A stretch of 64,000 nucleotides of DNA from contig CBDBCF010000001.1 of the NCBI GenBank assembly GCA_965202985.1, positions 800,001 to 864,000 of the forward strand, in the 5' to 3' direction. Below, in pieces: positions 1 to 64,000 of this stretch. Every line of letters begins with the position of its first letter. Within the stretch, counting starts at the first letter, position 1. The notes beneath the pieces are model-generated. The model saw only the letters and a program-made list of their open reading frames with translations. It was not told where the DNA came from and made no database searches. The translations under genes and the position numbers were made by a program. The stretch comes from Longimicrobiales bacterium. Lineage in GTDB: Bacteria; Gemmatimonadota; Gemmatimonadetes; Longimicrobiales; Gaopeijiaceae.

Positions 1-482
1 GCGTCGCGCTGACGCTGGTAGGCCAGGATGCCGGCGGGATCGTCGTAGAACACCGCGCCGATGTACAAGTCGTCCTCGTCGAAGACCACCCGGATTTCGG
101 TGCGCTCGGACGGGCGACCTCCTTCCACGGGCTCCTGCTGCGTGAAGTCGCTTACCGGCGCGGCGCGGCTCCAAACGGCCTCGTCGATCTGCCCGTCCAG
201 CGCGATCTGGTCCCCGTCCCCCAGACGGAGAGCCTGGAGGCTGGGCCGGCCGTCGCGGTCTCCCGAGGCGGCGACGGCCGTCGCGCCCGACGCCTCCTGC
301 GCCCCGGACGGCGCCGGGCGCACCGCGAGAAGCGCCCCCGCCCAAAGCGCAACGGCTCCGGCAAGGACGACGGGACGGAACACGACCCGCCGGATCACGA
401 CGCGCCGAAGACCGCGGCCGGGCGCCGAGTCGGCCTCGCGCGGCGGGTCCGCTTCGCGCGCGTTTTGGTTCGCTGCCGTCAT
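1..482 (-). CDS. DUF5916/carbohydrate-binding family 9-like secreted protein, 5' part (runs off the window start)
   Basis: Manual translation gives a signal-like N-terminus then 'IALDGQIDEAVWSRA..DFTQQEPVEG.RPSERTEIRVVFDEDDLYIG'; ATG at 482 preceded by AGGA. Confidence 0.75.
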   Translation of the reverse strand, partial: MTAANQNAREADPPREADSAPGRGLRRVVIRRVVFRPVVLAGAVALWAGALLAVRPAPSGAQEASGATAVAASGDRDGRPSLQALRLGDGDQIALDGQIDEAVWSRAAPVSDFTQQEPVEGGRPSERTEIRVVFDEDDLYIGAVFYDDPAGILAYQRQRD

Positions 483-591
483 GTCCTGGATTCCCGTCTG
501 TTGCCAAAGCGCTTCGCTCTTGGCAGTCTCCGTCGGGCGGATCGGAGTCCGTCCGCTCCCCCAAGTCCCCCTCAACTTACTCCAAGACACC

Positions 592-1125
592 ATGACGCGT
601 TCCTTTGTTGACGCCCGATTCCTCGCCGTGGTCGGAATCCCCCTGATCCTCGCCGCCTGCGGCGCGCCGGAGTCCGGCGACGCTGCCCCCGAACCCGACG
701 CCGCCGCCGAGGCGGAAGCCAAAGCCCCGGAGGTCCGAGCCGCTCCGGTCGTCGCGACCCCGGCCAACGCCAACGAAGCGGAGGCCGAAGCGCTGGAAGC
801 CCTGCTTGCCGAGCAGCCCGGAGCTGCCGAGGCGATCCTGGCCGGACGGCCGTTCGCGCGGCCCGGCGACCTGCACGCGGCCCTGGTGCAAGCCGTGGGC
901 GAAGAGGCCGCCCGCTCGGTCTACGCCGCGACGTGGGTGCCCCTGGACCTGAACGACGCCACCACGGAGGAGATCCTCCTCATCCCCGGCGTCGGCGACC
1001 GGATGGCCCACGAGTTCGAGGAGTACCGGCCCTACGTGGACATGGACCAGTTCCGGCGAGAGATCGGCAAGTACGTGGACGAGGAGGAGGTGGCGCGGCT
1101 CGAGTCCTACGTGACGATCCGCTGA
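592..1125 (+). CDS. Lipoprotein with helix-hairpin-helix (ComEA-like) domain
   Basis: Lipobox LAAC; C-terminal 'LDLNDATTEEILLIPGVG' HhH motif; start moved to ATG 592. Confidence 0.75.
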   Translation: MTRSFVDARFLAVVGIPLILAACGAPESGDAAPEPDAAAEAEAKAPEVRAAPVVATPANANEAEAEALEALLAEQPGAAEAILAGRPFARPGDLHAALVQAVGEEAARSVYAATWVPLDLNDATTEEILLIPGVGDRMAHEFEEYRPYVDMDQFRREIGKYVDEEEVARLESYVTIR

Positions 1126-1177
1126 CCGCGCAGCGCCAGCAGGCGCGGCACAAACCGACGCGCAGGGGCCGGCCCCC

Positions 1178-2263
1178 ATGATCCGCCGGCTCGTTCTTCG
1201 CCTTCACCTGACGGTCGCCGTGGCGGCCGGGCTGGTGATCTTGGCGATGGCCGGCACGGGCGTGATCCTGTCCTTCGAGGGCGCGGCCCTGCGCTTGGCC
1301 GAACAGCGCTACTACGACGACCCGCCGGCCGACGACAACCGCAGCTGGGCCGTCGCGACACAGACCGCAGCATCGGCGGCGCGCGCCGTCCCCGCGACGG
1401 ACGGGTCCGTCGCCACGCCCAGGTCGATCGCCTATTCGGCGGACCCGAGGGCACCGGCGCGAGTGCGGTTCGGCCGGGATTTGGACGTCTACGCCGACCC
1501 CTACACGGGCGAAGTGCGGGGAGGCGGCTTTCCCCGGCTTCGCGCTTTCTTCGACGCCACGCGTGGTTGGCACCGCTGGCTGGGCGCCTCCAGCCCCTCG
1601 GGCATCCGGCGGGGGCGCTTCGCGACCGGCGCCGCCAACGCCCTCCTTGCGTTCCTGATCGTGTCGGGGGTCTTTCTGTGGCGCGCCGTGCCGCGAGAAG
1701 CGCCCCGAGCCGTTCACCGCCACCGCCTAATCGGCATCTGGTCGGCGGCGCCGCTGGCGGCAATCGCGGGCACGGCCCTTCTCCTTTCGTACCCTCGACT
1801 GGGCGACCGGGTCTCGGCCGCGACCGGCCACTTCCTGCCCTTGGGCGCCCTGGAAGCCGTCCGCATCGTCTCGGGTTCGGAACCGTTGCTCGACGTGGAG
1901 CGCACCCTGGATGCGGCGCGCGCGGCCGTGCCCGACTGGCGCGACCTGGTGCTGACGCTGCCTCGGCCAGGCGCCCGGGAGGTGCGTATGGAGGTGCGTA
2001 CCGGCGAAATCGGTCAGCCCCAGAAGACGGGCGTCCTCGCGATCGACCTAGCGACCGGGACGGCGGCCTGGGAGTCCTTTGCGGACGCCGGCCCTTCGCG
2101 GAGGGCCCAGCAGTTCTTCCGCTTCGCCCACACCGGCGAGTACTGGGGACCGGTCGGCCGAGCCCTTGCGGCGACGTTCTCGTTGGCGGCGGCGGCGTTG
2201 GCTTGGACGGGCCTGTCGATGGCGGCCCGCAGGCTCCGCGCTCGCGGTCGGCGGGCGGGCTGA
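1178..2263 (+). CDS. PepSY-associated TM helix domain protein
   Basis: 'RLHL..A...GL....GTG', 'VYADPYTGEV', 'GWHRWL', 'FAHTGEYWG' motifs. Confidence 0.85.
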   Translation: MIRRLVLRLHLTVAVAAGLVILAMAGTGVILSFEGAALRLAEQRYYDDPPADDNRSWAVATQTAASAARAVPATDGSVATPRSIAYSADPRAPARVRFGRDLDVYADPYTGEVRGGGFPRLRAFFDATRGWHRWLGASSPSGIRRGRFATGAANALLAFLIVSGVFLWRAVPREAPRAVHRHRLIGIWSAAPLAAIAGTALLLSYPRLGDRVSAATGHFLPLGALEAVRIVSGSEPLLDVERTLDAARAAVPDWRDLVLTLPRPGAREVRMEVRTGEIGQPQKTGVLAIDLATGTAAWESFADAGPSRRAQQFFRFAHTGEYWGPVGRALAATFSLAAAALAWTGLSMAARRLRARGRRAG

Positions 2264-2274
2264 ATCGGATCCGT

Positions 2275-3144
2275 TCAGCCGAGCGGCAACGTCCGGGCGA
2301 GCGCCGCGAAGTCGTCGGGCGACAGCTGCTCCGGCCGACTTCGGGGCGACAGCGACCGGGACTCCAAGGCGCGGGTCGCTTCCGCGGGCGTCAAGCCCAG
2401 ATCGGGGTGGCGCGCCAGGATCGTGCCGATCTGCTTGCGGCGCCACGAGAAGGCGGCGCGCACCAGAACGCGGACGGCGCGGCGCGAGGCGGCCGCGCTC
2501 TCCGAGGCGCACACCGACGCCGGCAGCGGCGTCAGTCGCACAACCGTCGAGTCCACGCGGGGCACCGGCCGAAACGCCGTTCGGGGCACGTCGAAGAGTC
2601 GCTTCGCCCGGGCGGCCAGGACCACGCCCACGGACAGGGCGCCGTAGGTTTTGGAGCCGGGACCCGCCAGCATACGGTCGGCCACTTCCGCCTGCATCGC
2701 GAGCACGATCTGCCTGGGACAGGGCGGCGTCAGCAGCCGAAAGACGATCGGCGTGGTGATGTTGTAGGGGATGTTCCCCACGACCCGCGTGGCCGACCAG
2801 TCGCCCGTGATCGACGGCAAGTCCAGGCGCAGCACGTCGCCGTGGACGACAGTGACTCGCGGGTTGTCCGCGTAGCGGGCGCTCAGCGCCGTCGCCAGGT
2901 CGTCGTCCAGCTCCAGGGCGTAGAGGCGCGCGTCCCGGCGCGCCAAGTGGTCTGTCAAGGCACCCGTGCCGGGACCGATCTCCAGGACGGGACCGCCGGG
3001 GCCGCCCAGCTCGCCGGGACCGTTCAGCCCGCTCGGGTCGTCCAAGGCCGCGGCCACGATCTTGCGTTGCAGGTTCGCGTCCACCAGGAAGTTCTGCCCC
3101 AGGGAGCGCTTGGGCCGTGGACGGGCGGCCCCTGCCCGGTTCAC
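2275..3144 (-). CDS. rsmA: 16S rRNA dimethyltransferase RsmA/KsgA
   Basis: 'KRSLGQNFL', 'VLEIGPGTGALT', 'GNIPYNITT', 'FRPVPRVDS'. Confidence 0.95.
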   Translation of the reverse strand: MNRAGAARPRPKRSLGQNFLVDANLQRKIVAAALDDPSGLNGPGELGGPGGPVLEIGPGTGALTDHLARRDARLYALELDDDLATALSARYADNPRVTVVHGDVLRLDLPSITGDWSATRVVGNIPYNITTPIVFRLLTPPCPRQIVLAMQAEVADRMLAGPGSKTYGALSVGVVLAARAKRLFDVPRTAFRPVPRVDSTVVRLTPLPASVCASESAAASRRAVRVLVRAAFSWRRKQIGTILARHPDLGLTPAEATRALESRSLSPRSRPEQLSPDDFAALARTLPLG

Positions 3145-3150
3145 GCGGCC

Positions 3151-4737
3151 TCAGACCGTCCGCAGCAGCAGCGCGGTCCGGTCGTCGGAGGGCATGGAGG
3201 GGATCGCCCGGTCGGCCAGCTCGAAGAGGCGGTTCAGGATCTCCGGAACAGGCTTCGAACGGGCGGCGGACACCGTGGTCAGCACGAGCTGTTCGCCGCT
3301 TCGCCGGTGCAGCCGGGCCAACGTGTCCGAAAGGCCGTCGGTGAAGAGCAGCAGCAGGTCCTCGCCGGGCGTCCACGGGGCGGTTGACTCGCCGTAGGGC
3401 GGTCCGTCGATGCCCATCGGCGGGTCGGTGGCGAAGAGCCGCCAGTGCTTGCCGCCCGACGCCACCACGAAGGCGTGGGGATGCCCGGCGTTCGAGTAGG
3501 TGATCTCGGCTTCGTCGGGCGACAGGACGCAGTAGCAGAGCGACAGGTACATCTCCGTGGACTCCAGCTCGTCGCCGATCGCTCGGTCCACGTGCTCCAG
3601 CACGGCCGAAGGCGATGCGCCCGCCTTGGCGTAGATCGCCGCGGCGCTCATGACCAGGGCCATGATGAGCGCGGCGGGGAAGCCGTGGCCCGACACGTCG
3701 CCGATCATGACGCCGACGCGACCCCGCGAGAGGGGAAACACCTGGTAGAGGTCGCCCCCGACGGACTCTGCCGGCTGCACTCGGGCCGCCGCCTCCACGC
3801 CCGCCAACGGCGGCACGGGCGGGAGCAGCTTCTTCTGAAGGTCGTGGGCCAGCGCCATCTCCTTCGACGCCCGTTCCCGGGCCACGCTCTCGCGGATCAG
3901 CCGGTGGTTCTCCAGCGCGGCGCCGATCTGGCTGGCGATCGCCGCAAGCAGCCGCTGGTCGCTCGTGGTGAAGCCGCCGCGCCGCCGCCGTCCGATCAAG
4001 TTCACCACGCCCACGATCCGAGTCTCCGCCGAATCGGCCTCCGCCGCGCGCGGCGCATAGCTGACCGGCACCGACAGCCACGTGTCGTGTTTGCCGGCCG
4101 CGCCGGCGTGCTCCGCATCCGCGACCTGGTCACCTGTCGCCAGGATCGGTCGCCCCTCGTTGAACGCCCGCGCAGTGATCGACGACCTGTCGTCCAAGCG
4201 CACGGACTCTCGCTTTGGAACACCGCCCGACGACGCGGCCAGCCGAAGCACCTTCTCCTCGGAGCGGTACACCCACAGCGAGCCCCGCTTGGCGCCCAGA
4301 ACCCGCGACACCTTGTCCAGGATGTGGCGCGCCGCCTCTTCCAGGTGAAGGATCGAGCCCAAGGTCTCGGCGATCGAGTAGAGGAGGCCGATCTCCTCGT
4401 GGCGGTTGGAGAGCTCGACGTTGCACGAAGCGATCTTCTGCGCCCAGTCGTAGGACCGGACCACGACGCGCTCCAGCACCTTGACGGCGGGCGTGCCGGG
4501 GGCGTGTCCCTCGACCTCGACGTGAAGCGGGGGCGCGCCTGGCGCTTCCAGGCGGATGCGCTGCCCTCCCGGCACCGGGGGGTCGTCCAGCCCTCGGGGG
4601 AAGCAGGGGACCAGTTCGCCGCCGTGCTCCTGCCAAGCCCGCACCTCGATCCCCACGCCCTCGCCGAAGTCCTCGAGGACGGCGGCGACGGGATCCGGAA
4701 GCGTCGGGGGCGCGACAGAGCTTCGGGTCAGGGACAC
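3151..4737 (-). CDS. GAF + SpoIIE/PP2C phosphatase (RsbU-like)
   Basis: GAF region, then 'VGGDLY', 'IGDVSGHG', 'NAGHP', 'FTDGL', 'DDRT'; GTG start approximate. Confidence 0.9.
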   Translation of the reverse strand: MSLTRSSVAPPTLPDPVAAVLEDFGEGVGIEVRAWQEHGGELVPCFPRGLDDPPVPGGQRIRLEAPGAPPLHVEVEGHAPGTPAVKVLERVVVRSYDWAQKIASCNVELSNRHEEIGLLYSIAETLGSILHLEEAARHILDKVSRVLGAKRGSLWVYRSEEKVLRLAASSGGVPKRESVRLDDRSSITARAFNEGRPILATGDQVADAEHAGAAGKHDTWLSVPVSYAPRAAEADSAETRIVGVVNLIGRRRRGGFTTSDQRLLAAIASQIGAALENHRLIRESVARERASKEMALAHDLQKKLLPPVPPLAGVEAAARVQPAESVGGDLYQVFPLSRGRVGVMIGDVSGHGFPAALIMALVMSAAAIYAKAGASPSAVLEHVDRAIGDELESTEMYLSLCYCVLSPDEAEITYSNAGHPHAFVVASGGKHWRLFATDPPMGIDGPPYGESTAPWTPGEDLLLLFTDGLSDTLARLHRRSGEQLVLTTVSAARSKPVPEILNRLFELADRAIPSMPSDDRTALLLRTV

Positions 4738-5177
4738 GAAGGGGGTTCCGGGCCGTCGCCGGGCAGGCGCAGCACCAGAGTCACCGAGTTGCCCGAAGCG
4801 TTGAAGATCACTTCGTCCATCAGCGCGCGCATGAGGAAGATGCCCCGGCCGACGGGCTTGGCGATGTTCTCGGGCAACGTGGGGTCGGGCACGGCGGCGG
4901 GGTCGAAGCCGCGTCCGTGGTCGGTCACCCGAACTCGGATGCCCTCGGTCTCGATCCGCAGCTCCACGCGCACGCGCTTGTCGGGGTCGTCGGCGTTGCC
5001 GTAGAGGATCGCGTTGGCCAGCGCTTCGCTGAGCCCGATTCGGAAGTTGAAGAGCAGGCGCTTGCGATCGGAACACACCGGCTCGCAACACCGCATCAAG
5101 TCCTCCACCGCTCCTTCTATGCGGGCGACGTCGTTCGGCACTTCCAGGACGACGGGCTCCGAAGCCGCGGAACGCAT
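4728..5177 (-). CDS. Anti-sigma factor kinase (RsbW-like, HATPase_c)
   Basis: 'LSEALANAILYGN', 'DHGRGFD', 'GRGIFLM'. Confidence 0.9.
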   Translation of the reverse strand: MRSAASEPVVLEVPNDVARIEGAVEDLMRCCEPVCSDRKRLLFNFRIGLSEALANAILYGNADDPDKRVRVELRIETEGIRVRVTDHGRGFDPAAVPDPTLPENIAKPVGRGIFLMRALMDEVIFNASGNSVTLVLRLPGDGPEPPSCP

Positions 5178-5194
5178 TGCGCGGACCAGCGGGC

Positions 5195-5527
5195 CTAGAG
5201 TCCGTCCAGCGCCTCCTCCAGCGTGGAGCGAATCTGGAAGAGGGTGTCCAGCTTGGTCAGCTCGAAGAGCGTCTGGAGGTCTTCGTTGAGGCCGGCCAGG
5301 CGCAGGTCGCCGCCCGCCTCCCGAATCTTCTTGGAGAGGCTGACGAGCACGCCCAGCCCCGAGGAGTCGATGTAGCTGGTCTTGGCGAAGTCGACCGCGA
5401 AGTTGCGGGCGCCGCCCTCGAGCGCTTGGAGGACCAAGTCCTTCAGCTCCTGGCGGTTCCCGACGATCAGCTGGCCGTCGACTTCGACGATCGTTGCGTT
5501 CGCGGCGTTTCGTAGAGTGAAGGCCAT
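5195..5527 (-). CDS. STAS anti-anti-sigma factor (RsbV-like)
   Basis: 'YIDSSGLGVLV', 'FELTKLD'; ATG 5527. Confidence 0.92.
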   Translation of the reverse strand: MAFTLRNAANATIVEVDGQLIVGNRQELKDLVLQALEGGARNFAVDFAKTSYIDSSGLGVLVSLSKKIREAGGDLRLAGLNEDLQTLFELTKLDTLFQIRSTLEEALDGL

Positions 5528-5604
5528 GTCGTGGCTTCCGGGCGGGTTGGTTCGACGGGGCGACGCGACGGACACGGACAATTGAACGCGCCCCCCACCT
5601 CCGA

Positions 5605-6630
5605 TCAACCCGCGCCCACCGGAGCCCCGCACGCTGGCCGTCCCGGCGACGGACCGGTCGGAGCCGCCTCTTCGCGGTCGGCGCCCAGGAGCGCGGTCAC
5701 GGCGGCCACCTGCACGATGTCCTGGACGGACGCGCCGCGGGACAGATCGGCCATGGGGGCAGCCAGCCCCTGCAGGATCGGACCCAGCGCCCTGGCCCCG
5801 GCCAGCCGCTGCACCAGCTTGTAGGCGATGTTGGCCGCGTCCAAGTCGGGGAAGATCAGCACGTTGGCGCGGCCCGCCACGGACGATCCGGGCGCCTTGA
5901 TCCGGGCCACTTCGGGCACCAGGGCGGCGTCGGCTTGCAGCTCGCCGTCGGCCTCCACCGACGGACACGCCTCGCGGAAGCGCCTCGTCGCCTCGCGTAC
6001 GGCGTCGATTTCGGGTCCGCTGGCGCTGCCCAGCGTCGAGTAGGACAAGAAGGCGACCCGCGGCTCGCCTCCTGCCGCCAAACGCCGCACCCGGGCCGTC
6101 TCCGCCGCGATCTCGGCCAGCTGCTCCGGCCGGGGCGACGGCACCACGCCCGCGTCGGCGAACGCCAGCACCTCGGGACCTCGCCCGCGAAAGTTCCGGA
6201 CCTCCATCAGGAACGAGGACGACAACGTGCGGACACCCCGTCGCAAGCCGACCCGCTCCAGCGCGGTCCGCGCCACCTGGGCCGTGGTGTGCACGGCGCC
6301 GGCCACCACTCCGTCCACGGCGCCCGCCCGCAGCATCTCCGCCGCCGCCTCAAGGGCGGAACCCGCTCCGCCCGGCGCCGCCGCGACTTCGATCCGACCT
6401 TCCGCGCCCGAGTCCTCCGTGCCCGGGGCTTCCGCGTTCGCACTTGTGTCGCCGAAGCGCGCCAGGAGAACCCGCGCCTCCGCACGGGCACCCACCAGCA
6501 CCGGACGGGCGATCCCCCGTCGGGCCAGTCGAACCGCCGCCTGCACCACTCGCGGGTCGGCGGCCTCGGGAAAGGCGATGGCGCGGTCCAGCGCACGGGC
6601 GCGATCCACCAGCTGGGCGGAGAAGCTCAT
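5605..6630 (-). CDS. pta: Phosphate acetyltransferase
   Basis: 'IAFPE', 'VAFLSYSTLGS', 'DGELQADAA', 'GPILQGL..P..DLSRG'. Confidence 0.88.
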   Translation of the reverse strand: MSFSAQLVDRARALDRAIAFPEAADPRVVQAAVRLARRGIARPVLVGARAEARVLLARFGDTSANAEAPGTEDSGAEGRIEVAAAPGGAGSALEAAAEMLRAGAVDGVVAGAVHTTAQVARTALERVGLRRGVRTLSSSFLMEVRNFRGRGPEVLAFADAGVVPSPRPEQLAEIAAETARVRRLAAGGEPRVAFLSYSTLGSASGPEIDAVREATRRFREACPSVEADGELQADAALVPEVARIKAPGSSVAGRANVLIFPDLDAANIAYKLVQRLAGARALGPILQGLAAPMADLSRGASVQDIVQVAAVTALLGADREEAAPTGPSPGRPACGAPVGAG

Positions 6631-6676
6631 CGAGACGAGGCGGGCCGCGGCCGGACGGGCGGCCCGGCGGCCCTCT

Positions 6677-7183
6677 TCACTCCGACGGCGTGAACCGCGA
6701 CCGCAGCCGTTCCAGCACCGGCTTCGAGACGAAACGGCTCACGTCGCCCCCCAGCGACGCCACCTCGCGCACGAGCGAGGCCGAGATGAAGGCGTGCTCC
6801 ACGTCGGGGGTCATGAACAACGTCTCCACGTCGCCCCAGAGCTCCTGGTTCATCTGGGCCATCTGGAACTCGTACTCGAAGTCCGACACCGCGCGCAGCC
6901 CCCTGATGATGAAGCGGGCGCCGGTGCGGCGGGCGAACTCGACCAGCAAGCCCGAGAACGGCACGCACTCCACGCGCGGCTCGCCGGCGAAGACGGCGCG
7001 CACGAGCTCGAGCCGCTCGCCGACGGGAAACAGACGTTCCTTGGTCTGGGACGAGGTCTCGGCTACGCCCAAGACCAGGCGGTCGCAGAACCGCAAGGTG
7101 CGGCGCGCCACGTCTTCGTGCCCCAGTGTGATCGGGTCGAAAGAGCCTGGGTACACGGCCACGATGGGCCGATGGCGGTTCAT
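6677..7183 (-). CDS. coaD: Pantetheine-phosphate adenylyltransferase
   Basis: 'YPGSFDPITLGH', 'RGLRAVSDFEYE'. Confidence 0.96.
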   Translation of the reverse strand: MNRHRPIVAVYPGSFDPITLGHEDVARRTLRFCDRLVLGVAETSSQTKERLFPVGERLELVRAVFAGEPRVECVPFSGLLVEFARRTGARFIIRGLRAVSDFEYEFQMAQMNQELWGDVETLFMTPDVEHAFISASLVREVASLGGDVSRFVSKPVLERLRSRFTPSE

Positions 7184-7782
7184 GGCGCGGCCCGGGGAGG
7201 GGTCGCGGCGGCGGGAAGGGTCGCCTCCGCGGGAAGGGTCGCGGCCTCGAACGCCGTCACGCCGGTCAGGATCGTGTCGCCGTAGCGCCGGCGGGTCGCG
7301 GGCAGCGGCTCGGGTGCCGGTTCGCGTCGGTCGTGCTCCACCCACAGCTCGTCGGCGAAGGGGTTCTCGGCGTAGAGCGACAGGAGGCGCGCGACCAGTC
7401 CCCGGTCGTAGGGCGGGTCGGCCAGGGCCACGTCGCAGCGAACGTCGCCCGCGGCCATCCGGCGCGCGTGGGCCAAGGCGTCGCCGTGCACCACCGTCGC
7501 CATGCCGCCCGCGTTCAAAGTACGGATGTTCCGCTCGAGGACCCGGACCGCCGCCCGGCTGCGCTCCACGAAGACCACGTGGTTCGCGCCCCGGCTCAGC
7601 GCTTCCAGACCGACGGCGCCCGAGCCGGCGAAGAGGTCCGCCACGGAAGCCCCGCCCAGCCGACCCGCCAACAGCGACATCCACGCCTCGCGCACGCGAT
7701 CCGACGTGGGCCGGACGCCGCGACCGGGAATCGGCGCCAGCCGTCTGCCCTTCCATCTTCCGCCGATCACTCGCACGAACAC
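7180..7782 (-). CDS. rsmD: 16S rRNA m2G966 methyltransferase RsmD
   Basis: 'RPTSDRVRE', 'DLFAGSG..GLEALSRGA', 'DPPY'; usual neighbour of coaD. Confidence 0.92.
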   Translation of the reverse strand: MFVRVIGGRWKGRRLAPIPGRGVRPTSDRVREAWMSLLAGRLGGASVADLFAGSGAVGLEALSRGANHVVFVERSRAAVRVLERNIRTLNAGGMATVVHGDALAHARRMAAGDVRCDVALADPPYDRGLVARLLSLYAENPFADELWVEHDRREPAPEPLPATRRRYGDTILTGVTAFEAATLPAEATLPAAATPPRAAP

Positions 7783-7786
7783 CGCC

Positions 7787-9559
7787 TCACTGCACCGGAC
7801 GAATGTCCAGCGCCTTCGCCTGGACCGTCGTGTGTCCCAAGAAGGTATTGTCGGACAGCCGGAACGCCACGTCCACCGGACGCGCGCCCAGGCTCTCCTT
7901 GGAGAACCGGGACCCCATGCCGAAGCCGACGGCGGGCAGCCCCGCGCGTCCCTGCACCATCCGAAAGCGCAGATGACCGCGGGGCGTCACGTCGGGGGGG
8001 CGGTCGAAGCGCACGCCTCGGGCCACGAACACCGGCTCCGGGTTGCCGCGGCCGAACGGTCCCAGATAGTGCAGGTAGCGGTGGAAGTCCCGGGTCATCT
8101 CGTCCAGGCCGATCTCCAGGTCGGCGTCCAGTTCGGGAAGGGGCTCCTCCTCTCCCAGCGCGCTGCGGGCCGCCTCGCCGAACGCCTTCCGCAGGGCGGG
8201 CAGGCGGTCCAGGCGCACGTCGAAGCCCGCCGCCTGCGCGTGGCCGCCGAAGCGCTCCACGTGTTCGGCGCACCGGGACAGAGCCGCATGCACGTCGAAC
8301 AACGGGATCGAGCGGACGCTGCCTCGACCCCGCTCTCCGTCGATCGCCACGACCGCCGCAGGACGAAAGAGCCGCTCGGCAATCCGGGACGCCACGATCC
8401 CGACGACGCCCGGGTGCCAGCCCGACCCCGCGACCATCACGGCCCGGTCCCGGGCGGGGTCGTAGGCGTCCGCCACCGCCGCCAGGGCCTCGGCCAGCAC
8501 TTCCGCCTCCAGCCGGCGCCGCTCCTTGTTGGCGAGCTCGAGATCTTCGGCCAGAGCTTCCGCCTGGGCGGAGTCGGCGGTCAGGAGCAGGCGCAGCGCG
8601 GCGTCGGCGTCGCCCACCCGGCCCGCGGCGTTGATCCGGGGCGCCAGACGAAAGGCCACCGCCGTCGCGTCCAGGCGTCCGCCGGGTCGGAGCGCCCCCG
8701 AGCGCGCCAGCAGCGCCGCCAACCCCGGCCGGGTCGAGCGGGTCGCCGCCCGGAGCCCGTAGCGGGCCAAGATCCGGTTTTCGCCCGACAGGGGGACTTG
8801 GTCGGCGATGGTGGCCAGGGCCGCCAGGTCCAGGTGCCGCCAGGCCTCGTCTTCGGGCCGCCCCAGCATTCGCGCCACCAGCTGGCCGACCTTGAACGCC
8901 ACGCCGGCGCCGCACAGGTGCTTGTTCGGGTAGGCGCAGCCCGACTGGGACGGGTTCACCACCGCCACCGCCGGGGGCAGCCGGGCGCCCGGACGATGAT
9001 GGTCGGTCACGATCACGTCGATGCCCGCGGCGGCGGCTTGGGCGACCGGTTCGCAGGCCTGGGTCCCGCAGTCCACCGTGACCAGGACCTGCGCCTTCTG
9101 CTCGACGGCGCGCGCCACCCCCGCGGGAGACAGGTCGTAGCCGTCGCGGACGCGATGGGGTACGAAGGCGTCGGCGCGCCCGCCCAGCGACCGCAGCCAG
9201 TCGGTCAGGAGCGCCGCCCCCGCCACGCCGTCCGCGTCGTAGTCCCCGTGCACCAGCACCCGCTCGCCGGCGCGGACCGCTTGGACCAGCCGGCGGGCGG
9301 CGGCATCCGCGCCCAGAAGCCCGGCGGGGTCGTGCAGTCCGGTGATCAAGGGGCGCAGGAACGACTTGGCGGCGTCCGGCGTGCGGTGCTCCCGGACGGC
9401 CAGCAGTCGGCAGAGCGCCCTGGGAAGGCGAAGGCTCCGCTCCAGGGACTCCACCACCGAGAGCGGGGGCAGGGGCCGGAGCTTCCATCGGGGGCGGGGG
9501 CGGCCCGGGCGGGAGCGGTCAGGGCCCGGCGCGCCGTTTTCCCCGGCCGCCCAGGTCAC
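7787..9559 (-). CDS. recJ: ssDNA exonuclease RecJ
   Basis: 'GDYDADG', 'TVDCG', 'TDHH', 'PRINAAGR', 'GGHAQAAG'; GTG 9559 overlaps the upstream TGA. Confidence 0.95.
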   Translation of the reverse strand: MTWAAGENGAPGPDRSRPGRPRPRWKLRPLPPLSVVESLERSLRLPRALCRLLAVREHRTPDAAKSFLRPLITGLHDPAGLLGADAAARRLVQAVRAGERVLVHGDYDADGVAGAALLTDWLRSLGGRADAFVPHRVRDGYDLSPAGVARAVEQKAQVLVTVDCGTQACEPVAQAAAAGIDVIVTDHHRPGARLPPAVAVVNPSQSGCAYPNKHLCGAGVAFKVGQLVARMLGRPEDEAWRHLDLAALATIADQVPLSGENRILARYGLRAATRSTRPGLAALLARSGALRPGGRLDATAVAFRLAPRINAAGRVGDADAALRLLLTADSAQAEALAEDLELANKERRRLEAEVLAEALAAVADAYDPARDRAVMVAGSGWHPGVVGIVASRIAERLFRPAAVVAIDGERGRGSVRSIPLFDVHAALSRCAEHVERFGGHAQAAGFDVRLDRLPALRKAFGEAARSALGEEEPLPELDADLEIGLDEMTRDFHRYLHYLGPFGRGNPEPVFVARGVRFDRPPDVTPRGHLRFRMVQGRAGLPAVGFGMGSRFSKESLGARPVDVAFRLSDNTFLGHTTVQAKALDIRPVQ

Positions 9560-10287
9560 TCGGTCTCGCCAGCTTCCTCGGGCGGCGCGGTGACGATCAC
9601 GCCGCAGGCCTCGCAGCGGATCAGGGGGGCCGACGCGCGGATCTCGTTCTGGATCTGCAGGGGAATCACAGAGTAGCACACGCCGCAGGCGCCGTCTTCG
9701 GTCATGGGAGACACGGCGGTCCGCCGCCCCCCTTGCGCCAGCTTGTCGTACACCCGTCGGCAATCCGGGTCGATCTTCGACGCCAGCTCTTCGCGGGCGT
9801 GCGCCAGCTTGTCCAGGTCCGACTCCAGCGTGGTCCGTTCCGCCGTCAGTTCGACCTTGCGGGGCTCCACCGCGGCCCGCGCCTCCTCCACGGCTTCGCG
9901 CTGACCCGCCAGCCTGTCCTCGAACCGAGCTATCTGGTCCATCAGGTTGATCACGTCCTGCTCTTCCGAGTCCAGCGCGCGGCGGACGATCCCAAGCTCG
10001 GCCTGCACGGCGGCTTCTTCACGCACGGTCCGAACCGATTTCAGACGCTCCTCCAGGCGCTCCATGCGCAGGCGCTTCTCGTCGACCGACCGCAACAGCC
10101 GACGTTCCTCCAGGCGCAGTTCCTGCACCCGCTGGGCGGTCGTGTCCGCCTCCTTCTCCGCGCCCTCGGCGGCGGCCTCCACCTCTTCCAGTCTCTCGCC
10201 GAACGACGCGATCCGGTCGCGAGCGTCCCGGATCCGTCCGTCCACGGTTTGCAGCTCCAACAACCGGTTGGAAACGGGATCGGTCAC
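9556..10287 (-). CDS. Coiled-coil + C4 zinc-ribbon protein (DUF164-like)
   Basis: Long coiled coil followed by 'CGVC...CEAC'. Confidence 0.88.
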   Translation of the reverse strand: MTDPVSNRLLELQTVDGRIRDARDRIASFGERLEEVEAAAEGAEKEADTTAQRVQELRLEERRLLRSVDEKRLRMERLEERLKSVRTVREEAAVQAELGIVRRALDSEEQDVINLMDQIARFEDRLAGQREAVEEARAAVEPRKVELTAERTTLESDLDKLAHAREELASKIDPDCRRVYDKLAQGGRRTAVSPMTEDGACGVCYSVIPLQIQNEIRASAPLIRCEACGVIVTAPPEEAGETE

Positions 10288-12161
10288 TGCCGCGGGGCCT
10301 CCCCTCGGTTCGGGGAAGCGGCCGCGACTCGTGCGGCCTGCGCGGCGCGCCCCCAATCGCGGCCGCGGCTCAAGTCTTTCTTCTCCTCGATCAACCCGCG
10401 CTTGTCCTCCATGAGCGACCGCTGCCGCGTCTCGTCCCGGACGCGCCGCAGCTCCTGGTCCACGGCCTCCAGCCGCCGGTCGATCCCGGACACCAGGATT
10501 CGCGACGCGGCGTCCTCGAAGACTTGGCTTGCATGCTCCGTGTCCTCCTTGTCCTCCATGAGCTTCTCGAAGCGCTGCGCCACGGCGGGGTCGGTTCCGT
10601 CCGGCAGCGACTCCAACTCCGGATCGTCCAGCAACATCTCGAAGATGGCACGGTAGCACCGATCCTCCAAGTCCCCCGGGCCAATCCGCTCGGCGGCGCG
10701 CTCCACCCAGCTTCGATCCTTCGCCAGCACGAGCATGAGCGCCCGCTCCGCCCCCAGTCCGTGGACGCGCGGCGCGGGACGAGGGCGATGAGCGGACCGG
10801 CTTGCCGAGCCCGGACCGCGGCTTCCCGCGACGCCGGGCGCGCGACTCGGCGCTTGGCCCGGCGGCCCGTGGCGGGGACGCTGGCGCAGCTCGGCCTCCA
10901 AGGTCTCGGGCCGGACGTCGGTGCGCTCGGCGACGCGAGACACGTAGAGGTCGCGCAGCTGAGGGTCCGCCGTGGCGCGCAGGGTCGGGAGCAGCCGATC
11001 CAGGGCGCTCCGCGTCTTCTCGATCGACGAGAAGTACTCCCGCTCCTCCAAGATGGCCAGCTTGCGCTCCAGCACGTCCACGGCTTGGCCCACGTACTTG
11101 CGGACGGCCTCGGCGCCCCCGGACCTAGCCACCGAGTCCGGGTCCTCTCCGGCCGGCAGCGTGACCACCGACGGGTGCAGCCCCTGCGCCAGAAGGACGT
11201 CCGCCGCGCGGAAGGTGGCGCGCAGTCCGGCCGGATCGCTGTCGAAGAGGATGCGCACATAGCCGGCGTACCGCTTCAGCAGCTCCGCCTGCGCTTCCGT
11301 GAGCGCCGTGCCCAGCGGCGCGACGGCGTTCTCGATCCCGGCGGCCGCCAGCGACACCACGTCCATGAAGCCTTCCACCAGCAGCGCTTCGCCCTCTCGG
11401 CGGGCGGCGTTCCTGGCCCATCCCAGGCCGTACAGCACTTCTCCCTTGCGAAAGATCGGGTTCTCCGGCGAGTTGAGGTACTTGGGAAGGCCCTTGCCGG
11501 GCGTGCCCAGCAGCCGACCGCCGAACCCCAGGACTCTGCCCGACACGGACTCGATGGGGAAGACGATGCGGTCGCGGAGCGCGTCGTACGGTTCGTCGTT
11601 CTTGTCGCTGGTCTTGATCAGCCCCACCTCGGCCAGGACGCCCTCGTCCATGTCGTGGACCGCCGCCGCGTCGCGGAACGCCGTCCACTCGCCGGGGGCG
11701 TAGCCCAGGCCGAAGCGCTCCGCCTCTTCGCGCTCGATGCCGCGCCTCTGCAGGTACTCTCGGGCCGGCGCGCCCCCCTCCCGCTCCCAGAGGCGTTCTT
11801 GGAAGAAGGCGGCGGCGTAGGCGACGGCTTGGTAGTACGGGCGCCAGGGATCGTCTCCCTCTCGGCTTCGCGTCTCGCGCACATCCATGCCGCAGCGGCC
11901 GCCGACGAACTTCACGGCGTCGGTGAAGCTCATGCCCTGCTGCTTCATGAGGAACGAGAACACGTCTCCCGATTCGCCCGACGAGAAATCGTGGAAGAAG
12001 CCCTTGGCCGGGACCACGAAGAACGACGGGGTCTTTTCGGTCTTGAAGGGGCTGAGGCCCTTGTAGTCCTTGCCGGATCGCTTGAGCGACACGAACTCGC
12101 CGATAATGCTCACGATGTCGGCGCGCTCGCGGACCTCCTCCACCACGCTGTCCGGGATCAT
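10284..12161 (-). CDS. dnaG: DNA primase
   Basis: 'MIPDSVVEEV', 'PF..EKTPSF', 'KYLNSPE', 'VEGFMDV', TOPRIM 'FDSDPAG'. Confidence 0.95.
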   Translation of the reverse strand: MIPDSVVEEVRERADIVSIIGEFVSLKRSGKDYKGLSPFKTEKTPSFFVVPAKGFFHDFSSGESGDVFSFLMKQQGMSFTDAVKFVGGRCGMDVRETRSREGDDPWRPYYQAVAYAAAFFQERLWEREGGAPAREYLQRRGIEREEAERFGLGYAPGEWTAFRDAAAVHDMDEGVLAEVGLIKTSDKNDEPYDALRDRIVFPIESVSGRVLGFGGRLLGTPGKGLPKYLNSPENPIFRKGEVLYGLGWARNAARREGEALLVEGFMDVVSLAAAGIENAVAPLGTALTEAQAELLKRYAGYVRILFDSDPAGLRATFRAADVLLAQGLHPSVVTLPAGEDPDSVARSGGAEAVRKYVGQAVDVLERKLAILEEREYFSSIEKTRSALDRLLPTLRATADPQLRDLYVSRVAERTDVRPETLEAELRQRPRHGPPGQAPSRAPGVAGSRGPGSASRSAHRPRPAPRVHGLGAERALMLVLAKDRSWVERAAERIGPGDLEDRCYRAIFEMLLDDPELESLPDGTDPAVAQRFEKLMEDKEDTEHASQVFEDAASRILVSGIDRRLEAVDQELRRVRDETRQRSLMEDKRGLIEEKKDLSRGRDWGRAAQAARVAAASPNRGEAPRQ

Positions 12162-14599
12162 CGCACCGTGGCCACCGTGACGCCGTGGCCTCCTTCGCCC
12201 GGCGCGCCGGGTCGGAACTCCTCGACGCGCGGGTCCCGCCCGAAGACCTGGGCGACCCGCTCTCGGAGAGCGCCCGTGCCCTTGCCGTGGACCACCCGCA
12301 GCACGTGGAGCCCCCCGGCGGAGGCGTCGTCCACCGCCCGCACCAGGGCGGCCTCGGCTTCGTCGGGCCGGCGGCCGCGCAGGTCGATCTCGGGAGAGGG
12401 GTCGGGTTCGGGGCCGGTCCAGCCGGATGCCGGCGGCGTCGCGGCACCGCCGTTGGAGCGCGCCGCGTTCAGTCGGTCCAGGGGGACTCGGATGCGAACG
12501 CCGCGCACATCCACCACTGCCCGGACGCCTTCCATGGCAACCAGGACGCCGGGCTGCGCCGACCCGGCCACGGCGACCCTCGCCCCCGGTTCCAGCCGGG
12601 CGGCATCCAACGCCGCGAGCTCCGGCCCGGCCCGCCGCGCTGCCGGCGTCTCGGCTCCCGCGTAGGCGTCGCTCCCGGCCCCGTCGGCATCGGCCCCCGC
12701 GCCCTGCAGCCGGGCAGCGGCGTCTTCGACCGACTTCCGCGCCGCGCGGGCCGCCCTTTCCAGGCTTTCTTCCGTCCCCGCGCGGGCCGCGAGCCGTTCG
12801 ATCACCGCCTCCACCTCCTTGCGCGCCTCCAGCAGCAGGCGGCGCGCCTCCGCCCGGGCCTGGGCCGTCGCCCGCCGCTCCGAGCGCCGCAACGCCTGGG
12901 CCCGCGCCCCCAGCGCCGCCTCCCGTTCGGCCAGCTCGGCGCCCAGCGCCTGGGCCCGCGCCCGATCCCGCTCCGCCTCCGCAACCGCCTCCGATGCGCG
13001 CCGCTCCTTCTCCTCCAAGCTTGCCAGCAGGCCGTCCAGGCGCGCCTCGGCCTGCTCTCGGTACGCTTCCGCCCGGTCCAGCACGCGCGACGGGAAGCCC
13101 AGCCCCCGCGCAATCGAGAGGCCGTAGCTGCGGCCCGGCCGCCCCTTGGCGAAGCGGTACGTGGGCGCCATGCGCTCGCCGTCGAACTCCAGCGAGGCGT
13201 TCGCGATGCCGGCGCCCGGCGACGCGAGCCGTTTCAGTTCGCCCATGTGCGAGGTGACGACTGCCGTGCAGCCCCGCTCGGCGAGCGTCTCGACCAGCGC
13301 GCGGGCCAGGGCGGCGCCCTCCTTGGGATCGGTCCCCGTGCCGGGCTCGTCCACCAGGACCAGCGAACGCGGTCCCGCGTGTTCCAGGGTCTCCTTGAGG
13401 TTGCGCAGATGGGCCGAGAAGGTGGACAGGCTGTCCGCGATCGACTGCTGGTCGCCCACATCGGCGAACACGGCGTCGAACACGGGAAGCCGCGTCCCGG
13501 CGTCCACCGGCGGGATCACGCCGGCTTGAGCCAGGGCGGACACGAGCCCGACGGACTTGAGGAAGACGGTCTTGCCGCCCGCGTTGGGACCCGTGACCAC
13601 GACCACGCGCTCGCCCGGCGCCAGGGCAACGTCGAACGGAACCGGGTCCGCGCCCGCCGCCGCCAAGAGCGGATGGCGTCCGCCCCGGATCTGCAGGGTT
13701 TGGCCCGGCGCCACCTCGGGCACGCTTCCTTCCCAGCGGCGGGCGGCCCGCGCCAGCGCGCAGCGCCGGTCCGCCTCCACGAGCGCCTCGCGGGACGAGG
13801 CCAGGGCGCCGGCCAGCGGACGGCACCGCTCGGTGAGTTCGCGGAGGAGGCGCTGGACCTCCCGGGCTTCGGCTCGTTCCAGCTCGCGGATGCGGTTCAT
13901 CATGGCGATCGCCGACGGGGGTTCGGCGTAGACGGTGGCCCCGGTGGCCGACTCGTCGTGCACGTACCCGCCCACGGTCCGCTTCCCCTCGCGCCGGACG
14001 GGGATCACGTAGCGCCCTTCCCGTATGGTGACCGACGCGCCCGACACGCGGTGCGCCTCGCTCAACCCCTCCAGTAACGACTCCAGGTGGGCCACGACGC
14101 GCGAGTGCGCACCGGCCAGCCGCGCGCGGAGGCGCTCCAGCTCCCGGCTGGCGGTGTCCAGAACGCGGCCTTCCCCGTCCACGGTTCGGGCCACGGTCTT
14201 CTCCAACGCCGGATCGACCAGCAGGCGAGCGCACAGGGCGCCCAGCGCGGGGAACTCCTCCGGCGCTTCGGCGGCGAGCGAGCCCGCCAACCGACGAGCC
14301 GCCTCCAACAGGGCGCCCACCTTCGCGAGTTCGTCCGGGGCCAGCACCGCGCCTTCCACGGCAAGTCGCTCCAAGGCGCCGGTCGGGTCCGGGAAGCGCG
14401 GAAACGCCCAGTCCGTCCGTGCCTGCAGGAAGCGCCCCGCCTCCGCCACCTCTTCGAGCCGGGCGCGAACAGACGTCGCGTCGCCGGACGGCCGCAGCGC
14501 CAGAACGGCGTCTCGGCCCGCGCCCGTGGACGCAAAGCCGGCGGCGTGCTCCAGGACCCTGTCGAACTCCAGGACCCGGAGGGCGCGCCGCGAGAACAC
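12158..14599 (-). CDS. mutS2: MutS2 (endonuclease / ribosome rescue factor) with Smr domain
   Basis: 'TGPNAGGKT', 'SLSTFSAH', 'DEPGTGTDP', C-terminal 'HGKGTGAL'. Confidence 0.95.
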   Translation of the reverse strand: MFSRRALRVLEFDRVLEHAAGFASTGAGRDAVLALRPSGDATSVRARLEEVAEAGRFLQARTDWAFPRFPDPTGALERLAVEGAVLAPDELAKVGALLEAARRLAGSLAAEAPEEFPALGALCARLLVDPALEKTVARTVDGEGRVLDTASRELERLRARLAGAHSRVVAHLESLLEGLSEAHRVSGASVTIREGRYVIPVRREGKRTVGGYVHDESATGATVYAEPPSAIAMMNRIRELERAEAREVQRLLRELTERCRPLAGALASSREALVEADRRCALARAARRWEGSVPEVAPGQTLQIRGGRHPLLAAAGADPVPFDVALAPGERVVVVTGPNAGGKTVFLKSVGLVSALAQAGVIPPVDAGTRLPVFDAVFADVGDQQSIADSLSTFSAHLRNLKETLEHAGPRSLVLVDEPGTGTDPKEGAALARALVETLAERGCTAVVTSHMGELKRLASPGAGIANASLEFDGERMAPTYRFAKGRPGRSYGLSIARGLGFPSRVLDRAEAYREQAEARLDGLLASLEEKERRASEAVAEAERDRARAQALGAELAEREAALGARAQALRRSERRATAQARAEARRLLLEARKEVEAVIERLAARAGTEESLERAARAARKSVEDAAARLQGAGADADGAGSDAYAGAETPAARRAGPELAALDAARLEPGARVAVAGSAQPGVLVAMEGVRAVVDVRGVRIRVPLDRLNAARSNGGAATPPASGWTGPEPDPSPEIDLRGRRPDEAEAALVRAVDDASAGGLHVLRVVHGKGTGALRERVAQVFGRDPRVEEFRPGAPGEGGHGVTVATVR

Positions 14600-15040
14600 C
14601 TACCCCAGCTCCTCCCGGACGATCGCCGACGCCGCCTTGCCGTCGAATCGACCTCGGATCCGGGGCATCAACCCGGACATGACCGCGCCCACGCCGGACG
14701 CGCCGCCGGCCACGAGCTCCCGCACGATCTCGCGAACGTCCTCGGCAGAGAGTTCGGGCGGCAGGTAGCCCTGGAGGAGCTTCGCCTGCGAATCCTCGGC
14801 CGCCGCCAAGTCCTCCCTTCCGCCCCTTCGCATCTGCGCGGCGGCGTCGCGACGCTGCTTGACCGCCTTGGCCACGACCGCGCAAACGCCCTCGTCGTCC
14901 AGCGGCGCACCCGACTCGATCTCCCGGTTGCGCACTTCGGACAGGGCGGTGGACAGCACCAGCGTCCGCGCCTTGTCCCGAGCCCGACGCGCCTGGTTCA
15001 GATCGGACCGCAGCCGGTCCTTCAAGGGCTTGTTCGTCAC
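14600..15040 (-). CDS. GatB/YqeY domain protein
   Basis: 'KQRRDAAAQM..GGREDLA', 'YLPPELS', 'GRFDGK'. Confidence 0.9.
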   Translation of the reverse strand: MTNKPLKDRLRSDLNQARRARDKARTLVLSTALSEVRNREIESGAPLDDEGVCAVVAKAVKQRRDAAAQMRRGGREDLAAAEDSQAKLLQGYLPPELSAEDVREIVRELVAGGASGVGAVMSGLMPRIRGRFDGKAASAIVREELG

Positions 15041-15245
15041 GTGGCCTCCTGGTTCGGGCGGCGGGGCCGGAGGCGCCCGCGTTGGAAGATACCGCAATCG
15101 GGATTTCGTTCTCCGAAGCCGTTCCGGCAGCGCTCCGAAGGCTGCGTCCCATCCAGCTATATGAGACTGCCGCCGAAGTGGATACCCTTCGTCCCCCCGA
15201 AGACGCGGGTCCCCTGGGCAACCTCACAAAGAGAAGGAGAACGCC

Positions 15246-15698
15246 ATGGTTCGAACGACCGAGAACATCGTGGACATCGTTCGCAGCAGCGGCCCCGGTG
15301 CGCTTCCGTTGACCGGCCTCACGGAGGAGCTCCGGCGTCGCCGCCCGGCGATGAAGCTGGACGAGATCAAGATGCGTAGGCTGGTGGAGCGCGCCGGCGA
15401 CCGCCTGCTCCTGCTGGAGGTCGCGCCCGACGCCCCCGCCGGAGTGCAAGCGATGGAGCCGCTGGACAGCTGGGTAGTGCTGACTTCTGCCGCCGATGCC
15501 CCCAGCCGGTGCCGGTTGACGCACCTGCTGTGGTGCAGCCTCGCGGCGTTGGCCGAGGAGGTGGACCCCGACTCGCGGGTCAGCGTGAGCCGCTGGGTGC
15601 TCCTGGCCGGCCGTGCCCGGCGGATATGCGAACGACTGGCCGGCAGGGAGGAGTTCCCCGAGCCGGGCCTCCGCTTGACGGGCGAAGCCCGCTGGTGA
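15246..15698 (+). CDS. Hypothetical protein
   Basis: 150-aa ORF with AAGGAG RBS and coding-like codon usage. Confidence 0.65.
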   Translation: MVRTTENIVDIVRSSGPGALPLTGLTEELRRRRPAMKLDEIKMRRLVERAGDRLLLLEVAPDAPAGVQAMEPLDSWVVLTSAADAPSRCRLTHLLWCSLAALAEEVDPDSRVSVSRWVLLAGRARRICERLAGREEFPEPGLRLTGEARW

Positions 15699-15812
15699 GC
15701 GCGCGCGGCTGGTTGCGGGCGGGGGCGCAGCCGACGGCAGGCCGGGGCGCGGCTCGGCCCGAGGTGTATCTTTGACGCGAAGGGAATCACGCCAAGACGA
15801 GGAGAATGCGCG

Positions 15813-16199
15813 ATGGGGTTCAAGGAAGAGTTCCACAAGTACATGCCCGAGCAGGACAAGCGGTGCGCCGCCATCATCCACGCCTCGTCGGCCGCGGCGG
15901 GCGCTGCCGCGGCGGCTTCGGTGGTGCCGGGCTCCGACTTCGTCGCCATCGCCCCGATCCAGGTGGGCATGATCGTGGCGCTGGCGGACGAGTTCGGAAT
16001 CCCCTTCACGGAGTCGGCCGTTCGGTCCACCTTGTACGCCACGCTGGGCAAGATCGTGGGCCGGAGCGGCGCAACGCTGCTCCTCCGCTGGATCCCGGTC
16101 TACGGCAACGTGGTGCGGGCCGGGGTGGCGGCGAGCGTCACCCAGGCGCTCGGCTGGACGGTAGTGAAGAAGCTGAAGGCTGGCGGCCGCGTGATCTGA
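15813..16199 (+). CDS. DUF697-like small membrane protein
   Basis: '[34 protein letters not shown]'; GAGGAG RBS upstream. Confidence 0.7.
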   Translation: MGFKEEFHKYMPEQDKRCAAIIHASSAAAGAAAAASVVPGSDFVAIAPIQVGMIVALADEFGIPFTESAVRSTLYATLGKIVGRSGATLLLRWIPVYGNVVRAGVAASVTQALGWTVVKKLKAGGRVI

Positions 16200-16238
16200 C
16201 CGATCGTCGGCGCGAGCTGCCCGTGGGGGGCCTCGGCG

Positions 16239-16703
16239 CTACTCGTCCGCGCTCGCCGTCGTCCGACCTTTCGCAGCTTTGCCGGCGCCGTACAGGGCGC
16301 CCACCACCCCAAGGACGGGGTTCAGCCAGCGAAGCCACGTCGGTTGCTGGGCGGAGTTCATGGCGTCGAACATGGACACGTCGTCGGGCCGGGCGCCGAT
16401 CGGCGGTGCGTCGGCACCGAGGAGCGCACCGGCGACCCCCAGGACGACCACGATGCCTAGCAGGACCCACAGCCCGCGCATGTCCGCTTGGACCTTGCCG
16501 CAGAGCCATCCGCCGGCGACGCCCGCCAGCAAGCCCAGCACGACGGAGGCCGCGAGCCAGATGCCGGACACGTCCCAGCTGGCCGGCTGGAACGACCGAT
16601 CCGGACCCAGCACCAGCCAGACCAGAGAAAAGGAAGCCATGACGACGACGACCATGGCGACGTAGCCCAGTACGGCGGCGCCGAGGTTCTTGAGGAAGGT
16701 CAT
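16239..16703 (-). CDS. Hypothetical integral membrane protein
   Basis: About four hydrophobic segments; ATG 16703. Confidence 0.75.
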   Translation of the reverse strand: MTFLKNLGAAVLGYVAMVVVVMASFSLVWLVLGPDRSFQPASWDVSGIWLAASVVLGLLAGVAGGWLCGKVQADMRGLWVLLGIVVVLGVAGALLGADAPPIGARPDDVSMFDAMNSAQQPTWLRWLNPVLGVVGALYGAGKAAKGRTTASADE

Positions 16704-16816
16704 TTGGAAGCTCCGTAGCGGGGATGCGCCCAAGGTGCGGACGGACATCGAACTCGGTAGGATTCTAGGACAAGGAACGGGCGCCTGCCCACGAGACGTG
16801 CCGAAGGAGGAGGAGT

Positions 16817-17617
16817 ATGGAGGCAAGGGGCGATCACGGACAGGGCGCGACGGAGGTCGTGCTGTCGGTCCGGGTGGAGGCCAGCGCGGACACGGCCTGG
16901 GACATCCTGGCGTCGCCCGAGCGGTTCTCAGCCTGGATGGGCGGGCAGGCTTCGTTCGAGCGCGAGCCTGGAAGCGCGTTTCGCGTGGACTTTCCCCAGC
17001 ACGGCTTCGTCGTCGCCGGCAAGGTGACCGCCTTCGACGCCGAAGCGCGGTGCTTGGTGCTCACGTGGGGGTTCGAGTCGGGGCCTCACGCCGAGACCGT
17101 CTCCGCCGGGTCCACCCAGGTGGAGTTCCGGGTTCGTCCCGAGAACGACGGCTGCCGCGTGGACCTGCGCCACGACGGCTTCGCCTCCGCCCAGGTCGCG
17201 GCCGAGTACGACGGCGGCTGGCGCTACCACCTGGGGCGCCTGGACCTGGTCGCCAACCAAGCCGACCTGGCCGCCGGACTGAAGCGGACGCTGGCCGACT
17301 GGTTCGCCGCATGGAACGAGTCCGACGACGAAGCCCGCTTGGCCGCGCTGCGTCGCTGCTGCGCCGAAGACGTGGAGTTCCGCGACGAGTGGGCCGTGGC
17401 TCGAGGCGTGGAGCGGCTGTCCCTTCACATCGCCAACTGCCACCGCTTCATGCCCGGCTGGAAGATCGAAGCCGACGACGACGTGCGCATCTGCCGGGGC
17501 GAGGCGCTGGTGGGCTGGCGCTCCAAGGGTCTCGCGGGCGAAGTGAAGGGCTTCAACCACGTGCGCGCCGCCCCCGACGGAACCCTGCGACGGATCGCCG
17601 GGTTCGCGAAGAGCTAG
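16817..17617 (+). CDS. SRPBCC/AHSA1 domain fused to SnoaL-like domain
   Basis: 'WDIL..PE...WM', 'LTWG', 'GWRYHL' then 'WFAAWNESD...DVEFRD'; strong GGAGG RBS. Confidence 0.8.
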   Translation: MEARGDHGQGATEVVLSVRVEASADTAWDILASPERFSAWMGGQASFEREPGSAFRVDFPQHGFVVAGKVTAFDAEARCLVLTWGFESGPHAETVSAGSTQVEFRVRPENDGCRVDLRHDGFASAQVAAEYDGGWRYHLGRLDLVANQADLAAGLKRTLADWFAAWNESDDEARLAALRRCCAEDVEFRDEWAVARGVERLSLHIANCHRFMPGWKIEADDDVRICRGEALVGWRSKGLAGEVKGFNHVRAAPDGTLRRIAGFAKS

Positions 17618-17787
17618 GAACGTGTAGTCCATAGCCGATCGGTGGGGGACGCCGAGATGAACACCGGGCGATTTTGGGTGTCGGAGGGCGTACAGCGGCA
17701 GTGAGAGGCCGGATCCGAGCGAAAATAGGGCGCGTAGGCCGTGCGAATCGCCCGCTTCTCCCCAATTTGCCCACCACTACACCTTCC
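17617..17787. mobile_element. Possible MITE: 171 bp with terminal inverted repeats
   Basis: GGAACGTGTAGT at 17617-17628 versus ACTACACCTTCC at 17776-17787 (11/12 inverted match); non-coding interior. Confidence 0.45.
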
Positions 17788-17821
17788 AGACAAAGGGCGC
17801 GGGCTTATGCCCTACGGGCTC

Positions 17822-18343
17822 CTAGCCCGAAGTTCCGGGGTCGTGCTCGCGCGACTCCTCGCCCTCGCCGGAACGCTCGGAGCGGCCCTCCTTCTCGGAC
17901 TCTCGTCCGTCGTGCTCGTCGTCCCCGTGTTCGTCTTCCGCGCCGCCCACTTCGGCGTGGGCACTCCACGTCTCGAACGTCTCTCCCGAGGCATCCAACG
18001 ACACCAGCATCGTCTCGCCGGGCACCAAGTCGCCCGGGCTCGAAGGGCCGAGTTCGACGCCGTTGGACAGGTGAACTTCCACCCGCACCCGGCTCAGCGG
18101 CTCGTCACCGACGTTCTCCACCGTGCCCGCGAAGGCGCCGGCTTGCTCGTCGTACGCCAGCACCAAGCGCGTGCCGGCCCGTTCGCGGTCGTAGGTCTGG
18201 TCCTTGGCCAGCTGCTCGCCCGACTCCTCTTCCGGGGCGGATTCGTAGCCGGCAGCGTCTTCTTCCCCGCCGTCGGAAGGACCGCACGCAACCATAACGG
18301 CTGCCGCCGCGGCGAGCAGGAGCCTTGCATCGGTCTTGGTCAT
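17822..18343 (-). CDS. Lipoprotein with FxLYD-like beta-sandwich and acidic tail
   Basis: Lipobox 'MVAC'; 'FAGTVEN...RVRVEVHL...LGP'; ATG 18343. Confidence 0.7.
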   Translation of the reverse strand: MTKTDARLLLAAAAAVMVACGPSDGGEEDAAGYESAPEEESGEQLAKDQTYDRERAGTRLVLAYDEQAGAFAGTVENVGDEPLSRVRVEVHLSNGVELGPSSPGDLVPGETMLVSLDASGETFETWSAHAEVGGAEDEHGDDEHDGRESEKEGRSERSGEGEESREHDPGTSG

Positions 18344-18366
18344 TCCCTTCCCTCCTAGTCTCGGAG

Positions 18367-20016
18367 CTAGCCCAGCGTCGGGGCGAAGGTGGGCGGCGTC
18401 CGATGGCGCGTCGCCTGCTCGTAGCCGTAGGCGATCCGCAACAGCGTGGGCTCGCTCCACGCGCGGCCGAAGAACGAGACGCCAACGGGCAGCCCCGACA
18501 CGAACCCCATGGGAACGGTGACGTCGGGGTATCCGGCGATCGCCGCCGGTCCGGCGCTGGAGCCGCCCTCCAGCCGGTCGCCCAAGATGTGGTCGGTCAG
18601 CCACGCCTCGCCTCGGGTCGGGGCCACAAGGGCGTCCAGGCCGTGCCGGTCCATCACGGCGTCGATCCCGTCTTCGCGCGTCCGCTGCTGGACGGTGCGA
18701 ACCGCGTTCTGGTACTCGGGGTCGGTCAGCGGTCCCCGAGCCTGGGACGCCACCAGCCGCTCCTGGCCGAAGAACGGCATCTCGCGCTCCGCGTTGGCCT
18801 CGTTGAACGCGATGACCTCGGCCAAGCTCTTCACGGGCGCGTCCGGTCCCAGGGCGGTCAAGTACGCGTTCAAGTTCGCCTTGAACTCGTACTCCAGGAG
18901 CGTCAAGGGCAGCGCGTCGCTCCACGCGGCCGTCGGCAGGTCCGCCGGGTCCACCAGTATCGCGCCGCCGGCCCGCATGGCATCCAGCGCGTCTTCGAAC
19001 AGGGCCAGCACGTCCGGCGAGAAGCCGCCGAAGCTGCGCACCACCCCGATGCGCGCCCCTCGCAACCCTTCCGGGTCCAGGAACGCCGCGTAGTCGACGT
19101 GCGCGCGCCCCTGGCTGGCGGCGGTGGCCGGGTCGCGCGGGTCTTCGCCGGCCAGGGCTCCCAACAGCAGGGCGGCGTCTCGCAGGGTGCGGCACATGGG
19201 TCCCGCCGTGTCCTGGGAGTGGGAGATCGGGATGATCCCCGACCGGCTCCACAGGCCCACGGTGGGCTTGATTCCCACAATCCCGTTCGTCGACGACGGG
19301 CACATGATCGACCCGCCCGTCTCGGTCCCGATCGTCAGAGCCGCCAGGTTGGCGGACGCGGCGGCGGCCGATCCCGAGCTGGAGCCGCAAGGGTTCCGGT
19401 CCAGGGCGTAGGGGTTCTTGCACTGGCCGCCCCGAGCGCTCCATCCGCTGGTGGCCCTCTCGCCCCGGAAGTAGGCCCACTCGCTCATGTTCGCCTTGGC
19501 CAGGATCACGGCGCCGGCCTCCCGCAGCTGCTGGGCCACGAACGAATCTCGAGGCGGCACCGACCCCTCCAGCGCCAGCGAGCCCGCAGTGGTAGTCGTG
19601 CGGTCGCGCGTGTCGATGTTGTCCTTGAGCGCTACCGGGATGCCGTGAAGGGGACCCCTCGGCCCCCGGGTGCGGCGCTCCTCGTCCAGCTGCGCGGCGA
19701 TCTCCAAGGCGTCGGGGTTGGTCTCGATCACCGAGCGCAGTTCGGGGCCTTGGCCATCCAGGGCCTCGATGCGCTCCAAGTAGAGCTGGACGATGGAGCG
19801 CGCCGTGCGCTCGCCGGACCCCATGGCGGCCTGCAGGTCGGCCACGGTGACCTCGTCCAGCTCGAACGGCGGCGGCGGATCGTCGGCGGCCAAGCCGGGA
19901 GCGGCCCCGGCGGTCGAACTGCCCGGCTGGTCGTCGGGAACGCACCCGGGCGCGCCCATAACGACGGCCCCGGCGCCCCCTGCGACGGCCGCGCCCACGA
20001 ACCCGCGTCGGTCCAT
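18367..20016 (-). CDS. Amidase-signature family enzyme with Tat signal
   Basis: 'MDRRGF' twin-Arg; 'GPLHGIPVALKDN', 'GSSSGS', 'GTETGGSI'. Confidence 0.92.
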   Translation of the reverse strand: MDRRGFVGAAVAGGAGAVVMGAPGCVPDDQPGSSTAGAAPGLAADDPPPPFELDEVTVADLQAAMGSGERTARSIVQLYLERIEALDGQGPELRSVIETNPDALEIAAQLDEERRTRGPRGPLHGIPVALKDNIDTRDRTTTTAGSLALEGSVPPRDSFVAQQLREAGAVILAKANMSEWAYFRGERATSGWSARGGQCKNPYALDRNPCGSSSGSAAAASANLAALTIGTETGGSIMCPSSTNGIVGIKPTVGLWSRSGIIPISHSQDTAGPMCRTLRDAALLLGALAGEDPRDPATAASQGRAHVDYAAFLDPEGLRGARIGVVRSFGGFSPDVLALFEDALDAMRAGGAILVDPADLPTAAWSDALPLTLLEYEFKANLNAYLTALGPDAPVKSLAEVIAFNEANAEREMPFFGQERLVASQARGPLTDPEYQNAVRTVQQRTREDGIDAVMDRHGLDALVAPTRGEAWLTDHILGDRLEGGSSAGPAAIAGYPDVTVPMGFVSGLPVGVSFFGRAWSEPTLLRIAYGYEQATRHRTPPTFAPTLG

Positions 20017-20060
20017 GGTCCGCTTCCGCTCTCCCACCGGGGCCCTCTTTCCCATCGGGC

Positions 20061-21089
20061 CTAACCCCGCCGCCGGGCCGCCGGCAATCCCTCCACGAAC
20101 TCCACCATCCGCGCTTGCTCGTCCTCGTCCGGCATCCTGCCATGGCCCGCGCCGAGGTTGTCGATCATGTGCCTGGGGTTGCTGGTGGCCGGCGTCACCA
20201 CGGTCACGGCGGGGTGGGCCGCCGCAAACTTCAGGAAGAAGCGCGCCCACGAGTCCGCCCCGAACTCCGTCGCCCACTCGGGCACCGGACGGTCGCCCGC
20301 CCGCTGGAAGAGCCGCGTTCGCCCGAACGGCACGTAGACCAGCACGCCGATCTCGCGCTCCATGGCCAGCGGCAGGATCTCGTCCGCCGCGCTGGTGTTG
20401 TCCACGGCGTAGTCGATGCCGATGAAGTCCAGCGGGTAGTCCCGCATGGCCTGCATCAGGGCTCCGTACTGGCGCTTGCTCGTGGAGGTGATCCCGATGT
20501 AGCGGATTCGCCCCTCGGCCTTGAGCCCTTCCAAGATGCCGACCTGCGTGGGCGGGTCGCCCAGGTTGTGGACCTGGATCAGGTCGATCACGTCCGTGCC
20601 GAAGTGCTCGAAGGACCGCTCGATCTGCGCCCGCGCTCGGTCCGGGTCGGCAGCGCCGCCGCCGCGGCCCGCCACGTTCACCTTGGTTGCCCAGAAGATG
20701 CGGTCGGTCATGCCCAGCTCTCGGGCTATGGAACCGGCCACGGCCTCCGAGTCGCCGTAGCTGGGCGCCGTGTCGAAGACGGTGGCGCCGTTGTCCACGA
20801 ACACGCGGATCACCTCGCTCAAGGCCTCGGTGTCGCCGCTCCCCGCCATCCGACGGAAGGTGGCCGAGCTCCCCAGGCCGATGATCGGCAGCTGCTCGCC
20901 CGTCGAGGGCACGGCCCGCGTGGCCATCTGCTGCGCCCACGAGGACGCGGCGCCGGACGAAGCCGCACCCTTGGAGGCGGTCCCCGCACCGGTCAGGCCG
21001 TCCAGGCCTCGGAGCGCGCGAGGGTGAAACGAAAGGGCCGCACCGGCGGCGGCCGCGGCGGTGCGAAGCCAGTCTCGTCGAGTTGCCAT
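20061..21089 (-). CDS. Aldo/keto reductase with Tat signal
   Basis: 'MATRRDWL'; 'FDTAPSYG', 'ATKV', 'IDLIQVHN', 'GRIRYIGI'. Confidence 0.92.
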   Translation of the reverse strand: MATRRDWLRTAAAAAGAALSFHPRALRGLDGLTGAGTASKGAASSGAASSWAQQMATRAVPSTGEQLPIIGLGSSATFRRMAGSGDTEALSEVIRVFVDNGATVFDTAPSYGDSEAVAGSIARELGMTDRIFWATKVNVAGRGGGAADPDRARAQIERSFEHFGTDVIDLIQVHNLGDPPTQVGILEGLKAEGRIRYIGITSTSKRQYGALMQAMRDYPLDFIGIDYAVDNTSAADEILPLAMEREIGVLVYVPFGRTRLFQRAGDRPVPEWATEFGADSWARFFLKFAAAHPAVTVVTPATSNPRHMIDNLGAGHGRMPDEDEQARMVEFVEGLPAARRRG

Positions 21090-21237
21090 GCCGTCTTCCA
21101 GTCTGTCCTTTGGGTGGCCGTTGTTTCGGGGCAACGCCCCCTTGCGCACGCCAAAGTGGTTCGTCCGCCGAGGCAAGGCAACCCTGCTCGCCGTCCCAGT
21201 GCGAGCCCGGCGGCCGGGCGACGGCGTCCGGGCCCGG

Positions 21238-21653
21238 CTACGGGCGCGGTTCGATCCAGCTCCCGTAGAAGTTGGCCCAGGATACCTGCGACTCCGGGAT
21301 CGTCACTTCCTGGCTTCGGACGTGCATGACCACGCCTTCGGGCACGGCGTTCGCCGGCACTTCCACGGTATAGCTCCAGCCGGCGCGCAGGTTCACGAAC
21401 CGGTACCGACCGGAACCGTTGGTCCGCACCGGGTCCACGGTGCACCGCTCCTTGTCGCTCGCGCCCGGCGCGGCCGACGGATGCCGGCAGCCGCTGGTCA
21501 CCGACACTTGCACGCCGCTCATCGGCTTGCTGCCGACGACGACGTAGCCGGTGATCGCCCGATGTCGCCCGGCGGATCCGTGGGACTGGTGCACGCGGCC
21601 AGTGCGGCCGCGACCAGCCCGGTGAAGGAAAGTGCCTTGATGATCGTCTTCAT
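21238..21653 (-). pseudogene. Frameshifted lipoprotein with carboxypeptidase-regulatory-like/Cna-B-like beta-sandwich
   Basis: Signal plus lipobox 'MKTIIKALSFTGLVAAALAAC' in one frame; 'AITGYVVVGSKPMSGVQVSV...TNGSGRYRFVNL' continues in another; one extra G near 21558-21560 would join them. Confidence 0.7.
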
Positions 21654-21721
21654 TGCGTGGACGCGCTCCTGTGTTCGATTGGCCCCGGCCTGGTGGACGA
21701 GGCCCCCGGCAAGGGGCGGCC

Positions 21722-21798
21722 AAGCTAGCCGGGGGGTGCGACACGCTTCGGACGCGCTCCACGGGGTCGATCGGGACTGTCTCACCCCCCCGTTATTC
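21722..21798. promoter_or_regulatory. Divergent PafBC-type promoter pair
   Basis: Minus strand TGTCGC-N10-TAGCTT (21743-21722); plus strand TGTCTC-N9-TATTCT (21778-21798); 12/13 inverted repeat. Confidence 0.6.
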
Positions 21799-21850
21799 TG
21801 TGGCGGTTTTCGCCATGCATCCGCAGCAGAACGCACGGAGTCGGTCGCAA

Positions 21851-22981
21851 ATGACGGTTCAACCCACGAAGCTTCAGCGCTGGATCGACTTGGTCGCCTA
21901 CTTGGCCAAACGGAGCTTTCCGGTCGAGAAGGCGGACATTTGGAAGAACGTTCCGGCCTACGCGCGCGGCTTGGACGGCACGACCCGTGAGAAGGCCGCC
22001 GTTCGTCGCACCTTCGAGCGCGACAAGGACGAACTGCGTTCCATGGGCGTTCCCATCGAGTCCGTGCCCCACAAGACGGTCTTCGGCATCGAGGAGGTGA
22101 CGGCGTATCGGCTGGCACCCGGCTTCCGGCTTCCGGTCCTTCGGCTGATCAGCGGCGACGACGGTTCCGTCGGCGGCGAACGCCCGCAAACGCGCCGTGC
22201 CCGCCACGACCTGTTCTTCGGGATGTCCAGGGAGGAGGCGGACGCGGCCCTGCGGGGCCTCAAGGAGCTGGCCACATTGCCGGCCTTTCCCTGGGCCGCC
22301 GCCGCCGAGTCCGCCTTTCGCAAGCTGGCCCCGGACCTGGAGCCCGCGGTGCCCGCAGGCACGCCGGTGCTCTACGCGCCCGACCCGGAGGCCGAGGCCA
22401 CGGCCAAGTCGCTGGGCCGACTGTCCACCGCGCTTCGCCGCAGAAAACGAGCGACCTTCAAGTACCGCGGGATGAACCGCGCTGAGGAGACCGACCGTCG
22501 CGTGCGCCCCTACGGACTCCTCTTCGAGCACGGACGCTGGTACCTGCTGGGGCACGACGAAGACCGCGACGACCTCCGGGTATTTCGGATTGGGCGCATG
22601 AGCCGCGTCGCCGCCAACGCCAAGTCGCCGGGAAAACCGGACTTCCGCATTCCCGCCGACTTCGACCTGCGCGACTACTCCGGTCGCAAGGCTTGGGAGA
22701 TGGGGGACGCCGAGACTGAACCGGAGGACGCCGACGTGCTGTTCAGCTTTCCGCGATCCGCGTGGGCGGAGCGGAACGGGCTGGGAGAGCTGCTGGAAGC
22801 AAGATCGTGCGGCGCCCAAGTCCGACGCTTCCGAGTTCGCAACCGAAATTCGTTTCTGCGCTGGGTCCTGAGTCTCTTGGGAGAAGCTCGAATCGTGGCG
22901 CCGGTGGGCACGCGCGAGGAGTTCCGCGAAATGGCCCAGTCGGTTTTGAGCATCTACGAAGGAGGGCGTGGCGATGAGTGA
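21851..22981 (+). CDS. WYL-domain transcriptional regulator (PafB-like)
   Basis: 'RRTFERDKDELRSMGVPI' HTH; 'RRVRPYGL..EHGRWYLLGHD..R..LRVFRIGRM'. Confidence 0.92.
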   Translation: MTVQPTKLQRWIDLVAYLAKRSFPVEKADIWKNVPAYARGLDGTTREKAAVRRTFERDKDELRSMGVPIESVPHKTVFGIEEVTAYRLAPGFRLPVLRLISGDDGSVGGERPQTRRARHDLFFGMSREEADAALRGLKELATLPAFPWAAAAESAFRKLAPDLEPAVPAGTPVLYAPDPEAEATAKSLGRLSTALRRRKRATFKYRGMNRAEETDRRVRPYGLLFEHGRWYLLGHDEDRDDLRVFRIGRMSRVAANAKSPGKPDFRIPADFDLRDYSGRKAWEMGDAETEPEDADVLFSFPRSAWAERNGLGELLEARSCGAQVRRFRVRNRNSFLRWVLSLLGEARIVAPVGTREEFREMAQSVLSIYEGGRGDE

Positions 22982-23984
22982 CGGCACCTCGGCACGCGAC
23001 CGCTTCGAGCGCTTGGCCCACGTCGTTTCCCGGTCGAGCCGGCCGGAGGGCGCGGATCTGGCTGGCCTGGCTCGCGACTTGGGCGCCACGGAAGAGCGGA
23101 TCCTGGAAGACCTGCGGGAGCTGACCACGCGCGACGAGTATCGACCGGGCGGTTGGCCGGGTGACATCCGCGTGTTCGTCGAGGCGGGGCGGGTCCTGGT
23201 CGAGCACACCAGCTTCATGGAGCGGCCGTTTCGACTGACGAACCGCGAGACCGTCTGTCTGGCGCTGGCGCTCAGCGGCATCATGACGGCTCCGACCAGC
23301 GACGACCCCGAGCGCGGCGGCGACGGCAGCCAGTCTACCGGTTGGGACTCCTTCCTGCGCCGCGCGGAGCAGCAGCTAGGCCAGGACGCGGCGGTCGAGG
23401 CCGCGCCCAACTTGGCGATCCCCAACCGAACCCACGAGGAGCGGAGCATCCGCGCAACCTTGAAGGCTGCCGCCTACGAGCGCCGCCCCTGCGCGATCCG
23501 CTACTTGAAGCCCGGCGCCCAAGAGCCTTCGGACCGCGTGATCCACCCGTATCTGGTGCTCTATTCCGAGGAGACGTGGTACGCGGTGGCCTACTGCACC
23601 GACAGCGACGAGGTGCGGGTCTTTCGGCTCGACCGGACGCTGTCGGCCGAACACCGCGAAGGCGTCTTCGAAGTGCCCGACCCCTTCGACGCCGATGCGC
23701 TTGCCCAGTCGGGTCCCGAAGGCTGGATGCTCGCGTCCGCCGGCGAAGAGGCCCTGGTGCGCTATTCGCGCAAGCTTGCCCCCTGGGCCAGGGAACGCGC
23801 GTCATACCGCAGCCAGTCCTTGAAAGAGCACGACGACGGAAGCGTCACCGTGCGGCACCGCGTCGTGGACCCCTTGTGGCTTGCGACCCACGTCCTGCTG
23901 TACGGCGTCCACGCCGAAGTGCTCAAGCCCCAGAGCCTGCGCGACTTGGTGGCCGGCACGGTCCGCGAGATCGCGACTGCTTAA
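22974..23984 (+). CDS. WYL-domain transcriptional regulator (PafC-like)
   Basis: N-terminal HTH, 'RPFRLT..E', 'RVIHPY...WYAVAYC...VRVFRLDR'; overlaps the PafB-like stop. Confidence 0.9.
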   Translation: MSDGTSARDRFERLAHVVSRSSRPEGADLAGLARDLGATEERILEDLRELTTRDEYRPGGWPGDIRVFVEAGRVLVEHTSFMERPFRLTNRETVCLALALSGIMTAPTSDDPERGGDGSQSTGWDSFLRRAEQQLGQDAAVEAAPNLAIPNRTHEERSIRATLKAAAYERRPCAIRYLKPGAQEPSDRVIHPYLVLYSEETWYAVAYCTDSDEVRVFRLDRTLSAEHREGVFEVPDPFDADALAQSGPEGWMLASAGEEALVRYSRKLAPWARERASYRSQSLKEHDDGSVTVRHRVVDPLWLATHVLLYGVHAEVLKPQSLRDLVAGTVREIATA

Positions 23985-24023
23985 GGGCGGCGACTCGACC
24001 GTCGTCGGCGCCTGGGCTCAAGC

Positions 24024-24844
24024 CTATGCGCGCGGCGTCGCGCCCGACAACCGTTGCCGGTATCGATCAAGGTCGTCCGTAGTGACGGATTCGGGCGACA
24101 TCAGCCGATAGTGCCTCTCGGCGACGATCCCGATGTCGCCTCCGCATTCCTCGAATTCGAACATGGCAATCCGCCCGTCCGCCATGAACTGCGTCCCGAC
24201 AGGCCGGCAGACAAGCGAGGGCATCTTGTCCGCACAGAGGGCCATGTCTTGCTCGATTTGGACTCGACTCAACCTGTCGCTGTCGCTTTTGGCCTGCACG
24301 GGGATCACATAGTGGCAACCTATCTTGTCCACGCCCACGTACACCTCGTCCGTATCGACTTGCCCGAGACCGGCCACGGTCGTACGCAGGTGATTCTGAA
24401 GCGACCAGCACGCGATTCCCAGGAAAACGTCGATCAGCCTGTTGTACCGGACACGGGCCAATACTGCTTGTTCGTCGCCGAACGCATACTTCTCGATAAG
24501 CCCTGGGGTCGAATCGGGAATCCGTGTGACCGATAGGTTTAGGTTGGGCGCCAATGGAGTGTCGGAGACCAATGCAAAGCGATACTTGGCCCGGCCAGCC
24601 GACCGAATGATCCACGTCTTCCCCTCCGGCGCGGAAGCCAGAACGCTGGAAGGCAGTTCGGCGCGATATCGGAAGCTGTACAGCACGTCGCCCAGGTTCT
24701 TCGGCTCTTCGGCAAGGCTATGTCCAGTTGGCGCGCAGATTTCACTAGGTCTTCCCGCTCGAAGTCCACCGCGGTCGCGCCTGGCGCGTGCTTGTCCGAA
24801 AACACGGCTTCGATGATGGCGGCGTAGCGGCTCGCGGCCGTCAT
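24024..24844 (-). pseudogene. Putative restriction endonuclease frameshifted by an 8-bp tandem duplication
   Basis: ATG 24844 overlaps the MTase TGA; TCTTCGGC x2 at 24698-24713 splits 'LPK|NLGDVLYSFRYR'; 'DTDEVY...VQAK' PD-(D/E)xK-like motif. Confidence 0.8.
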
Positions 24845-26184
24845 TCGGCCCCTGTTTGTCCTGGCCACTCCAACAAGACCACTTCTTCTCGGAGCTGATC
24901 GCCGGTCGCCGTTGAAAGCCTGGTTCTGAACAGATCGATCCCTACGACCTTGTAGCCCAGGGACGACGCCACCTCGGCAAGGAGTTGCCCGGTGCGGATC
25001 ATGATTCGAAGGTAGGATGCTTGGTCGCCAACGACATACGCGAGCTTGGCGCCCGGCTTGAGCACGGGACGGAGAGACGCGAGGTGTCGTGTCATTCCTC
25101 CGAAGTACAGCTTCGTGACTCGCGAGTACATGCGCTCGAACCCCGACGTCTTGCCTAGGTCCACACGTCTGCGCTCGATTGCGTCCGCTATGTGCCTAAC
25201 CTTTGCATTGTCTTCCACTTCGCGGTCGTCGGTGTCCGCCTTGTACACGCCACGCGTGTTCGATCGAATCATGCCTTGCTTGAGTCGTCGCAACTCCACC
25301 TTGCTACGGATCAATCCGAGAACCACCGACTCCAACCGAGTTGTTCGGGTGTAGTCCTTTTCGTTTGGATACGGCGGGGACGTGATCACCGCGTCCACCG
25401 AGCCGGGCTCCAGTACGTCGTTCGCCGCTCGAGCGTCGGAACGAATCGCCCGTGCATCCACATTGGCGCGATCTGCAAGAGCGTGCAGGTCGTTGGCCAT
25501 GGCGACCATGCGCTCGAACCATGCATCGACCACGGTCGCGTCTTCCTTGACGCGTCCGACGCCAACCTCGGGACCGAACTTCAGGTTGCCGACGTCGCGG
25601 ACCAATGATGTGGCCAGGGCCAGTCTCCCGTAGGACTGCAATCGACTTGAACCGCGACGGTCGATTTCGCCCAGGAGCGCCAAGGTCTTGTGCAGGGGCA
25701 TCGGGCTGATGGAATTCTTCACCAGCAACGCCTCTTGTTCCGGTGGTAGATTCGCAAGCGGCACGCGCGGATTCTTGTTCTTGCCAAAGAGGGGGAGCTT
25801 CGCCAGGTCGTCGATTCCCTGCTTCCGCAGACGCGTGTGAGCTGCGGTCGCGGCTTCCTCGGCGTAGCGCAGAAGCTCGTCGCGGCGTCCTTGCCAATCC
25901 ACCTTGACCGAACTTGCAAAGTGCGCCATCGGGCTCGCCTCGACTCCGATGCTTCGAACCCCGAGCTTCCTGCATTCGACCAAGGTCGTGCCAGTGCCGC
26001 AGAAAGGGTCCAAGACCGTGGCGCGCGGCCCGACGTCGAACCGATCGAGGTAGTCGCGGACCAAGTGCGGCGGAAACGACAAGACGAACCGATACCAATC
26101 GTGCACGGCCCGGTCGCTTGGCCGGAGCTTGTTGGGATCGCCGCTGCTCGCGGGGACGCGGGCGCTAGTCGCTTGCGGCGCCAT
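24841..26184 (-). CDS. Amino DNA methyltransferase, probably N4-cytosine
   Basis: Motif I 'LDPFCGTGTT' before motif IV 'TSPPY'; visibly lower GC than flanks. Confidence 0.9.
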   Translation of the reverse strand: MAPQATSARVPASSGDPNKLRPSDRAVHDWYRFVLSFPPHLVRDYLDRFDVGPRATVLDPFCGTGTTLVECRKLGVRSIGVEASPMAHFASSVKVDWQGRRDELLRYAEEAATAAHTRLRKQGIDDLAKLPLFGKNKNPRVPLANLPPEQEALLVKNSISPMPLHKTLALLGEIDRRGSSRLQSYGRLALATSLVRDVGNLKFGPEVGVGRVKEDATVVDAWFERMVAMANDLHALADRANVDARAIRSDARAANDVLEPGSVDAVITSPPYPNEKDYTRTTRLESVVLGLIRSKVELRRLKQGMIRSNTRGVYKADTDDREVEDNAKVRHIADAIERRRVDLGKTSGFERMYSRVTKLYFGGMTRHLASLRPVLKPGAKLAYVVGDQASYLRIMIRTGQLLAEVASSLGYKVVGIDLFRTRLSTATGDQLREEVVLLEWPGQTGAE

Positions 26185-26199
26185 CGCAGCCTTCGTGGC

Positions 26200-27252
26200 C
26201 TAGTTGAATTCGGTGCCGCCCTTTCTGACGCGGAAGGCGTCGCTCACCCACTTTGCGATCGGGCGCTCCACCGGATCGCCGACACTCCAAGAGGCGTCGC
26301 GAAGACGCATGACCACGCCCTCCCGGACGTGCTTGCCCCCGAAGGTCGTGGCGCCGGACACGTACTTCTCGGCGGCCGGCCAGTCCTCCACCACGCCCAA
26401 GACCGGGACCGTGCCGGGGCCGTCGTGGGCCGACGCGGTCGCTTCCACTTCCGGCCAAGGCAAATAGCGGGGGCCGATGCGCACGTCAAAGGCGCGAAAG
26501 CCGGGGTTCGGCAGGTCGTAGTGCAGGTCCTGCACGCCGCGACCGAAGATCTCGCCCAGGAGATAGTACGGCGTTCCCGTCTCCCGGTGATGCCCCAGGA
26601 CGGACATCAGCCATTCCTCCCAGACGCGGAACGCGCGCACGTACAGGTTGCCGGCGTTCTCTTCGACGAGGCGGAAGGCCAGGCCGCGCCCGCTCACGCC
26701 CTTGGAGCTCACGATGTCGCCGAAGTCGGGGTGCCAGCCCATGCAGCACCAAGTGCCGTGGAGCTTCTCGGTCACGACGACCGGCGTCTCGCTAGGCAGC
26801 AGCTCGGGGTAGCGAAGGATGCTGTCGATGTCGTACTTGACCGTCCCGCCCTGCGCCGAAAAGACCTGTCCGCCCATGCTCACCGGGATCGGCGGCTCGT
26901 ACTTCACCAAGCCAAGGAGCTCGGTTACGTCGTCGCCCTCGGCCAGGTCCGCGTCCGCCAGCCGGCCAATCCCCAGCGGGTGAAGCAGCCCGCCGGACAC
27001 GACGCCGCGCAGCTTGATCGCCTTGACCCGGTTTTTCTTCTTGCCGGCCAGCTTGCCGACCAGGCCCAGCAGTTCGAGCACGTCGTCGGGCACGATCGCG
27101 GCCTCCGGGATGTAGGCGGCCAAATCGCCGCTTCGGTACTTTCCCTTCGGGACGATCACGGTCACCTCGTTGACCTTGCCGATCTCCAGGATGTCCGCGT
27201 TGGGATGCTCTTCGATCCCGACCCGAACCACGTTCGCCGCAAACTCCGCCAT
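26200..27252 (-). CDS. ATP-dependent RNA ligase, DRB0094 family
   Basis: N-terminal 'HPNAD.LE' module; motif I 'TEKLHGT', 'GEIFGRGVQ', 'FRAFD', 'REGVV', 'IAK'; AGGAGG RBS. Confidence 0.9.
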   Translation of the reverse strand: MAEFAANVVRVGIEEHPNADILEIGKVNEVTVIVPKGKYRSGDLAAYIPEAAIVPDDVLELLGLVGKLAGKKKNRVKAIKLRGVVSGGLLHPLGIGRLADADLAEGDDVTELLGLVKYEPPIPVSMGGQVFSAQGGTVKYDIDSILRYPELLPSETPVVVTEKLHGTWCCMGWHPDFGDIVSSKGVSGRGLAFRLVEENAGNLYVRAFRVWEEWLMSVLGHHRETGTPYYLLGEIFGRGVQDLHYDLPNPGFRAFDVRIGPRYLPWPEVEATASAHDGPGTVPVLGVVEDWPAAEKYVSGATTFGGKHVREGVVMRLRDASWSVGDPVERPIAKWVSDAFRVRKGGTEFN

Positions 27253-27346
27253 CTCGGTTCCTCCTGTGGGGGATTAGGGTTGCGCTACGGGGATTGCAAC
27301 TTCGCGGATTCGAGCCGGGCGTCAAGCCTTCCGGCGCAGGACCGGT

Positions 27347-27526
27347 TCATTCTCGGTTGTGGTACCCCGTGCGGGCTCCGCCCAACGGGTGCGACAGCGT
27401 GTAGCGCGGCTTCACGTCCACGCCGAGCTCCTTCAGCTCCCGCTCGAGCTTCCGGTACGCGGACACAACCTTGGTGTCGATTTTCGGGTTTGTCGCGATC
27501 ACCTTTTTGCGGTCGATTTTGGCCAT
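27347..27526 (-). CDS. Small basic hypothetical protein (59 aa)
   Basis: 'MAKIDRKKVIATNPKIDTKVVSAYRKLERELKELG'; composition unlike a shadow ORF. Confidence 0.65.
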   Translation of the reverse strand: MAKIDRKKVIATNPKIDTKVVSAYRKLERELKELGVDVKPRYTLSHPLGGARTGYHNRE

Positions 27527-27565
27527 GTTCACCGTCGAGGCACAAGTCATTTCGCGTCGCCCGTT

Positions 27566-28711
27566 TCAACCCCACGGCGCCGAGTCGATCCCCGGCACCA
27601 GCTTCACTGCGTTCTGGTAGTAGATCTTCCGCAGGACTTCGTCGGGCAGGTCCAGGCCGTACATCTGCCAAAAGGCGTGGTAGCGGCGGTAGTAGTCGAA
27701 GTAGTCGTCGTCGGTTTCGAAGACGCGGAAATAGGTGTGGAACTCTTCCTTGTTGTAGGCGTCCTTGCCCATGAGGACGCGGTCCTGGTAGCGGATCAGC
27801 CATTGGCGGGCGAAGCGGGGCTGGCGGCCCAGCTCGTGCACGACGGCGCCCAGGCCCACGTACATGTTCGGGATCTCGTCCAGCACGCGGCCCAGGCGCG
27901 CCAAGTCGTTGCCCAGCCAGCCCAAGTGAGCGGCGATGAAGTTGGTGCTGGGGTGCGCCCGGAACATGTCGTGCTGCTCGGCGATGATCTCTTCGAAGGG
28001 CGGAAACGCCCCCGGCGGCCGAATTCGGCGCGGGCGCAGCTTGAGCTCCAGCCAACGCTCGTTGAAGCGGTCGTGGGGCTGCCAGAACTCGGCGGGGTCG
28101 GCGGAGTGGATGAGGACGGGGATCCCCAGCTCGCCGGCCTTGTCCCAGAGCGGGGCCAAGCGGGGGTCGTTCACGGGGATGCGCTCGCCGTTCACGTCAC
28201 GGTTGGTCATTCCCAGGCCCTTGAAGATCTTGAGTCCTGCGGCGCCGGCGTTCGCGTCCGCCTCCAGCTGGGCCGCCGCCCGTTGCCCCCAACCGGGCTG
28301 GCCGACGCCTCGAAAGTCGGTATTGGCGAAGAAGACGAAGCGACCGGGATGGCGGCCCGCCATCTTGGCCAGCCCTTCGACCAGTGCGGCCCCGCTCCGG
28401 CCCGAGAGGTTGACCATGACCGCCATGTTGAGTTCGTCCATCTCCGCCACCAGCTGGTCTACGTCCGCGTGCGACATGCGGGCCGCGTTCTGGTGGCCGT
28501 GGATGTCCACGAAGGGGAAGCGCGCCCGTGTCAGCGGGTTCTCGGGAACCACCAGCGTGCTGCGGGGCTGGTAATCCTCCACCGTCATCTCTTGGGCGGA
28601 CGCGGCCAGCGGCGGAACGAGCACCGTCCCCTGCGCCGCCAGGACGCAAGCCAGGGCCGCCAGCGCCTGATTGCCGGTTGCAGTCCGTCTTGGTCCCCGA
28701 TGCTTGCTCAC
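27566..28711 (-). CDS. Secreted amidohydrolase family protein (Amidohydro_2)
   Basis: 'VDIHGH', 'GLKIFK', 'PVLIHSAD', 'FIAAH', 'DRVLMGKD'; start approximate. Confidence 0.88.
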   Translation of the reverse strand: MSKHRGPRRTATGNQALAALACVLAAQGTVLVPPLAASAQEMTVEDYQPRSTLVVPENPLTRARFPFVDIHGHQNAARMSHADVDQLVAEMDELNMAVMVNLSGRSGAALVEGLAKMAGRHPGRFVFFANTDFRGVGQPGWGQRAAAQLEADANAGAAGLKIFKGLGMTNRDVNGERIPVNDPRLAPLWDKAGELGIPVLIHSADPAEFWQPHDRFNERWLELKLRPRRIRPPGAFPPFEEIIAEQHDMFRAHPSTNFIAAHLGWLGNDLARLGRVLDEIPNMYVGLGAVVHELGRQPRFARQWLIRYQDRVLMGKDAYNKEEFHTYFRVFETDDDYFDYYRRYHAFWQMYGLDLPDEVLRKIYYQNAVKLVPGIDSAPWG

Positions 28712-28825
28712 CGCGTGTCGTCCTCCCTCGTTGTTGCGCCATAAGACCAGGATCAAGCAACGCTTTCCAGGTCGCGAAATCGGGCCGGGTTCAACACCGC
28801 CAAGTTGCGAACCGGCACCGCCCGC
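28705..28825. repeat. Degenerate direct copy of the methyltransferase 3' end (30186-30305)
   Basis: Identical TGCTCACCGCGTGTCG at 28705 and 30186; CACCGCCAAGyTGCGAACC at 28795 and 30273. Confidence 0.85.
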
Positions 28826-28911
28826 TACTCTACCAACCGAGCTGCCGGCTCCCAAAGCTAACCAACGCGTTTCGCCCGTGCCCAAAGCCCGGCACCCCGA
28901 GCAGACGCCCT

Positions 28912-30000
28912 CTACCTGAACTCCAGCCTGGGCCTCAGCAGATGCAGCCAGGGCACCCCCTCCTCCGTCTCCTCGTAAGCCAAGATCATGTCGGAGCCGT
29001 GAACGAAGCCGCGAAGCGGCAGGTCGCTCCTATACCGAGCGAGAGTCCGCATCGTCTCGGGGTCGACCAAGTCCAGCATGCCATCCCCAATTTCCTGCGG
29101 GGTTGCCTCCCGACCCCATCGTTCCATCACTTTCGGGTCGTTTGTGCGACGCGTCCACCTGCGATCCGGCGTTGCCCAAAGGACCCAAAGACCACGTTCG
29201 TCGAGCCGCACGGCAAAGGCCGACGCGCCCGGGGCCCTGTACTCGGACGGCGGTGGCAACATATCCCTCTCGAGCTCCTTCACGTAGCGGTTGATTATCC
29301 GCCTCAGCTTCGGCTCGGGCAGCAGTGTCCACTCCTCGATCCGACCCGATGGGCCCTCGATCAGCCAAGCCACGGAGTCGCTTGCCGTCGCTCCGTAGTG
29401 CCGGGGCGTGAGAGCCGAGTATGCCGATCCGTCCCACCCATACGAACGCAACTCTCCATGCACGTCCAGCAGGTGCATATGGTGCCCGATGGACTCGGCC
29501 GAGAGGAGGTCGCCTCCGAAGACGACGGTACCCGACTCGGTTGTCGCCGCTTGGTTGATCCCGTTCGAGAACCTGTCCAGGCGGACGAACCGATGGTCCG
29601 TGTCCAGCAAGGTGCGGCCCCGATCCGGGTCGAAGACGTGGATGAACTGCGGTCCCACGTTGACGTGGGTGATCGCAACGTATTCGCCCGGACCTTCGCC
29701 GCTGCCGCCGATCTCGCGAACGAACGTCCCCGTCGAGTCGAAGACCGCAATGACGGGGCGGATTGCGGTCAGAAGAAATCGCCCGCGCTGGTCCACCGCG
29801 ATCTTTGAGTCGCGACTGACCAGGTGCACGCCGGGTGCGTCCAGCCCGCCCAGGGTCATCACGGTGTCAACGGCGATCCGGCACTCCGCGCACGACACCT
29901 CGCCCGAGACTTCGATTACGGGCTGGCCGGCGGCGGGCACGGCGGGTCCGGCCGCACACGCCGCCAGCGTCACGGTCGCGAGTCTCCAGAAGCGCGCCAC
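28912..30000 (-). CDS. Secreted six-bladed beta-propeller (NHL-like) protein
   Basis: Signal peptide; 'VFDSTGTFVREIGGSGEGPGEY'. Confidence 0.8.
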   Translation of the reverse strand: MARFWRLATVTLAACAAGPAVPAAGQPVIEVSGEVSCAECRIAVDTVMTLGGLDAPGVHLVSRDSKIAVDQRGRFLLTAIRPVIAVFDSTGTFVREIGGSGEGPGEYVAITHVNVGPQFIHVFDPDRGRTLLDTDHRFVRLDRFSNGINQAATTESGTVVFGGDLLSAESIGHHMHLLDVHGELRSYGWDGSAYSALTPRHYGATASDSVAWLIEGPSGRIEEWTLLPEPKLRRIINRYVKELERDMLPPPSEYRAPGASAFAVRLDERGLWVLWATPDRRWTRRTNDPKVMERWGREATPQEIGDGMLDLVDPETMRTLARYRSDLPLRGFVHGSDMILAYEETEEGVPWLHLLRPRLEFR

Positions 30001-30188
30001 TGCAGGTCAGGTCCAGCCTTCGGTCAGGGCTCTTCGACGGCAACGACCGTCACGGCGGCCAACAGTCGGGAACCGACAGGCACACGGCCCACTATGGCGT
30101 CGCCGCACCCGACTATCTGGAATGCCCATCCGCTCCGACGAGGTCCGGCCCCGCCAGCTCCGGGCCCCGGCGACTTGCCCCCGCCTGC

Positions 30189-31124
30189 TCACCGCGTGTC
30201 GCCCTCCTCGCCGTTGCGGCGCAGGACCATGATCAAGTAGCGCTTCCGGGCCGCAAATTCGGCCGGGTCCAGCACCGCCAAGCTGCGAACCAGTGCCGCC
30301 CGCCCTTCGGCCGCCGCCTCTTCCAAGACGTAGCCGGTGGCGGGGTGCTTCGCCCGCAGCTTGTCGCGCGCGAAGTCGAACGCGGGCAACCCCAAGCGGT
30401 GCGCCAGCATGTGGGCGAACCCCAGCGTCGGCAGCACGTGCGGCGTGATGTCCCGTTCGCGCGCCACGCGGAAGCCGGCGTCCTGGGCGCGTCGCCGGAA
30501 TTCGGACAGCCGCCACCCGGAGCGCTCGCCGTCCGCGCCGCGTCGGAAGTAGTCGGCCACGACCCACCGGCCCCCCGGCGCCAGCACCGCGTCCACCACG
30601 GGAAACACCTGTTCCGGCACCATGTACTGCACGGATTCGGCGTGGAGAACCGCGCCGAAGCGGCCTCTGTGGTCGGACACGGGCATCTCCTCGAATTTGC
30701 AGTGCAGCAGCGGGACGTCCGGATAGGCGCTCCGGATGTGCTCGACTTGGAAGAAGTCCGGCGTGAGGCCGGTCGCGTCGTGGCCCGCCTTGCGCAACAA
30801 GCCCAGCATTCCGCCCATGCCGGACCCCGCGTCCAGCACCGGCCGTCCGGGCGGACCGGTCAGCTCCGCCAGCAGCTCCGCGTATCGCCGTTGCGCACGC
30901 TCCAGGTCGGCGAAGCTGACCGCCTCGGGGGCCGTGTCGGGGTCGTCGAAGTACCCGTAGTGAAGGAATCCGCCCGGCAGGATGCGGCTGTACAGCAGCA
31001 GCTGGGCGTTCCCCTCGACCGTGGGAGTCCGCCGGTGCCCGCGACGCCGGCGCAGCCAGCCGACGACGTGATGCGGCGCCAGCGCCCGTGCAAGGACCCG
31101 CCCCGCAACCCGTCGCGCCGACAG
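30189..31124 (-). CDS. Class I SAM-dependent methyltransferase, start codon non-canonical or uncertain
   Basis: 'FLHYGYFDD', 'VLDAGSGMGG', 'LAPGGR'; frame open up to the upstream TGA with no ATG/GTG/TTG before 30839. Confidence 0.8.
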   Translation of the reverse strand: MSARRVAGRVLARALAPHHVVGWLRRRRGHRRTPTVEGNAQLLLYSRILPGGFLHYGYFDDPDTAPEAVSFADLERAQRRYAELLAELTGPPGRPVLDAGSGMGGMLGLLRKAGHDATGLTPDFFQVEHIRSAYPDVPLLHCKFEEMPVSDHRGRFGAVLHAESVQYMVPEQVFPVVDAVLAPGGRWVVADYFRRGADGERSGWRLSEFRRRAQDAGFRVARERDITPHVLPTLGFAHMLAHRLGLPAFDFARDKLRAKHPATGYVLEEAAAEGRAALVRSLAVLDPAEFAARKRYLIMVLRRNGEEGDTR

Positions 31125-31127
31125 GAA

Positions 31128-32276
31128 TCAGCCCCTGTTGAAGACGAAGTAGTCGTGGACGGCGCGCGCGATCTGGGCGATCACGGGCTCCCGGTCCGCG
31201 TAGTCCTCGATCCGGGACTCCTTGACGAAGACGACCGCGATCACGTGCCCTGCGCCGTCCGGCAGGTCCACGATGCCGACATCGTTGGTGGTCTGGCCGA
31301 TCGTGCCCGTCTTGTGCGCCACGCGCGTGCCCGGCGGCAGCACGCCTTTCAGTCGTCCTTCGCCGGTCCGGCACCGGTACATGATGTCCAGCAGCAGCGC
31401 CGAACTCTCTTCGGAGAGCAGCTCCCGCTCCCAGATCATGCGCAGCAGCTCGGACATGGCGACGGGCGTGGAGGTGTCCCGAAGGTCGCGGTTGAACACG
31501 GCGCTGTAGGCCGCCACGTCTTCGTCCGTGCGTTCCGACTCCAGCAGGGCCAAGTAGTCCGCCGGGGCAATGGGGGCGTTCTCGGTCACGTCGGCGCGCC
31601 CCAGCCAGTTGGCGATCAGCGCCCACGTGGGGCGGTCCACGCGCATGCCCTCGATGCCGGCGTCGCGCACTTGGGCGGTGACCGCCGCCGCGCCGCCCGC
31701 CGTCCGCATCAGCACGTCGGTGGCGATGTTGTCGCTGATCTGCAGCATGAGTTCAAGCAGGTTGTGGACGGAGAGCTGCAGCCCGGGATCGTCCAGGAGG
31801 TCGCTGATGGCGCTGGACGTGCGGTACACGTCGGCTTGGTCGATCTCGATCATGTCGGACAGCGCCAGGTCGCCTTGGTCCACCATGGACAGAATGCGCG
31901 CGGCGATCGGGACCTTGTAGGTGCTGGCCATGGGGAAGGCCTCGTCGCCGTTCAGGGTGAAGCCGCGCCCAGTCTCCAGGTGGTGCGCCGCCACGCCCAC
32001 GACGCCCTCGGCGTGCTCTGCCAAGCGCGCCACTTCGTCGGCCAGCCGCTCCAGGCCGGGGTCGTCGCCGAAGGTGCGGGTCTGCTGGGCGACGGCCGTG
32101 GCCAGGGCCGGTGCCGGTGCCCAAGACCAAGCCGAGGCCGGGACGGCTGCAACCGCGACGGCGGCCGCAGCGGCAAGGAGCGGGAAGCGAGCGGCGAGCG
32201 GGAAGCGGGCGGCGCGACGCCTCGCGGGCGCGGCGCGCCTCACGGACAGATCGGACGCGGAATGCGGATTGGTCAT
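31128..32276 (-). CDS. Class A beta-lactamase-fold serine hydrolase
   Basis: 'FPMASTYK', 'SDN', 'HKTG'; signal peptide. Confidence 0.9.
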   Translation of the reverse strand: MTNPHSASDLSVRRAAPARRRAARFPLAARFPLLAAAAAVAVAAVPASAWSWAPAPALATAVAQQTRTFGDDPGLERLADEVARLAEHAEGVVGVAAHHLETGRGFTLNGDEAFPMASTYKVPIAARILSMVDQGDLALSDMIEIDQADVYRTSSAISDLLDDPGLQLSVHNLLELMLQISDNIATDVLMRTAGGAAAVTAQVRDAGIEGMRVDRPTWALIANWLGRADVTENAPIAPADYLALLESERTDEDVAAYSAVFNRDLRDTSTPVAMSELLRMIWERELLSEESSALLLDIMYRCRTGEGRLKGVLPPGTRVAHKTGTIGQTTNDVGIVDLPDGAGHVIAVVFVKESRIEDYADREPVIAQIARAVHDYFVFNRG

Positions 32277-32328
32277 GGGACCTCCTTGGGGGCGGGCCGG
32301 GACTGAGCGACGTACATTACGGACCGTC

Positions 32329-33411
32329 ATGACCTGCGTACAGATTTCGGGCACGGGCGCGGGCGTTCGGGCCACGGCCGTTCGCGTCGCCGTCGTTGCG
32401 GCCCTGGCCGTCACCGCAACGTGCGGCGGCGGTTCGTCCGTAACAACGCCCCCCGATCCCGACCCGCCGCAACCGCATGCGGGCCCCTGCGTCGCCGTTG
32501 CAAGCTGCTCGGCGCGCCTTGCCCTGGGCGCGGGCGCGTTCCTTCCCTACTACGCAACGCACCAGCTGGACGTGGGCGCCGCGGCTCAACCCACGCCCGC
32601 GACCCGGGCCGTCGTCGTGGTTCACGGCAACAGCCGCAACGCCGACGACTACTTCGAGCGCGTGGTGGCGGCGGCGGAAGGGGCCGGCCGTATTCAGTCC
32701 ACGGTCGTCGTCGCGCCCCGCTTCCAGACCAGCGACGACGGACCGGGCGCCGGCGAACCCTACTGGACGAGCTCCGGCTGGAAGCGGGGCCACCCCTCGG
32801 AAGGAGGCGCCTCGCCCGCCGTCAGCTCCTACGCCGCGCTGGACACCGTGCTGGCGCGGTTGGCGGACCGAACCCGCTTCCCCGGCTTGACGCACTTGGT
32901 CGTCACCGGCCATTCGGCGGGCGGCCAAGTGGCCCATCGCTACGCCGCCGGAAGCCCGATGGAGGAACGGCTGATCGGCATCGCCGCGCGGTACGTGGTC
33001 GCCAACCCATCCACCTACCTGTACCCTACGCCGCTTCGCGAATGGGCGGGCCGGTTCGTGACGCCCGAATCGGCGAACTGCCCCGACTACGATTCCTGGC
33101 ACTACGGGCTCCAGGACCTGCCTCCCTACATGCTTCGGGAGGGCGCGGACAGCGCTCGGGTCCGGCTGCTGCGGCGAGACGCGATCGTCCTGGCCGGCGA
33201 TCAGGACACGGGAACGTCGCTGCTGGACCAGTCGTGCGGCGCCAACTTCCAAGGCGCCAACCGCTTCCAGCGCGCTCAAGCCCTGTTGCGCACGCTGGAC
33301 CACGTGTTTCCCGGCGAGCATCGGCATCGCTTGGTCGTGGTGCCCGGCGTGGGCCACTCCAGCGCGGAGATGTACCAGTCCGCCCCCGGGCGCCGAGCGC
33401 TCTTCGAACCA

Positions 33412-33414
<3 letters not shown>
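32329..33414 (+). CDS. Secreted alpha/beta hydrolase
   Basis: 'VVVHG', nucleophile 'GHSAGGQ', 'VANPS', 'VPGVGH'. Confidence 0.85.
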
Positions 33415-33484
<70 letters not shown>

Positions 33485-33516
33485 GCACCAAAGCTAACCG
33501 ACCCGACAAGAGAACG

Positions 33517-35265
33517 ATGGCAAGACTCCGACTACCGGGGCTGGGGCCGATCGTAGGCCACACCACCGACCGCACGAGCCGCATCTGGGTTCGCGCCGAT
33601 CCCGAGACCGACGACGGCGACCACCCCGAGTCGAGCCGTCGCACCGTGGCCGTGGTCGGCGTGCTGTCCAAGAACGGGCGCGCCCTGAACCCCGTCAAGA
33701 CCTTCTACTTCCGGCTCCATCGCGAGTTCGACCGAAGCGGCAGCATCGAGCTGGGCGCCGACACGCCCGGCTTCGCCCTGGAACCGGACTCGGAGTACGC
33801 GGTGCGCGTGGGTTGCCTGGTCCTGGACGACGCCATGGAGGACGACACCGAGTTCGAGAGCGACGAACTCCTCAAGCGCCTGCCCCGTTCCACCGTCTGG
33901 CGGGACGACTTGAAGCGGTTGGACCCGACCAAGGCGGGCGCGCTCGTGCGCACCTTCCCCGGCGGCGCGGACGACGGCGGACGCACGAACACCGACCGGG
34001 ACGAAGGCGCACGCGGCGACGCAAGCGGCGCGAGCGACGGCGCAGGCAAACAGGCCGGGCGCCTCGGCTTCCTCTTGGGTTCGTGCCGCTACCCCGGCCT
34101 TCTTTGGAAGGTCCGCCACTCGGATCGAATCTTCGGCGCCATGGCGGCGATGGCGGACGCCGCCGCGACCGAGGACTCGCCCGACCGCCCCCGCTTCGTC
34201 CTGATGGTGGGCGACCAGATCTACGCCGACCTGTTCAACAAGCGCATCCCCTTCGGCCGCGCCGACACGTACCGCGAGTTCCGCGACCGCTACCTGACCG
34301 CCTTCGGGTCGCCCAACATCCGGCGGCTCATGCAGCGGCTGCCGACGTACATGATCCTGGACGACCACGAGATCGAGGACAACTGGTCCCAGGACCGACT
34401 CCGCCGCTCGGCCCGCTACCACCTCTTCACCATCGCCATCGACGCCTACCTGAGCTACCAGTGGAGCCACGGCCCGCGCACGTGGGGCCGCCGCCTCTAC
34501 TACCGCTTCGACTGCGGCGTCTTTCCCTTCTTCGTCCTGGACACGCGCACGCAACGGTTCGTCGAGGGCCGCCCCGGCGACCTGTCCCGGAACCACCTGC
34601 TGGGCCGGCCGACGCTGCCGGGCGCGCCTCCGGGGCAGCTTCGGCGCCTGCTGACGTGGTTGGAGGAGCAGCAGCGGACGCGGGGCAACGTGCCCAAGTT
34701 CGTCGTCACGTCGGGAGTGTTCGCGCCCAGCCCCATGTCGGCCCGAACGCCGATGGTCGAGACCGACCCGGAAGCGCTGGAGCGAAGCGACGGCTGGCCG
34801 GGGTTCCCCAAAACCCGCGGCGCGGTGCTGCGGCGCATCGTGGACGCGGGCGTGCAGAACATCGTGTTCCTGTCGGGCGACATTCACTGCTGCAACGTGG
34901 CCGAGCTGTTCTTCTCGGGGACGCCGGGCGCGGAGGACTTGAAGGCGTTCTCGGTCACGTCGTCGGCGTTCTACTGGCCCTTCCCCTTTGCGGACGGCGA
35001 GCCGTCGGACTTCGTTCACGACTCCCGGGCCGAAGGACAGGAGGACACCTTCGTCTTCGAGGACGGCGAAGGCCGGCGCGTGTCGATGGACTACCGGACG
35101 CGCAACTTCTCCCAAGAGGACAACTTCTCGCACGTGACGGTGGATCGGGCGACGCGATCCTTGCGCGTGCGGGTCTTCGACGCCAAGGGCCGGCTGGTCG
35201 AGGAAGAGGACGGCGAAGGCCGGCGCCGCGCCTTGGACGCCCGCCTGGAGCTGGCGCCCTGGTAG
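33517..35265 (+). CDS. Alkaline phosphatase D family protein, no obvious signal peptide
   Basis: 'LGSC', 'GDQIYAD', 'ILDDHE..DNW', 'LDTR', 'LSGDIH'. Confidence 0.9.
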   Translation: MARLRLPGLGPIVGHTTDRTSRIWVRADPETDDGDHPESSRRTVAVVGVLSKNGRALNPVKTFYFRLHREFDRSGSIELGADTPGFALEPDSEYAVRVGCLVLDDAMEDDTEFESDELLKRLPRSTVWRDDLKRLDPTKAGALVRTFPGGADDGGRTNTDRDEGARGDASGASDGAGKQAGRLGFLLGSCRYPGLLWKVRHSDRIFGAMAAMADAAATEDSPDRPRFVLMVGDQIYADLFNKRIPFGRADTYREFRDRYLTAFGSPNIRRLMQRLPTYMILDDHEIEDNWSQDRLRRSARYHLFTIAIDAYLSYQWSHGPRTWGRRLYYRFDCGVFPFFVLDTRTQRFVEGRPGDLSRNHLLGRPTLPGAPPGQLRRLLTWLEEQQRTRGNVPKFVVTSGVFAPSPMSARTPMVETDPEALERSDGWPGFPKTRGAVLRRIVDAGVQNIVFLSGDIHCCNVAELFFSGTPGAEDLKAFSVTSSAFYWPFPFADGEPSDFVHDSRAEGQEDTFVFEDGEGRRVSMDYRTRNFSQEDNFSHVTVDRATRSLRVRVFDAKGRLVEEEDGEGRRRALDARLELAPW

Positions 35266-35269
35266 CGGG

Positions 35270-35896
35270 TCAGCGGCCCGCGTCTTCCAGGGGCAGCTCC
35301 ATCTGGAGGAGCCCGAAGCTGGTGCGGTGGTGAGGGGTGATCCCCGCCTTCCGCAGCGCTTGGCGATGGCGTGGCGTGGCGTAGCCCTTGTTCCGCTCCC
35401 ATCCGTAGTCCGGGTAGCGCGCCGCCAGCAGGGTCATGAGTCGGTCCCGGCAGACCTTCGCCACGATCGACGCGCACGCTACCGAATGCACCAGGGCGTC
35501 GCCTCCCACGACGGCGTCGTGTTCCCAGTCCACTCCCGGCACCGGCAAGCCGTCCACCACCACGTGGTCGGGGGGGAGCGGCAGACGGCCCAGGGCTCGC
35601 GTCATGGCGCGGGCGGTGGCGCGCAGGATGTTGACTCGGTCGATCTCCCGGACCGACGCGGCCCCAATCGAGACGGCCGCGGCCTGCGCGTGGATATCTC
35701 CGGCTAGGCGTTCACGTTCCTCCGGCGATACGACCTTGGAGTCGGTCGCGCCATCCACGAACACGCCCTCCGGAAGGACGACCGCCGCGGCGACCACCGG
35801 ACCCGCAAGAGGCCCGCGCCCCGCCTCGTCCACGCCCGCGACAACGGCCTGCCCGCGCTTCCAGCACCGGCGCTCGTATGCGAGGCGCCCGGTCAA
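35270..35896 (-). CDS. rnhB: Ribonuclease HII
   Basis: '[14 protein letters not shown]', 'DSK', 'ASIVAKV.RD', 'NKGY'; TTG overlaps the rplS stop. Confidence 0.96.
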
Positions 35897-36264
35897 TCGG
35901 GACGGACGGACCGCTTCTCCTTGATGCGGGTGGCCTTGCCGCGCCGGCCCCTCAGGTAGTAGAGCTTGGCGCGCCGGACGCGGCCCCGTCGCACGACCTC
36001 GACGCCGCCCACGGTGGGAGCGTGAACCGGAAACACCCTCTCCACGCCAATTCCGCCCGACAGCTTTCGCACGGTGAAGGTTTCGCCCATCCCCGAGCCC
36101 CGGCGCCCTAGGCAAACGCCCTCGAACGCCTGGATGCGCTCCTTCTGTCCTTCGCGGACTCGGTAGAGCACGCGGATCGTGTCTCCGGGAGCAAAGTCGG
36201 GAAGGTCGTCGCGGCCGTGCTCCGCGACGTGTTCGGAATCAAGTTGTTGGAGGATGTCCGCCAT
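35893..36264 (-). CDS. rplS: 50S ribosomal protein L19
   Basis: 'ERIQAFEG', 'GVERVFP', '[10 protein letters not shown]'. Confidence 0.98.
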
Positions 36265-36371
36265 TGCCGGGCTCCTCTATGCGGGCCGCAGAAGCAGAAA
36301 AAATGTGCGTGAAGGGTAGCCTTGGAAGATAGCGCTCGCTCGCCTTGGACGCCAAGGGAGCGGGTGCCGCG

Positions 36372-37553
36372 CTACCGGGCGACCGAAGCGCCGTTGGCCG
36401 CCTCGGCCAGCAGGTCGTCTCCCGTGTCGCACTCCACCACGGCGTGGCCCACATGCAGCAGCTGCTCGGGGCCCATCGTCCTCACCAGCCCCTCAAGGCG
36501 CTTTGCCGTCTCCGCCCCGAACTTCCGAGACGCCTGCTGGAGCACCATCTCCCGGTGACCTCGGGCCACGCCCCGCTTCACGCCCTTCTTCACGCCCCTC
36601 ACCATGCCCTTCGCCATGCCCCTGCGCTCGTGTCCCTCCACCCACTCCTCGTAGTACGTCTGCCCCATCTCCAACGCCTCCTCTGGCTGAATGATCCCCT
36701 GCACGATAACTACCCTCCGCTCCGCCGGCACGCCCGCCGACCGCATCCGCTCGTCCGTCCACTTCGCGAACGCCTCCCGTAACGACGCCTGCGCCTCCCC
36801 GGCCCACTGCCCCGCCAACGAAGCGTGTACGCGCGGAAAGGCCGCCCCCAACGGCTCCCGCTCCAACGCGCCCAGCCAGCCCAGCAACGAGTCCGCTGGC
36901 AGCAAGCCCTCCGCCGACGCCGACTGCAAGTCCAGCACGAAGCACCGATGCGCGGTGCCGAAGCCGGCTACGGCGCGCGCAACGACCGGCGAAGGCGCCG
37001 GCGTGCGTGTCAGGGCGGCCAAGCTCGTCTCCGCCGGCCAGCGCTTCGGGCCGGTGTGAAGGACGCAGGAGAGGAGCAAGGGCACGGCGTCGCCGGGGTC
37101 CAGCATCGTCGGGTTGTCCCGCAGCGCCTCGACCATGCCGATCGCGTAGTCCAAGGTGCGAAGCGCCATGTCGGGATCGTGGGACGCCTGGAACTCGACC
37201 AGGAATACGACCGAGGCCTCGCTGTTCTTGAACCAGACCCGGAGTGCGAAGTCGGCCAGCCTGCGCTTGAGGCCCTTGGAGATCGTCTCGGTGGGAACCA
37301 GCGCGGCGGTGTCGAGGTCGAGGTGCTCGTGCCACTCGACGGCAAGGAAGTCGCGGATCAAGGACTCGATCGCCGTGCGGTGGGCGAAGAGGCTCTTGTA
37401 GGTCTGGTCGTGGCGACGGCGCTCGCGCTCTTCGGGCGCGTCGTCCTGGGGGTCCGGGGCATCGGCCGCGTGGTCGGGCTGATGGGACGAGTGGGGGGCG
37501 TTGGGCGGTCGGCGTTCGTCGGGGAGTCCGCGTTCGTCGGGGGGTCGGTCCAT
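36372..37553 (-). CDS. Rpn family (YhgA-like, PD-(D/E)XK) nuclease
   Basis: 'HDQTYKSLF', 'RRLAD', 'LVEFQASHDPDMALR', C-terminal G-x-x-x repeats and 'RKFG'. Confidence 0.9.
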   Translation of the reverse strand: MDRPPDERGLPDERRPPNAPHSSHQPDHAADAPDPQDDAPEERERRRHDQTYKSLFAHRTAIESLIRDFLAVEWHEHLDLDTAALVPTETISKGLKRRLADFALRVWFKNSEASVVFLVEFQASHDPDMALRTLDYAIGMVEALRDNPTMLDPGDAVPLLLSCVLHTGPKRWPAETSLAALTRTPAPSPVVARAVAGFGTAHRCFVLDLQSASAEGLLPADSLLGWLGALEREPLGAAFPRVHASLAGQWAGEAQASLREAFAKWTDERMRSAGVPAERRVVIVQGIIQPEEALEMGQTYYEEWVEGHERRGMAKGMVRGVKKGVKRGVARGHREMVLQQASRKFGAETAKRLEGLVRTMGPEQLLHVGHAVVECDTGDDLLAEAANGASVAR

Positions 37554-37907
37554 TAAGCGAGCGGCCTTTCCGGCGCGGGGGCTTGTGCCGCCTCTCGGGC
37601 GGATACCCGAACGATGGGGCCGAAAACGGGGCATTTGGATAGCTGGTTGGGACCGACTTTTCGCCGGACTTCCAGCGTACGCCCGCGAACCCGCGCAACA
37701 CCCTTGTCGCACAAAGGACTACGCGCATCCCGGACAGCGGAACTTCGGTCTGCTTGGAATTCAGCCGGCCCGGCAGATGAAGCCAAGGGCACCCCCTTCC
37801 CCTCCGTTTCCGTCGCGGCACGCCGGGCAACCTTTCGGAAACCGTTCCGCGTCCGTATCATGTCGGCAGGCTGGCAGGGTCCAACCAGAGGAGGAGGTTG
37901 CAAGAAG

Positions 37908-38504
37908 ATGAGGACGAGACCGGGAACGGGCGCCTTGGCCGCGGTGGTGATCGCGGGGAGCGCGGCGGCAGGGGCGGGAATCACCGCAGCGCTGGCTGCA
38001 AGGCACGGCGGACATCACCACCACAGGCACGTCCACATGAGCGTTCGCTGCGCGGAGGCGCCCCATGCGAGGGAGGCCGGCGCGACAGTGGTCGCGGTCG
38101 ATCCGACCGGGGCCGTCGTCGTGAGCGGCGCTACGATCACGGACAAGCGCAGGAAGGTTCGGAAGCGACGGCGCTGCCGTCGGGCCGCAGGCGAGGGAGT
38201 TCGCATCGTGGTGACGGGGAAGCACGCCTCGGGCGCCGTTCGGTCGGGCCACGCCGGATGGTCGGATCACGCGACGGAAGCCGACGCCTTGCGGCTCCGG
38301 CTGGACGACGTGCGCGTCCGTTGGCGCCTCGGCCAGGCGAGGAGATCCTCGGGAGACGCCACGGAGCGCATGAAGCAGGCCGTGGAACGCATGGAGCACG
38401 CCATGGAGCGCGTGGAAGCGCAGGTGACCGCGGCACAACAGGAGGCGGAACGCTTGGCCGCGGAGTCCTCGGCGTCGGAGCTCCAGCCGGGCGCCGGAAA
38501 CTAG
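37908..38504 (+). CDS. Hypothetical membrane-anchored protein with His-rich patch and coiled coil
   Basis: GGAGG RBS; hydrophobic N-terminus, 'HGGHHHHRHVH', heptad-like C-terminus. Confidence 0.55.
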   Translation: MRTRPGTGALAAVVIAGSAAAGAGITAALAARHGGHHHHRHVHMSVRCAEAPHAREAGATVVAVDPTGAVVVSGATITDKRRKVRKRRRCRRAAGEGVRIVVTGKHASGAVRSGHAGWSDHATEADALRLRLDDVRVRWRLGQARRSSGDATERMKQAVERMEHAMERVEAQVTAAQQEAERLAAESSASELQPGAGN

Positions 38505-38539
38505 GGAGCCCGCTCCCGAAGCCGACTCGGACGAACGCC

Positions 38540-39313
38540 ATGCTTGCCAACTCGTACCGGACTCGGGGCGCCAACTTCGCCTTCCTGGCGGGGCCGCCCC
38601 GGGTCCTGACGCGCCAGACGGGGATGGAGATCCATTCGGCGATCTGCGAGGCCCTGGGCGCCGACGACCTGTCGTTCAAGTACACGCCGGGCACGAGCGC
38701 GCCGGGTAGCGAGAAGCCGTTCGCCATCCAGCTGGCCCGCGACCAGGAGCCGGAGAAGCTGACCGTCGAGATCAACGGCTCCGTGCAGAACACCCCCCTT
38801 CGCCTGTTCTTCGGCTACGAGTGGCCGCAGTCGAACCACATGGCGTTCCAGGACTTCGACTTGGTGTGCGAAGCCGTTTTCAAGGTGCTGGGCGACGGCT
38901 GGCAGCGCGTGCTGGCCGAGGCTCGGGTGCGCGGGCAGGTTCACGCCAAGGGCGACTCGGCGGTGGCGTTTCTGGGGCAGAAGGTCCTGGGCGACGCCAC
39001 CGGCAACGACACCGGCGAGCTCTCCTTCGCCGCCTTCAAGTACGAGACCGCCGCCGCGGCCTTCCCCGAAGACGAACCGCTAGCGAATCCGAAGCGCGAC
39101 GTGTCGGTCGAGGTGCTGCGGGACGACGCCCGGTGCATCTACGTCGAGGTGATGTCGCAGTGGCCGCAGCTGGCCGCCGAGCCGAGCACGACGCTCCAGA
39201 TCGATCCGGACAAGATCCGGACTTTCGAATCGCCCCCCAGCATCTACTTGAACGACACGATGGAGTACACCGAGTCGGTGGTGCTCCCCATGCTGGAAAC
39301 CGCGTCAGCCTGA
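38540..39313 (+). CDS. Hypothetical protein
   Basis: 257-aa globular-looking ORF with strong GC3 bias. Confidence 0.75.
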   Translation: MLANSYRTRGANFAFLAGPPRVLTRQTGMEIHSAICEALGADDLSFKYTPGTSAPGSEKPFAIQLARDQEPEKLTVEINGSVQNTPLRLFFGYEWPQSNHMAFQDFDLVCEAVFKVLGDGWQRVLAEARVRGQVHAKGDSAVAFLGQKVLGDATGNDTGELSFAAFKYETAAAAFPEDEPLANPKRDVSVEVLRDDARCIYVEVMSQWPQLAAEPSTTLQIDPDKIRTFESPPSIYLNDTMEYTESVVLPMLETASA

Positions 39314-40057
39314 CTCCGGCGACGGGCCTTCGTCCGCGTCTTCGCCGCGCTCGCCCAGGCGGCGGGTCAGGCGCAGCGACTCGGCTTGGCGCCACGCCCG
39401 GATGCGCTGGTGGTCGCCGCTCCGCAGCACCTCGGGGACGCGCAGGCCGCGGTACTCGGCGGGGCGGGTGTAGGACGGCGCCGACACGCCGGGGCCGTCG
39501 TAGAACGAGTCCGTAGACGCCGACTCGTGGTCGCCCAGGGCGCCGGGCAGCAGCCGCACCACGGCGTCGGTCATGGCCAGGGCCGCCGCTTCTCCACCCG
39601 ACACCACGAACGGGCCCAGCGACAGCTCTTCCGTGGCCAAGTGGGAGGCCACCCGCTGGTCCACGTCCTTGTAGTGGCCGCACAGGAACGTGACCTCGGG
39701 CTGCAGGGACAGGCGCACGGCGTCGGCGTGGCCGAAGCAGGGGCCGCGGGCCGAGAGCAGGACCCGAGGTCCCTCCGGCCGCAGGTCGTCCACGGCCTCG
39801 AAGAAGGGTTCGGGCTTCATGACCATGCCGGGTCCGCCGCCGTAGGGCTCGTCGTCCACCGTCTTGTGGCGGTCGCGAGCGTAGTCGCGCAAATCCACGA
39901 CCCGGTAGACCGCCAACCCTGCCCGCACTGCCCGCCCGGGGATGCTGCACGCCAGGGGCTCGGCGAAGAACTCGGGGAAGATCGTGACGATGTTGATCCG
40001 GAGCGGTCCTTCGCCCGACTCGGTCGCCGGGGGCGTCCGGTCCTGCGCGCGCGTCAC
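39305..40057 (-). CDS. trmD: tRNA (guanine37-N1)-methyltransferase
   Basis: 'VTIFPE', 'VDDEPYGGGPGMVMK', 'SGGE', 'YTRP', 'SGDH'. Confidence 0.96.
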   Translation of the reverse strand: MTRAQDRTPPATESGEGPLRINIVTIFPEFFAEPLACSIPGRAVRAGLAVYRVVDLRDYARDRHKTVDDEPYGGGPGMVMKPEPFFEAVDDLRPEGPRVLLSARGPCFGHADAVRLSLQPEVTFLCGHYKDVDQRVASHLATEELSLGPFVVSGGEAAALAMTDAVVRLLPGALGDHESASTDSFYDGPGVSAPSYTRPAEYRGLRVPEVLRSGDHQRIRAWRQAESLRLTRRLGERGEDADEGPSPESG

Positions 40058-40641
40058 GGAAGCAGGCCGGGGGGCGGATCGACCACCATGCGCCGGCGCT
40101 CGCGGTCGAACGACACCACGACCTGGGGCGAAAGCGGGACCAGGGTTTCCCCGTCGGGTCCCGCCACCTCGAGCAGGTCGGCGGGGCACACCGGATAGAC
40201 CTCCTTGACGCGGCCCAGCAAGGCGCCGTCCACGGTGGCCACCTCGGCGCCCAAGAGCTCGTGGTAGAAGACCTCGCCGTCCTGGGACGGGTCGATGGAC
40301 TCGAAGGGGCGAAGCAAGTAGCGGCCCCGGAGCGCATCGGCCGCGGCGCGGTCCTCGATGCCGACGAACTTGGCCAAGTAGCCCTTCCGATAGGGCCGAA
40401 CCGACTCCAGGACCAGCGGGGACGCCGTTGCCGAGGGCGCTCGGCCCGCCTCGTCGGCTTGGTGGTGAACCACGCCGGGCGCGAAGTGGCTGCGGGGGTA
40501 GTCGGTCAGCGGCCACACGAAGACTTCGCCCCGAACGCCGTGGGCCTTGTTCAGGTGGCCTACGACCAGGTACGGCGGATGCTCGGCCTTCCCGGCAAGT
40601 TCGGCTTGCCCGGCGACGGGGGACGAACCATCCGCCGTCAC
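40054..40641 (-). CDS. rimM: Ribosome maturation factor RimM
   Basis: 'AHGVRGEV', 'FYHELLG'; lies between rpsP and trmD. Confidence 0.93.
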   Translation of the reverse strand: MTADGSSPVAGQAELAGKAEHPPYLVVGHLNKAHGVRGEVFVWPLTDYPRSHFAPGVVHHQADEAGRAPSATASPLVLESVRPYRKGYLAKFVGIEDRAAADALRGRYLLRPFESIDPSQDGEVFYHELLGAEVATVDGALLGRVKEVYPVCPADLLEVAGPDGETLVPLSPQVVVSFDRERRRMVVDPPPGLLP

Positions 40642-40648
40642 TCCGTCG

Positions 40649-41134
40649 TCACTCCGCCGGCGCGTCGTCCGTCGCAGGCTCGTCTTCGGCGGGCTCGTCC
40701 TCCGCGGGCTCGCCTTCCGCAGGATCGTCTTCTGCTGGCGCGGCTGCCGCGGCTTCGTCCGTTTCCGGCGCGTCCTCCGCAGGCGCGCCCTCCGCGGGCT
40801 CGTCCACCTGCGCCGCGTCCTCGGCCGCCAAGTCTTCCGCCGCCGGCGGCTGCGAAGGCTCGGCTCGCTCGCCCAGCGCGACCTTGGCGTCGCCCCCGGC
40901 CCGAGCCTTGGCCACCAGGCTCTTCACGGTGGCGGACGCGACCGCGCCCCGTCCGACCCAGTAGTCCACCCGTTCCAGATCGACCACCAGCCGGGCCGGA
41001 TCGGGCAACGGGTTGTAGTAGCCCAAGTTCTCCACGAAGCGCCCGTCCCGCGGCGCGCGGCTGTCCGCCACCACGATCCGGTAGTGCGGCTGCTTCTTCT
41101 TTCCCATCCGCCGGAGGCGAATACTTGTCGACAT
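40649..41134 (-). CDS. rpsP: 30S ribosomal protein S16 with acidic C-terminal extension
   Basis: '[31 protein letters not shown]'. Confidence 0.97.
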
Positions 41135-41170
41135 TGCTGTGGTCGTCTTCCCGGGAGGCTGTGCCCGTGA

Positions 41171-42514
41171 CTAGAGGTTGCGGTTGAGCATGCCGGGCAC
41201 GAGACCCTTCATGCCGGGGCCAAAGCCCTTCATTCGCTTCATCATCTTCTTCATGTCGGCGAACCGCTTCACCAGCCGGTTCACCTCCGCGACGGACCGC
41301 CCGCTTCCCCGGGCGATCCGCTTCCGTCTGGACTTGTCGAGGATCTCCGGCCGGCGCCGCTCCTCGGGCGTCATCGACAAGATGATCGCTTCGACGTGCT
41401 TCAGCGCGGCGGGGTCGATGCCCCCTGGAGGAATAGCGCCCGCCATGCCGGGAATCAACTTCATGAGCTGGTCCAGCGGTCCCATCTTCTGGACGTGGCG
41501 CATGGTGGCCAGGAAGTCCTCCAAGGTGAAGCTGCCCTTGCCGGACACCTTCCGCCGCAGCGTCTTGGCGTCCTCGTCGCCGATCGCGGCCTGGGCGCGC
41601 TCCACCAACCCCACCACGTCGCCCTTGCGCAAGATGCGGCCGGCGATGCGCTTCGGGTCCACCGCCTCCAGGCCGTCCAGCCCTTCGCCGGTGCCGACGA
41701 ACTTGAGCGGCTTGCCCGTCACGCCGCGGATCGAGAGCGCCGCCCCGCCGCGCGCATCCCCGTCCATCTTGGTCAGGACGAAGCCGGTCACGTCCAGCAC
41801 GTCGTCGAAGCCCTGGGCGATGCGGACCGCCTCCTGGCCCGTCATGGCGTCCGCGACCAGCAGGATCTCCTTGGGCTCGAGCACGGCCTTGAGCCGCGCC
41901 AGCTCGTCCATCATGGGCTGGTCGACCTGCAGTCGCCCCGCCGTGTCCACGATCAGCACGGACGCCTTCTCCCTGCGCGCCCGCCGGTGTCCTGCGCGGG
42001 CCACCTCCACGGGGTCCGACGCGCCCTCCTCGTAGTGGACGGGAACCCCCGCCCGCTTCCCCAGGACTCGGAGCTGGTCCACCGCGGCCGGGCGATACAG
42101 GTCGCACGCCGCCAGCAGCACGCCCTTCCCCGGCTTGGCCAGCCTCTTGGCCAGCTTGGCCGCCGTCGAGGTCTTCCCCGATCCCTGGAGCCCCACCAGC
42201 ATGATCACCGTGGGCGGCGCCGGCGACCACTTCAGCTCGGCGGGCTCCTCGCCGCCCACCAGCGCCGCCAGCTCGTCGTGAACGATCTTGACCACCTGCT
42301 CGCCCGGCGACACCGACTTGAGGACGCGCTCGCCCAGCGCCTTTTCCTGGACCCGAACCAGGAACTCCCGCGTGACCTTGAAGTTGACGTCGGCCTCCAA
42401 CAGGACCCGTCTCACCTCGCGCAGACCCTCGCGGATCATGGGCTCGGTCAGAAGGCCCCGCTGGCGGAAGCCCTTCAGGACCCGGTCGAGTCTCCGGCTG
42501 GTCTCTTCGAACAT
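41171..42514 (-). CDS. ffh: Signal recognition particle protein
   Basis: 'GLQGSGKT', 'DTAGR', 'TKMDGDARGG', M domain. Confidence 0.97.
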   Translation of the reverse strand: MFEETSRRLDRVLKGFRQRGLLTEPMIREGLREVRRVLLEADVNFKVTREFLVRVQEKALGERVLKSVSPGEQVVKIVHDELAALVGGEEPAELKWSPAPPTVIMLVGLQGSGKTSTAAKLAKRLAKPGKGVLLAACDLYRPAAVDQLRVLGKRAGVPVHYEEGASDPVEVARAGHRRARREKASVLIVDTAGRLQVDQPMMDELARLKAVLEPKEILLVADAMTGQEAVRIAQGFDDVLDVTGFVLTKMDGDARGGAALSIRGVTGKPLKFVGTGEGLDGLEAVDPKRIAGRILRKGDVVGLVERAQAAIGDEDAKTLRRKVSGKGSFTLEDFLATMRHVQKMGPLDQLMKLIPGMAGAIPPGGIDPAALKHVEAIILSMTPEERRRPEILDKSRRKRIARGSGRSVAEVNRLVKRFADMKKMMKRMKGFGPGMKGLVPGMLNRNL

Positions 42515-42608
42515 GGTGCTCCGCACGAGGCAGGCATCGGGGGTCGGACGAGGACCTGAAGGATAACCATTGGGATCGAGATGCAGTCCGTCGCGAGGGC
42601 CTTCCGGC

Positions 42609-43703
42609 TCACGCGCACGCCTCCGGGTTCTGTTCCAGCCACTCCATCAGCGCTTCGGCCGCCCACTGGTGGCCGGCGGCGTTCCAGTGGAAGTCGTGAG
42701 CCCAGTGCGCATCCGAGACGCGACCGCCCTGGCGCACGATGTGGGCCTCCTGGTCGACGACGGGAATGCCCCGGGCCGACGCCAGGGCGTTCAGCAAGTC
42801 GAACTGCACGTCGCCCCGCGTGCCCATCGTATGCGTCGCGAGCGCAACGAGGGCGAAGTCGTCGCGCCGGGCCCGGACCATCCACTGGTCCAAAGCAAAG
42901 ACCGTGTACTCCAACGCTTCCCGACTCGGAGACGCGAAGGAACGCGAGTCCCGGAGTACCGCCAACGCTTCCTTCTTCTTGTAAAGCATCCCCAAGGCGT
43001 AGGACCTCCGCACGATTCCTCGTTTGATGCGGTGCCAGGCGGACAACGGTGAGGGGCCGATGGGAGCGCATCCTCTCCCCCTACACGGAGGTCGAAGCTC
43101 GAAGCCTCCGTCGTCGGCCTTCGTCGCGATGACAAAGCGCTTCTTGAAGCGCACCTTGACGTTCGGATAATTGTCGTCGAAGTCGTTGCTTGTGAACACG
43201 AGCACCACGATCTTCGGCGAGGTTCTGATGACGAACTCGTCGTAGTAGCCCAGTTGGTGGATCTGTCCGGTGCCGCCCCAGCCGTACGCGGAAGCGCCGA
43301 CGCCCAGGTCGGGCACGCGCCGACGGGCCATCTCCTCGAAGCGCACATTCAACTTGTCCGACATGGGGACTTCGGCGGCATGAACGAAGGAATCGCCGAC
43401 CACGGCCACGCGACACGACGTCGAGTCGTTCCGTCCTCGCGGGGGAGGGGGGGCGAGGAAACCCCAGCGGTTGGCACGGGAGACAGTCCAGTGGTCCAGC
43501 ATGTTGGTATTGCGGACTTCCGATCCCGGTACCAAGAGAGGGCCGGCCCGGGGGTGACGGTATTCTTGCGCATCGCTGTAGCCGTAGTGAAAATCCGCCT
43601 TTGCCCGCGCCCAGACCTCCGCAACGCACGCGACGACGGCCAGCCCGCACGCGATTCCGACCGCGTTCACGACGGCGACGCGCACGTATCCGCTAACTCT
43701 CAC
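42609..43703 (-). CDS. Membrane-anchored SGNH/GDSL-like protein, copy A
   Basis: TM helix, 'NRWGF', 'VVGDSF', 'ND', 'DFHWN..GH'; GTG overlaps the copy B stop. Confidence 0.82.
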   Translation of the reverse strand: MRVSGYVRVAVVNAVGIACGLAVVACVAEVWARAKADFHYGYSDAQEYRHPRAGPLLVPGSEVRNTNMLDHWTVSRANRWGFLAPPPPRGRNDSTSCRVAVVGDSFVHAAEVPMSDKLNVRFEEMARRRVPDLGVGASAYGWGGTGQIHQLGYYDEFVIRTSPKIVVLVFTSNDFDDNYPNVKVRFKKRFVIATKADDGGFELRPPCRGRGCAPIGPSPLSAWHRIKRGIVRRSYALGMLYKKKEALAVLRDSRSFASPSREALEYTVFALDQWMVRARRDDFALVALATHTMGTRGDVQFDLLNALASARGIPVVDQEAHIVRQGGRVSDAHWAHDFHWNAAGHQWAAEALMEWLEQNPEACA

Positions 43704-44815
43704 GCGCACGCCTCCGGGTTCTGTTCCAGCCACTCCATCAGCGCTTCGGCCGCCCACTGGTGGCCAGCGGCGTTCCAGTGGAAGTCGTGAGCCCAGTGCG
43801 CATCCGAGACGCGATAGCCCTGGCGCGCGATGTGGGCCTGCTGGTCGACGACGGGAATGCCCCGGGCCGACGCCAAGGCGTTCAGCAAGTCGAACAGCAC
43901 GTCGCCCCGCGTGCCCATCGTATGCGACGCGAGCGCGACGAGGGCGAAGTCGTCGCGCCGGGCCCGGACCATCCACTGATCCAAGGCAAAGGCCGTGTAC
44001 TCCAACGCTTCCCGACTCGGAGGCGCGAAGGAACGCAAGTCCCGGAGTACCGCCAACGCTTCCTTCTTCTCGTTAAGCATCGCCAAGGCGTAGGACCTCC
44101 GCACGATTCCTCGTTTGATGCGGTGCCAGGCGGACAACGGTGTGAGAGGGCCGACGGAAGCGCATCCTCTCCCCTTGGTGGGACACGGAGGTCGAAGCTC
44201 GAAGCTTCCGTCGTCGGCCTTCGTCGCGATGACAAAGCGCTTCTTGAAGCGCACATTGACGTTCGGATAATTGTCGTCGAAGTCGTTGTGGACGAACACG
44301 AGCACCACGATCTTCGGCGAGGTTCTGATGACGAACTCGTCGTAGTAGCCCAGTTGGTGGATCTGTCCGGTACCGCCCCAGCCGTACGCGGAAGCGCCGA
44401 CGCCCAGGTCGGGCACGCGCCGACGGGCCATCTCCTCGAAGCGCGCATTCAACTTGTCCGACATGGGGACTGCGGCGGCATGAACGAAGGAATCGCCGAC
44501 CACGGCCACGCGACACGACATCGAGTCGTTCCGTTCTCGCCGGGGGGGGGGGGGGGGGGGGGGGGCGAGGAAACCCCAGCGGTTGGCACGGGAGACAGTC
44601 CAGTAGTCCAGCATGTTGGTATTGCGGACTTCCGATCCCGGTACCAAGAGAAGGCCGGCCCGGGGGTGACGGTATTTCTGTGCATCGCTGTAGCCGTAGT
44701 GAAAATCCGCCTTTGCCCACGCCCAGACCTCCGCAACGCACGCGACGACGGCCAGCCCGCACGCGATTCCGACCGCGTTCACGACGGCGACGCGGCACGC
44801 ACTCCACCTACGCAA
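43700..44815 (-). CDS. Membrane-anchored SGNH/GDSL-like protein, copy B (poly-Pro tract)
   Basis: Near-identical to copy A with the same motifs. Confidence 0.82.
   Translation of the reverse strand: MRRWSACRVAVVNAVGIACGLAVVACVAEVWAWAKADFHYGYSDAQKYRHPRAGLLLVPGSEVRNTNMLDYWTVSRANRWGFLAPPPPPPPRRERNDSMSCRVAVVGDSFVHAAAVPMSDKLNARFEEMARRRVPDLGVGASAYGWGGTGQIHQLGYYDEFVIRTSPKIVVLVFVHNDFDDNYPNVNVRFKKRFVIATKADDGSFELRPPCPTKGRGCASVGPLTPLSAWHRIKRGIVRRSYALAMLNEKKEALAVLRDLRSFAPPSREALEYTAFALDQWMVRARRDDFALVALASHTMGTRGDVLFDLLNALASARGIPVVDQQAHIARQGYRVSDAHWAHDFHWNAAGHQWAAEALMEWLEQNPEACA
44542..44565. repeat. G24 homopolymer (C24 on the coding strand)
   Basis: 24 consecutive G; copy A has G5-A-G7 at 43441-43453. 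Confidence 0.9.
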
Positions 44816-46136
44816 GGCGAATCACTTGGCTCCGGCGCGTCCCGACCGACACCATCACGATCGGCGCGCCCGCCACTTCCTGAACGCGTTCCAGGTAGGC
44901 CTGGGCGCGGCTCGGCAGGTCGCGCCAGCGCCGCGCGGCCCCAGTGGGGCTCTGCCAGCCGGGCAACGTCTCGTAGACGGGCCGTGCTTCCGCCAGTGCT
45001 CGGGCCGTCGCGGGCAGGGTGCGGTGCACGTGGGTCCCGATGCGATAGGCGGTGGCGATCTTGACTTCGGGCAAGGTGTCCAGCACGTCCAGCTTGGTGA
45101 CGGCGATCCCCGTAAGGCCGTTGACGCGGCACGCGTAGGCCGCAACGACGCCGTCGAACCAGCCGCAACGACGGGGCCGACCCGTGGTAGCCCCGAATTC
45201 GCTGCCGAGACTGCGCATGCGAACCTCCATGGCGTCCGTGAACTCGGTGGGCAACGGGCCGTTGCCGACACGGGTCGCGTAGGCCTTCGCGACCCCGGTC
45301 ACGGCGCCGATCTCGGTGGGGCCGATCCCGACCCCGGCCGCGGCGCCCCCCGCCGTCGTGGTGGACGACGTGACGTAGGGATAGGTCCCGTGGTCGACGT
45401 CCAGCGCCGTCCCTTGGGCGCCTTCCAGCAGCACGCTTTCGCCGCCGGCCAGAGCGTCGTCGATCTCCTGTCCCACGTCGGCCACCACGCCGCGCAGGCG
45501 CTCCGCCAGCTCCAGCGTTTCGTCCGGCTCGCACCCCGCGGCCGGGGCCGCGCCCAACTCCCCGAGCCGCGAGTTCGCCCGATGCAAGCTGCGCCGCACA
45601 GCCTCTTTCCCGTCCGGCTCCAGCAGGTCCGCCACGCGCACGCCCCGCCGGCTCGTCTTGTCCTCGTAGGCGGGACCGATGCCCCGTCCGGTGGTTCCGA
45701 TCTCGGACCCGTCTGCCGCCCGGCCGGCCACTTCTTCGGTCGCCCGGTCCAGAGCGCGGTGGTGGCGGAAAACCACGTGGGCACGGGCGCTCACGCCGAC
45801 GCGGCCGGCCACTTGCACGCCCCGCGCGGCCAACTCGTCGTACTCGGCAAAGAACTGTCGCGCGTCCAGCACCACGCCGTTGCCCAGCAAGCAGCGGACG
45901 CCGGGATGCAGCACGCCCGACGGGATCTGGTGCAAGACGAACTCCATGCCGCCTGCGTGAACCGTGTGGCCGGCGTTGGCCCCCCCCTGGTAGCGCGCCA
46001 CGATCTTCGCTTCCGGCGCCAGCACGTCCACGATCTTGCCCTTGCCTTCGTCGCCCCATTGGCAACCGACCACAACGGTGCACGAGCCCCGGCGCCCGGA
46101 AGTCTTCGGGGAAGGCGACCCGGCCCGGTCGGTCAT
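44808..46136 (-). CDS. purA: Adenylosuccinate synthetase
   Basis: 'QWGDEGKGK', 'GGANAGHT', 'GTTGRGIGP', 'EGAQG', 'TTGRPRRCGW'. Confidence 0.97.
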   Translation of the reverse strand: MTDRAGSPSPKTSGRRGSCTVVVGCQWGDEGKGKIVDVLAPEAKIVARYQGGANAGHTVHAGGMEFVLHQIPSGVLHPGVRCLLGNGVVLDARQFFAEYDELAARGVQVAGRVGVSARAHVVFRHHRALDRATEEVAGRAADGSEIGTTGRGIGPAYEDKTSRRGVRVADLLEPDGKEAVRRSLHRANSRLGELGAAPAAGCEPDETLELAERLRGVVADVGQEIDDALAGGESVLLEGAQGTALDVDHGTYPYVTSSTTTAGGAAAGVGIGPTEIGAVTGVAKAYATRVGNGPLPTEFTDAMEVRMRSLGSEFGATTGRPRRCGWFDGVVAAYACRVNGLTGIAVTKLDVLDTLPEVKIATAYRIGTHVHRTLPATARALAEARPVYETLPGWQSPTGAARRWRDLPSRAQAYLERVQEVAGAPIVMVSVGTRRSQVIRLA

Positions 46137-47089
46137 GCGCGGGACGGCGCGTGCCGCCTGCCGGCCCCGGGGGGTTCCGTCTGCGCCAGCAGTCCTGCCG
46201 TATCCAGCAGTCGAGCCACTTCGCCCCTCTGCTTCGCGGGCAACGGGGGCAGGGGCGGACGGGGCTCGCGACCCGCGAACCCCAGCAGGTCGAGCGCACA
46301 CTTGACGCCGGCCACGCCCATGCCGCCCACGATCGCGTTGTGCAACGGGCCCACGACTTCTTGCGCGTCTCCGGCCGCCGCGGCATCTCCGGCCGCGTAC
46401 CCCTCGCAGATGCGAACGCACAAGCGAGGCGCAAAGTTGGCCACGCCCAATATGCCCCCCGTCGCGCCCACCTCCAGCGCCGGGTACAAGAGGCTTCCGC
46501 TGCCCACCAGCACCTGAAAGCCCTCGCGCACCGCCGTCGCCAGCTCGCCCACCGCGTCGAGCTTGCCCCGCGAGTCCTTGATGCCCGCGATGTTGTCGTG
46601 TACCGAGAGCTCCGCGACCAGTCCGGTGGGAAAGTCCAGCGTGCAGAAGCGCGTGGGCACCTGGTAGACGACGACGGGGACCACCGAGTCGTCCGCGACC
46701 GCCCGATAGTGGTCGCGCACGACGGCGGGGGTCATGGCGCTCTTGTAGAAGGCTGGCGGTTGCACGAGCACGGCGTCGTAGCCTAGGTCGGCGGCGGTCC
46801 GCGACAGCCGAAGGGCGGCGCGCCTGGACTCGGCGCCCGTGCCCGCCACGAGCAGGAGGCCGTCCGGCGCGGCGTCGCGGACCGCTTCCCACACGGCAAC
46901 CCGTTCGTCCTCGTCCAGCAGCACGGCCTCGCCGGTGGAGCCCCCCACCACGAAGCCCCGCACGCCCGTCGACGCCCACTTGCGGATGTTGTCCTGCAGG
47001 CCGGGTACGTCCACGTCGCCGTCGGGTCCGAACGGCGTGGTGACCGGGATCAGCACGCCGCCGAGATCGGTGTTGCCGTTCGCGTCTAT
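46133..47089 (-). CDS. Dihydrodipicolinate synthase family aldolase/lyase
   Basis: 'TPF', 'GSTGE', 'AGIKDS'; start probably ATA/ATC after AAGGAG (first GTG is at 47056). Confidence 0.88.
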   Translation of the reverse strand: MDANGNTDLGGVLIPVTTPFGPDGDVDVPGLQDNIRKWASTGVRGFVVGGSTGEAVLLDEDERVAVWEAVRDAAPDGLLLVAGTGAESRRAALRLSRTAADLGYDAVLVQPPAFYKSAMTPAVVRDHYRAVADDSVVPVVVYQVPTRFCTLDFPTGLVAELSVHDNIAGIKDSRGKLDAVGELATAVREGFQVLVGSGSLLYPALEVGATGGILGVANFAPRLCVRICEGYAAGDAAAAGDAQEVVGPLHNAIVGGMGVAGVKCALDLLGFAGREPRPPLPPLPAKQRGEVARLLDTAGLLAQTEPPGAGRRHAPSRA

Positions 47090-48222
47090 GATCGTTGCTC
47101 CTTGGCGTTTGCGGGGGCGATGTCGGGCGCTCGGTCGGCGCGGGGAGGAGGGTAAGCGCCGGTGGCCTCCCTGACGAGCGCCAGGGTTTCGCCGGCCATC
47201 GCCCGGGCCCGCCCGGCCATCGCCGCGATCAGGCCGTCCAGGTCCTTCTCGCGCTGGACGACCTCGGCCCGACGGTCCCGCATTTGGGCGGTCAGCGCCA
47301 CCACGGCGTCCGCCGTCCGAGTCTTCAGGTCCATGTAGCGCAACCTGTCGGCAAAGTAGTCGCGCCGCATCTGTTCGGCGTCCGCCCGGCCGCCGCACGC
47401 CGTCAGCAGCGTAAGCAGGTTCTCGACGCCGGGGCTCGTCCCGCCGTCGTCCGGGCGGCCGGAGTCGGTGACCGCGGATCGGATCTTGCGACGCACCGAC
47501 GCTTCCTCTTCGAAGAGGCCGATGTAGTGCTTGGAGCCTAGGCTCTTGCTCATCTTCTTGGTCGGGTCCGCCGTGGACAGCAGCTTGGCGATCGGCGCGT
47601 GAAGGGTCTCGGGCTCGGGGAAGACGCGGCCGAAGCGGGCGTTGAATCGCCGGGCCAGCCCCCGACTCAGCTCCAGGTGCTGGGACTGGTCCCTGCCGAC
47701 CGGCACGTAGTCCGCGCGGTAGGCCAGGATGTCGGCGGCCTGCAACACCGGGTAGAAGAGGAGCCCGGAAGAAACGAACGCGCCGTCCCCGGCGTCGGCG
47801 TCCCCAGCGTCGGCGTCCCGGGCGGTCGTAGTCGGCTCTGCGCGACCGCGGCCCCCGACGGCGCCCTTGAGCAGGTCCGACTTCTCCTTGAACTGGGTCA
47901 TGCGGCCCAGGTCTCCCAGCGACGCCAAGGTGGCCAGGAACCAGCACAGTTCGGTGTGCTCGGGGACGGTGGACTGGACGAAGACCGTGCAGCGCTCCGG
48001 GTCGATGCCGGCCGACAGGAGCGACACGAACATGTCCTTGGAGGCCCGCCGCAGCTCTTCGGGGTGGTACGGCGCCGTCATGGCGTGCAGGTCCACGACG
48101 CAGTAGACGCAGTCGTGCTCGTCTTGGAGCCGCACCCAGTTCTTCACGGCCCCGAAGTAGTTGCCGAGGGTCATGACGGCCGTCGGCTGGATGCCGGAGA
48201 AGACTCTCTTGCGCGGAACCAT
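47086..48222 (-). CDS. trpS: Tryptophan--tRNA ligase
   Basis: 'SGIQPT..TLGNY.G', 'YPVLQAADIL', 'VPVG.DQ..HLEL', 'KMSKS'. Confidence 0.96.
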   Translation of the reverse strand: MVPRKRVFSGIQPTAVMTLGNYFGAVKNWVRLQDEHDCVYCVVDLHAMTAPYHPEELRRASKDMFVSLLSAGIDPERCTVFVQSTVPEHTELCWFLATLASLGDLGRMTQFKEKSDLLKGAVGGRGRAEPTTTARDADAGDADAGDGAFVSSGLLFYPVLQAADILAYRADYVPVGRDQSQHLELSRGLARRFNARFGRVFPEPETLHAPIAKLLSTADPTKKMSKSLGSKHYIGLFEEEASVRRKIRSAVTDSGRPDDGGTSPGVENLLTLLTACGGRADAEQMRRDYFADRLRYMDLKTRTADAVVALTAQMRDRRAEVVQREKDLDGLIAAMAGRARAMAGETLALVREATGAYPPPRADRAPDIAPANAKEQRS

Positions 48223-48386
48223 GGCGGGACAGGGCGAGGCGGACGGGCGACCCGGCACGAAGAGGGAGGGAACCCGAGCGGGCGGGGGTATGGACTCTAG
48301 GGCTAGACTTGTAATGTAGCATTCGACGCGCGCCCTCCTTGCTCGCGGCCCCCTGCCCCTGGCTCGCTGCCGCACGCGACCCCCGC

Positions 48387-49211
48387 ATGTCCCAAGCCAC
48401 TGCCGGTTCCGACGCGCCCCTGCGGCTGCTGGAGACGGCTCGAGAGGCGGCGCAGGCGGCGGCCAACGTCCATCGGAAGGCCGCCGGGCGCAAGAACCGA
48501 CGCTGGGTGGAGTCCAAGACTGCGGCGAGCGACTTCGTGTGCGACGTGGACTTGGCGGCCCAGGAGGCGGCCCTGTCGGTCGTGGCCGCGCGCCACCCGG
48601 ACCACGAGATCATGGCGGAGGAGCGCGGCGGCGAGCGTCCCGGCGCGCCGGACAACGAGCACGTCTGGCTCGTGGACCCGCTGGACGGAACCACCAACTT
48701 CCTTCACGGGCATCCCTACCACTCGGCTTCGGTGGCGGTCTGGGACGGCGCGGGACCGGTCGCGGGCGCGGTTCACGCCCAGGCGCTGGGCGCGGTCTGG
48801 ACGGCGGCGCGCGAAGAGGGCGCGTTCGAGAACGGACGACGGATCCGCGCGAGCCCGGCGACGGACGTGAGCGGGTTCCTGCTTGGAACGGGCTTTCCGT
48901 TCAAGTTCCCCGAGCTTGTCGAACCGTATTTGGGCACGCTTGCCACGGCGCTCCGCCGCACGTCGGGCGTACGCCGGACGGGGGCCTCGACGCTGGACTT
49001 CGCGTATGTCGCCAACGGAACCCTGGACGCGTACTGGGAACCCGTCTTGGAGCCCTGGGACTTCGGGGCGGGCGTCCTGCTCGTGACCGAAGCCGGCGGC
49101 CGCGTGGGCCGGATCGAGGGAGGCCCCGTCCTACCCGTTCGGGGATCGATCCTGGCCGCGAACTCGGCCCTGTCGCTGGCCGCACTGCAGTCCATGCTGT
49201 CCGCGCCATGA
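48387..49211 (+). CDS. Inositol monophosphatase family protein (SuhB-like)
   Basis: 'AEE', 'WLVDPLDGTTNF', 'PWDFGAG'. Confidence 0.92.
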   Translation: MSQATAGSDAPLRLLETAREAAQAAANVHRKAAGRKNRRWVESKTAASDFVCDVDLAAQEAALSVVAARHPDHEIMAEERGGERPGAPDNEHVWLVDPLDGTTNFLHGHPYHSASVAVWDGAGPVAGAVHAQALGAVWTAAREEGAFENGRRIRASPATDVSGFLLGTGFPFKFPELVEPYLGTLATALRRTSGVRRTGASTLDFAYVANGTLDAYWEPVLEPWDFGAGVLLVTEAGGRVGRIEGGPVLPVRGSILAANSALSLAALQSMLSAP

Positions 49212-49296
49212 CGCTGATTGCCGCCTGCGCTATTGTTGCGGGAGCGGCCCTTCGTCGTTCGCTTCCCTCGTCACCTTCCACGCACGCTGATTCGCC

Positions 49297-49737
49297 ATGG
49301 AGCACGAGTTCACCGCCGTTCACCGGATCGAGTTCGCCGACACGGATTCGGCCGGGCTGGTCCACTTCGCCGCCTACTTCCGCCTCATGGAGGAGACGGA
49401 GCACGCCTTCTACCGTTCGCTGGGAGGATCGGCCTTCGAGCGGGTGTCGGGCGGCGGGCGCGGAATGCCCCGGGTATCGGCGTCGTGCGAGTACCTGCTG
49501 CCCGTTCGCTTCGAGGACGAGGTGGAGGTTCGGCTGGTCGTGCGCGAGAAGGGCGCGCGCCGCATGCGCTACGACTTCGAGTTCCGGGTCCTGCCCGGCT
49601 CCGCGCCCGCCGCCAGAGGAACGATGACCGTGGTCAACGCCATGCAGTCCGCCGACGGCTCCTACGCCTCCGCCCCCCTGCCCGGCTTCCTGCGCTACGG
49701 CGCCCAAGCCGCGCCCGGCGACTCGTCGGCGTCATGA
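49297..49737 (+). CDS. Acyl-CoA thioesterase (4HBT/YbgC-like)
   Basis: 'FADTDSAGLVHFAAYF'. Confidence 0.9.
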   Translation: MEHEFTAVHRIEFADTDSAGLVHFAAYFRLMEETEHAFYRSLGGSAFERVSGGGRGMPRVSASCEYLLPVRFEDEVEVRLVVREKGARRMRYDFEFRVLPGSAPAARGTMTVVNAMQSADGSYASAPLPGFLRYGAQAAPGDSSAS

Positions 49738-51035
49738 GGGCGGCTCCGGCAACCCCCGAACGCGGACGCCCTGCATTTCGCGCGACGCCCACCCCCGAAC
49801 GCGGACGCCCCGTGCTCCGAGAGACGGCGCTGGCGGCAGGCGCGCTCCTGGGGACGGCGCTGGCGGCAGGCGCGCTCCTGGGGACGGTGCTGGCGGCAGG
49901 TGCGCCCCTGGCGGTCCGGGCGCAGGCGCCCGTCTTGTCGCGGGCCCAGCCCGAAGAGGCCGGCATGTCGGCGGCGGGGCTGGCGGGCGCGGCGGGGCTG
50001 TACCAAGAGGCCGTGGACCGGGACGACTTGGTGGGCGCGGTGCTGCTGGTCGCCAAGGACGGCAAGATCGTGCTGCACGAAGCCTACGGCTGGCGCGACA
50101 AGGCCCGCGGCCTGCCGATGGAGCCGAACACCCTGTTCCGCATGGCGTCCAACACGAAGCCCGTGGTCGCGGCGGCCGTGGCCACGCTGGTGGAAGCGGG
50201 CAAGCTGGCCTACGACGACTTGGTGCGGCAGCACATCCCCTCGTGGGACAACTACCGGGCCGGCTTCGTCAACGTCGGCCACCTGCTGTCGCACTCCAGC
50301 GGCCTGCGCATCCCCACGTTGTTTCTGATGCCGTACACCGAGCCCAGCGCGCAGCACCCGAATGCGCCGACGCTGCAACTGGAAGCCGCCAAGTTCGGCG
50401 CGGTCGGCGCCGAGACCCCGCCCGGCGTCGCTTACAGCTACAACAACCCCGGCTACAACACGTTGGGCGCGCTGACGGAGATCGTCTCCGGCCAGCCCCT
50501 GGAGGAGTACTTGGACCAGACGTTCTACGCGCCCCTGGGCATGCGCGACAGCTACCACCACGAGGTGGACGAGAAGATGGACGGCAAGCTGGACCGCATG
50601 TCGGTCGTGTACTACCAGCGGGGCGACGACGGGGAATGGATGCCCGGCTGGACCCCTGGCGACCCGCCCCAGGTGCCGTTCGTCCGGGCGTCCGGCGGCA
50701 TGATCTCGACGGCCAGCGACTACGCGGTCTTCTGCCAGATGTTCCTGAACGGCGGCGCCTACGGCGGCACGCGAGCCCTGACCGAAGAGAGCGTCGCCCT
50801 CCTGACTTCGCCCAAGATCCGCACCAACCCGGACTCCGACGGCCCGCCCGCCTACTACGGATACGGCTGGTCCGTGGCCGAGGACGGCGCATACTCCCAT
50901 GGCGGCTCCGACGGCACGCACGCCTACGTGGACCCGACAACGAACCTCGTCGTTCTCGTCTTCACGCAGACGCCCGGGGGCCGCAACCCCGTCGTCCGCT
51001 TTCGGGAGATGGTCAAGCTGGCGATCGAGGGATAG
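49734..51035 (+). CDS. Serine hydrolase, beta-lactamase/AmpC fold
   Basis: 'FRMASNTK', 'LLSHSSG', 'YSYNN', 'HGG'. Confidence 0.9.
   Translation: MRAAPATPERGRPAFRATPTPERGRPVLRETALAAGALLGTALAAGALLGTVLAAGAPLAVRAQAPVLSRAQPEEAGMSAAGLAGAAGLYQEAVDRDDLVGAVLLVAKDGKIVLHEAYGWRDKARGLPMEPNTLFRMASNTKPVVAAAVATLVEAGKLAYDDLVRQHIPSWDNYRAGFVNVGHLLSHSSGLRIPTLFLMPYTEPSAQHPNAPTLQLEAAKFGAVGAETPPGVAYSYNNPGYNTLGALTEIVSGQPLEEYLDQTFYAPLGMRDSYHHEVDEKMDGKLDRMSVVYYQRGDDGEWMPGWTPGDPPQVPFVRASGGMISTASDYAVFCQMFLNGGAYGGTRALTEESVALLTSPKIRTNPDSDGPPAYYGYGWSVAEDGAYSHGGSDGTHAYVDPTTNLVVLVFTQTPGGRNPVVRFREMVKLAIEG
49752..49911. repeat. Short repeats in the signal region (20 bp x2, 30 bp x3)
   Basis: ACCCCCGAACGCGGACGCCC x2; GACGGyGCTGGCGGCAGGyGCGCyCCTGG x3 encoding TALAAGALLG. 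Confidence 0.85.
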
Positions 51036-52140
51036 CGCGGGGCGCCTTGCGCCAGTAGCGGGCCAGCCCCCGCCACGAGTCCTCGAACGCCGATATCGCG
51101 GCGTACAAGTCCACGGAGTCCGCAGACGCGGAGGAGCACAGCTCCGCCCGCACATGCTCGGCAAAGGCACGCGCGTGCGCGTCGTCGTCGCTGGCGCGGC
51201 TCGCGCCGCCGGCTCGGCCCCCGTCTTGTGCGCCGGACGGCCCGTCGCCGGACGCCCGCTCGTCCCCTGACCGCCCTTGCGACCGCCCTTGCGCGTCGGG
51301 ATCGACCTCCAGCGAGCCCCGGACCCTGGCCGCCCAATCGGACAGCCCTTCCCACAGGCGGTCGAAGTGCGCCTCCGGGTCGTCGTGGATCCCGAAGTGA
51401 GTGGTCACGATCCGCTCCGGCCGCCACGTCGAGATCCGGTCCATGCTGCGGTTCCACGCCTCCACGTCGATGTCGGGCGGAGGCGTCACGGGAACCGTCG
51501 GCCCGTCTTCGATCCGCAGGCCGCCGGCGTCGCCGATCCATGCAACGCCGGTCTCGGGCTCGAAGTAGGCCACGTGGTGCTTGGCGTGTCCGGGCACGTC
51601 CGCCACCCGCAGGCGACGTCCGCCGACCCTGATCTCCGAGCCATCCTCCACCTGTCGCAACGCCCGCTCGGGAACGGGCAGCAGGTCGCCCCACAGGCGC
51701 TCCATCCCGTCCCCGTAGATGCGCCTTGCATGCATCAGCAGGCGCGTCGGATCCAGCATGTGAGGCGCGCCCACCGGATGCACGAACACGCGGGCGTCCG
51801 GCGCCGCCCGAACGATCGCGCCGGTCGCGGTCGCATGGTCCAGGTGAATGTGCGTGAGAAGCACCGCCCGCACTTCAGCCGGCCCGTAGCCCATCTGGGC
51901 CAGCGCCGCCCAAAGCGTCCCCAGCCGCGCCTCGGGTCCGGGGTCCACCAGGGCCACCCCTTCGTCGAGCTCCAGCACGCCCGCCCCGATCAACGAGCGC
52001 CGCCCCATGTGCAGCAGGTCCACGAAGCCCGTGCGCGAATCCACGGCCACGATCCGAGGTCCGGCCGCGCCGCCGCCGACCGCGACCCGATCGCCTGTCG
52101 CGGGCTCCACAGCGACCGCGCCTTCGCGAACTCGAGCCAC
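51013..52140 (-). CDS. MBL-fold metallo-hydrolase
   Basis: 'LVDPG', 'THIHLDH', 'PGHAKHH', 'GDA', 'THFG'; start approximate. Confidence 0.9.
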   Translation of the reverse strand: MARVREGAVAVEPATGDRVAVGGGAAGPRIVAVDSRTGFVDLLHMGRRSLIGAGVLELDEGVALVDPGPEARLGTLWAALAQMGYGPAEVRAVLLTHIHLDHATATGAIVRAAPDARVFVHPVGAPHMLDPTRLLMHARRIYGDGMERLWGDLLPVPERALRQVEDGSEIRVGGRRLRVADVPGHAKHHVAYFEPETGVAWIGDAGGLRIEDGPTVPVTPPPDIDVEAWNRSMDRISTWRPERIVTTHFGIHDDPEAHFDRLWEGLSDWAARVRGSLEVDPDAQGRSQGRSGDERASGDGPSGAQDGGRAGGASRASDDDAHARAFAEHVRAELCSSASADSVDLYAAISAFEDSWRGLARYWRKAPRAIPRSPA

Positions 52141-52142
52141 CT

Positions 52143-54302
52143 TTATGCGCCTCCGTCGTCCGCAGCCGGCTGCTGCTTGTGCGTGCCCCACTTCTCGAAC
52201 CACTTGCGCAGGTACAGTTGCGTGCGCAGGAAGTTGGACGGCTTGGACGTGGTTCCGTGCCACTCGTCTTGAAAGCGCACCATGACCGTGGGGACGCCCA
52301 AGTACTGGAGCGCTTGGTAGAACTCCTCGGTCTGGCCCATCGGCGTGCGCAAGTCCTTCTCGCCGGTCATGAGCATCGTGGGCGTGGTCGCCGCTCCCAC
52401 GTAGAAGATCGACGAGCGGTCGATCCACTCGGCCGGGTCCTCCCAGAACGGCTTCTCGAAGGTGCGCATGTAGCTGGTGGCGTCGGACGTGCCCATGGCC
52501 GACATCCAGTTCACTATGGGACAGTTGGCCGACGCGGCCCGAAAGCGATCGGTGTTCCCAACGATGTAGCTGGTCAGGATGCCGCCCCCCGAGCAACCGT
52601 AGACGAACAGGTTGTCCGGGTCCACGTAGCCCCGCGCCAGCACTTCGTCTACGCCCTTCATCAGGTCCGGGAAGTCGGCGCCGGGGTAGTCGTGGTTGAT
52701 GGCGTTCGCGAAGGCGCTCCCGTAGCCGGTGCTGCCTCTGGGGTTGGTGTACAGCACGACGTAGCCGTTCGCGGCGTGCTCCTGGAAGGCGAAGTTGAAG
52801 CCGCCGTGGTACATGGCGTGCGGGCCGCCGTGGATCGCCAGCATAAGCGGGTACTTGCGCGACGAGTCGAAGTCCGGCGGGGTCACGATCCAACCCTGCA
52901 CGCGAAGCCCGTCGTCCGAGTCGTACCACAGCTCTTCGACCTCTCCCAGCCGGACCCGCTCCAGCACGTCCGCGTTGACGTCGGTGAGACGGACGGCGGA
53001 CGCGGGGTCGTCCAGCGCGAACCGGTAGATGTCGCCGGGCTCGCGCGCGCTGGACCGCACCCCCACGGCCGTCCCGTGGGACGCGAACGACGACATGGCG
53101 AACAGATGGGCGCCCTCGGTCAACGCCGTCACGCCGCCCCCGTCCACCGACACGAAGTGGAGCTGTCCGTAGCCGTCCCGCCGGACGTTGAAGTACAAGC
53201 CGCTGCCGTCGGGCGCCCACGTCATGGAGCCGGTCTGCCGGTCGTAGTCGCCGGACACGACGCGCGGTTCGGACCCGTCGCGGTTCATTACGTGGATCTT
53301 GCGGTTCCGGTAGGTGTCCCGGTGGGCGTCCAGTCCCACGTAGGCGATCAGCTCGCCGTCGGGCGACGGCACGGGCCCCGAGTCTTCGCCCCGCCGCCGG
53401 GTCAGCGCGCGGATCTCGCCGGTGGCCACCTCGACGGCGTATATCTCCGACTCCTGCCAGTGCTCGGGGCGGTGCGCATCTTCGTGTCGGAACGACGTGA
53501 AGTAGAGTTCGGCGCCGTCCGGGCTCCAGCGCGGCCCCGAGTGGTTCCAGTCGCCGCGGGTCAGGCGACGCGCAGTGCCCCCGTCGGCAGGCGCCACGAA
53601 CAGGTGGGTGAAGCCGACGTCCACGTAGCCCCGCCGGTCGCGCTTGTACGCCGCGCGCTCCACCACCTTGGGCTCGGCAGCCCACTCGGCGCCTTCGGGT
53701 CGCGCGGGCAACGCCACGCCGGCGAACTCGGCCTTGGCGCCGACGCGGCTGGCGAAGGCGATCCAGCGGCCGTCGGGCGACCAGCGCGCTTCGGACGGGG
53801 CGTGTTCCAGGCGCGTGACCTGGCTGGTGGCCCCCTCGGCGTCCATCCACCGCACGAAGAGCTGGGCGCCTCCGGGCTCGCCGGGCGCGACGTACAAGAT
53901 GCGGGTCCCGTCGGGCGACCAGCGCGCCCCGCTCCCGTCCGCCAAGCGACGAGCCCGCGTCCCGTCGGCGTTCATGATCCAGAGAGACGACTCGCGCCGG
54001 TCCCGAACCTTGTCGATCCAGCCCCGCGTGTAGACGACGCGCGTACCGTCGGGCGAGATGCGCGGGTCCGAGACGCTCTCCATGTCCAGGTAGTGGGACA
54101 GCGACAGGTGCTGTTGGGTGGGCTGCGGCGGGCGGACGACCGGCGGCGGCGCCGGAGACGACTCGACCGGCGTCGCGATGGCCGTCGCCAGCAGCGCCGC
54201 GGTGGCCGCGGACGCCCGTAGACGGGTCCTCGGGCTGGGCGCCGCCGTCCAGCGCCTCGCTGTCCCGTGTCTCGCCGTCGGGCACCTCGTCCGGCGCCTC
54301 AC
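52143..54302 (-). CDS. S9 family peptidase with beta-propeller
   Basis: Repeated 'WSPDG'; 'IHGGPH', 'NPRGSTGYG', 'GCSGGG', 'D.R', 'HG'. Confidence 0.93.
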   Translation of the reverse strand: MRRRTRCPTARHGTARRWTAAPSPRTRLRASAATAALLATAIATPVESSPAPPPVVRPPQPTQQHLSLSHYLDMESVSDPRISPDGTRVVYTRGWIDKVRDRRESSLWIMNADGTRARRLADGSGARWSPDGTRILYVAPGEPGGAQLFVRWMDAEGATSQVTRLEHAPSEARWSPDGRWIAFASRVGAKAEFAGVALPARPEGAEWAAEPKVVERAAYKRDRRGYVDVGFTHLFVAPADGGTARRLTRGDWNHSGPRWSPDGAELYFTSFRHEDAHRPEHWQESEIYAVEVATGEIRALTRRRGEDSGPVPSPDGELIAYVGLDAHRDTYRNRKIHVMNRDGSEPRVVSGDYDRQTGSMTWAPDGSGLYFNVRRDGYGQLHFVSVDGGGVTALTEGAHLFAMSSFASHGTAVGVRSSAREPGDIYRFALDDPASAVRLTDVNADVLERVRLGEVEELWYDSDDGLRVQGWIVTPPDFDSSRKYPLMLAIHGGPHAMYHGGFNFAFQEHAANGYVVLYTNPRGSTGYGSAFANAINHDYPGADFPDLMKGVDEVLARGYVDPDNLFVYGCSGGGILTSYIVGNTDRFRAASANCPIVNWMSAMGTSDATSYMRTFEKPFWEDPAEWIDRSSIFYVGAATTPTMLMTGEKDLRTPMGQTEEFYQALQYLGVPTVMVRFQDEWHGTTSKPSNFLRTQLYLRKWFEKWGTHKQQPAADDGGA

Positions 54303-55792
54303 TGGCCATCCTCCCAGTTGCTGGTGATCGCTCTGCCGGGGAAGGCGTCCTCCACCAGCGCCCCGTCCCGCACCACGGCCACGCCCTCCACCAGCACGAA
54401 GGCGATCCCCTGGGACGCGGTGGCCGGCGCCTCGAAGGTGGCCCTGTCCAGCACCGTCTCGGGGTCGAACACCGTGATGTCGGCGTCGGCACCCACCTGG
54501 ATCCGTCCCTTGCGCGTCATCGCCGGCGCCACGCCCTCCAGCCTGCGAGCCGGCAGCAGCGTCATCTTGGTCAGCGCGTCCATGAGCGACAGCGCGCCCC
54601 GCTCCCGGACGTAGCGTCCCAGAATGCGGCTGAAGGTGCCCGCCCCGCGCGGATGCACGGGCAGGTGCAGGAACGGGATGCCGTCGCTGGCCGCGATCAC
54701 GTCGGGTTGCGCTGTGATCCATTCGCTGGTCTCCTCGTTGCGTCCGTGGATGAGCACCCAGCCGCCGCGCTCCCGGTACTCGCGGAAGCTCCGAGCGTTA
54801 AGGCGTTCGGCGGTCCCCGGCCACTGAAGGACTTGGTACGCGGCGTCGTCCAGTCCCTCCCACGGGTCGAAGAGCGCCGACTCGATATAGGTGGAGCCGG
54901 TCGTGTACGGATACGCTTCGGTGGTCACGTCCAAGCCGTGCGCGACCGCGCCCCGGACGAGCTCCAACGCTTCGCGGGCCTGCTCGTCCGCGCTGGAGTT
55001 CAGGTGCACGACGTGGACCGACGCGCCCGTGGCGGCGGCATTGGCGATCACTTCCTGGAAGGGGTCCAGCAGGTCCCCGTCCTCGGCGGCCCGCAGGTGC
55101 ACGTAGGCCGGCACGCCCTGGCCCGCCGCGGAGTCGAAGAGCCGAAAGATCTCGTCGCGCGACGCCCCCGGCGTATAGGTGATCCCGAATCCGTACCCCA
55201 GCCCGCCCTCCGCCAGCCCCGCCTCCATGAGCGCCGCCAGTTCGCCGATCCGCTCGCCCTCCAGCGTCTCGTGAACGACACCCGGTCCCATCGAAGCATT
55301 TTCCTGTCCCGGCGGCAGCGTCGGCTGGTGCCCCACGTCCACGCCCGTCAGCAGCTTGGCCCGCGCCCCCGGATGGCTGACGGTCGCCCCGTAGTGAATG
55401 CGCGCCAGCCCCTCCCGCGAAGCGATCCACGGCCCCACCGGATAGACGCCCAGCTCCATCTCCAAGGCCGTGGTGACCCCGTCCAGCGCCTGCCACCGGT
55501 TGCTGACCGTGTCCTGCCCGTGCGCGTGCAGGTCGATGAACCCCGGCGCAACGACCATCCCCGTCGCGTCCAAGGTGTCCCTGCCCGCTATGGACTCGCC
55601 CTCGCCCGCCAGAGCCGCGATCGCGCCGTCCCGAACCCCCACGTCCCGCAGCGCGTCCAGCCCCGTCTCCGGGTCCATAACCCGCCCGTTCAGGACGACC
55701 AGGTCGTGCGGCTGCGAGCAGGCCGCCCCCCAGACGGCAGCAAGGGCCGAGAAGGCGACGGCTGAGGGGAGGGAGGTGCGATCTCGGTTCAT
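54299..55792 (-). CDS. N-acyl-D-amino-acid deacylase-like amidohydrolase, lipoprotein
   Basis: Lipobox 'GAAC'; 'APGFIDLHAH', 'SDG', 'HPRGAGTF', 'KGRI.VGADAD'. Confidence 0.88.
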   Translation of the reverse strand: MNRDRTSLPSAVAFSALAAVWGAACSQPHDLVVLNGRVMDPETGLDALRDVGVRDGAIAALAGEGESIAGRDTLDATGMVVAPGFIDLHAHGQDTVSNRWQALDGVTTALEMELGVYPVGPWIASREGLARIHYGATVSHPGARAKLLTGVDVGHQPTLPPGQENASMGPGVVHETLEGERIGELAALMEAGLAEGGLGYGFGITYTPGASRDEIFRLFDSAAGQGVPAYVHLRAAEDGDLLDPFQEVIANAAATGASVHVVHLNSSADEQAREALELVRGAVAHGLDVTTEAYPYTTGSTYIESALFDPWEGLDDAAYQVLQWPGTAERLNARSFREYRERGGWVLIHGRNEETSEWITAQPDVIAASDGIPFLHLPVHPRGAGTFSRILGRYVRERGALSLMDALTKMTLLPARRLEGVAPAMTRKGRIQVGADADITVFDPETVLDRATFEAPATASQGIAFVLVEGVAVVRDGALVEDAFPGRAITSNWEDGQ

Positions 55793-55997
55793 GGGGGGCT
55801 CCTTGGGGGAGGGGGAGGCTTCGGTGGGCGGGTGCGATGGGGGATGGAAGCGCTGGAGGCGAAGGTGGCTGCCGGCGAGTGCCTGGCAGTCTCCTACGAG
55901 AATCCGCAGGTCGGGGGACTGGCGCAAGGCTGGCGGGGGCTATCGTGGCGGGAGGCTGGCGGAGGTGGTCGTTGTGCCAGGTTGGCGGTCGCCGTCG

Positions 55998-58900
55998 TCA
56001 AGTGCTCTCGGGACGGCTCACGTCGATCACTACGACTTTGACCCTGTGCCTCTCGTCGTCCGACAGCTCCTCCTCCAGACGACGGGCCAGCTCCTCGGGA
56101 TCCTTCGGGCGAGGTCCCTTCGGCGGGGTCTTGACCCGCTCGGCCCCCCCTGCGCCGAACCACAGGACCACATAGATGCCGTGTCCCGCCGACTCGGGGT
56201 CGCGCACGTACTTCTTCATCAGCTGATTCCGCATCGCGCTCCACAGCTCCCTGTTGCTGCTCTTCTTGATCTCGATTGGGATCGCGTGGGAGTCGAAGCA
56301 CACGCGGATGTCCGCCCGTGTATTGTCCGCGTAGCTAGCCTCCCGACGGACGTCCACGCCATCCGGCAAGCGCCAGCGGAGGGCCGACAGCAACCTGTTT
56401 CGGCAATAATCCTCGTCCTGCGGCGACGGCGGGCGCCGCTCGGTCTGCCAGTACTCCTGCCAGTCGTCTGTGCTCGAATGACGGATGTCCCTTCCTAGCC
56501 GCTCCAACCGGTCCACGATTAGAGCCGCAAGGTCAGCGGCGTTCGCGGGCGGTCCGTCGCGAAGCACTTCCTCAACTTCTTCGACCGCGGGAATGCGGCG
56601 CTCTGTACGGTAGTGCAGCGCTTTCTGCCGTTCCAATGCATCCTTTAGTGCGCTGTGCCAGTTGGTGAGGTTCCTGTCGTTGGACAAGCAGTCCAGCTCC
56701 AGGCTCGCGACGCGAGTAGGGTTCTTGGCAAGACACTCGATCATGTGTTTGACCAAGGTGATGGCGTCGTCCACTATCCTCGCTTTCTCCGCCGTCTGAA
56801 TCTTGAAGACCGACCAGTAGGGCAAGTGCTTCCGGCCCAGGGTATTCACCAGCAAGGCGACGGCGGTCGCCTCGGCCTCGGTAGCGACATCGAACAGTGG
56901 CTTGTTGCCGCGTGCCTCGCTGACGGCGTACAAAATGTTCTCCAAGTGTTTTCTGCGAGCGTCTCTGCCTTCTTCGATGAAGGCGACGGCGTCGAGAGCA
57001 AACTCGTCCGGCGCAACTGCTACGCCCGCTCCTAGCCAAGTGATGCGCTGGGCTGCGTTCATGTTGCGAATGGCCATTCTATTCCGAACGCGCGGTGCCA
57101 CATCCTCGGGCACGTGGCGGATTGCCGCAACCAGCACCTGGTGCAACAGTGGCAACTGAGCGCCGTACCCCTTGGCCGGGAATGCCTTCAGGAGGTCTGG
57201 CAACGCAAGCCGCGCCGCATGTCGATAGCGTTCGTCCATTGTCATTTTGTACAGCAGAGCACTGTTGTCCCATTTGGCTCGAATGCGATTGCGGTGTAGC
57301 TCCGCAAGGATTGAGGCCACCATCTTTGCACGCGACTCCAGCACGTCGGCAAACCACGCTGGCATCTCTGAGCGGTCGTCAAGCGGTTTGGCAAGAAAGA
57401 ACCAAACTGCCCTTTCGAGACCTTCGCCCAACACGCTGGGGATGTGTTCCCCTCTGCGCTCCATGACGTCCAAGCCTGCTAGGAACGGCATACACCAACC
57501 GAAGAATTTTCCCTCGCCGTCGAGCTTCACGATCTCTGGTATCTTTGGGCCTGCATCGCTGGTGGCCGCACGCACCAGCGCGTTCAGCGCAACGTCCGTG
57601 GCGTCGTCACTTGATGCCAGCTCGGCCCGCAACCGTTCCTCGCCGTCGGCAGGGGCCCCGCCGAAGCCGCCGCAGTAGACTTGACCGAGCTCGACAAGAA
57701 GCTCCTCAGGGCCTGTCCCCGCCAGAAGCGCGTTTCGATGCTGGAGGACTTGGCCAGCTAGCTGTCTCTTCTGGTCCGTTCGTCGAGTGCTGTACGCCAG
57801 TTCTCGGTCTTTCGCGATTCTGTCGTGCTCGGCCATTGCTTTGAGTTGATCGGCAAGGATCGCGGCGTTGCCCACCAATTCAAGAGCGGTGGGTAGCCAC
57901 TCACCCGCTGGCATCGAGCGCCGAATGGGCTGTACGGCAAAGGAGACCAACCAGTGAGCGACATCTTCGTCCGTCCCCGCCACCGCTAGCGCCTTCCGCA
58001 GGCACCACTGCCGGAAGTCGGCGGGGCGACCGGCGCAAGAAACGATTTTCCAGAACGCCGTAGCACCGAAAATTCGTGCGTCGTGGTCACGGCCGTCCTC
58101 GCCGCGAGTTGGAGGAAGCAGATGGAGGCGGAGCAATTCCTTCTGGATCGACGGTCGTTCGGCCAACCACACCTGGACACGAGGCGCACCCGGCAGAACG
58201 CGGTCGGGGCCGCCGGGAACATCAGCCGCTAGCAGAGTTTGCTTTAGACGATCTGCGTCGCCGTGCGAACGATCCCACATGCGGGTGGCCGGATCGTAAG
58301 CCGCAAGCTTGATCCAGTCGTATAGCTCGGTAACGCCCAGGCTCTCCCCATGTGCCTCGATCACTCGCGCTAGGAGCTCCCAAGTCAGGTAGGCGAGCGA
58401 CCAATCCCAGACGTAATCGGCCTTAGCGGATCGGGTGTGCAGAGCGTCGAGCAATTCACGGCAACGTTCTGGGGACAACCTACGGGGCAGAACGGGTGCT
58501 AACGTCCGGGGGAACGGCATCGGCACCCATCTCCAAGCCTCGTCCGGGGGAATGTGGTCCGGATAAAGATTCCGAAACAGCCACATTTGGATGTTGCCAG
58601 AAGGGTCATCGACGCTTCCCTCGTTCACGTCCTGCAGGAGCTGCAGTCTTGTCGTGATCTCCTCCGGGTTGCTAGGAAGCTTGATCGCGGCAGCCAGAGC
58701 CGAATGGCGCACGGACAAGGACCATGTAGGGTCTCGCGCCGTCGCCAGCAGGTCCTTGCCCGAGATTTGGTCGCACTGCAAGGGAATCGCGGCAACACCG
58801 CGCAGGAGAAGTGTCATGGTCTTCTGCACATCATCAGAGCGGTCGCTTCCGACCATGTAGCCGAATAGATCGTTCATGGTTCCTGAATTCACCAAGCCGA

Positions 58901-60146
58901 CCAGCGCGGTGTTGGGCAAGCGCCAGGGGTTGGAACTCGGGCCGGCGTGCATCGAAAGTCGGTCCAGAAGATGCGTTCTCTCGTCTTCGTCAAAGACGCC
59001 GATGTCCCCGTAGGCCACGATGGCGACGGGATCAAGGTCGATCAGGAGCTTTCTGGCGTCGGGGCAAAGCGCGGCCAACCAAGCCGCCACACCTCTTAAT
59101 GGGGAGGGCACACCGCCTCCGGCCGTCAGCAAGCCAATCACGCGACGAAGGACCGCGCGCCCGGCGACGGCTTTCTTCAAGTGGCGGGCGGCCAAGTATT
59201 CGGCCACATGCTCGTGCACGGGCAAGTGCACGCCTGGCGTCGGCCGTTTCGGCACGAGTAGACCCGATTCCCAGGCCTTTCTCGTCCAGTCGCCATCGGG
59301 GTTGATGGCTTCGTTGATCAGTAGCACGCTGTCTGGGTCGGCCGCGTCCGAGCGGTCCCACGCGATCCCGTCTTTGTCCGTGAGCAGATAGAGCGCCGCT
59401 ATGCGACTGGCTGCGTCGAGAACTCGGGTAGGCGAAAGATTCTCCCGAACCGTCGGGTAGCGGAGGGCCGCCCGATGTTCGTCGTTCTCCTCGGTCGTCA
59501 GCGCAAGGCACGCACGCTCAAAGGTATCGACGCGACTCGCGGGCCACTCACAACCCTCACCCGTCGCCTTCATCAGCAACTCAAGCGTGAGCGGGTTGTC
59601 GAGGAGGCCGTGCAACATTCGGCTGTTCGCACTCTCGAAGAAGTCGAGGGCGGCGCTCCCCAAGCGGTGACCAAGGATGTCTCGTGCGTTCTCTTCCGTC
59701 AGCGGGTCGAGTTGCAGGATTGTGAGGCGCCCATAGCCCGGGATCGACCTGATGGCTTCTCGGTCGTTAGTGGCCAGCCACGCAGCCGAGCGGCAGGATA
59801 GCCTGGCGGGAGGGCCGCCTAGTCGGTCCAGACAGTCGAGAATGGAATCGAGAGGCTCACGCACATCCTGTTTTCCGGCCCGCACTTCGTCCAACCCATC
59901 AATGAACAGGGTCTTCCCCCGCCACTTTGACTTCGGATGGGAGTGGGCACGAGCTACTTCGCGAGCGGTCAAGTAGAGGGATTCGTCACTCCGCAAAGCC
60001 TCCGCCTCGAACGCGGTCGTCTTGCCCGCTCCGGGACTGCCCAGCAACACGTAGAAGCGCTCGTCGCGAAAGTCGGACAGCTTCGCCCCGGTCCTCGCTG
60101 GCTTGTCGTCCGAGCCGACCGCCGTCACGGTGCGCGGAACGATCAC
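55998..60146 (-). CDS. Large NACHT/STAND NTPase with C-terminal PD-(D/E)XK nuclease-like domain
   Basis: Walker A 'GSPGAGKT', Walker B 'LFIDGLDE', 'LSCR', 'NPL.L'; C-terminal 'RADI...IPIEIKK...NQL..KY'; lower GC; GTG overlaps the upstream TGA. Confidence 0.85.
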   Translation of the reverse strand: MIVPRTVTAVGSDDKPARTGAKLSDFRDERFYVLLGSPGAGKTTAFEAEALRSDESLYLTAREVARAHSHPKSKWRGKTLFIDGLDEVRAGKQDVREPLDSILDCLDRLGGPPARLSCRSAAWLATNDREAIRSIPGYGRLTILQLDPLTEENARDILGHRLGSAALDFFESANSRMLHGLLDNPLTLELLMKATGEGCEWPASRVDTFERACLALTTEENDEHRAALRYPTVRENLSPTRVLDAASRIAALYLLTDKDGIAWDRSDAADPDSVLLINEAINPDGDWTRKAWESGLLVPKRPTPGVHLPVHEHVAEYLAARHLKKAVAGRAVLRRVIGLLTAGGGVPSPLRGVAAWLAALCPDARKLLIDLDPVAIVAYGDIGVFDEDERTHLLDRLSMHAGPSSNPWRLPNTALVGLVNSGTMNDLFGYMVGSDRSDDVQKTMTLLLRGVAAIPLQCDQISGKDLLATARDPTWSLSVRHSALAAAIKLPSNPEEITTRLQLLQDVNEGSVDDPSGNIQMWLFRNLYPDHIPPDEAWRWVPMPFPRTLAPVLPRRLSPERCRELLDALHTRSAKADYVWDWSLAYLTWELLARVIEAHGESLGVTELYDWIKLAAYDPATRMWDRSHGDADRLKQTLLAADVPGGPDRVLPGAPRVQVWLAERPSIQKELLRLHLLPPTRGEDGRDHDARIFGATAFWKIVSCAGRPADFRQWCLRKALAVAGTDEDVAHWLVSFAVQPIRRSMPAGEWLPTALELVGNAAILADQLKAMAEHDRIAKDRELAYSTRRTDQKRQLAGQVLQHRNALLAGTGPEELLVELGQVYCGGFGGAPADGEERLRAELASSDDATDVALNALVRAATSDAGPKIPEIVKLDGEGKFFGWCMPFLAGLDVMERRGEHIPSVLGEGLERAVWFFLAKPLDDRSEMPAWFADVLESRAKMVASILAELHRNRIRAKWDNSALLYKMTMDERYRHAARLALPDLLKAFPAKGYGAQLPLLHQVLVAAIRHVPEDVAPRVRNRMAIRNMNAAQRITWLGAGVAVAPDEFALDAVAFIEEGRDARRKHLENILYAVSEARGNKPLFDVATEAEATAVALLVNTLGRKHLPYWSVFKIQTAEKARIVDDAITLVKHMIECLAKNPTRVASLELDCLSNDRNLTNWHSALKDALERQKALHYRTERRIPAVEEVEEVLRDGPPANAADLAALIVDRLERLGRDIRHSSTDDWQEYWQTERRPPSPQDEDYCRNRLLSALRWRLPDGVDVRREASYADNTRADIRVCFDSHAIPIEIKKSSNRELWSAMRNQLMKKYVRDPESAGHGIYVVLWFGAGGAERVKTPPKGPRPKDPEELARRLEEELSDDERHRVKVVVIDVSRPEST

Positions 60147-61384
60147 GTCCAAGCCTCATCCAGCCAAAATGACGCTGGTTCCCACAAGAATTCGTCAAGG
60201 GGCACCCCACCGCCTCCTACAACCAGCGTCCGGGCCTTCGGGAAGCGCTGCTTGAATGCCCGGAGGCCCCTCAAAGTCCCGTGCGTCTGCCCACTCTTGA
60301 CTTCGATTCCGAGCACGCGGGGGCCTCGCGTCAGCACGAAGTCCACTTCCTCGTCGCGCTCTCGCCAGTAGTGCAATGTTGCCGCAGGCGAAAGCGTGTT
60401 GTAAAGATGAGCCCCGACGACGCTTTCCACGACTCTGCCCCAGAGCGTCTTGTCGACCTTGGCCTCGTCGGGAGCGTATCCCCGGGCCGCCGTCATGATC
60501 GCCGGGTCGAGCACATTCAGCTTGGGGCTCGATCCCCGTCCGGCACTCGGCGGGTACCTGGACAGCCCGGCCGCTAGTCCGGCGTTGCCCAGCAGCTCCA
60601 GGTAGCGGGCCAGCGTCGTCGTGTTGCCGGCGTCCTTCAGCGGGCCGAGCATCTTGTTGTAGGAAAGAATCTGACCCGAGTAGCGGGGAATCAGGTCCAT
60701 CAGGCGTCGCAGCAGGGCGGGCTTGTCGACTCTCGTGAGCGAAAGGATGTCCTTGCCGATCGTCGGTCCGACGATCGACTCCACGATGTATTGCCGCCAC
60801 TTCTCCCAGTTCCGCCTCCACTGTGCCGCGTGCGGATAGCCTCCGAAGTACAGGTAGTCGTCCATGGAGTAGTCGAAGGCCGCCATCTCCCGCAGCGACC
60901 ACTGCCGGACATGCACCGGCATGAAGCGGCCCACCAGGCTCTCGCCGATTCCGGTGAGCATGTCCCACGGAGCGGAGCCCAGCGCGATCACGCGCAACCG
61001 ACGGCCCTCCTCCCGGTCCCTGTCCCACAGTCCCTTCACCACTCGCGACCAGTCCTTCACGTGCTGCACCTCGTCGAGTGCCAGGACGAACCCCCGCTCG
61101 TTCAGTCGCGCTTCCTCTCGGGCGGCTCGCCAGACGCTGATCAGCCACTCCGCGTCGCGCCTCCCCGGGCTACCGGACCAGGGAGCCGGCTCGTCGGCGT
61201 CGGGATCGTCCACGGCGATGTGCCAGCCGGGGATGCGCTCCCGTCGCAGAGCGCGCAGGGCGTGGCGCACGATCGTGGTCTTGCCCGTCTGCCGGGGGCC
61301 GACGACGGCTACGATCGGTGCGGACTCGCCCTTGTCCAGCAGGTCGAGGACCTCGGCGACGTGGCGTCTCTGGAAGGTGCTCAT
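60143..61384 (-). CDS. AAA_14 + DUF4143 ATP-binding protein
   Basis: 'GPRQTGKTT', 'LDEVQ', 'ESLVGR', 'GGYP', 'YWR...EVDFV...IEVKSG'. Confidence 0.92.
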   Translation of the reverse strand: MSTFQRRHVAEVLDLLDKGESAPIVAVVGPRQTGKTTIVRHALRALRRERIPGWHIAVDDPDADEPAPWSGSPGRRDAEWLISVWRAAREEARLNERGFVLALDEVQHVKDWSRVVKGLWDRDREEGRRLRVIALGSAPWDMLTGIGESLVGRFMPVHVRQWSLREMAAFDYSMDDYLYFGGYPHAAQWRRNWEKWRQYIVESIVGPTIGKDILSLTRVDKPALLRRLMDLIPRYSGQILSYNKMLGPLKDAGNTTTLARYLELLGNAGLAAGLSRYPPSAGRGSSPKLNVLDPAIMTAARGYAPDEAKVDKTLWGRVVESVVGAHLYNTLSPAATLHYWRERDEEVDFVLTRGPRVLGIEVKSGQTHGTLRGLRAFKQRFPKARTLVVGGGGVPLDEFLWEPASFWLDEAWT

Positions 61385-61421
61385 GATCGGAAGGTAGTGG
61401 AGATTCGACCGGAGGGGAAGG

Positions 61422-61445
61422 TCATTGAGTAAAGTCACTCAATGA
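61422..61445. promoter_or_regulatory. Perfect AT-rich inverted repeat, putative operator
   Basis: TCATTGAGT-AAAGTC-ACTCAATGA. Confidence 0.6.
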
Positions 61446-61464
61446 TATGGTTTTGGAGTTCGCG

Positions 61465-61495
61465 AAGTCGGGCCGATCCAGCTATCCAAACGCCC
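61465..61495 (+). promoter_or_regulatory. 31-bp motif shared upstream of both Rpn genes
   Basis: 27/31 identity with the reverse complement of 37629-37659. Confidence 0.65.
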
Positions 61496-61603
61496 AATTT
61501 CCGGGTGCACCTTGCTTCCGGCCCGGCCATTTCTCCCGGGCCCGGAGCGCCCCCCAGGGGTCTCCGCGAACCCGCGAACCCCGCACCCACAGGAGGCCCC
61601 CCG

Positions 61604-62611
61604 TTGCCCGACTCCCACCACGACAACCCCCGCCCACCCCGCCGCAAGCACGACGAGGTCTACAAGTTCTTCTTCTCCCAGGCCCCCACCGTCGCCGAAC
61701 TCCTCCAAGACTACCTGGCCCCCGACTGGGCCGACCAACTCGACCTCGACTCGCTGCGCAAGGTTACCCCGGAGCACGTCGGCTCCCAGCTCGAACGCCG
61801 ACAGGCCGACATGATCTGGCGCGTCAACTTCCGACACCGCCCCGGATTCGTGGTCCTGCTCCTCGAGTTTCAGTCCCGCGTTGACCCCTCCATGGCCGCC
61901 CGCGTCCTCCGCTACGTCGCCGACGCCTACGACAACCTGATCCGCGAGACGCCGTCCGGCGCCGACCACCGGCTGCCCCCCGTCGTCGTCTGCGTCGTCC
62001 ACAACGGCCCCCGTCCTTGGGACGCCCTCCTCGACATCGCCGACCTGATCTCGCCCACGCTGCCCCAGTTGCGCGACCTCTCGATCCGGCTGCCCTACCA
62101 GGTGCTTGACATGCGGGTGCCGCCCGGGCGAAGCTTGCGGAAGCGGCGCATCCTGACTTGGTTGAGGGAGCTCGAGCGGGACGGCAGCACGGCGAAGGTC
62201 CAGGCCGTGCTGGACGAGGTGCTGGAGGCGTACCCGGGTCCCGAGCACGCAGGGATCGCGGAGGCGTTCGCGCTGTGGGCGATAGGCGCGGCCCGGATGT
62301 GGGGCCGTTCGGAAGAGGAACTGTCGAAGATCACCAGTTTGACGGAGGCGAGAAACGTGTACACGCAGATCGAAGAAGAGATGGCAAGGCTGCGGGACGA
62401 GGGCCACCGGATAGGCCACCGAAAAGGGCACCGGGAGGGATCCAGGACCGTCTTGGAGCGCCTGGTGGCCAAGAAGTTCGGCGCGGACGCGGCCGCGCAG
62501 TTTTCGGGCGTGGTCGGCGACTTGGATGGACGCGACCAGCTGGACGCGGCGGCGGACGCCGTCATCGAGTGCGACACGGTCGCGGAGCTGATCGCCCGGA
62601 TCGCCAACTAA
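61604..62611 (+). CDS. Rpn family (YhgA-like) nuclease
   Basis: AGGAGG + TTG; 'HDEVYKFFF', 'RQADMIW', 'LLEFQSRVDPSMAAR', GHR repeats, 'KKFG'. Confidence 0.9.
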   Translation: MPDSHHDNPRPPRRKHDEVYKFFFSQAPTVAELLQDYLAPDWADQLDLDSLRKVTPEHVGSQLERRQADMIWRVNFRHRPGFVVLLLEFQSRVDPSMAARVLRYVADAYDNLIRETPSGADHRLPPVVVCVVHNGPRPWDALLDIADLISPTLPQLRDLSIRLPYQVLDMRVPPGRSLRKRRILTWLRELERDGSTAKVQAVLDEVLEAYPGPEHAGIAEAFALWAIGAARMWGRSEEELSKITSLTEARNVYTQIEEEMARLRDEGHRIGHRKGHREGSRTVLERLVAKKFGADAAAQFSGVVGDLDGRDQLDAAADAVIECDTVAELIARIAN

Positions 62612-63201
62612 CCCAGCCAAGGTCTCTCCGCTGTCGGCGACGGCCCGGACCGCGGGTCGCCGTCGAGCGGCATCTGTGGGGTGCGGGACGGCGGCACGGC
62701 GAAGGTCCGGGCCGTGCTGGACGAGGTGCTGGCGGCGTACCCGGGTCCCGAGCACGCGGGGATCGCGGAGGGCGTTCGCGCTGTGGGCGTTGGGCGCGGC
62801 GCGGCAGTGGGGCCGTTCGGAAGAGGAACTCTCGGAGATCACCAACTTGACGGAGGCGAGACAGATGTACACGCAGATCGAAGAAGAGATGGCAAGGCTG
62901 CGGGACGAGGGCCACCGGATAGGCCACCGGATGGGCCACCGAAAAGGGCACCGGGAGGGATCCAGGACCGTCCTGGAGCGCCAGGTGGCCAAGAAGTTCG
63001 GCGCGGACGCGGCCGCGCAGTTTTCGGGCGTGGTTGGCGACTTGGATGGACGCGACCAGCTGGACGCCGCGGCGGACGCCGTCATCGAGTGCGACACGGT
63101 CGCGGAGCTGATCGCCCGGATCGCCAACTAACCCAGCCAAGGTCTCTCCACTGTCGGCGACGGCCCGGACCGCGGGTCGCCGTGGAGCGGCATCTGTGGG
63201 G
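62176..63201. repeat. Tandem duplication of the Rpn 3' half plus downstream hairpin (62176-62681 and 62683-63201)
   Basis: Near-identical blocks; copy 2 has an extra G near 62771 and one extra 12-bp unit. Confidence 0.95.
62865..63131 (+). CDS. Stand-alone Rpn C-terminal module (putative RpnS-type antitoxin, 88 aa)
   Basis: GGAGG-N8-ATG; frame intact to TAA. Confidence 0.65.
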   Translation: MYTQIEEEMARLRDEGHRIGHRMGHRKGHREGSRTVLERQVAKKFGADAAAQFSGVVGDLDGRDQLDAAADAVIECDTVAELIARIAN

Positions 63202-63260
63202 CGACCTGCGCTTCCGGCGGTGACCGGTACTCGGCGGCTGGACCGCTGGGTGCCGCTCGC

Positions 63261-63380
63261 CCGAGCATGTCGGCCTCCAAGCTCGCACGCCGACAAGCCG
63301 ACATGGTGTGGCGCATCAACTTCCGCCATAGCCCGGGACCTTGCCCCGGCGAAGCCTTGGGGAAGCGGCGCATCCTGGGT
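63261..63380 (+). pseudogene. Degenerate Rpn remnant
   Basis: Similar to ~61770-61846 ('RRQADMVWRINFRH') joined to a block similar to ~62121-62156. Confidence 0.75.
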
Positions 63381-63594
63381 ACTCCACTGCCGATCGAAAG
63401 CAAGACGAATCGACGCATATACAACTGACGATTGGCCGATTCCCAAAGACAACTACACAAAGCCACAAGCACGACCGCCTCGTGATCGGATCATCCCAAA
63501 ACCGACGATTGGCCGAAGCATTACCTTACGATCAGCCGAAGTTCCGCCGGGGACAACCCGAACCCCTCGTGTCCAAGGTCAAGCCGATCAGCCG

Positions 63595-64000
63595 ATGATC
63601 CCGCACACCGACCTCTACCCACGCCACGCCGCCCGGCCGCTCGCCGACGCTCTGGCCTACTCGCCCGCAGCGCTGGTCCACGGCCCCCGCCAGTGCGGCA
63701 AGACGACCCTGGCCCGGTCCGTCGGCGGCCCCTTGGGCTACTCCTACGTGAGCTTCGACGACGACGTGGCGCGCCTGACGGCGGAAGCCGACCCCGCCGG
63801 CTTCCTGTCCGACCTGCCGGAGCGGGTCGTGCTGGACGAAGTGCAGCGCGTGCCTGGGCTCTTCGCGGCACTGAAGGTTGCAATCGACCGTCGCCGGACC
63901 CCGGGCCGCTTCATCCTCACGGGCTCGTCCAACGTCCTGCTTGTCCCGAGGCTCTCGGACTCGCTGGCAGGACGGATGCACGTCCTTCGGCTGCACCCGC
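63595..64000 (+). CDS. AAA_14 (DUF4143-type) ATP-binding protein, truncated by the window end
   Basis: Manual translation: 'GPRQCGKTT', 'LDEVQRVP', 'FILTGS', 'DSLAGR'. Confidence 0.9.
   Translation, partial: MIPHTDLYPRHAARPLADALAYSPAALVHGPRQCGKTTLARSVGGPLGYSYVSFDDDVARLTAEADPAGFLSDLPERVVLDEVQRVPGLFAALKVAIDRRRTPGRFILTGSSNVLLVPRLSDSLAGRMHVLRLHP

Follow-up and report, generated by a model that had tools for sequence, protein, structure and literature searches.

The window, i.e. the whole stretch of 64,000 nucleotides analysed here, belongs to a Gemmatimonadota bacterium from sponge samples (genome of 3.86 Mb, 92% complete) whose closest named relatives are Gemmatimonadota of the Longimicrobiales. 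Two overlapping genes lie on its forward strand. The first (21851..22981, with an alternative start at 21815) encodes a PafB counterpart of 376 aa with wHTH-WYL-WCX architecture and the helix RRTFERDKDELR, and the second (22974..23984) a PafC counterpart of 336 aa with HTH_PafC-WYL-WCX architecture, the overlap being 8 nt (ATG at 22974; stop at 22979-22981). Divergent from them, a small lipoprotein gene (21238..21654, minus strand) encodes 138 aa when intact, with the lipobox LAAC and a body that matches a carboxypeptidase-regulatory-like beta-sandwich below the Pfam cut-off. The intergenic DNA between the two ATG codons (21654 and 21851) is 196 nt long, and no canonical sigma-70 promoter was found within 21000-24200.

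The lipoprotein gene contains a one-base frameshift near 21557, which puts the signal peptide (MKTIIK...LAAC) out of frame with the body. At 21557-21558 the contigs of runs X1, X3 and X7 have an additional base, and an intact 138-aa version of the protein is on record (P0001), so that this frameshift is most likely an assembly error; the window itself may stem from run X1. An orthologue in the same-genus genome G003 is 46% identical, and a similar divergent gene is found in G001 and G002.

Identity of the two WYL proteins

The best PDB sequence match of the first protein is M. smegmatis PafB (E 7e-20) and those of the second are PafBC and PafC (E 3e-16 and 1e-15); the structure model of the first protein has PafB chain 9fnd_X as its top Foldseek match. 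The adjacent pafB-pafC order, with wHTH-WYL-WCX in both proteins, is that of PafBC. According to PMC8635444, PafB residues R46, R50, K52 and R56 lie in helix 3, which reads a GTC triplet and contacts the backbone. All four are kept here, RRTFERDKDELR aligning with RMFERDKNELR, and FERDK is invariant in 19 aligned PafB orthologue rows. The PafB residues described as ssDNA-binding in PMC11804915 (R181, Y196, R204, R208, R211 and R214) correspond to R/Y/R/R/R/R, five of these six positions being invariant among 19 orthologues, and the equivalents of PafC R201 and R204 are also present. On the strength of these matches and conserved residues, we could confirm the suggestion of an earlier note that a PafBC-like WYL pair occurs in a non-actinobacterial genome. 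That note had also seen no Pup-proteasome genes adjacent to the pair, which can be extended to the absence of a detectable Pup ligase gene (pafA) from the whole genome at 92% completeness.

The residues expected to contact sigma are conserved only in part. PafC D62, a sigma contact in mycobacteria, is R or V here and Q, R or S in most of 39 orthologues, in an alignment of uncertain register. SigA R416, R442 and S446 correspond to Y, R and D in the tested host sigma, so that R442 alone is kept; these residues were read off an ungapped-length match to 5tw1_F, again with uncertain register, and the host has three RpoD-like sigmas, any of which may be the partner.

Two predicted back-to-back promoters

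The intergenic region holds an inverted pair, GGGGGGTGCGACA (21731-21743) and TGTCTCACCCCCC (21778-21790), exactly where the earlier note had placed it. Each half begins a predicted PafBC-type promoter. The reverse one (21722..21743, minus strand; upstream element TGTCGC-ACCCC) reads TGTCGC ACCCCCCGGC TAGCTT from 21743 to 21722, with the proposed spacer of N10 and its -10 at 21727-21722; it stands 67 nt from the lipoprotein ATG, with a predicted start site near 21715. The forward one (21778..21799, plus strand; upstream element TGTCTC-ACCCC) reads TGTCTC ACCCCCCCGT TATTCT, with its -10 at 21794-21799, 51 nt from the pafB ATG and with a predicted start site near 21806. Its spacer, previously given as N9, had been miscounted and is also N10, which makes the PafBC-type match stronger.

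In contig C1, inverted pairs of 13 bp with no more than one mismatch and a loop of 20-50 nt have a frequency of 0.014 per 200 bp. A weight matrix trained on relatives' sites only gives the two sites 24.1 and 20.1 bits, the third- and fourth-best scores across the 3.86 Mb of the genome, and a single order-4 Markov copy of the genome contained no site above 18 bits. Both sites are kept in all three same-genus genomes (G001-G003) while the DNA between them changes, so that the -26/-10 promoters postulated at the WYL pair and at the divergent lipoprotein gene are conserved within the genus. The region contains no TTCG-N7-TTCG box, in agreement with the claim that the circuit is LexA-independent.

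The description of the pair as mirror images is correct for two back-to-back promoters but not for a palindromic operator: the gaps between paired sites across genomes are 19, 34, 34, 34, 45, 72, 105, 117, 172 and 222 nt, and the majority of motif sites are single and unpaired. The mirror symmetry is thus a by-product of the promoter arrangement.

Distribution of the motif and co-occurrence with pafB

The motif can be written TGTCACACCCC-N5-TA-N3-T, which has the -26/-10 geometry of PafBC; the known mycobacterial motif is tGTCgg(N10)tA(N3)T, as given in PMC8635444. The pattern [TC]GTC-N12-nA-N3-T lies at most 300 nt upstream of pafB in 16/23 relatives. At 65 named Gemmatimonadota-group loci, some of them from genomes that also trained the matrix, a spacer of N10 has 38 occurrences against 4-16 across N6-N16 and 12 in-gene, and sites of at least 12 bits are found upstream at 24/65 loci, compared with 0/77 in-gene and 1/78 reversed. 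A -35 of the form TTG[AC][AC] accompanies only one of 117 sites, and at seven sites an ATG-started ORF begins 6-7 nt past the -10, as for leaderless starts.

The motif co-occurs with the regulator: the strict pattern is present in 16/26 pafB-positive relatives versus 3/34 pafB-negative ones, and in 11/40 versus 6/110 genomes across the phylum, kin not being independent in either comparison. The motif has the form of a bipartite promoter linked to the regulator, with GTC at -26, N10 to TA-N3-T and no -35, as in PafBC. The strict pattern is missing from 10/26 (relatives) and 29/40 (phylum) of the pafB-positive genomes. Among 12 motif-bearing genomes that had been scored as pafB-negative, eight have no trace of pafB or pafC and four have fragments. 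Upstream of pafB in more distant groups, a site was found in 1/9 Acidobacteriota and 0/4 Actinomycetota.

Two variants were rejected. The loose form TGTC[GT]C-N-TA-N3-T has no spacer preference in the genome (15, 8, 9, 11 and 3 matches for N8 to N12), and the extended motif alone discriminates. The G-run form TGTCRSRGGG-N6-TA-N3-T is not linked to pafB (4/26 versus 9/34; 10 matches in the control), and for this reason a site upstream of the type I-G cas7 gene of the host (C2:313019, 12 bits) was not counted. Some G-run sites precede typical targets, namely recA (G050), an sbcD-like gene (G030) and a lipoprotein gene (G038).

Predicted regulon

From the distribution of sites, the regulon is predicted to be small and to differ between lineages. 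Predicted targets in the host are pafBC itself, two lipoproteins and an N6-methylase-type gene, and perhaps sbcD-sbcC, whose site additionally has a TTGACC -35 candidate. In relatives, the predicted targets comprise type I-G cas genes, an AddAB-like helicase-nuclease and RecB-like nucleases, together with VWA and ARPP-1 genes, for which we found no literature linking the two, and small exported proteins. The host homologues of VWA, ARPP-1, ligA and exonuclease genes are without sites (at most 2.6 bits), and two queries for the AddB-like protein gave no match in the host genome.

Enrichment of sites upstream of core repair genes, anticipated in the earlier note, was not observed: the promoters of host recA, lexA, uvrA/B, ruvB, recG and mfd score at most 3.5 bits, as do those of mutS, dnaE and uvrD, and recA has a site in just 3/27 relatives. 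The broad control over recA and most repair genes that characterises PafBC is thus not seen. A probable LexA box precedes recA in 24/27 relatives and the host carries two lexA genes; core SOS genes are probably mostly under this separate, LexA-type box. In relatives, the switch likely governs defence and DNA-end-processing genes rather than recA.

Proposed mechanism and alternative explanations

We consider it probable that the PafB and PafC counterparts form an ssDNA-sensing activator of TGTCACACCCC-N5-TA-N3-T promoters, those of their own operon and of the divergent lipoprotein gene included. By analogy with mycobacterial PafBC, from which we infer ssDNA sensing, activation and the start sites, ssDNA arising from damage or from incoming phage or plasmid DNA would bind the WYL domains, the PafB helix would read GTC at about -26 and the PafC HTH would prop up sigma region 4, so that RNA polymerase could fire at the -10 without a -35. 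Since one of the sites lies at pafBC, the pair would feed back positively on its own expression.

A CapW/BrxR-like repressor, seated between the divergent promoters and released by ssDNA, would share autoregulation, divergent layout and defence-gene targets, which are typical of these proteins. CapW and BrxR are structural relatives of the WYL pair, and the lack of conservation at PafC D62 and at two sigma contacts would also suit a repressor. However, they match far more weakly (E about 0.005 versus 1e-15 to 1e-20 for PafB/PafC), the half-sites form no palindrome of fixed spacing (gaps of 19-222 nt), most sites being single, and the fixed N10 to the -10 with a -35 at 1/117 sites leaves little basal promoter to repress; we regard this explanation as improbable.

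It seems equally unlikely that an alternative sigma, either an RpoD-like paralogue or an ECF, reads the motif directly and that pafBC is merely one target. Such a sigma would account for the eight genomes with sites and no detectable pafBC (some of the sites lie at typical targets, in G027 at AddB-like and RecB-like genes), and the host has three RpoD-like candidates, but RpoD-like sigmas are present in nearly all relatives whereas the motif tracks pafB. Most of the pafB-negative genomes are fragmented assemblies, 4/12 with pafB/pafC remnants, and the GTC-N12-A geometry together with the PafB reading residues matches PafBC exactly. The ECF41 promoter, TGTCACA-n16-CGTC in PMC3426412, has its -35 heptamer TGTCACA in common with the sites; it was ruled out because its CGTC -10, about 16 nt on, occurs at 0/117 sites, the partner element here being TA-N3-T at N10.

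That the inverted pair is only an RNA/DNA hairpin or a chance G/C-run match is hardly credible, since the predicted fold, in which its arms do pair, is unremarkable (z -1.7; 10/200 shuffles equally good), lone sites stand at fixed N10 before many genes, and four genomes of the genus keep the sites with altered DNA between them.

Returning to the PafBC-type activator, we tentatively suggest, as one possible reading, that PafBC of Gemmatimonadota combines a rebuilt sigma contact with a self-amplifying ssDNA alarm against foreign DNA, and that sigma adaptation would be portable. The contact may have been rebuilt by swapping charges, with PafC D62 replaced by R/Q and sigma S446 by D. Genes turned on by the alarm would be those for CRISPR, restriction, AddAB-like and VWA/ARPP-1 proteins and for small surface lipoproteins, a set that varies and whose members might mask phage receptors or act as decoys of them, and the minimal mobile cassette in the lineage would be the sensor plus one lipoprotein, with promoters back-to-back and in helical phase (gaps of 34, 34, 34 and 45 nt).

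Comparison with known systems

The reference systems are PafBC of M. smegmatis and M. tuberculosis and the fused PafBC of Arthrobacter aurescens (PDB 7P5X, 9FND, 6SJ9; PMC8635444, PMC11804915 and PMC5656591). Sigma adaptation has been shown for mycobacterial PafBC only, and the authors consider it possibly widespread in mycobacteria and other actinobacteria (PMC8635444). A review poses the question of how far PafBC is conserved (PMC7617703), and a search of the main text of open-access papers turned up no PafBC regulon described for Gemmatimonadota or anywhere else beyond the Actinobacteria. Now that a diderm phylum offers a cognate promoter together with predicted self-activation and a predicted regulon that leans towards defence, this question becomes testable, as does that of whether the ancestral job of PafBC was DNA repair or foreign-DNA sensing. 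The different sigma-4 residues raise the question of which PafBC-sigma contacts are essential, and the promoter motif is a tool for finding new defence or envelope genes in a phylum that has received little study.

The locus shares with PafBC the gene order, the wHTH-WYL-WCX architecture of both proteins, the DNA-reading and ssDNA-binding residues of PafB and the promoter geometry. It differs by its Gemmatimonadota host and the lack of a detectable pafA, by an upstream element TGTCACACCCC instead of tGTCgg or tTGTCRgtg, by the equivalents of PafC D62 and SigA R416/S446, by a site at the pafBC promoter, whereas mycobacterial PafBC levels stay constant upon damage, and by its predicted regulon, which is small, covers defence, end-processing and exported proteins and has recA in 3/27 relatives, compared with about 150 genes including recA.

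DriD (Caulobacter), CapW and BrxR are likewise WYL ssDNA sensors with small regulons, and CapW and BrxR adjoin defence systems. Palindromic operators are described for these factors. DriD is a homodimer and CapW a repressor, whereas here two distinct subunits would act on single sites that are not palindromic and keep a constant distance from the -10. DdaA of Moraxellaceae is a WYL activator that ties DNA damage to anti-phage genes (RM, CRISPR-Cas), as proposed here; it is described as a single WYL protein replacing SOS (PMC12392091), whereas the PafB/PafC pair stands alongside two lexA genes, and recA has a probable LexA box.

Probable divergent PafBC-type promoters

Both halves of the inverted pair lie exactly where the earlier note had put them, and each opens a PafBC-type promoter element: TGTCGC-N10-TAGCTT on the minus strand (21743-21722), whose -10 hexamer ends 67 nt before the ATG (21654) of the small lipoprotein gene, and TGTCTC-N10-TATTCT on the plus strand (21778-21799), whose hexamer ends 51 nt before the ATG (21851) of pafB; the N9 spacer that the note gave for the latter was a miscount, the re-read sequence giving N10. 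The arrangement recurs in relatives: in all three same-genus genomes both sites are conserved beside pafBC, a similar kind of lipoprotein is encoded divergently, and the DNA between the sites has diverged. The neighbourhood of this cassette in the host genome is unlike that in the same-genus genomes.

Back-to-back sites are 19, 34, 34, 34, 45, 72, 105, 117, 172 and 222 nt apart, one pair lying between divergent cas7 and cas4-cas1 genes of a relative (G020), and because the gaps vary so widely the mirror arrangement is two promoters and not one palindrome. Between the 34- and 45-nt gaps (n = 4) lies roughly one turn of the helix, no more than a hint. The RNA fold predicted for the region of the pair is unremarkable.

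In the window the lipoprotein gene (21238..21654, minus strand) is out of frame; contigs of three sequencing runs have one more base at 21557-21558, where the fourth run, X8, has no coverage, and run X1 may be the window's own source. An intact 138-aa lipoprotein with lipobox LAAC exists in a database record; its carboxypeptidase-regulatory-like match is sub-threshold, and the Atlas result echoes the same.

The PafB and PafC counterparts

Gene 1 (21851..22981, plus strand; 376 aa) has M. smegmatis PafB as its top sequence match (E 7e-20) and PafB (9fnd_X) as the top match of its predicted fold (model mean pLDDT 80.8), and gene 2 (22974..23984, plus strand; 336 aa) carries an HTH_PafC domain, with PafBC/PafC proteins as top matches. 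According to the accessible text of PMC8635444, the GTC-reading helix of PafB uses R46 and R50, plus K52 and R56 at the backbone; the gene-1 segment aligned to it is RRTFERDKDELR. All six residues to which the accessible text of PMC11804915 assigns ssDNA contact in PafB (R181, Y196, R204, R208, R211 and R214) are present in gene 1, five being invariant across 19 orthologues, and the PafC arginine pair is retained in gene 2. The PafC D62 column holds R or V in gene 2, depending on gap placement, and Q (16), R (6), S (6) or E (4) among 39. SigA R416, R442 and S446 correspond to Y, R and D in one mapped host sigma factor, the equal-length match to 5tw1_F being assumed ungapped, and from these alignments the PafC-sigma interface does not appear clearly conserved. 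The host encodes three short RpoD-like sigma factors (283-297 aa) on its contigs C1 and C2 (C1:1320449-1321309, C1:1342688-1343581 and C2:799827-800678; L180-L182), a trio also found in most Longimicrobiales relatives. WYL-WCX proteins occur in many phyla (PMC6789036 and PMC7617703, accessible text). The pair could instead be a CapW-like repressor, which, weighed with the PafB and PafC matches, we consider unlikely.

Host genome and distribution of the motif

The host genome (3.86 Mb in two contigs, 92% complete, GC about 68.5%), in which the window occupies C1:800001-864000, carries two lexA genes and one recA, and no Pup ligase was found in this 92% of the genome. Among the best 80 of 579 loci, the nearest named relatives are Gemmatimonadota, several of them Longimicrobiales, with Acidobacteriota and Actinomycetota far behind, in agreement with the earlier view of the host as non-actinobacterial. 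The runs holding the locus are labelled sponge metagenome, marine metagenome or with coded names.

Upstream regions were read for 24 of the 27 pafB-positive genomes (G009, G020 and G032 lack the 5' end), and the loose pattern nGTC-N12-nA-N3-T precedes pafB in 18 of these (background 0.69 per kb per strand). The version restricted to T or C as first base is found in 16 of 23 relatives, and at 11 of these 16 sites the spacer starts with ACC, unforced by the pattern, so that the motif reads TGTCACACCCC-N5-TA-N3-T; in mycobacteria it takes the forms tGTCgg(N10)tA(N3)T (PMC8635444) and tTGTCRgtg-8nt-TannnT (PMC5656591), both from accessible text. By a weight matrix built on the sites of 20 relatives, the window's two sites rank third and fourth genome-wide, and nine sites exceed 17 bits in the real genome versus one in Markov sequence. 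At named loci whose upstream sequence spans 200 nt or more, some from genomes in the training set, sites of at least 12 bits precede pafB at 14/31 best-scoring and 10/34 weaker Gemmatimonadota-group loci, 1/9 in Acidobacteriota and 0/4 in Actinomycetota; the controls gave 0/77 (in-gene) and 1/78 (reversed). The N10 spacer occurs at 38 of 65 Gemmatimonadota-group loci, versus 4-16 for other spacers.

A pafB gene was detected in 26 of the 60 relatives and in 40 of the 150 genomes sampled across the phylum. The strict pattern, an extended PafBC-type motif, is present in 16/26 pafB-positive versus 3/34 pafB-negative relatives; for the genomes of the phylum sample the figures are 11/40 versus 6/110. 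Fisher values on these counts exaggerate the significance, since kin are not independent, and many sites adjoin pafBC itself. Twelve motif-bearing pafB-negative genomes (nine with the strict pattern, three with the G-run variant TGTCRSRGGG-N6-TA-N3-T) were re-searched, yielding pafBC remnants in four and none in eight. Direct reading of the motif by an alternative sigma factor might account for such genomes; set against the co-occurrence counts, it is improbable. The CGTC element carried by the ECF41 promoter (PMC3426412, accessible text) was found at none of 117 strong sites, and a TTG[AC][AC] -35 at one. An ATG-started ORF begins 6-7 nt past the -10 at seven of these 117, and no other offset between 1 and 10 has more than one such ORF. 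That the inverted pair has no promoter role is very hard to credit beside its conservation.

Predicted regulon

Predicted members in the host are pafBC and the divergent lipoprotein; another lipoprotein (C1:296912), its site kept in the same-genus genome G001; an N6-methylase-type gene (C1:867839) with a strong site, kept in a G001 copy that is 98% identical and therefore not independent; and the sbcD-sbcC pair (C1:395707; 19 bits), which also has a TTGACC -35 candidate and is possibly leaderless. The earlier note had looked to promoters of repair genes, and enrichment there did not emerge, thirteen core repair genes of the host scoring at most 3.5 bits.

A partial duplicate upstream of the N6-methylase-type gene carries a degenerate site (870516; C1:864937-870600, L185). 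The sbcD-sbcC genes are the last two of a four-gene run (C1:391080-398948, L184), the two upstream being NurA- and HerA-like by eye, without Pfam match. Type I-G CRISPR genes (cas7, cas3 and cas4-cas1 homologues) occupy C2:305385-312955 (L183); a weak G-run motif (12 bits) precedes cas7, which was left out of the target count. In the window, a DNA methylase and a 220-aa gene without Pfam match (24024-26184, minus strand), probably a restriction-modification pair, are convergent with pafC. Also near the WYL pair is a DRB0094-family RNA ligase gene (26200-27252, minus strand; TIGR02306 above cut-off), which is not among the strong motif sites of the genome scan.

Relatives hold 31 strict sites, and the genes downstream of 29 were read: exported proteins or lipoproteins (5), VWA (4), pafB (3), ARPP-1 (3), cas genes (3), AddB-like genes (3; PD-(D/E)XK shown for two, G009 assigned by resemblance only, and that of G027 followed by a UvrD-type gene), RecB/RNase_H_2 nucleases, which we take to be TM0106-like (2), a methylase (1), an unknown or distant gene (3) and intragenic positions (2). 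In the phylum sample, where several sites have no called gene under a simple gene caller, further predicted targets are cas4-cas1, PEGA and Ig-like lipoproteins, and a phosphatase-ADP-ribosylglycohydrolase.

recA and a probable LexA box

A PafBC-type site precedes recA in three of the 27 pafB-positive genomes (L234 in G050, L258 in G044 and L240 in G129), and the direct repeat TTCG-N7-TTCG in 24 of them (L232-L258; in-gene control 0), two of the three having both. In the host the repeat stands before recA (C2, 519724, minus strand), and in three copies before lexA (C1, 2500690, minus strand), and the second dnaE is preceded by a near copy. Across the phylum this repeat is probably the LexA box. 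The recA promoters that combine both elements resemble the dual control of mycobacterial recA.

Proposed circuit and known systems

We consider it likely that the pair is an ssDNA-gated activator with positive feedback and a regulon leaning to defence and envelope. ssDNA would gate the PafBC counterpart, which would activate by sigma adaptation; the site at pafBC's own promoter would provide the feedback, and the output would lean to defence and envelope genes. A literature search over openly accessible main texts found no PafBC-type regulon outside Actinobacteria. The locus contributes the conservation of its back-to-back cassette, lipoproteins as predicted targets, co-occurrence counted across the phylum and a proposed division of labour with the probable LexA box. 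DdaA is a known WYL activator of defence genes (PMC12392091, accessible text). According to the accessible text of PMC5656591 and PMC7617703, mycobacterial PafBC levels are unchanged on damage, so the PafBC-type site at pafBC's own promoter sets the host apart from mycobacteria.
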